In this document: piece by piece, positions 1 to 26,013 of the stretch
Numbering within the stretch: position 1 is the first letter of the stretch
Layout: each line of letters opens with the position of its first letter
NCBI GenBank assembly: GCA_050012475.1
Contig: JBEKHC010000076.1
Coordinates: 1 to 26,013 of the forward strand
Direction of reading: 5' to 3'
Source: Candidatus Velthaea sp.
GTDB lineage: Bacteria > Vulcanimicrobiota > Vulcanimicrobiia > Vulcanimicrobiales > Vulcanimicrobiaceae
Length of the DNA: 26,013 bases
Position numbers and translations under genes: made by a program
Notes under the pieces: generated by a model
Databases searched by the model: none
Seen by the model: the letters and a program-made list of their open reading frames with translations, nothing else
Told to the model about the DNA's origin: nothing

Positions 1-1
1 G

Positions 2-892
2 ACCGGCGCGGTCGGCGCGCTCGCACCGCGAGCAGCGCTCGCGGCACGGAGCAGTTCGCTGCGGATGCGCTGGTACGGCGGAGGCGTGTACGAGCTCGCG
101 ACGCTCGACGATCGTGCGATCGTTCTCGTCGACGCTTGGATCTGGAACAATACCGGCTTCGCCGCGTTCGGCAGCGCGAAACCACCTGAACTTGCAAGCG
201 CCGCCGCGTACGCGGCGCACCTGCAAGCGCGCAAGCCCGAAGCCGTGATCGTCGCGCTCACCCACGATCACGGCGATCACATCGGCGACTACTTCGAGCT
301 TCTGAGCGCGCTCGTCGCAGCAAACATTCCGGTCAGGACGGTCGGGCAAAGCGATCTGGTGCGCACCGGTCTCGTGCCGCGCTTCCGCGCCGCGAATCTC
401 GATCCGGCGCACATCGTGCTCAACGGCGGCGCCGGCATCAATATGGGCGGCGCTGCATCGTACAACGGGGTCGCGCTCGAACTCGTGCCGGCGGTTCACT
501 CCAACAGCTCGGGTTTTCCGGCGGCCGGCTTCATCATCGACATCGGCGGCATGCGCGTGTACGCCTCGGGCGACACCGACCTGTTCAACGATATGGAGCT
601 CATCGGCAGACGGTACGCGCCGGATGTGGGCGTCGTTTCCAGCGGCAACGGAGCGTTCACGATGGGTCCGGAAGATGCCGCGACCGCGTGCGCAATGATC
701 GGGGTGCGGCACGCGGTGCCGGTGCATTACGCACACAATCCGCTCGTGCTCGGGCCGCAATGCGGCGATCTGTTTCGCGCTGCCGTGTCGCGCGTTGCGC
801 CGGCGTGCGGCGTAACGGTCTTACGTCCCGGCGAAACGGCAACGATCTCGGTGGTTCCGGCAGCCCGCCCGGCCCGATCGACAGTAACGTAA
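2..892 (+). CDS. Metal-dependent hydrolase, metallo-beta-lactamase fold (UPF0173-like), probably 5'-truncated by the window edge
   Basis: HxHxDH motif (THDHGDH) plus AVHS, SGDT and VHY motifs. The frame is open from position 2 (TGAVGALAPRAALAARSSSLRM...), which reads like the end of a signal peptide, so the true start is probably upstream of the window. Confidence 0.85.
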   Translation, partial: TGAVGALAPRAALAARSSSLRMRWYGGGVYELATLDDRAIVLVDAWIWNNTGFAAFGSAKPPELASAAAYAAHLQARKPEAVIVALTHDHGDHIGDYFELLSALVAANIPVRTVGQSDLVRTGLVPRFRAANLDPAHIVLNGGAGINMGGAASYNGVALELVPAVHSNSSGFPAAGFIIDIGGMRVYASGDTDLFNDMELIGRRYAPDVGVVSSGNGAFTMGPEDAATACAMIGVRHAVPVHYAHNPLVLGPQCGDLFRAAVSRVAPACGVTVLRPGETATISVVPAARPARSTVT

Positions 893-1069
893 GTTTATTA
901 CGTTCTGCGCAATAACGATCGAATTGGTGTAGCGTGCGCTCGCGCAGGCGGTAGAGTTGCGCCGGTCGATTGGCGCTGCTGCGAGGCTTACGGCCTTCGA
1001 CCGGCTTGACGATACCTGGTCTTCGATGTTCTTACGAAACGCCATCCGCACTCAACGCTGCTTTCGCCC

Positions 1070-1089
1070 CCGCCCTCTTTCGAGGGCGG
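1070..1089 (-). terminator. GC-rich hairpin with GAAA tetraloop, probable terminator between convergent genes
   Basis: The minus strand reads CCGCCCTC-GAAA-GAGGGCGG (8-bp perfect stem), about 65 nt after the stop of 1153..1431. There is no clear U-tract. Confidence 0.45.
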
Positions 1090-1107
1090 CCCCAATGGCG
1101 CTTCGTT

Positions 1108-1147
1108 AACAGCGCCGGAGAAACGCCAACAGCGCCGGAGGGACGCC
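1108..1147. repeat. 20-bp tandem direct repeat, 2 copies
   Basis: AACAGCGCCGGAGAAACGCC followed by AACAGCGCCGGAGGGACGCC (18/20 identical). Confidence 0.8.
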
Positions 1148-1152
1148 GCCGG

Positions 1153-1431
1153 TCAGCTCTTGGGTGGCGGTTCCGGCGCTTGGGGCGCTTGCGCGACTTG
1201 CGCCGGTGCTGCCGAAGGCTGGCCGATCCCAAATTTGCCAAGTTCGGCGTTGATCTCGTTGTTCGCCGCGAGGTCGACACCCGTCTTGAGGAAACCGTCG
1301 ATCATCGAGCCACCGGGAACGTGCGACGCGACCGCATCGATGACGTTGTTGATGCCGTTATCTGCAAACGTGTCGACGCCGGCGTCGGCAGCAAATCCGC
1401 CGACTTTCGCCGCAAGGTTGTCGTCGCCCAT
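1153..1431 (-). CDS. Small acidic hypothetical protein (92 aa), paralog of 24453..24653
   Basis: Protein-like composition with a Pro/Ala/Gln tail. It shares an MGD start and VIDAVAS(H/R)VPGG..I(D/E)G.LK with the 66-aa ORF at 24453..24653. Confidence 0.8.
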   Translation of the reverse strand: MGDDNLAAKVGGFAADAGVDTFADNGINNVIDAVASHVPGGSMIDGFLKTGVDLAANNEINAELGKFGIGQPSAAPAQVAQAPQAPEPPPKS

Positions 1432-1444
1432 GAATCACTCGTAC

Positions 1445-1545
1445 GGCTCCGCTCTCGCCCGGAACCAGTCAGCGGCGCGCCGCAACGGCGCGCTTGCCTT
1501 GCGTACTGTATCGCTCGGCAAGCCCCTCTCCCGGCGTTGGGGCAG
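1445..1545 (-). promoter_or_regulatory. Conserved three-hairpin upstream element, copy 1 (candidate cis-regulatory RNA/5' leader)
   Basis: Aligns with 24668..24766. Hairpins are GCCCC/GGGGC, GCGCGCCG-TTG-CGGCGCGC and GGTTCCG-GGCGAGAG-CGGAGCC, the last ending 13 nt before the ATG. Confidence 0.55.
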
Positions 1546-1565
1546 ATGGTCCCATGGCCAAAGAC

Positions 1566-3701
1566 CTATTCCATTAATTGCCGCGCGAGATACGTGAATT
1601 CCAGGGCTGCTTCGAACGAGCGTTCTTTGACGTTTGCACCCGAACTATGACCGCCTTCCATATACTCGAAAAACAGATAAGGAATATGCAGGGCAGCAAG
1701 CTTGGCGGCGAATTTCCGGGCGTGCTGCGGACCGACGCGATCGTCCTTCGTCGTCGTCCAAACCAGCGGTTCGGGATACTTCACGCCGGCGCGGATGTTG
1801 TTGTACGGCGAGATCGCGGCCAAAAACGCGCGCTCGCGTGGAATGGCAACACTGCCGTACTCGCCGACCCATGACGCGCCGGCTTGAATCTTCTCGAAGC
1901 GCAGCATGTCGAGCAGCGGCACCTGAATGTCCACCGCGTGCCAAAGCTCCGGATGTTGCGTGAGCTCGACGCCCATGAGCAAACCGCCGTTCGAGCCGCC
2001 CTGAATGCCGAGATAGCGCGGGCTGGTGATCTTTTTCGCGATGAGGTCGTCGGCCACCGCGGTGAAATCGTCGAACACACGCTGGCGATGCGTCTTGAGC
2101 CCGGCCTCGTGCCAGGCCGGTCCGAACTCGCCGCCGCCGCGAATGTTGGCAAGGACGTAGACGCCGCCGTTGGCGAGCCACAATTTGCCCAACGTCCCGC
2201 TGTATTCGGGCGTCATCGAAATGCCGAAGCCGCCGTAGGCGTGAAGCAGCGTCGGGTTTCGTCCGTCGGCGCGGAGTCGCTTCGGGCGCACGATGAAGTA
2301 GGGAATGCGCGTTCCGTCTTTGGAGATCGCCTCGCTCTGCTCGACGAGATCCGCCGTCGCGTCGAAGCGCGGCGGGAGCGACTTTGCGACCACGGCGGCT
2401 CTCGAGCGGGTGTCGATCCGCCAGAGCGTCGTTGGAATCAGAAAGCTCGTCACCGAAACGAATGCGGTGCTGCCGAATTCATCGGTCGACACGATGTCCA
2501 AACTCGAGTCATCGGCAAATCGAAGCGGCCGGCGCGCCCAGCCGCCGTGCGCGGCCGGCGTGTAGATCGATGCCCGTCCCCGCACGTTTTCGTACGTTGT
2601 GACCAGCAGTCGATCGCGCGTCCCGGCGGCGTTGTCGAACGTTTCGCGCGGGCCCGGAGCGTAGACCAGCATCGGTTCCAGGCGTGCGGGATCGAAGTCC
2701 GCCGCCGCGAGATCGAACGATATCAGCGCGCCCTGCGGAAAAGCCGCGCCGCCCGTGCGCCACGGTTCGTTCAAGTGGAGTAAGAGCCGTCCCGCCGCGA
2801 GCGTCACGAATTCCGCCTTGCGCGGGATGTCGAGCCGCACCAAACCGCGCGGCGTGACGAGGAGCTGCTCGGCCTCGAAAAAGGACAGCCCGCGATGGAC
2901 GATGAGCGCGCGATGCCCCGAACCGTCGTGAAATTCGATCGGCGAGACGCCGACGTCGGCTTTCGTGCCGCGGGTGAGTTCGACCGCCGCCGACAGCGCT
3001 TGTCCGCGCCGCAAGCGCTTGACGACATACGGATAACCCGATGCCGTGAGTTCGCCGGGGCGCCACTCGCGTGCAATCAGCAGCGCATCGTCGCCGGCCC
3101 AGACCGCCTGCTGTTTGCCGCGCGGCAGCGCGAAACCGCCGCGAACGAAGCGGCGAGTCGCCAGATCGAATTCGCGCACGCTCGACGCATCCTCGCCGCC
3201 GTCGGACAGCGCGATCAAACAGCGCCGGCGGCTGGGCGAGTCGCAATCGGCGCCCTGCCAGACCCAGTTCTGCCCTTCGGCTCGCGCCAATTCGTCGAGA
3301 TCGAGGACGGTCGTCCACGCCGGCGCCGAACTTGCGTAGCCGGCGATCGTCGTCGTTCGCCAAATGCCGCGAACGTGCTTGGCGTCTTGCCAGAAGTTGT
3401 ACACCCGTCCGCCGATGATGTCCGGCAGCGGAATCCGGTCTTTGGCCGCGTTGATTGCCAGCGCTTGGGCCTGGAAGCGCGCAAAATGCGGATCGCTGCG
3501 CAGCACGGCGAGCGTTCGCGCATCTTCGGCTCGCACCCAGCTGCGGGCGCGCGCGCCGTTGACGTCTTCGAGCCAGAGAAACGGATCGGCTCCGGCATGC
3601 GCACCCGCTCGTTGGGCAACGGCGGCCGCGAACGTACCGATGATGAGGCACACGCAAGCGGCAACAAGTGCGAGGCCGCGCGCGCGGCTGCGAAACGTCA
3701 C
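1566..3701 (-). CDS. Prolyl oligopeptidase (peptidase S9A) with signal peptide, about 711 aa
   Basis: DPFLWLE N-terminal motif, YGGF, NIRGGGEFGPAWH, catalytic GGSNGG, DDRV and GGH. The start was moved to GTG 3701, which has AGAAAGG upstream and is followed by basic plus hydrophobic signal-peptide-like residues. Confidence 0.93.
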   Translation of the reverse strand: MTFRSRARGLALVAACVCLIIGTFAAAVAQRAGAHAGADPFLWLEDVNGARARSWVRAEDARTLAVLRSDPHFARFQAQALAINAAKDRIPLPDIIGGRVYNFWQDAKHVRGIWRTTTIAGYASSAPAWTTVLDLDELARAEGQNWVWQGADCDSPSRRRCLIALSDGGEDASSVREFDLATRRFVRGGFALPRGKQQAVWAGDDALLIAREWRPGELTASGYPYVVKRLRRGQALSAAVELTRGTKADVGVSPIEFHDGSGHRALIVHRGLSFFEAEQLLVTPRGLVRLDIPRKAEFVTLAAGRLLLHLNEPWRTGGAAFPQGALISFDLAAADFDPARLEPMLVYAPGPRETFDNAAGTRDRLLVTTYENVRGRASIYTPAAHGGWARRPLRFADDSSLDIVSTDEFGSTAFVSVTSFLIPTTLWRIDTRSRAAVVAKSLPPRFDATADLVEQSEAISKDGTRIPYFIVRPKRLRADGRNPTLLHAYGGFGISMTPEYSGTLGKLWLANGGVYVLANIRGGGEFGPAWHEAGLKTHRQRVFDDFTAVADDLIAKKITSPRYLGIQGGSNGGLLMGVELTQHPELWHAVDIQVPLLDMLRFEKIQAGASWVGEYGSVAIPRERAFLAAISPYNNIRAGVKYPEPLVWTTTKDDRVGPQHARKFAAKLAALHIPYLFFEYMEGGHSSGANVKERSFEAALEFTYLARQLME

Positions 3702-4059
3702 GATGATGGCGAACCTTTCTCCTGGGTGACCGAGGGCATCGCTTCGCTGCCCGCCGGCGAGCGACTGCAAAGGGCCGCCGGGACAGCCGTCGCGATCGCG
3801 CGGATTGATCCGAGCTCGGCGCGCCGGTTCGGGTTGGTGGCCCTTCGTCACGCGGGCAAACCGTGCAACGAGCGAAACCGCGCCCACGAAATCAGACGAA
3901 TCCACACCAGACGCCGGCCCTAGTTCCGGCGGCGCCCAGCGGCCTGATCGAGCAGCGGAAGCCGGGCGTCGATGTGCAATCGCTTTCACGTGTCCAACAT
4001 CGCCGATGAACGTGCCAACAGCCTGGCATGGTAACAAATCGAACGGAATCGACGCGTTC

Positions 4060-4464
4060 ATGCTCGATCGCGACCGAGCAAAGGCTGTCGGAACGCACAA
4101 CGTTCCCATCGTCTGCCGCCGGGGCTTTTCGCGTTCCGTCCGGCCGCGGGGCGCGGTGTGGCGTAAGCTCAAGGATGAGGCATACGAACGCTACGGCTTG
4201 GCGCGCGGGCATCGCAGCTTCGTCGACGCCGCGGGGCACCGGCATGCCGCGTTTACCGTCGACCACCTCGTTCCGATCGAGTTGGGCGGTGCACCGAGCG
4301 ACCTGCGAAACTTATGGCCTCAGCCGCAAGCCGCCGCAAAGCGCAAGGACGAGGTCGAAAACGCCCTTCACAATCTCGTCTGCGACGGCCGGATCCAACT
4401 CGAAGCCGCGCAACGCGCGATCGCGCACGATTGGAAAACCGCGCTTGCCGAAGTTCTGCGCTGA
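4060..4464 (+). CDS. Small HNH-like (His-Me finger) endonuclease family protein; start uncertain (4006 or 4060)
   Basis: VDHLVPIELGG...NLWPQP...KD.VEN.LH..VC.G...L..AQ.AIA.DW pattern typical of standalone HNH-like proteins. Confidence 0.75.
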   Translation: MLDRDRAKAVGTHNVPIVCRRGFSRSVRPRGAVWRKLKDEAYERYGLARGHRSFVDAAGHRHAAFTVDHLVPIELGGAPSDLRNLWPQPQAAAKRKDEVENALHNLVCDGRIQLEAAQRAIAHDWKTALAEVLR

Positions 4465-4751
4465 GCGCGGGGGCGAAACAAAGTACGCATAATTTTTTTT
4501 CGCGAACACAAGCCGGTGGTTCGCGGCCTCGCGTTCGATCGATTTGAGCTCGATCGTTGAACGATGTCGGCTTCAAAGCGCTGCCGACCGTGTTACGGGC
4601 GTCCGGCAGCACCCGAGCGAGGCTTGCCGTTCGAAGGACCGCCCGGCGTTCCTTCGGTTCTGATCGGCGAACGTCGTCGTGCAGTCTGCCATGCATCTGG
4701 CACTGCGATAGCGTAGCCTTTCGGTATGACCACTTCTCCCCGCACCGGCTC

Positions 4752-7688
4752 ATGGTTCTGAGCGTAGCGATTACCGACGAGCTCACCCCGCGCCAGCGGG
4801 AAGCCGTCGCTCACCGCGGCGCCAATTTGCTGCTCGAGGCGGTCCCCGGCTCGGGGAAGACGCGCGTCATCGCCGCCCGCTGCATGGCGCTGCTCGCCGA
4901 GGGGATCGCTGCCTCGGAAATCCTCTTGCTGACGTTCTCGCGCCGCGCGGCGGGGGAGTTGCGGGACCGGCTGGCGCGCGCGCTGCCGCACGCCGCATTG
5001 CCCGAGATTCGCACCTTTCATGGCTTCGCCGCGCAGCTGCTGGCCGAGACAGGGACCGCCGGTCATTCGCGGCGCTTGCTCTCCGAGCCGGCCCAGCGCG
5101 CAATGCTCGAGTACGCGATCGGCTCGACCACGCTTGCATCCCTGCCCGCCGACGTTCGGCGCTCGTCCCTCTTCCGTGAAGCCGCCGGCGCGCGCATCGC
5201 GGATCTGCGCCGCTCCGCACCTGCAGCGTTAGCGCAACTCGCCCAACGGGCAACCCCGCGAATCGCGGATCTGCTCCAGCTCGCGCAGGCCCAAACGCGC
5301 CTGCGCGATCGGCTTGGCGTCGCCGACTACGACGACCTCGTCGCCTGCGCCCTCGAGCTGGCCTCAACACCGGACAGCGCCCTCGCGCGCGCGCTGCGCG
5401 GCCGTTACCGCCACGTGCTCGTCGACGAGTTTCAAGATACGGACGCGCAGCAGCTTGCGCTTGTGGAGCGGCTCGGCGGCGAAGTATTCGCGGTCGGCGA
5501 CTCGGCCCAGGCGATCTACGGCTTTCGCGGCGCCGCGCGCGACGCGTTGATGCGAGCGCGCACGGCGTTGACGATGACAACGCTTCCGCTCGACGAGAGC
5601 TTTCGCTGCCCGGCGGCCGTGTGCGAGCTCGCCCGCGGCGTCTGGCCCTCCCGGCCCGCGTTGCATTCGGGCACCGGCCGGGCGGGCGACGTTTCGTTTC
5701 AGCGCGCGTCGTCGCCGCGCGATGAGGCCGCACATATCGGCGAATTGATCGCCGATGCCGTCGATGACGGCACCCCCGAGCGGGAAATCGCCGTTCTGGT
5801 GCGCAGCGCCGAGCCGCTGGCGCGGCTGGTCGAGCAGGAGTTGCGTTCGCGCGGTGTTGCGGTCGCCCGCCGGGGCGGCGAAAACGTGCTCGACGATCTC
5901 GCCGTTGACGCCATCTGCGCGGCGCTCAGCGCGCTGGCCGATCCCGCCGACCACGCGGGCTGGAATCGGGTGTTCGCGCACCCGGTCCACGGGATCGCGC
6001 CTCTCGCGCTTCGTTTGGAGCTCGACACGGCGCCGCTGCGCAGCTTTGACGATGCCTGCCGGTTTGCCGAAGGGCTGGGTGCACGTTCGCGCGTCTCGGG
6101 TGCGCGTCTCGCTGGGGCTTTGCGTTCGGCACGCGAAGCTTGGGACGGCGGCGATCCCCTGCGTAGCGCGCGATCGTTCGCCGCGGAAGCCGACGTGCTC
6201 GGCTTTGTGGTCGCGGCCAGCGAGCCCGAGGTTCAGCGCAGCAGCCGGCGGATCACGCAGTTCCTCGAAGCGCTCGGCGACGTGCGCGACGTTCGGACGC
6301 GGCTCGGGCTGGACGCCGGGTCAAGCGCCGTCTTCAACGATTTTCTGGCCTGCAGCGAATCGTGGTCAGCCGACACGGAAGCCATCGACAACGAGCCGGG
6401 AGTACGCGTCCTGACGGTTCACGCGGCAAAAGGCCTCGAGTTTGATTTCGTGGTCATCGCCGACGCCGTCGACGGCCGCTTTCCGCAAGAATGGCGGCCG
6501 GACGCGCTGCTGAGCGAAGCGGAAATCGCGGACGCGCGCAGCTGCGGCGTCGATCTCGCCACGCGCACTGCCGAACACGACGAAGAAGAGCGGGCACTCT
6601 GGTACGTGGCGGTCACCCGCTCGAAAAACCGGCTGCGTATCTGCTGGTCTGAAACGGATGTCGCCGGTTCGCCGCAGCGCCCGAGCCGCTTCATCCCGCT
6701 CGAAGCGCGAACGCGGGCGCTGCACGAGCCGAGTTTCGCCGCGCCGCTGGCGTATGCTCCGGCGCCGGAGCTCAAGGGGCTTCAGCCGCCCGGAATCGCT
6801 TCTTTGACCCGCCCCGTCCGCACGAGTTCGATCGAAATGTGGTTGGCATGCCGGCGCAAGTTCTACTACGGCGCGCTGTTGCGCATCGGCAGTGACGAAC
6901 GCGGGTTCAAACCAAAACTCGGCAGCCTCGTCCACGCCGCAATTCAAGCGTTCCACACGACGGTTCGCGACTTTCGCACGGTCGCGCAAGGCGCGCACGA
7001 AGCATGGGCAACGCAGCTTCGCGACCACGCGCGCGAAGCCGTCAGCGCGGCTGCGAACGTCGCATTCGATTCGCCGCTCGAGACCGACGCGGCGCTGCGG
7101 GCGGCGGATCGGATGCTCGATCGTTACGCGCGCGAACTCGAAACGGTCGCACGCCGGACGGCGGGCGGCTTCGAGGTCGTCGCCAGCGAGGAACCCGTCC
7201 GCTACGACTGTGCCGGCGTCGCTTTCGCGGGGAAGATCGATCGGATCGACCGGCGCGTGGACGGGTCGCTCGTCCTCGTCGACGTCAAAACCGGAGCGTT
7301 TCAGAAAAAGAAAGCCATGGTCACGGCCTTTTCAAAACTCGCCGGCGTCGTGACCGCCGGAGAACTGTGGGTCAAGACGACGCCGCCGGCAAATCCGCAG
7401 TTAGCCCTCTATCGACACGCCCGGACCGGCACCCGAGCACTTGCGTACCTCTACCTCGAGAGCCGGCCAAAATTCAGTGATTTCTCGGACGCAGCCCACG
7501 CCGACGAGCTGGATCTCGTTGCGGATGCGGATGTTCTCGGCGCCCTCGACAACGCGCTTGTCGAAACGTTTTTCGTCCCGTGGACGAGCGGCGCGATAAC
7601 CGACGTCGAGCCGACGCGCAACGCCCAAGCGTGCCGGTTCTGTGAATTCGTCACCGTCTGTCCGGGCTATCTCGAGGACGAAGACTAG
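4752..7688 (+). CDS. ATP-dependent DNA helicase-nuclease subunit 1 (UvrD/SF1A helicase plus C-terminal PD-(D/E)XK nuclease; AdnAB/AddAB-like)
   Basis: Q motif LTPRQREAV, Walker A PGSGKT, TFH, Walker B VDEFQD, VGDSAQAIYGFRGA, TVHAAKGLEF and YVAVTRSK. Nuclease motifs GKIDRID...DVKTG...QLALY, with one upstream Cys plus C-x2-C-x5-C. The start is placed at ATG 4752, just ahead of the Q motif. Confidence 0.92.
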   Translation: MVLSVAITDELTPRQREAVAHRGANLLLEAVPGSGKTRVIAARCMALLAEGIAASEILLLTFSRRAAGELRDRLARALPHAALPEIRTFHGFAAQLLAETGTAGHSRRLLSEPAQRAMLEYAIGSTTLASLPADVRRSSLFREAAGARIADLRRSAPAALAQLAQRATPRIADLLQLAQAQTRLRDRLGVADYDDLVACALELASTPDSALARALRGRYRHVLVDEFQDTDAQQLALVERLGGEVFAVGDSAQAIYGFRGAARDALMRARTALTMTTLPLDESFRCPAAVCELARGVWPSRPALHSGTGRAGDVSFQRASSPRDEAAHIGELIADAVDDGTPEREIAVLVRSAEPLARLVEQELRSRGVAVARRGGENVLDDLAVDAICAALSALADPADHAGWNRVFAHPVHGIAPLALRLELDTAPLRSFDDACRFAEGLGARSRVSGARLAGALRSAREAWDGGDPLRSARSFAAEADVLGFVVAASEPEVQRSSRRITQFLEALGDVRDVRTRLGLDAGSSAVFNDFLACSESWSADTEAIDNEPGVRVLTVHAAKGLEFDFVVIADAVDGRFPQEWRPDALLSEAEIADARSCGVDLATRTAEHDEEERALWYVAVTRSKNRLRICWSETDVAGSPQRPSRFIPLEARTRALHEPSFAAPLAYAPAPELKGLQPPGIASLTRPVRTSSIEMWLACRRKFYYGALLRIGSDERGFKPKLGSLVHAAIQAFHTTVRDFRTVAQGAHEAWATQLRDHAREAVSAAANVAFDSPLETDAALRAADRMLDRYARELETVARRTAGGFEVVASEEPVRYDCAGVAFAGKIDRIDRRVDGSLVLVDVKTGAFQKKKAMVTAFSKLAGVVTAGELWVKTTPPANPQLALYRHARTGTRALAYLYLESRPKFSDFSDAAHADELDLVADADVLGALDNALVETFFVPWTSGAITDVEPTRNAQACRFCEFVTVCPGYLEDED

Positions 7689-10600
7689 ATGACGGAATTT
7701 TGGCGCACCGCATTGGGGGCTGGTCGCCGCCCGAGTTCCGATCAGGAAGCCGCGATCGTCGCGCCGCCGACCGGCCGGCGCAGCGTCAACGCCGGCGCCG
7801 GCACGGGCAAGACCTCAACGCTCGCATTGCGCGTCCTCTATTTGATCGAATCCGGTCAGCTGCGTGCCGATCAGATCGTCGTCGTCACCTTCACGCGCAA
7901 GGCCGCAGCCGAGGTCAGCACGCGTATTGCCGATACGCTCGACCGCGCGCGCGCCGGCACCAACGGCGCGCCGTTTGCGCGCAGCGATCAAAGCGTCAAG
8001 TGCACCACGATCCATGCGCTTGCAGCGGAGATTCTGCGTGAAAGCGCCTTCGAGTTCGATGCCCCGGCGCCCCTGCGCCCGATCAGCGACGGTGAAGCCT
8101 ATCGTGTTTTCCACGCGTCGTTCCGCGCGCTGCTCGACGGCCGGCTCGCGACCGGCACCGACGCTTTTCCGATTGCCGAACTCAACCTCGGCGCGCTCGA
8201 ACGCGACTTGGCCAAACTTGCCCTGCGCTTGAAGAATCACGGCCTACGCCCGGACGACTTTGAATCGCGGGCGCTGGCGGCAACCGACCGCTTTGGCCGG
8301 CAACGCTGGGGGCAACTTTGGGAGCCCGGTTCAAAGCGGACCGGCAACCGGATCAACGTCGAGCCGAAAGTTGCGGTCACGGCCGAGGAGCTGGGGCGCG
8401 AGGCGCAACGCGAGCGGGCGAACATCCGGGTCGTCGCTGCGCTCTTCGCAGACTTCGATCGCCGGCTGGCCGAGCGCGGGGCAGCGACGTACGGCGATCT
8501 CATTGCCTTCGCGACGCGGCTGCTGCGCGAACGGCCCTCGCTGGTGATGCGGCTGCGCGACCGCTGGCGTTACCTGCTGCTCGACGAAAGTCAAGATACG
8601 AGCGAACTGCAATTGACCTTCATCGAAACGCTGTTCGGACGGCCGGGAGAATGTGCGGCAGCCGGTATGATGCCCGTCGGCGACAGCCGGCAGGCGATCT
8701 ACGGCTTTAACGGCGCTGCCGAAGACGTGATGGAGCGTTTGGCCGAGGCCGCCGATACGACCCACCCGCTGGTGATCAATCGCCGTTCGCCGCAAGAAAT
8801 CGTGGATGCCAGTCACGCCGTTCTCGAAAAGCACGGCGTCATCGGCGCGAGCATGCCGCGCCTCGAAGCATCGTCCGGCAACGGCGGACTTGGCTGCGTC
8901 CGGCTCGAGACCTTCGGCGAGCCCGGCGGCTCGATCAAGGAGCACGTCGAGCGCGAGGCCGCCGCAATTGCGCGCGAGATCGAACGGCTGCTGCGCGACG
9001 AATCGACGACGACGAGCGACATTGCGATTCTGGTACGTCGCCGCACGCATGCCGCCGCGTACGTCCGGGCGCTCAACGAACGCGGCATCTGCGCCGCGCT
9101 CGACAGGCGCAGCGGTCTGTTCGTCGCCGACGAAATTCGCGACGCGCTGGCGTGGATGTCGCTGCTGCTGGACCTGCAAGATCGTCGCGCGGCAGTCCGC
9201 GTCCTGCAATCGCCTCAGGTGGGGCTCAGCGATGCGACGATGATCGCGCTGACCGCGCGCAAGAACTGGCTGGAACGATTCCTGCGCGACGAACTCGGTG
9301 CCGGAGTCGAAATCGAAACGCGCGCCCGGCTCGATCGCGCGCGCTCGCTGCTGACGGCGCTGTTGCCGTCGGTCGCTCTTCCGCTGTGTTCCGCAGTGGC
9401 GGCAATCCTCGCCGAAGTCCCGCTGGCGGCAAGCTACGTGCGGATCGGGCCCGCGATCGGCGCTCAGGCGATCATCAACCTGCGGAGTTTCGAGGAACTG
9501 GCCCGCGAGTTCGCCGGCGACCGTTCGGACGCGCGTCTGGCAGAATTCGTCGACGACATCGAGCGCCGAATTCTCTACGATGACGACCCCCAGGAACCCG
9601 AACTCGAACTCGATGGGGTTCGGATCCTCACCGTCCACCAAGCGAAAGGGCTCGAGTGGCCCTACGTCTTCGTTGCCTGTTCGACCAAGGCGCAGTACGG
9701 GAGTTCGGAACTCACCGACCGCGTCGTCCACTACGACCTGCCCAGCGGCGCGTTCGCGCTCAAGAATGACGTCGACGGTCACGAGACGTTCCACTGGCTC
9801 ACGCTCAATTGCGAGCATGACCCCGACACCGGCGAGCGCGTCATCCCCGGGAATCGGAAGCGCGCGCACGCGCGCGAGCAGGCTCGCGTCTTCTATGTTG
9901 CGTTGACGCGAGCGCAGCGCCGCGTTTACGTCACGGCGCCGGCTGCGCCGGGCCGCGGCGAAGCGCCGTATCTCGACGCGATCCGCGAATGGGCCGCGGC
10001 GCGCGAACCTGCCGCCAACCTCCGGTTCGATACACCTGCTTCGATCGAATCCGCGGTTGCGCCGGCGTCAACGCCGGTGCAGTCGAAACGAGCATTGATC
10101 GCGCGCATTGCCGCTCCGGAGAATGGCGAAACCGCACCGGCGTTCCGCCCGCGGGTGTCGTTTAGCGCAATCTCGGCATTCGCCACCTGCCCGCGCATGG
10201 CGCGCCTGCGGTACCGGCTCATGTTGCCCGATCTGCGCCGGGCGCAAAGCCGTTTCGTCGGACCGAACGGCCAAGATGCCGGCTTGCCGAGCAATGCCGC
10301 CCGTTTAGGATCGCTGGCGCATCGAGCGCTCGAGCTGTGGGGCCGCGCGACGATTGCTGGCGTCGGCGTGCCGATCGACGCGGCTTTTGCCGGCGCTTTG
10401 CTCGACTTTGCCGATGCCACGCCGCACGAGATCGAGCGTGCCCGCTCCGCAGCCGCCGGTGCGGTCGACGCATTGTCGGGGTATACCGTCCTCGCCGTCG
10501 AGGCAGCATTCGCGATCTCCATCGGCTCGACGAACGTCGAGGGGTTCATCGATCGCATTGCCCGCAATCCGGGCGGCCGGCTCCTGGTCGTCGACTACAA

Positions 10601-10883
10601 AACCGGGCGCAGCGACGACGAACAATATGCGCTGCAGCTTGCCCTGTATCGGCGCGTGGCCGAGCAGCGCTTTCCCGGTGAACACGTCACGGCGGCGCTT
10701 CTGCGCCTCACGCCGGAGAGCGCCGTCCTCTCGTTTCCGGCCCCGATACCGGACGCCGAACTCGATGCCACCATCGCGGCGGTCGGCTTGTTCGAGAGTG
10801 ATACCCCAAACGTCGGTTCCTGGTGCGTTCCTTGCCCGTACCGCGGATCGCCCTGCATGGCCCCGTTGGCGCATGCCGGCTGA
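7689..10883 (+). CDS. ATP-dependent DNA helicase-nuclease subunit 2 (UvrD/SF1A helicase plus C-terminal PD-(D/E)XK nuclease; AdnAB/AddAB-like)
   Basis: AGAGTGKT, TIH, LDESQDT, VGDSRQAIYGFNGA, TVHQAKGLEW and YVALTRAQ. Nuclease motifs GFIDRI...DYKTG...QLALY, with CP plus C-x2-C-x6-C. The ATG directly follows the upstream TAG, with GAGG upstream. Confidence 0.93.
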   Translation: MTEFWRTALGAGRRPSSDQEAAIVAPPTGRRSVNAGAGTGKTSTLALRVLYLIESGQLRADQIVVVTFTRKAAAEVSTRIADTLDRARAGTNGAPFARSDQSVKCTTIHALAAEILRESAFEFDAPAPLRPISDGEAYRVFHASFRALLDGRLATGTDAFPIAELNLGALERDLAKLALRLKNHGLRPDDFESRALAATDRFGRQRWGQLWEPGSKRTGNRINVEPKVAVTAEELGREAQRERANIRVVAALFADFDRRLAERGAATYGDLIAFATRLLRERPSLVMRLRDRWRYLLLDESQDTSELQLTFIETLFGRPGECAAAGMMPVGDSRQAIYGFNGAAEDVMERLAEAADTTHPLVINRRSPQEIVDASHAVLEKHGVIGASMPRLEASSGNGGLGCVRLETFGEPGGSIKEHVEREAAAIAREIERLLRDESTTTSDIAILVRRRTHAAAYVRALNERGICAALDRRSGLFVADEIRDALAWMSLLLDLQDRRAAVRVLQSPQVGLSDATMIALTARKNWLERFLRDELGAGVEIETRARLDRARSLLTALLPSVALPLCSAVAAILAEVPLAASYVRIGPAIGAQAIINLRSFEELAREFAGDRSDARLAEFVDDIERRILYDDDPQEPELELDGVRILTVHQAKGLEWPYVFVACSTKAQYGSSELTDRVVHYDLPSGAFALKNDVDGHETFHWLTLNCEHDPDTGERVIPGNRKRAHAREQARVFYVALTRAQRRVYVTAPAAPGRGEAPYLDAIREWAAAREPAANLRFDTPASIESAVAPASTPVQSKRALIARIAAPENGETAPAFRPRVSFSAISAFATCPRMARLRYRLMLPDLRRAQSRFVGPNGQDAGLPSNAARLGSLAHRALELWGRATIAGVGVPIDAAFAGALLDFADATPHEIERARSAAAGAVDALSGYTVLAVEAAFAISIGSTNVEGFIDRIARNPGGRLLVVDYKTGRSDDEQYALQLALYRRVAEQRFPGEHVTAALLRLTPESAVLSFPAPIPDAELDATIAAVGLFESDTPNVGSWCVPCPYRGSPCMAPLAHAG

Positions 10884-10918
10884 CGACGAATGCCGATGGA
10901 AACCGAAAAACGCTCCGG

Positions 10919-11068
10919 TCAGCAAGGGTCGACGATTCGCACGATCGCGAGTGCCCAGCCGCGAGCCGTACGCGTGCGCACGAGATAGCCGTAGCTGGTT
11001 CGATCGTACACTTGAAAGCCCGCGCGCAGCGCTTCGGCCACGGACCGGAAAATCATGATGCCTGCCAT
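10919..11068 (-). CDS. Small hypothetical protein (49 aa), not in the ORF track
   Basis: MAGIMIFRSVAEALRAGFQVYDRTSYGYLVRTRTARGWALAIVRIVDPC. GGAGG lies 9 nt before the ATG, the ORF fills an otherwise empty gap, and its composition is globular. Confidence 0.75.
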   Translation of the reverse strand: MAGIMIFRSVAEALRAGFQVYDRTSYGYLVRTRTARGWALAIVRIVDPC

Positions 11069-11180
11069 TGCGTTTGCCCTCCGATGCGGAGAATGCAGTA
11101 CTGTTAGCGCTCCGAAAAAGGTGCCCGCTCGATGAGTCGCGCTTCGAGCACGACCGCGGTGACCGGGTTCAAGCGGTGGC

Positions 11181-11208
11181 CAAGAAGCCGCGCGGATGCG
11201 GCTTCTTG
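11181..11208 (-). terminator. Hairpin, probable terminator of 11224..11463
   Basis: Perfect 11-bp inverted repeat CAAGAAGCCGC-6 nt-GCGGCTTCTTG, 15 nt after the stop codon. Confidence 0.65.
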
Positions 11209-11223
11209 CGTTCCGCCGCCCGA

Positions 11224-11463
11224 TCAGAGGCTCGTGCCCAACTTGCGGAATTCGACGCGACGCGCGTCCGCGCTGTCCTGTTCGAGCGCCATCCGGCGAT
11301 CGGCATTTGTATTGACGGTCGACATCGACACGGTCGTTGCTGATGGCGATGCGGGTGCGGGCGCGGTCGTCTGCGCCGACGCGGCGACACCGATCGAGAG
11401 AAATCCGGAAGCCAGTGCGCCGGCGAGTGCGAGGCGGTTGATAACCTGAAAACGATTTTTCAT
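11224..11463 (-). CDS. Small secreted hypothetical protein (79 aa)
   Basis: AAAGGA ribosome-binding site before ATG 11463. Signal peptide MKNRFQVINRLALAGALASGFLSIGVAASA-Q, then a Pro/Ala/Thr linker and a short charged helix. Confidence 0.7.
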   Translation of the reverse strand: MKNRFQVINRLALAGALASGFLSIGVAASAQTTAPAPASPSATTVSMSTVNTNADRRMALEQDSADARRVEFRKLGTSL

Positions 11464-11818
11464 GAGACGTTCCTTTTGTGAGTGATTGAAGTGAGTTAAC
11501 CGAGATTGACCCCGAACGTGATGGTCGAGCGCCAGCAACGTTGAAACCAACGTGAATTGCAGAGACGTGACCGGCTCAAAGTCATGATGATAGAAGCTGC
11601 TGGGCGTTGCTTGTTTAGCAATCTTTCGGCGGCGATGGTTTGAGGTCGCTCGCCCCAACGGGACACGGCGTATTCCGTCGGCTGCGTGAAGAGCGATCGT
11701 GCGCTCTGCGTGGAACGTGCCTGCCGCTCAAACACCGGACATCCGTCTCAACGTTTGAGCTTTGGGCTTGGATTCGGCGGGGCCGCTCTGCCCGATTCGG
11801 CTCGCCGGCCCGCGGCGC

Positions 11819-12271
11819 TTACAAGTCCGAATGAACGCCGGTTTCGTTTCCAGCGGCGTGCCAGCTGCTGCCGTCGGCGAAATCGACGTCCGTAACGTTG
11901 CAAACGACGTTCGCGAGTGAACCGACCGGGTTCGCGATTGCGAAATGATGCTTGATCTGGACGCCGTGCGTGAAGATGCCCTTGTCCACGATCGCTTTTG
12001 TGAATTGGCCGTCGGCAACCGAGAACTTCACGACGGTCGCGGCCACGTTTGCGGTGTTGACGAAATGCACCGCGACATCACTGGCGATGAACTGCGGCGG
12101 TTCCTCGACCTCCGTGCCGACCGTACCCGGTGAGTACAATTCGTTCACGCGAAACGACGCGATCGTGATCGGCGAATGCGCAGCGAAGGCAACCGTTTGC
12201 GCCGGTGCCGGCGCATGCGTCGCTGCGATCAAAGCGGCGGTAGCGAAACTTGTAAGGCTGGTCTTGAACAT
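11819..12271 (-). CDS. Secreted beta-rich hypothetical protein (150 aa)
   Basis: GGGAG before ATG 12271 and a signal peptide ending APA-Q. The beta-strand pattern F.N...A..V.F...D.G.F..G..I.H...C.V..V.F.DGS.W suggests an Ig-like domain (inference). Confidence 0.8.
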   Translation of the reverse strand: MFKTSLTSFATAALIAATHAPAPAQTVAFAAHSPITIASFRVNELYSPGTVGTEVEEPPQFIASDVAVHFVNTANVAATVVKFSVADGQFTKAIVDKGIFTHGVQIKHHFAIANPVGSLANVVCNVTDVDFADGSSWHAAGNETGVHSDL

Positions 12272-12315
12272 CGTTGCTGCTCCCTGCGTGTCGTTGAAGG
12301 TGTTCTCTCCCAAAG

Positions 12316-12342
12316 TACGCACGATAGCGTCGAAGCAGATGA
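12316..12342 (-). promoter_or_regulatory. Putative ECF sigma promoter, TCATCT-N17-CGTA
   Basis: Resembles TCATCC-N16-CGTA upstream of the sigma operon, and both are followed by CT. It lies 44 nt upstream of the ATG at 12271. Confidence 0.4.
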
Positions 12343-12447
12343 CTTTCGTGGGCGGATTTTCTGCAGACGCGGTATCGCCGGCCGGATCTCTCGCTGCGTG
12401 ATCCCGTTGTCGAAGGCAGCCGCGTCGTCGTGGCCAAGCCGGTCCGC

Positions 12448-12481
12448 AAAAAAAACGTGCGGCTCGCTCGAACCGCACGTT
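12448..12481 (-). terminator. Intrinsic (Rho-independent) terminator
   Basis: The minus strand reads AACGTGCGG-TTCGAGCGAG-CCGCACGTT and runs into a T8 tract. Confidence 0.8.
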
Positions 12482-12577
12482 ACAGCACGCGCTGCGTTAG
12501 ACAAATGCACTTCGTGCATTCTGTCGCGTTTGGGCTTCGCGGGTGTACCGAGCGAAGCCGAGGCACACCCATAAGCC
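12448..12577 (-). ncRNA. Candidate structured RNA (sRNA, leader or 3' UTR element), family not recognised
   Basis: Four consecutive stem-loops in non-coding DNA: GGGTGTGCC/GGTACACCC, GACA-G-AATGCAC-GAA-GTGCATT-TGTC, CAGC-GCGT-GCTG, then the terminator. Confidence 0.4.
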
Positions 12578-12717
12578 GCCCTACCAGTTTGGCGACGAGT
12601 CGGACAAAATGGCTAGGGGAATGCGCTGCGCACATTCGGTCACGTTCTGGCTTCGCCCGAGCTGCCATCACGGACGGTTGTCAGCGCTCGCTTCACTGAC
12701 GCGCGCCCGGCACGCGT

Positions 12718-13431
12718 TTAGCGCGCCGAATACGCCAGCGTTGCGTCGGCGAGCGTTCGGCCGGAGGGGTCGACGAGTGCGAGCGACGTCGGGCGCGGGA
12801 TGTCGCGCACGAACAGCGCGGCGCTGCTGCCGCGCACCTCGGGTTGGCCTAAGTCGCGCTCGCCCGCCGCGGAACGCGCGACGACGCGACAGTCACATGT
12901 CGAACCGGCGATCACGACGTAGAACCACGCGCCGTCACGAGCGTACAGCGCCTTGCTGACGGGCACTCCCGCAGCGCGCGTGGTGAACGTGACATGATTG
13001 AAGTGCGAGGTTGCGATCGTCGCCAAGATCGCGCTGTCATGCGCGGCCTGCCGCGCGTTCCCGGAACGTTCGACGTACTCGCCGCCGCCGATTCCCGCGG
13101 CGAGCAGCACCGCGGCGGCAGCCGCGGCGAAGGCCGGCGCACGCCATGCAGCGCGACGGGACGCGCGGCGCGACACCAGCGGCACCACGGCCGCCGCCGA
13201 AGCAGCGATGCGCGCCTGCAGCCGGTCAGGCGGTTCGAGTTGCGGCACGAACGCGTCATCGAGCGCGGCGACCGTCGATTCGGCTACGCCGAGCGCACGG
13301 GTGCACGTCGTGCACTGGGCCGCGTGGTCTTCGACTTGCGCTCGTTCGAGCGGTTCGAGCATCCCTAGCGCGTAGAGCTCGGCGAGTTCTCCGAGGTGCC
13401 CCCGATCGGGCTGTTCGCTCATCGCGCTCAC
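12718..13431 (-). CDS. Anti-sigma factor, RskA-like, with zinc-binding ZAS domain
   Basis: YALGML...E.H-x3-C-x2-C (HAAQCTTC), PP..L..RI, a single transmembrane helix and an extracytoplasmic domain. GTGA overlap with the sigma stop codon. Confidence 0.88.
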   Translation of the reverse strand: MSAMSEQPDRGHLGELAELYALGMLEPLERAQVEDHAAQCTTCTRALGVAESTVAALDDAFVPQLEPPDRLQARIAASAAAVVPLVSRRASRRAAWRAPAFAAAAAAVLLAAGIGGGEYVERSGNARQAAHDSAILATIATSHFNHVTFTTRAAGVPVSKALYARDGAWFYVVIAGSTCDCRVVARSAAGERDLGQPEVRGSSAALFVRDIPRPTSLALVDPSGRTLADATLAYSAR

Positions 13432-14003
13432 GGTTTGCCCACTCCTTGTTGGGTCAATGCGACATTGAGTTTGCGCAACGCCATCGCGATGCGACTCTTG
13501 GTCGTGCCCAGCGGAACACCGAGCTGCTGCGCGACTTGAACGTGCGTGAGCTGGCCGAAATAGGCCAGCTCGAGTGCTGCTTTCTGTTCGCCCGGCAAGT
13601 CCGCGAGCGCACGGCGCAGCCGGTCCCGCTCGATGGGGTCGTGCACGTCGAGCTCGTAGGTGCAGCGCTCGTCGGCGGCCTTCGCCAAGCGCTCGTCGAT
13701 GCGCGCATGCCGGGCGGCGTTGCGCCGGCGCGTGAGCGCTTCGTTGCGCACGCTCACGAGCAGGTAGCTGCGCAACGGGCCGCGCTCGGGGCTATACGAC
13801 CCTGGGCGCTGCCAGATGCGCACGAGAGCGTCGTGCACGCAATCCTGCGCATCTTCGTCGCTCGCCAGCACGTTGCGCGCCACCGAATAGAGCAGCCGGC
13901 CGAAGGCGCGATACACGGCTTCGAGCCCGCTGCTCCGGCCCGCGAGAAAGTCGGCGACCATCTCGCCGTCCTCGCGTTCATCGCTGCCGAATCGATCGAC
14001 CAC
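13428..14003 (-). CDS. ECF RNA polymerase sigma factor, SigK-like
   Basis: Region 2 (DAQDCVHDALVRIW, Y.PERG.LRSYL...RN) and region 4 (LPGEQKAALELAYFGQLTH.QVA..LGVPLGTTKSR). Confidence 0.93.
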   Translation of the reverse strand: MVDRFGSDEREDGEMVADFLAGRSSGLEAVYRAFGRLLYSVARNVLASDEDAQDCVHDALVRIWQRPGSYSPERGPLRSYLLVSVRNEALTRRRNAARHARIDERLAKAADERCTYELDVHDPIERDRLRRALADLPGEQKAALELAYFGQLTHVQVAQQLGVPLGTTKSRIAMALRKLNVALTQQGVGKP

Positions 14004-14015
14004 GCTGATCGGCGT

Positions 14016-14897
14016 TTACCCAAGCGAATGGTCGGCCACGCGCGCGGGGGCGTCCGCGGCGAGCTCGACGGAGCGGTACCCCAGCACTTTGAGCAGCATA
14101 TCGTCCGGGACTTTGAGCGGCCCCGGCTTGTCCGCCGTGCCCGGTGCGGGCTGCGGATACGCCGTGGCAGCCGCGGTCGCGAACTTGATGTTGCCTTCGG
14201 TGTGCTGGATGATCTGGTGGATGTGGCCGTTGAGCACCGTGACCGCATCGAACCGCCGCAGCGCCGCCAGAACGCGGGCGCCGTCTTGGGTCGTCCAGCC
14301 CCACGGTGGAAAGAGCGCGTACAGCGGAACGTGGCCGAAGACGACGATCGGCGTGGAGGTCTTTTGCGCTGCGAGGTCTTTTTCGACGAAGTCGAGCTGG
14401 TCGGTGCCGAGCTTTCCGTCGACCTCGAAATTGAAGACGTTCACCAGCGAAAGAAAATGAATGCCGCCCGCATCGAATGAGAACCAGCCGTTGGGGGCGT
14501 CCGGCCGCGCGAACGCGTCGAAGAATCCGCGCGGCGAGCCGATGACGTCGTGTTCGCCGGGCAGTACGATCAGCGGAGCCTTGAGCGTCGAAAGCACTTG
14601 CTTTGCGGCGTCGAACTGCGCCGGCTTCGACAGATGCGTCACATCGCCGGTGTGCACGACGAACGCCGGCTGCTGCGGCAGAGCATTGATCGCCGCGATC
14701 GTCTTGGTGAACGTTCCGAGCACGTCCGGATTCTCGGGACGCGCGAAGCCGATGTGGCTGTCGCTGATCTGAATGAACGAATACGCGGTCGTCGCCGCGG
14801 AAGCCGGTCTGCTCGCCAGCAAACCGCTGGCCGACAGGCTCCAAGCGATGCCGCTGCCGGTCCAGGCGACGTGTTCGAGAAAACTGCTGCGTTTCAC
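14016..14897 (-). CDS. Calcineurin-like metallophosphoesterase (CpdA/Icc-like) with Tat-like leader
   Basis: DSH, TGD, GEHD, GHVP and GHIH motifs. The N-terminus is MKRSSFL followed by a hydrophobic stretch and ASA. Confidence 0.9.
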   Translation of the reverse strand: MKRSSFLEHVAWTGSGIAWSLSASGLLASRPASAATTAYSFIQISDSHIGFARPENPDVLGTFTKTIAAINALPQQPAFVVHTGDVTHLSKPAQFDAAKQVLSTLKAPLIVLPGEHDVIGSPRGFFDAFARPDAPNGWFSFDAGGIHFLSLVNVFNFEVDGKLGTDQLDFVEKDLAAQKTSTPIVVFGHVPLYALFPPWGWTTQDGARVLAALRRFDAVTVLNGHIHQIIQHTEGNIKFATAAATAYPQPAPGTADKPGPLKVPDDMLLKVLGYRSVELAADAPARVADHSLG

Positions 14898-14904
14898 GGC
14901 GCGC

Positions 14905-15276
14905 CTACTTCGCCGGACTGCCGGCTGCCGGAAGGACGACGAGCGTCGCCTTCATGTACGGGTGCAGCTCGCAAAAATAGTTATACGTGCCGGGCTTGGT
15001 GAACACGTGTTGCCACGTACCGTTCGAATCGAGTCCCTCCGAATCGAACGATTTGTCATCGGACGTTGCCGTGTGCGCCTCGTCGTCGTCATTCACGAAC
15101 GTGACGCGGTCGCCGGCGTGAATTTTCGCCGGCGTCGGGTTGTACTTGAAATCTTTGATGTGGATGGTGAGCACCGACGGAAGCAGCTGCGCAGCGGGAT
15201 CGGCGGCGCCGGCGGGTGCGCCGGGAGCGGCGAGGCAGACCGCGAGCGCACTCGCGGCAGCAAGGGTTTTGTACAT
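14905..15276 (-). CDS. Secreted cupredoxin (amicyanin/plastocyanin-like blue copper protein)
   Basis: Signal peptide, GD.VTF.N.D..AHT, and ligand loop C-x2-H-x2-M (CELHPYM). GGAG lies 8 nt before ATG 15276. Confidence 0.92.
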   Translation of the reverse strand: MYKTLAAASALAVCLAAPGAPAGAADPAAQLLPSVLTIHIKDFKYNPTPAKIHAGDRVTFVNDDDEAHTATSDDKSFDSEGLDSNGTWQHVFTKPGTYNYFCELHPYMKATLVVLPAAGSPAK

Positions 15277-15310
15277 GGGCATCTCTCCAAATGAGTACTG
15301 CTGCCCGGAG

Positions 15311-15336
15311 TACGCCGAAGTCCGTCCGGCGGATGA
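15311..15336 (-). promoter_or_regulatory. Putative autoregulatory ECF promoter, TCATCC-N16-CGTA
   Basis: Exact 16-nt spacer, 34 nt upstream of the first gene of the sigma operon. It resembles the ATCC...CG(T/A)A promoters described for SigK-related ECF groups. Confidence 0.6.
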
Positions 15337-15430
15337 GTCCGCGCGGCTCCCGGCGAGAATGCCACCCGCCTGGCACACACGAATCGTATCGTGGGGTGGT
15401 CATGGATGCAATTCTACCGGCCGGCCCGCT

Positions 15431-16159
15431 GTGGCGTTGAGTCTTCGCGACGCAACGTTCGCCGTCGTCGACGTGGAAACGACTGGCGTCGACCCGGCCG
15501 TCGATCGCGTCGTTGAAGTGGCATGCGTGCTCATGCGCATCGATCGCGAGCTCGACACGTTCAGCACTCTGATCGACCCGGGCCGGCCGATCCCCGCGAT
15601 CGCATCCGCCATCCACCACATCACCGATCGGCACGTCCGCGGCGCTCCATCCCTTGCCGAGGTCCAGCCGCAGATCGACGCGCGGTGCGCGGGCTCGATC
15701 GTGGTCGCTCACAACGCGCGATTCGACCTGGGGTTCTTGCCCTTTCTCGCCCATCGCCCCATGCTCTGCTCGATGCGGCTGGCAATGCGTGTTCTGCCCG
15801 ACGCACCGAATTTCAAAAACCAGGTTCTGCGCTACCATCTCGACGTCGACGCGACGCTCAATGAAGGCGCGATCGCGCATCGGGCGCTGGGTGACGCGCA
15901 AGTCACCGGCCGGATCCTCTCGATCCTTTTGCAACGGCACTTGGCGGCGGGTGGGACGGACGACGCCGAACAACTCGTGCGCGAGGTGGCGGCGCCTCGA
16001 CGGCTCGCGGCGCTCCCGTTCGGACGTCACCGTGGCGTGGCGATCGAAAGCGTTCCCGCCGACTACTTGCGCTGGCTGGATCGTGAATCGCTGTCGGCTT
16101 CGCGCGATGCGCGGTTTACGGCCCGGCGCGAACTGGAACGCCGGGCGATGGCGTCATGA
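15431..16159 (+). CDS. DEDDh 3'-5' exonuclease, exonuclease X-like, with C-terminal DUF3820-like domain
   Basis: DVETTG, AHNARFD, HRALGD, and C-terminal LPFGRHRG..I..VP.DYL.WL. GTG 15431 was chosen as the start. Confidence 0.88.
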   Translation: MALSLRDATFAVVDVETTGVDPAVDRVVEVACVLMRIDRELDTFSTLIDPGRPIPAIASAIHHITDRHVRGAPSLAEVQPQIDARCAGSIVVAHNARFDLGFLPFLAHRPMLCSMRLAMRVLPDAPNFKNQVLRYHLDVDATLNEGAIAHRALGDAQVTGRILSILLQRHLAAGGTDDAEQLVREVAAPRRLAALPFGRHRGVAIESVPADYLRWLDRESLSASRDARFTARRELERRAMAS

Positions 16160-16316
16160 CCGGCGTGGTCGCCCGGCCGCGGCACGACGCCGAATTGCAC
16201 ACGCTGCACACTTCTCACTGTGGATATCTTGAGGAAGCGCCGAGCCGCAGAGCGCGCGTTGGGGATTCCTTGCGAATTCAGGGTTGTAGAAGTCGGGCGG
16301 CATCTTGACGTAAGGT

Positions 16317-16583
16317 ATGGCTGTCATGATCTCTGCCTGCACCCTGCTGCTCACTCATGGAACCCACGTCATCGATGAACCCTCCGCGTGCGAGGTCGAG
16401 CGCGCGATGGACAGCGGGGCAGCATCGGTCGACATCACCTTGGATGTGACCGGCAGCGGCAATACTCTATCGCGCGCCCGTTTGTCGATGGCGCATGTCG
16501 TAGCCGTCATCCGCCATCCGCATCGCGCAGTCGACGCACCGCTGCTCGAACAAGCGAAGCTTTATGCTCTGCGCGCGCGCTGA
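16317..16583 (+). CDS. Hypothetical protein (85-88 aa)
   Basis: Globular composition. TAAGGT upstream fits the ATG at 16326 better. It overlaps the convergent next ORF by 22 bp. Confidence 0.55.
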   Translation: MAVMISACTLLLTHGTHVIDEPSACEVERAMDSGAASVDITLDVTGSGNTLSRARLSMAHVVAVIRHPHRAVDAPLLEQAKLYALRAR

Positions 16584-17512
16584 TCGCGACGACCGGCTTG
16601 GGCAAAGCCGAAACGCAACGGACCGCGCGCAGCGCGATCGGCGAAGCCGGCGGCGAGGTCGGTCTCGTACGCCAGATGCGCAAGGTACTCGAAGTGGTCG
16701 AAGTCCGGGTGCGAGCTTGCCGCGGCGACACTGCCGGCGAATCGATACGCGCTCCATCGGGCCAAGAGTTCGCTTCGCGTCTCGAACAGCAGCGCTCCCT
16801 TCGCGCGCCGGCACTTGTCGCACGCCGGCAGCGCCAGCCCATCGACGCCGAAGCGCTGCACCGCCGCGCTGAAGCGCGGCCCTTCACGCACTTTCGCCGC
16901 GCGCAGCAATCCAATCGAAAGCGCCGGCTCAGGCCGCAGGCAAGAGTCATCGAAGCGATAGGATACTTCCAGCCGCAAGTCGATCGGCAGGCGGTCATAC
17001 CATGCCGGATCGAGCAGCGTCGGTTTGGGCATCAGCTTTCCGATCGCATCCGCCACCTCAGCGTACAGACCGGACAGTTCGCACGCGTGTAACCAGCGGA
17101 GCGCTTCGATGGAATTGCGCTCGCCGCGGAACCACGCTGTATCGCACACGAGACATTTTGCATCGCGTTGTCGGACACGCACTTCGAACTCGCGACCGAT
17201 GCTCTCCGAGCAATCCCATCCTGCGGATCGTTTCGCTTTGCGCGTTCGCGTCCGAACCGGAAAGGCGTCTGCCGGAACCCAGCCGGCAAAGGGGCCGGGT
17301 TCGACAAAATCCGACGGGCTCGCCCACGGGACGCTGGGCAGCCACGGGACGTGATGCGCTTGCGGCCCGCCGCCGCAGTACAGCCCGATGTGCGTGCGGC
17401 GAACCGCGAAGCGGCGAGTACTGGCGCAACGACTGCCGGCGGCGAGCGGCGCGCCGCACGGCTCAAACGAAAGGCCGACGATCTCGTAGACTTGCTGCGG
17501 TTCCGTTTCCAC
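16562..17512 (-). CDS. Hypothetical protein with a split, degenerate HNH-type zinc-finger signature
   Basis: RQRDAKCLVC and LALPACDKCRRAKG resemble the two CxxC halves of McrA-type HNH domains. There are extra Cys/His residues in the N-terminal 55 aa. This is the longest ORF in the interval. Confidence 0.6.
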   Translation of the reverse strand: METEPQQVYEIVGLSFEPCGAPLAAGSRCASTRRFAVRRTHIGLYCGGGPQAHHVPWLPSVPWASPSDFVEPGPFAGWVPADAFPVRTRTRKAKRSAGWDCSESIGREFEVRVRQRDAKCLVCDTAWFRGERNSIEALRWLHACELSGLYAEVADAIGKLMPKPTLLDPAWYDRLPIDLRLEVSYRFDDSCLRPEPALSIGLLRAAKVREGPRFSAAVQRFGVDGLALPACDKCRRAKGALLFETRSELLARWSAYRFAGSVAAASSHPDFDHFEYLAHLAYETDLAAGFADRAARGPLRFGFAQAGRRDQRARRA

Positions 17513-17552
17513 TGGGACCGCTGATATTGAACGGTGCGGCGGCCTCTCCCGG

Positions 17553-17566
17553 GGAACGCACGTTCG
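17553..17566. promoter_or_regulatory. Putative LexA SOS box (GAAC-N4-GTTC type)
   Basis: GGAAC-GCAC-GTTCG, about 40 bp upstream of GTG 17512, overlapping a TTGCCG -35-like hexamer on the minus strand. Confidence 0.5.
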
Positions 17567-17888
17567 GCAAAAGCCGGCACTACAACCCGTAGTGTCCTTC
17601 GTTGCGCCCTCCTCAATCCGTTGCGGTCGGTCCGATCGAAAACAAGTCGACTGTGACTGCGATGACGTTTGGCAGCACGATCATCTTTCGCCGTTAGCAG
17701 ACAATGCAAGAATCAGCTCGAGCCAGGTGTTCTTGGCATATAACGCAAGCACCAGACACTCTTGCCACGTGACTGAAGCGTCGTTCGAGCAACGCGCTTT
17801 GGCAGACGAAGGCGCTGGTCGCACATCATGAGTTTTTGCAGCAGCTGATACATCAGGTTCCGACGGCAAACGGCGATAGGGATGCCGA

Positions 17889-17917
17889 GCGGTGGCGCAG
17901 GCTTCGTGCGCCACCGC
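17889..17917. other. Strong orphan hairpin
   Basis: GCGGTGGCGCA-GGCTTCG-TGCGCCACCGC (11-bp perfect stem), flanked by GATGC/GCATC. Confidence 0.6.
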
Positions 17918-17975
17918 ACGCATCAGCGCACCGGAAGAAATCGGGTCGCTCGTTCGGGGATTCGCGCCGCGCGCG

Positions 17976-18002
17976 AAGTAGTACATAGAACCAAGTAGTA
18001 CA
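17976..18002 (+). promoter_or_regulatory. Direct repeat AAGTAGTACA x2 (17-bp period), putative regulator site
   Basis: Exact 10-mers at 17976 and 17993 in an AT-rich patch about 45 bp before the GNAT start. Confidence 0.5.
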
Positions 18003-18044
18003 CATAATAACGAAGCACGCGCCGCTAATATGCAAGGAACCACC

Positions 18045-18605
18045 ATGACCGTCACACCGAGAACATTTCCGTTCACCTCGGAGTTCCGCGGCAATATCGT
18101 GACATTCCGGCGCATGTGCGCAGATGACAAAGAATTGTTTCGGAGCTTCATTCGCTCGCTGCCGGCCAAGGATAACTACTATCTGCTCGTCGACGTTCGC
18201 AGCGACCAAGCAATCGACCGCTGGGCGCAGGAAGTCGAGTCCGGCCACACCTTGGGCGTTGTTGCGCTCGACGGCGACAAGTTGATCGGCTACTGCAGCG
18301 TCGATACGAACGAGCTGCCCTGGATGCGGCACACCGGCGAGATTCGCATGAGCACCGCCCTGGCGTACCGCGGCTTGGGGATCGGGCGCATTCTGGCGTA
18401 CGAGGTCTTCGCCATGGCGCGGGCCCACGGACTCGAGAAAATTTGGAGCCGCATGGCGGCTCGCCAGCAGGCGTCGCAAAACGTTTTCGAGAGCTTGGGC
18501 TTCCGCGTCGAAGCCGTATTGTCAGACTTCGTCAAGAATGAGGACGGCCTAACGGAGGACCTCGTGATGATGTCCTTTGATGCCGGCAAGCCGTGGGGAT
18601 TGTAA
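18045..18605 (+). CDS. GNAT family N-acetyltransferase
   Basis: Acetyl-CoA motif YRGLGIGR and FESLGF..E..L. AAGGA lies 6 nt before ATG 18045. Confidence 0.88.
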   Translation: MTVTPRTFPFTSEFRGNIVTFRRMCADDKELFRSFIRSLPAKDNYYLLVDVRSDQAIDRWAQEVESGHTLGVVALDGDKLIGYCSVDTNELPWMRHTGEIRMSTALAYRGLGIGRILAYEVFAMARAHGLEKIWSRMAARQQASQNVFESLGFRVEAVLSDFVKNEDGLTEDLVMMSFDAGKPWGL

Positions 18606-18698
18606 GCTAGGACAGAATTCAAGCTTTTTCCGGGGTGAAGTAGTGCTCGATGAGAAAATCGGCTGCTAAGAGAGCGCTAGCGAGCACGAAGGAGTAGC

Positions 18699-21185
18699 AT
18701 GGCAACGGTTGAACCGCGGGCCACCCGACCGATCGGGGAAACTGACGCCGAGCTGTCGGCGGCGGCATTGCGCCGTCAATTTGAGCTTCATTTGCGCCAC
18801 AGCCTGGCGAAGGATCGGTACAGTGCGACCGACCGCGACCGTTACTATGCCGCCGCGCTCACCGTGCGCGATCAGCTCATCGACCGCTGGATCGCTACCC
18901 AGCAGATGCATCACAAAAAGAACGTCAAGCGGGTGTACTACCTGTCGCTGGAGTTCTTGATCGGCCGTCTGCTCGGAAACAACGTCATCAATCTGCGCAC
19001 TGAAGACGTCTATCGCACCGCCATGTCGCAAGAGGGCCTCAACTGGGAGGCGTTGCGCGAATACGAAGTCGACGCCGGCTTGGGTAACGGCGGTTTGGGC
19101 CGCCTCGCCGCGTGTTTCCTCGACTCGATCGCGACCTTGAACTTGCCCGCCGTCGGCTACGGTTTGCGCTACGATTTCGGGATCTTCAAACAGAAGATCG
19201 TGAACGGCTACCAGGTCGAGCAACCCGACGAATGGCTCAAGCTGCGCTATCCGTGGGAGATCCCGCACCCCGAGTTTTCATTCGAGGTGCAGTTCGAGGG
19301 CCGCACCGGCATCCGGCCCGGTCCGCACGGTGACGAGTGGTACTGGGCCGATGCCAAGCGCGTCATCGGCATCCCGTACGATCTTCCCATCGTCGGGTAC
19401 GGCGCCGCGACGGTCAACACGCTGCGCCTTTGGTCGGCCACCGCAGCCGAAGATTTCGATCTCGACGATTTCAATCGCGGCGAGTACATCGACGCGGTGG
19501 CAAACAAAGTCCGGGCTGAAAACCTGACCAAGATTCTGTATCCCAACGACAACCTGCTCGTCGGGAAGGAACTCCGGCTGCGCCAAGAGTTCTTCTTCGT
19601 TTCGTGCACGATTCAGGACATCGTGCGCCGTTTCAAATCCGACGGCAACGCCTGGGAAACGTTCCCCGACAAAGTCTTTCTCCAACTCAACGACACCCAT
19701 CCGTCGCTGGTCGTCGCCGAACTCATGCGGCTGCTCGTCGATTGCGAAAAACTCGAATGGGAAGACGCGTGGCGCATCGCGACCGCCTCGACCGGCTACA
19801 CGAACCACACCGTGCTGCCCGAAGCGCTCGAAAAGTGGCCCGTCGACATGATGGGCTGGCTGCTGCCGCGCCATTTGCAGATCATCTTCGAGATCAACGC
19901 GCGCTTTCTGCGCGGCGTCGCGTACCGCTACCCGTTCGACGCCGACCGGCTGGGTCGCATGAGCATCATCGAAGAGGGCCCGCAAAAACACATTCGCATG
20001 GCACACCTCGCGATCGTCGGCTCGTGTTCGGTCAACGGCGTCTCGAAGCTGCATACCGAGCTGCTCAAGAGCACGGTGCTGCGCGACTTCGCCGAATACT
20101 GGCCGGGCAAATTCAACAACAAAACCAATGGGATCACGCCGCGCCGCTGGCTGTTGAAAGCGAATCCGCCCTTGGCGCGGTTGATCACCGATGCCATCGG
20201 CGACAAGTGGATCACCGACCTCGATGAATTGCGCAAACTCGAAGCGTTCACCGAAGATCCGTCCTTCCGCGAGCGTTTCCGCGCGGCAAAGCGGCACAAC
20301 AAGAACGCGCTCGCGCGGCACATCCGCGACATTCTCGGGGTCACCATCGTGCCCGAGTCGCTCTTCGACGTGCAGATCAAGCGCATGCACGAGTACAAGC
20401 GGCAGCTCCTGTTCGTCCTCTACATCATCATTCTCTACAATCGGCTCAAGGACAACCCCGCGCTGAACATCTCCGCGCGAACGTTTATCATCGCCGGGAA
20501 AGCAGCGCCCGGCTACACGATGGCAAAGCTGATCATCAAGCTGGTCAACCAAGTTGCCGACGTCATCAATTGCGACACCGAAGTGGCGGACAAGATCAAG
20601 TTCGTGTTCCTGCCCGACTATCGCGTGTCGCTGGCCGAAAAGCTGATCCCGGCCGCGGATCTCAGCGAACAGATCTCGCTGGCGGGAACCGAAGCCTCGG
20701 GGACCGGCAACATGAAGCTGCAGCTCAACGGAGCGCTGACGATCGGGACGCTCGACGGCGCGAACGTCGAGATCCTCGAGGAAGTCGGTCCGGAAAACTG
20801 TTTCATCTTCGGGATGACGGCCGATGAAGTCGAGCAGCGGCGTCCAACCTACAATCCCTGGGACATCTACGGCGGCGACGAGGAAATTCGCCGCGCCGTG
20901 CAATTGATCGAACGCGACTTTTTCAGCATGATGGAGCCCGGAATTTTCCAGCCCATCACGCACACGCTGCTCGGCGGCGGCGATCACTACATGCTCTTGG
21001 CCGATCTGCGTGAATACATCACGACCCAAGAGCGAGTCGACGCCACGTACAGCGACGAAGCAAGCTGGAGTCGAAAGTCGATCCTCAACGTCGCACGGGC
21101 CGGACACTTCTCGTCGGATCGCACGATTCGCGAGTACGCGGCGGACATTTGGCATCTCGAACCGTGCGCCATCCCGCCGGCCTGA
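18699..21185 (+). CDS. glgP: Glycogen/alpha-glucan phosphorylase (GT35)
   Basis: GLGNGGLGRLAACF, LYPND, QLNDTHP, YTNHT, TNGITPRRW, QIKRMHEYKRQ, PLP-binding EASGTGNMK and FSSDRTI. Ribosome-binding site AAGGAG. Confidence 0.98.
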   Translation: MATVEPRATRPIGETDAELSAAALRRQFELHLRHSLAKDRYSATDRDRYYAAALTVRDQLIDRWIATQQMHHKKNVKRVYYLSLEFLIGRLLGNNVINLRTEDVYRTAMSQEGLNWEALREYEVDAGLGNGGLGRLAACFLDSIATLNLPAVGYGLRYDFGIFKQKIVNGYQVEQPDEWLKLRYPWEIPHPEFSFEVQFEGRTGIRPGPHGDEWYWADAKRVIGIPYDLPIVGYGAATVNTLRLWSATAAEDFDLDDFNRGEYIDAVANKVRAENLTKILYPNDNLLVGKELRLRQEFFFVSCTIQDIVRRFKSDGNAWETFPDKVFLQLNDTHPSLVVAELMRLLVDCEKLEWEDAWRIATASTGYTNHTVLPEALEKWPVDMMGWLLPRHLQIIFEINARFLRGVAYRYPFDADRLGRMSIIEEGPQKHIRMAHLAIVGSCSVNGVSKLHTELLKSTVLRDFAEYWPGKFNNKTNGITPRRWLLKANPPLARLITDAIGDKWITDLDELRKLEAFTEDPSFRERFRAAKRHNKNALARHIRDILGVTIVPESLFDVQIKRMHEYKRQLLFVLYIIILYNRLKDNPALNISARTFIIAGKAAPGYTMAKLIIKLVNQVADVINCDTEVADKIKFVFLPDYRVSLAEKLIPAADLSEQISLAGTEASGTGNMKLQLNGALTIGTLDGANVEILEEVGPENCFIFGMTADEVEQRRPTYNPWDIYGGDEEIRRAVQLIERDFFSMMEPGIFQPITHTLLGGGDHYMLLADLREYITTQERVDATYSDEASWSRKSILNVARAGHFSSDRTIREYAADIWHLEPCAIPPA

Positions 21186-21197
21186 CAGCGCGGCAGA

Positions 21198-21234
21198 TCA
21201 ATATGGCGGCCGGATAAGCCGGCCGCCACATTGA
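21198..21234 (+). terminator. Hairpin after glgP (terminator or mRNA-stabilising stem)
   Basis: TGGCGGCCGG-ATAAG-CCGGCCGCCA (10-bp perfect stem), extended by TCAAT/ATTGA. Confidence 0.65.
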
Positions 21235-21303
21235 CAGCCGGGTCGTCGGGACCGGCGGGCGACCGGCGCGGCCATCCGCCCATGACGTTTCGCAAGGAGA
21301 TGC

Positions 21304-22491
21304 ATGATGCCGAATTCGGATCCGGGTGCGCCGGCGACAACGCGCATCGTCGGCAAGGACTCCTGGCTTTTCGGTAACGACAGCGTGCGCATCGCGCTCA
21401 CCCAAGACGGCGGGCACATGGCGCCCGTGACATTCGCTCTGCACAACGACACCGTCGCCGAACCGTATTATGTCAGTCCGTGGGGCGCGGACGATCTCGC
21501 GGTTCCCGTCGATGAGCCGTGCGTGCGATTCATTCGCGGCGACTTTTTTTGCTTGCCGTTCGGCAATCCCGGAAAGCACGGCAACGACCGCAACGTGCTC
21601 CACGGCGAGTCGAGTTTTGCCCGCTGGCAGTTCGATGGACATCGCGCGGCGGACGCGGTGAGCGCCTTCGATTTCTCTCTGCAAACGGCCCACCCGCCGG
21701 GCAAGCTGTCCAAACACGTCGCCCTGGTCGACGGACACACGGTGATCTATCTGCAACACGAACTGAGCAATTACAACGGTTCGTTTCCGGCCGGCCATCA
21801 CGCGACGCTGGGAATGCCCGAAGAGCCGGAGAGCGTCCTGGTCGGGGTATCGCCGTATCGCTACGGCTACACCTGGCCGTCACCCTTCGGCGACCCGGCC
21901 GGCCAAGGCTCGTACTATGCGCTGGCCGTCGGAGCGCGCTTCGAGACGCTCGACGCCGTACCGCTGATTTTCAAAGACCCGGCGGCCGGCGCATGCAACG
22001 CCTTTCCGACCCGACGCGGCTACACCGATGCAGCCGCATGCATCGTGGAGAGCGGCATCGACCCCGCTTGGGTCACGGCGACGTTCACCACCCGAGGCTT
22101 TCTTTGGTTCGCGCTCAAGAACGCCGCGGATTTTCCCTTGACGCTGCTGTGGATGGCCAATCACGGGCGACACGCATCGCCTTGGAACGGCCGCGACGAC
22201 TGTTTGGGCATCGAAGATATTCGCGCGCTCTTCGGCGAGGGCTGGCACGCCTCGGTCGAACCGAACTTTTTATCGAACGACGGTGTGCCGACGGCGTTTA
22301 CCGTCACGCCGCAGACACCGCTCAAGCTCAACTACATTCAAGGCGTCGCGGCGACGCCGCCCGGCTACGGGCGCGTCGTCAAAGCGGTTTTCGAGCCGGG
22401 CGGCGTGCGCTTCATCGACGAACGCGGAGCCGAAGCACGCACCGCCGTCGATCACGCCTTTCTGCGCGGTGCCGACAGCCCCAAGGGTTGA
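21304..22491 (+). CDS. Galactose mutarotase/aldose epimerase-like hypothetical protein
   Basis: RGDFFCLPFG, LHG....W, GHHATL and GIED match the His/His/Glu layout of the mutarotase-like superfamily. Ribosome-binding site AAGGAG. Confidence 0.7.
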   Translation: MMPNSDPGAPATTRIVGKDSWLFGNDSVRIALTQDGGHMAPVTFALHNDTVAEPYYVSPWGADDLAVPVDEPCVRFIRGDFFCLPFGNPGKHGNDRNVLHGESSFARWQFDGHRAADAVSAFDFSLQTAHPPGKLSKHVALVDGHTVIYLQHELSNYNGSFPAGHHATLGMPEEPESVLVGVSPYRYGYTWPSPFGDPAGQGSYYALAVGARFETLDAVPLIFKDPAAGACNAFPTRRGYTDAAACIVESGIDPAWVTATFTTRGFLWFALKNAADFPLTLLWMANHGRHASPWNGRDDCLGIEDIRALFGEGWHASVEPNFLSNDGVPTAFTVTPQTPLKLNYIQGVAATPPGYGRVVKAVFEPGGVRFIDERGAEARTAVDHAFLRGADSPKG

Positions 22492-22506
22492 GCGCCCGAT
22501 AACGCC

Positions 22507-23862
22507 TTACGCGCGGACGGCGGCCGGTTTCGGACGTTGCCGGATTCGCGGTTCACTGGGATCGCTCGGCGTGCTGCGGCCGGCGCGAATGCCGAGCACG
22601 GCAACCGCCGAGATCAAACACAGAATCGCCGACAGCTCGAACGCGCCGGTGTACGTTCCGCTCGTCGTCCGGATCATGCCCGCGACGAGGGCGATCGCGC
22701 CTGCGCCCAGCTGATGGCCCGCGGAAACCCAGCCAAACACCAGCGGGCCTTCTTCCCGCCCGAACGCATCGATCGTCAGGCGCACCGTCGGCGGCACCGT
22801 GGCGACCCAATCCAAGCCGTAAAAGAGCGCGAACAGCGGTAAACCGAGCACGCCGCTGACGCCGAATGCGTACGGTACGAACAGCAGCGAGAGTCCGCGT
22901 AACCCGTAGTACCAGAACAGCAGATAGCGGCTGCTCCAGCGATCGGAAAGCCAACCCGAAACGGTCGTGCCGACCAGATCGAACGCTCCCATCATTGCCA
23001 GATAGCCCGCGGCGCGGACCTCGGGAATCCCGTGGTCGCCGCAGGCCGGGATGAAGTGCGTTCCGATGAAGCCGTTGGTGCTCGCACCGCACACGAAGAA
23101 CGTCCCAAACAAAAACCAAAAATCGCGCTTCTTGGACGCCCGTCCGAGCGACGCGAACGCCGTCCGCAACGGATTTCCGCCGCGCAGCAGTGGCGGCTCT
23201 TCGAGCTTCAAATCAGCCGGCGCGCCGAATGGCCGCAGACCGATATCCTCGGGCCGGTCGCGCATGAAGAACGCGATCGGGATCGCGACCACGAGCGCGA
23301 CCGCGCCGACCAGCAGGCCCACCGGACGCCAGCCGAACTTTTGCGCAACGAGTGCCAGCACCGGGAGAAACACCAGCTGCCCGGTTGCGTTCGCCGCCGT
23401 CAGCACGCCCATCACGGTGCCGCGCCGCGCGTAAAACCAGCGGGTCGAGACCGTCGCCGCGACCACGATGCCGATCATCCCGACGCCCACGCCGACGCCC
23501 ACGCCCCAGGTCAGAATGAGCTGCGCCGGCGACGCAATGCGCGATGTCGCGGCGCTCGAAACCGCCACGATGCCGAGGCCGAGCAACAGCGTTCGGCGCA
23601 CGCCCATGCTCTGCATGAGTGCCGCCGCGAACGGACCCATCAGCCCGAACAGAACGATGTTGATCGCGATGGCGGTCGAGATCGTCGTCGCGGACCAGCC
23701 CATCTCGGTTTCCATCGGAACCATGAGCACGCCCGGCGCCGACCGGATCCCGGCCGCGACGAGCAGCACGCAAAACGTCAGCGCGACGACGACGTAGTGG
23801 AACGGAAATCGCCGGCGCGGATTCGCCGCCGAGCGTGATTCGACCGATGGTTCGCCGTTCAA
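22507..23862 (-). CDS. MFS transporter; start uncertain (TTG 23862 assumed)
   Basis: About 12 hydrophobic segments, WF..RRG...G, RDRPED.GL.PFG, GWLSDRW, and GLDWVATVPPT. Confidence 0.92.
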   Translation of the reverse strand: MNGEPSVESRSAANPRRRFPFHYVVVALTFCVLLVAAGIRSAPGVLMVPMETEMGWSATTISTAIAINIVLFGLMGPFAAALMQSMGVRRTLLLGLGIVAVSSAATSRIASPAQLILTWGVGVGVGVGMIGIVVAATVSTRWFYARRGTVMGVLTAANATGQLVFLPVLALVAQKFGWRPVGLLVGAVALVVAIPIAFFMRDRPEDIGLRPFGAPADLKLEEPPLLRGGNPLRTAFASLGRASKKRDFWFLFGTFFVCGASTNGFIGTHFIPACGDHGIPEVRAAGYLAMMGAFDLVGTTVSGWLSDRWSSRYLLFWYYGLRGLSLLFVPYAFGVSGVLGLPLFALFYGLDWVATVPPTVRLTIDAFGREEGPLVFGWVSAGHQLGAGAIALVAGMIRTTSGTYTGAFELSAILCLISAVAVLGIRAGRSTPSDPSEPRIRQRPKPAAVRA

Positions 23863-23914
23863 AAGAGCCGTTTCTGCGACAGGGGAGTGGAAGGAAGCTG
23901 CCCGAGAGTTCCTG

Positions 23915-23930
23915 TAGTGTATATGCAATA
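23915..23930. promoter_or_regulatory. Putative MarR operator between the divergent MFS and MarR genes
   Basis: Imperfect AT-rich palindrome TAGTGTATATGCAATA (12/16 positions symmetric) abutting ATG 23932. Confidence 0.55.
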
Positions 23931-23931
23931 T

Positions 23932-24399
23932 ATGCGCCAGACAAGCCCTGCCGTGTCCCCCGTGCTGCCGCTCGACCGGGCCGCTTGCGCTTGCGCGATC
24001 GTGCGGCGTGCCGCCCGCGAGGTGACGCATCTGTACGACGCCGCGCTCGCCCCAACGGGTTTGCGCATCACGCAATATTCGCTGCTGGCTAACCTCGATC
24101 GGCACGGCGCGATCGCGATGAGCGATCTTGCCGACGTCCTAGGCATGGATCGAACGACGCTCACGCGCAACCTCGCGCCGCTGGAGCGCGACGGGCTGCT
24201 GTCACTTCGCCCGGCCGGTCGCGGGCGCACGAAACTGGTGAACCTCACCGACCGCGGACGCCGGGATCTGCGCGCGGCGTTTCCGTATTGGGAGCAAGCG
24301 CAACAGCAGCTCGACGCGGCCGGCGCGGACGGTCCGGTGCGCGGCTTGCTGCAGATGGCGCAAGCGCTGCGGCGCGGCCGCGGCGAACGCGATCGCTAA
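23932..24399 (+). CDS. MarR family transcriptional regulator (N-terminal CxC type)
   Basis: CAC..VRRAAR..T..YD..L...GL..TQYSLL, helix-turn-helix LA..LGMDRTTLTRNL..L, and LT..GR. The start could be 23923, 23932 or slightly downstream. Confidence 0.92.
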   Translation: MRQTSPAVSPVLPLDRAACACAIVRRAAREVTHLYDAALAPTGLRITQYSLLANLDRHGAIAMSDLADVLGMDRTTLTRNLAPLERDGLLSLRPAGRGRTKLVNLTDRGRRDLRAAFPYWEQAQQQLDAAGADGPVRGLLQMAQALRRGRGERDR

Positions 24400-24452
24400 C
24401 GGAACTCCGGCATCGCTGGCGATCCGCGCCGAGCGATACCGGCGGAACGCCG

Positions 24453-24653
24453 TTAGTTCTCCGGGGCTGGGTCTTCGGGCGCCGGCGCAGCGTCGGGCGC
24501 CGCGTTCGGCTTCAAGAGGCCCTCGATCGCAGCGCCGCCGGGCACTCTGGAAGCAACGGCGTCGATGACTTCGGTCTCGATTCCGTCGGTAACGGATGAC
24601 TCGATACCGGCGGAGGAAGCCAGTCCGCCAAGGTTGCCCAGAAGATCTCCCAT
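24453..24653 (-). CDS. Small acidic hypothetical protein (66 aa), paralog of 1153..1431
   Basis: GAGGA ribosome-binding site, shared VIDAVASRVPGG core, and a Pro/Ala/acidic tail. Confidence 0.78.
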   Translation of the reverse strand: MGDLLGNLGGLASSAGIESSVTDGIETEVIDAVASRVPGGAAIEGLLKPNAAPDAAPAPEDPAPEN

Positions 24654-24667
24654 TGCATGTTCCTCGA

Positions 24668-24766
24668 GATTCCGTTCGCGCCCGGAACCGTTGGGCGGCG
24701 CAGCCTCATCGGCACGCCCTGTTGCCTACCCGATTGGAGAGCCAAGCCCTTCTGGACAGGAAGGCA
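24668..24766 (-). promoter_or_regulatory. Conserved three-hairpin upstream element, copy 2
   Basis: Hairpins are CCTTC/GAAGG, GCGTGCC-GATGA-GGC(T)GCGC and GGTTCCG-GGCGCGAA-CGGAATC, the last ending 14 nt before the ATG. It aligns with 1445..1545. Confidence 0.55.
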
Positions 24767-24851
24767 ACCGTGATCCGTCGGCCCTGCCCGCAGGAGCCGC
24801 GCGAAGAGCGCGTCGCGCACGATGGCGGACGGTTCCGTCGCAGGCCCGTGA

Positions 24852-24880
24852 TTGACATATGTGCCTAAGGCACGTATATA
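24852..24880 (+). promoter_or_regulatory. Sigma70-like promoter with a palindromic operator in the spacer
   Basis: TTGACA-N17-TATATA (imperfect -10). The spacer contains GTGCCT-A-AGGCAC, and the site lies just upstream of the MarR-GNAT gene. Confidence 0.6.
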
Positions 24881-24898
24881 TGTGCTCAGAGCAATTAT

Positions 24899-25834
24899 TT
24901 GACGGAAGCCGCTTTGGAACGACCAGCAACCCTTGAGCGTGCCGAGGCGGTGCGCGCGTTCAATCGCTTTTATACGCGCAAGATCGGCGCGCTGCACGAA
25001 CACTTGTTGCGCAGCGAGTTCTCGCTCACCGAGGCGCGCGTGCTGTACGAGCTCGCACATCGCCCAGCCCCGACGACCGCTGAACTCGGCCGCGATCTCG
25101 AGCTCAACGCAGGGTATCTCAGCCGCATCACTGCAGGCTTCGAGAGCCGCGGCTTGGTTTCCAAGACGCGGTGCGCGAACGACGGCCGCGCCGTGGCGCT
25201 GGGTCTTACCAAGAAAGGCCGCCGAGTATTCGAGTTGCTGAACGCGGCCTCGCGCGACGAGGTGGCCGCGCTGCTCGATTCGCTGTCGGTTGTCGAGCAG
25301 CAGCAGCTCGTCGATGCGATGGCTCAGATCGTGGCGCTGCTCTCTGCGCCCTCTCCGGCCTACCTTTTGCGCGAACCGCACAGCGGCGACCTGGGTTGGA
25401 TCGTTCATCGCAACGGCGTCCTGTACGCGCTCGAATACGGCTGGGATTGGACGTTCGAGGCGCTCGTCGCCGAGATCGTCGCTGCATTCGTGCGCAGCTT
25501 CGATCGTTCGCGCGAGCGTTGCTGGATCGCCGAGAAAGACGGCAACGTGGCCGGTTCCGTCTTTCTCGTTCGGCACGACGACGACGCGGCGAAACTGCGC
25601 GTGCTCTACGTCGAGCCCAGCGCGCGCGGTTTAGGCATCGGCGGGCGCCTCGTCGACGAATGCATCCGCTTCGCTAAATTCGCCGGCTATCGCAAACTGC
25701 TGCTCTGGACCAACAGCGTGTTGGTCGACGCCCGCCGGTTATACGAGAAGTCCGGCTTTGTGCTCGTTGCCGAAGAACCGCATCACAGCTTCGGCAAGGA
25801 TCTCGTCGGACAAACCTGGGAACGGGCGCTCTAA
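24899..25834 (+). CDS. Bifunctional MarR-type HTH regulator/GNAT acetyltransferase
   Basis: VRAFNRFYTRKIG, SLTEARVLYEL and D.R....LT.KG, then GDLGWIVHR.G.LY..EYGW, ARGLGIG and LWTNSVL..AR.LYEK.GF. Confidence 0.93.
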   Translation: MTEAALERPATLERAEAVRAFNRFYTRKIGALHEHLLRSEFSLTEARVLYELAHRPAPTTAELGRDLELNAGYLSRITAGFESRGLVSKTRCANDGRAVALGLTKKGRRVFELLNAASRDEVAALLDSLSVVEQQQLVDAMAQIVALLSAPSPAYLLREPHSGDLGWIVHRNGVLYALEYGWDWTFEALVAEIVAAFVRSFDRSRERCWIAEKDGNVAGSVFLVRHDDDAAKLRVLYVEPSARGLGIGGRLVDECIRFAKFAGYRKLLLWTNSVLVDARRLYEKSGFVLVAEEPHHSFGKDLVGQTWERAL

Positions 25835-25870
25835 CGCGACCGCGCCGAAGCGACGGGCGGAAACGCGACG

Positions 25871-25889
25871 GGCTGCGCTTAGCGCAGCC
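25871..25889. terminator. Hairpin between convergent genes
   Basis: GGCTGCGC-TTA-GCGCAGCC (8-bp perfect stem) between the stop codons at 25834 (+) and 25897 (-). Confidence 0.55.
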
Positions 25890-25896
25890 TTCTAGG

Positions 25897-26013
25897 CTAG
25901 AGCAAGCCGAGTTTGCAAGCGCTGCGGTCACGGGGAACCGGATACGAGCCGGACGCGATCGTGTCGACGTAGTCCCATTGGTCCTTCATCGCGGACTTCG
26001 CCTTGCCCGCGAG
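25897..26013 (-). CDS. 3' fragment of a gene, probably a branched-chain amino-acid-type ABC substrate-binding protein
   Basis: ...LAGKAKSAMKDQWDYVDTIASGSYPVPRDRSACKLGLL-stop. The K...KD.WDY...S.CKL ending is typical of that family, but only 38 aa are visible. Confidence 0.5.
   Translation of the reverse strand, partial: LAGKAKSAMKDQWDYVDTIASGSYPVPRDRSACKLGLL

Follow-up and report, generated by a model that had tools for sequence, protein, structure and literature searches.

A conserved promoter-like box and two predicted hairpins precede an orphan small-protein gene family in Vulcanimicrobiota

Stem-loops at the 5' terminus are established stabilisers of bacterial mRNAs, as in ompA and papA of Escherichia coli and aprE of Bacillus subtilis. 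The Vulcanimicrobiota (Eremiobacterota) are almost entirely uncultured, and to our knowledge nothing is known of promoters or RNA regulation in this phylum. The literature on Eremiobacterota promoters, represented mostly by titles and the openings of abstracts, yielded no description of the motif reported here. Promoters of the SigB type have -10 boxes of the form GGG(A/T)A(A/T), e.g. GGGTAT, GGGTAG or GGGTAC, weak -35 boxes and spacers of 12-14 nt (PMC8346170). The SigF promoter of Synechocystis combines an AG-rich stretch with TAGGC at -32 and GGTAA at -12 (PMC2532724). Here we describe a leader that resembles both kinds of element, being composed of a promoter-like box followed by two GC-rich hairpins.

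The window, i.e. the whole stretch of 26,013 nt that was analysed, is contig C76 of a 5.36-Mb metagenome-assembled genome (MAG; G000 below). It carries two related small genes, whose leaders we call copy A (winA) and copy B (winB):

1153..1431, minus strand: gene A, 92 aa, taken from the ORF list
24453..24653, minus strand: gene B, 66 aa, a diverged paralog of gene A

The proposed homology of the two ORFs was borne out by BLASTP (20/37 identities, E 7e-11). Gene B is without the second conserved helix of the family (KTGVDLAANN...), and its branch is very long in the protein tree, which is poorly settled (14 of its 22 inner branches are open). Searches of Pfam and NCBIfam returned no family for either protein, and the ESM Atlas matches were hypothetical-protein clusters only, with scores of at most 0.89. 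The AlphaFold2 model of the gene A product, with helices at 4-34 and 41-64, predicts two helices that meet at a conserved PGG motif; its mean pLDDT of 54.9 is too low for the model to be used in a fold search. The family is rare: a search of 5.77e9 proteins gave 12 homologs at E<=1e-3, and the small gene is present in 7 of 401 sampled phylum genomes, all seven within one family. Of its loci, five come from genome contigs and 23 from metagenome contigs, and the genomes that have it are labelled Vulcanimicrobiota or Candidatus Elarobacter.

The original prediction started from non-coding DNA shared upstream of the two genes, and this resemblance is real: 71 positions match over the 105 nt before both ATGs, compared with 59.8 +/- 3.2 (maximum 68) for dinucleotide shuffles, none of 500 reaching 71, and 61.1 +/- 3.5 (maximum 69) for random genome segments. 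Identity between copies A and B is 0.59 in the leader, 0.57 over coding nucleotides and 0.45 at four-fold sites (n=20). Upstream identity no greater than that of synonymous sites had been proposed as the mark of a duplication relic; leader identity is indeed the higher of the two, but modestly so.

More telling is the comparison with relatives. Among 25 distinct upstream sequences of the family, one architecture is common to 12, namely both window copies and ten further relatives from Vulcanimicrobiota MAGs and metagenome contigs. The 12 leaders fall into a window subtype (winA, winB, L020) and a majority subtype (L014, L021, L022, L026, L029, L032, L033, L037, L041). The proteins of the 12 leader-bearing genes average 64% identity over all 66 pairs, and their four-fold sites approach saturation (mean identity 0.47 vs ~0.36 for random), yet discrete leader blocks are invariant across the 12 with fixed spacing. 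Because the architecture is kept in 12 distinct sequences despite near-saturated four-fold sites, the leader is under selection, and we regard it as a real, selected and gene-specific element. Attempts to read it as coding sequence, either an N-terminal extension or an upstream ORF, were abandoned, as in-frame stops lie 1-3 codons before the ATG in winA/L019, L022/L023 and L026/L027 and the translations differ from member to member without conservation.

Read along the gene strand, the leader runs GAGGGR, 14-15 nt, nnGTAn, 7-9 nt, hairpin P1, 7-8 nt, hairpin P2, and 13-14 nt containing a GAGGA-type Shine-Dalgarno site before the ATG. The element thus ordered consists of two modules, a bipartite promoter-like box and the two GC-rich hairpins. 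Their positions in the window are:

1523..1528, minus strand: -35-like box of copy A, GAGGGG
1503..1508, minus strand: -10-like box of copy A, CAGTAC, 14 nt after the -35-like box
1475..1493, minus strand: P1 of copy A, GCGCGCCG-TTG-CGGCGCGC, 8 bp, in MFE and centroid folds
1445..1466, minus strand: P2 of copy A, GGTTCCG-GGCGAGAG-CGGAGCC, 7 bp and an 8-nt loop (p=0.040)
1435..1440, minus strand: Shine-Dalgarno-like site of copy A, a weak GAGTGA, 3 nt before the ATG at 1431..1429
24747..24752, minus strand: -35-like box of copy B, GAAGGG
24726..24731, minus strand: -10-like box of copy B, GGGTAG, 15 nt after the -35-like box
24697..24718, minus strand: P1 of copy B, GGCGTGCC-GATGA-GGC(T)GCGCC, 8 bp, in the MFE fold
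24668..24689, minus strand: P2 of copy B, GGTTCCG-GGCGCGAA-CGGAATC, 7 bp and an 8-nt loop
24660..24665, minus strand: Shine-Dalgarno site of copy B, GAGGAA

At the position of GAGTGA in copy A, the relatives have GAGGA or GAGGG. Model R1, built from the nine majority leaders, scored copy A at only 12.3 bits (E 0.72) and missed copy B and L020, so that the homology of both subtypes rests on their shared architecture. The surrounding genes differ between loci. In the window an S9 peptidase gene lies upstream of gene A and a divergent MarR-GNAT gene adjoins gene B; in the majority loci a DUF1232 gene (27.2 bits) runs divergently from the small gene, with a DUF2461 gene and a saccharopine-dehydrogenase-like gene as further neighbours. 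This difference in flanking genes indicates that the leader cassette moved together with the small gene.

We scanned the family upstreams for the bipartite box with the pattern [AG]A[GA]GG[GA]-N14-15-nnGTAn, which occurs in 13 of the 25 distinct sequences. One-mismatch variants were read off the alignment in L014, L033 and L041, and L042 has an N17/CTAT variant. All 12 leaders share GTA without exception, eight have GGTA, and the full GGGTA is confined to copy B; the -10-like box is mostly CGGTAT, CGGTAG or GGGTAG, with AGGTAT, AAGTAG and CAGTAC as further forms, and the -35-like box reads GAGGGR, GAAGGG or CAGGGG. The spacer between them is constrained in length (14-15 nt) and free in sequence. 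When winA is aligned with L020, its closest relative, conservation starts exactly at the -35-like box. The box is kept without P1 and P2 in L034, L035, L036 and L040, where the UTR is only 38-42 nt, and as a variant in L042 (UTR 19 nt). This persistence indicates that the box is a module separate from the hairpins and conserved more widely than they are.

An alternative-sigma promoter had been offered in the original prediction as a fallback for part of the element, and for the upstream half (GGGCTTG..GTA(C/G)GCAA) it is the better reading; a promoter explains that half. No sigma-70 consensus promoter was found near copy A or copy B. The tRNA genes of the genome have canonical TTGACR-N17-TAnnnT promoters, the strict pattern being matched in 4 of 54 tRNA upstreams and in none of the 12 leaders, and the bipartite box is unlike these housekeeping TTGACR/TAnnnT promoters. 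The bipartite pattern is not enriched in the genome (59 matches vs 208 in the reversed control) or in its non-coding DNA (31 vs 65), and a simpler regular-expression scan of G000 gave 32 matches vs 106 in its reversed control; there is consequently no regulon to back a dedicated sigma factor.

A candidate sigma factor is encoded by G000, which has a SigB/F/G-subfamily protein at C83:11422-12099 (TIGR02980, 287.8 bits vs a cut-off of 234.35); the same model scores above its cut-off in four of five other genomes with the small gene. Read from the translations, the sigma operon encodes a membrane protein, a YtxH-like protein, a STAS-type antagonist, an anti-sigma kinase and the sigma factor. The leaders resemble SigB/SigF-type promoters (B. 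subtilis SigB, the Streptomyces coelicolor SigB homologues and Synechocystis SigF) in their -10-like nGGTA(T/G) and in an upstream box that is purine-rich with G first. The B. subtilis SigB consensus is GTTTAA-N12-14-GGG(A/T)A(A/T), and the 14-15 nt spacing of the leaders fits the SigB/SigF type. With the Synechocystis SigF promoter the resemblance extends to the AG-rich upstream stretch and to GGTAA. Differences are also evident: the -35-like box is GAGGGR rather than GTTTAA or GNNT, and C or A frequently replaces the first G of GGGTA, copy A having CAGTAC. The organism's own sigma operon is preceded by GTGTAG-N14-GGGTAT, which is a further point of likeness, but its GTGTAG differs from GAGGGR. 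Taken together, the bipartite box is best read as a putative alternative-sigma promoter, probably SigB/F-like (group 3).

Three hairpins had been proposed for the element, and the first of these does not stand. Its arms are:

1522..1543, minus strand: proposed stem 1 of copy A, GCCCC/GGGGC, arms 1539..1543 and 1522..1526, not retained
24748..24764, minus strand: proposed stem 1 of copy B, CCTTC/GAAGG, arms 24760..24764 and 24748..24752, not retained

The letters of the claimed double compensatory change are present, but five contiguous pairs are what chance gives: when the G-rich box was paired with the 30 nt upstream of it, the stems obtained with shuffled upstream sequence averaged 4.7 and 5.3 contiguous pairs and equalled or exceeded the real ones in 56% and 82% of cases. 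The 3' arm coincides with the conserved -35-like box, and the 5' arm lacks conservation in relatives. Stem 1 was rejected for its chance-level pairing and this overlap. A further candidate, a hairpin around the GTA box (P0), was seen in single folds and was also rejected; it takes at least three different registers among members (by eye, alignment A4).

The middle and last hairpins, P1 and P2, are present as described in both copies. A contiguous P1 stem of at least 7 bp, starting 9-10 nt after GTA, occurs in nine of the 12 leaders, with per-sequence p values of 0.000-0.055 against shuffles; the contiguous stem of copy A has p=0.055. In winB, L022 and L026 the stem is interrupted by a bulge or a G-A mismatch. 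That of copy B has one bulged T and one U-G pair, and the bulge creates two apparent mismatches in the common register. In the model-fitted alignment of the 12 leaders, 94% of P1 cells are paired. The loop ranges from 3 to 8 nt, a variability that fits a hairpin better than the operator of a dimer. For P2, as predicted, 7 bp and an 8-nt loop are kept between the two copies through U-G/U-A and G-C/G-U changes, and the stem ends 13 nt (copy A) or 14 nt (copy B) before the ATG. Pairing of P2 over the 12 leaders is 76% in the common register and 7/7 in all three window-subtype leaders when the subtype-specific register is used; in L029 and L041 this hairpin is weak or replaced by alternative pairings. 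Among non-Watson-Crick stem cells, 14 are G-U and 2 are A-C, an excess that is the asymmetry expected if the sense strand acts as RNA, and the same P1 pair changes from C-G to U-A in both L029 and L020.

The claim that selection acts on RNA structure is therefore partly supported: pairing is kept through wobble changes in two of the three hairpins, while stem 1 is at chance level and covariation, the lack of which had been named as evidence against the claim, is not significant. For nine sequences, the observed values were attained by 156 of 500 shuffles; for the 12 related sequences, which offer little power, 70 shuffles out of 500 attained the percentage paired and 178 out of 500 the covariation score. 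The low power follows from stems that are nearly invariant. Folding energy is ordinary for the composition, the 12 MFE z-scores (-1.82, -0.32, -0.47, +0.55, +0.10, -0.46, -0.45, -0.31, +0.10, -0.97, -2.03 and -2.41) spanning -2.4 to +0.55 with three of 12 below -1.8.

As a riboswitch-like element the leader finds no support. We detected no terminator-like site in 1050..1750, and the sequences following P1 (CGCTGACT) and P2 (GTACGAG) do not supply the U tract that an intrinsic terminator, for instance of the upstream gene, would have. Occlusion of the Shine-Dalgarno site does not exceed that of shuffled upstream sequence in nine of 12 leaders; it is above that of at least 94% of shuffles in L037, L022 and winB only. 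RNA thermometers (ROSE, fourU) and translational riboswitches similarly place 5' UTR hairpins near a ribosome-binding site, as does this leader before a small stress-type gene. However, the thermosensor-like behaviour that had been suggested is at odds with a Shine-Dalgarno site that lies outside P2, between the end of that hairpin and the ATG, and, compared with translational riboswitches, the leader is without an aptamer-like junction and without an Rfam match. The leader is probably not a ligand-sensing riboswitch.

That it belongs to no known RNA family was confirmed in that Rfam 15 gave 0 matches at gathering score (GA) in the whole window. In E-value mode copy A matched only SAM-IV (11.7 bits, GA 38) and RsmY (9.9 bits, GA 57), and the best match of the L037 leader was sroD (19.9 bits, GA 50); the best sub-threshold matches thus lie at 9.9-19.9 bits vs gathering scores of 38-191. 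The orphan motifs that Rfam classes as 'Cis-reg; leader' are comparable as conserved structured stretches tied to one gene family and one lineage, but this leader is not in Rfam 15 and its covariation is not significant. The evidence is below the standard for naming a new RNA family.

The hairpin part is specific to its gene. A genome-wide search for further copies, which had been called for, found copies A and B only (model R2). Across 151 family genomes, model R1 returned the known L014 genome and four matches of 27-28 bits (L050-L053), which were rejected as extra copies because they lie inside or antisense to ORFs; a 40-bit match in G160, obtained with R2 from 151 phylum genomes, was rejected as antisense to an ORF. 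A pattern search for P2 gave a one-mismatch match on contig C46 and three two-mismatch matches, places where R2 finds nothing. In the genomes scanned, the hairpin part is restricted to the upstream regions of this family. It is dispensable for the family, since relatives of the gene exist without P1 and P2.

The reading we prefer, and to which we give an even chance of being right, is a gene-specific cassette in which an alternative-sigma promoter is joined to a hairpin-led 5' UTR, with P1 stabilising a short mRNA. The promoter would be formed by the -35-like GAGGGR and the -10-like nnGTAn, 14-15 nt apart, and served by a sigma factor that is probably of the group-3 SigB/SigF-like kind. We infer a transcription start some 7-10 nt after the GTA box; this would put the start at the foot of P1, so that the mRNA opens with a terminal stem-loop. 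The 5' UTR would then be ~65-70 nt long, with P1 at or within ~2 nt of the predicted 5' end, followed by P2 and an exposed Shine-Dalgarno site. We postulate that P1 is the 5'-terminal stem-loop that shields the mRNA of a small stress-type protein from 5'-end-dependent decay, and that P2 could add stability or modulate translation. The predicted arrangement is that of the ompA, papA and aprE stabilisers, in that a short mRNA would have a stable hairpin ~0-2 nt from its 5' end and, beyond the leader hairpins, an accessible ribosome-binding site. There is no sequence relationship with these, and in the present case both the start and the stabilising role are predictions.

The locus presents a compact and conserved cassette that lends itself to testing, with a candidate alternative-sigma promoter and a hairpin-led leader before an orphan small-protein family. 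On present evidence the cassette, in which a promoter is joined to a structured 5' UTR, is of an ordinary kind; what is unusual is the lineage, that of an uncultured soil bacterium. Should the boxes depend on SigB/F, they would be the first stress-regulon promoter motif for the phylum; should the hairpins be regulatory, they would constitute a new leader motif.

In that second case P1-P2 would be a cis-regulatory RNA that binds a metabolite or protein or senses temperature and so controls translation or mRNA stability; the absence of Rfam matches means that it would be a new one. Evidence for it comes from blocks more invariant than pairing alone requires, e.g. a GGCTCGCGGCC run invariant at all but one position over the 8 aligned majority loci and a GGTTCCGGGCG block common to winA, winB and L020, together with the wobble bias of the stem changes and the Shine-Dalgarno pairing of L037, L022 and winB described above; in the MFE folds of L037 and L026, moreover, the 5' arm of P2 may pair with the Shine-Dalgarno region instead. 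We nonetheless consider it rather unlikely, given two simple hairpins with no junction and no loop or bulge pattern conserved in both subtypes, non-significant covariation and ordinary z-scores, no Shine-Dalgarno occlusion in nine of 12 leaders and no terminator. Close relatives of the small gene also manage without the hairpins, and there is one copy per gene with no spread to other genes. A more specific proposal, which we think unlikely, is that P1-P2 is a new RNA particular to the Vulcanimicrobiota, in which the invariant 5' half of P2 (GGCUCGCGGCC; GGUUCCGGGCG in the window subtype) switches between its own 3' arm and the Shine-Dalgarno region under the influence of a protein, small molecule or temperature, and so gates the translation of a small stress-induced protein transcribed by a SigB-like sigma factor.

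Conservation might instead act on the DNA, the P1 inverted repeat, which would overlap the start site, and the repeated CGCGGCC-like blocks being the operators of a repressor and the hairpins a by-product. This would account for stems that are almost invariant (three of seven P1 pairs never vary in the nine majority leaders), for the constant distance from P1 to the -10-like box, and for the divergent MarR-GNAT gene beside copy B. It is improbable all the same: loops of 3-8 nt give the half-sites an inconstant spacing, no regulator gene recurs as a neighbour across loci, and the arms change to G-T and rarely to A-C (14 vs 2), two changes equally damaging to a DNA palindrome. Very doubtful, too, is a single longer RNA element, in which the boxes would themselves be transcribed, either through read-through of the S9 peptidase gene or from a promoter further upstream that is not conserved. 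Copy A does lie 134 nt downstream of that co-directional gene, with no terminator between, and the surroundings of the GTA box form hairpins in individual members; yet these hairpins use at least three registers (by eye, A4), pairing in stem 1 is no better than random, the flanking genes vary from locus to locus, and the boxes hold a promoter-like spacing around a free spacer and persist where the UTR is 19-42 nt. Finally, the modest excess of leader identity over four-fold sites (0.59 vs 0.45, n=20) is what a recent duplication of the gene and its flank could leave as a neutral relic. Conservation across 12 distinct loci makes such a relic extremely unlikely, as the architecture is kept in orthologs that average 64% protein identity with synonymous sites near saturation, and conservation falls into discrete blocks at fixed distances.

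Two further observations concern GGGTAT-type sequences outside the leaders. In G000, GTTT-N14-17-GGGTAT has 12 matches vs 3 in the control. On the opposite strand of the majority loci, GGAAAC, 15 nt, GGGTAT and ~8 nt precede the GTG or ATG start of the DUF1232 gene, which looks like a second GGGTAT-type promoter whose mRNA would be almost leaderless.

The small-protein family to which genes A and B belong is patchily distributed. It was not found in any of the three other sampled genomes (completeness 88–94%) of the genus of G000, the Candidatus Velthaea MAG that holds the window, and of 24 further genomes sampled from the taxonomic family, a single-protein query detected it in just one. Within the window, gene B (24453–24653) stops after the PGG turn, with a Pro/Ala-rich tail instead of the family's second helix, and its branch in the protein tree is very long. 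Gene B may be decaying or changing function, although the full leader is kept upstream.

Two features near leaders or homologs of the family, one in a related locus (L022) and one in the window, are the following.

L022, 1253–1519, minus strand: divergent DUF1232 gene, with equivalents in the homolog loci L014/L025, L021, L026, L032, L033, L037 and L041.
Window, 24857–24898, 5' of the divergent MarR-GNAT fusion gene: ATATGTGCCTAAGGCACGTAT box and its tandem copy, a repeat/palindrome in the sequence.

In the relatives, a conserved GGGTAT lies ~8 nt before the DUF1232 start codon, which is GTG except in L025, where it is ATG, and a conserved GGAAAC is found another 15 nt upstream of the GGGTAT. 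Together, the two motifs look like a SigB-type promoter, from which the DUF1232 mRNA would be nearly leaderless. G000 itself carries a SigB/F/G-type sigma gene (contig C83, 11422–12099, minus strand) in an apparent five-gene operon, whose members, as read from their translations, are a membrane protein, a YtxH-like protein, a STAS anti-sigma antagonist, an anti-sigma kinase and the sigma factor. The sequence GTGTAG-N14-GGGTAT is present 5' of this operon, ~40 nt ahead of the first ORF.

On the MarR-GNAT side of copy B, the leader of gene B, ATATGTGCCTAAGGCACGTAT is an AT-rich, near-palindromic box of 21 nt whose two arms show 90% complementarity. Next to it lies a degenerate tandem copy (71%), the end of which abuts the TTG start of the MarR-GNAT gene (24899). 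The near-palindrome and its tandem copy look like a MarR operator, with the -35-like box of copy B ~100 nt downstream.

Repeats were also observed at other sites. Immediately 3' of the gene A stop codon is a 20-nt tandem direct repeat, AACAGCGCCGGAGAAACGCC and AACAGCGCCGGAGGGACGCC (90% identical; window 1108–1147), beyond which a GC-rich hairpin lacking a U tract can be read from the window sequence at ~1065–1095. A pattern scan of G000 found a ~90-nt element, GAGGGGA.GGCGTACCAGAGCAGGGTAA.GACACCCCC.ACCCTGGCACGGTGATGTGTGACGGG..., in two near-identical copies, on contig C4 (minus strand, near 105835) and contig C99 (plus strand, near 9821). In the homolog locus L028, positions 1–230, 5' of the small-protein gene, contain at least four copies of a AGGATGACGGGATGACAAG-like tandem repeat of ~19–20 nt.
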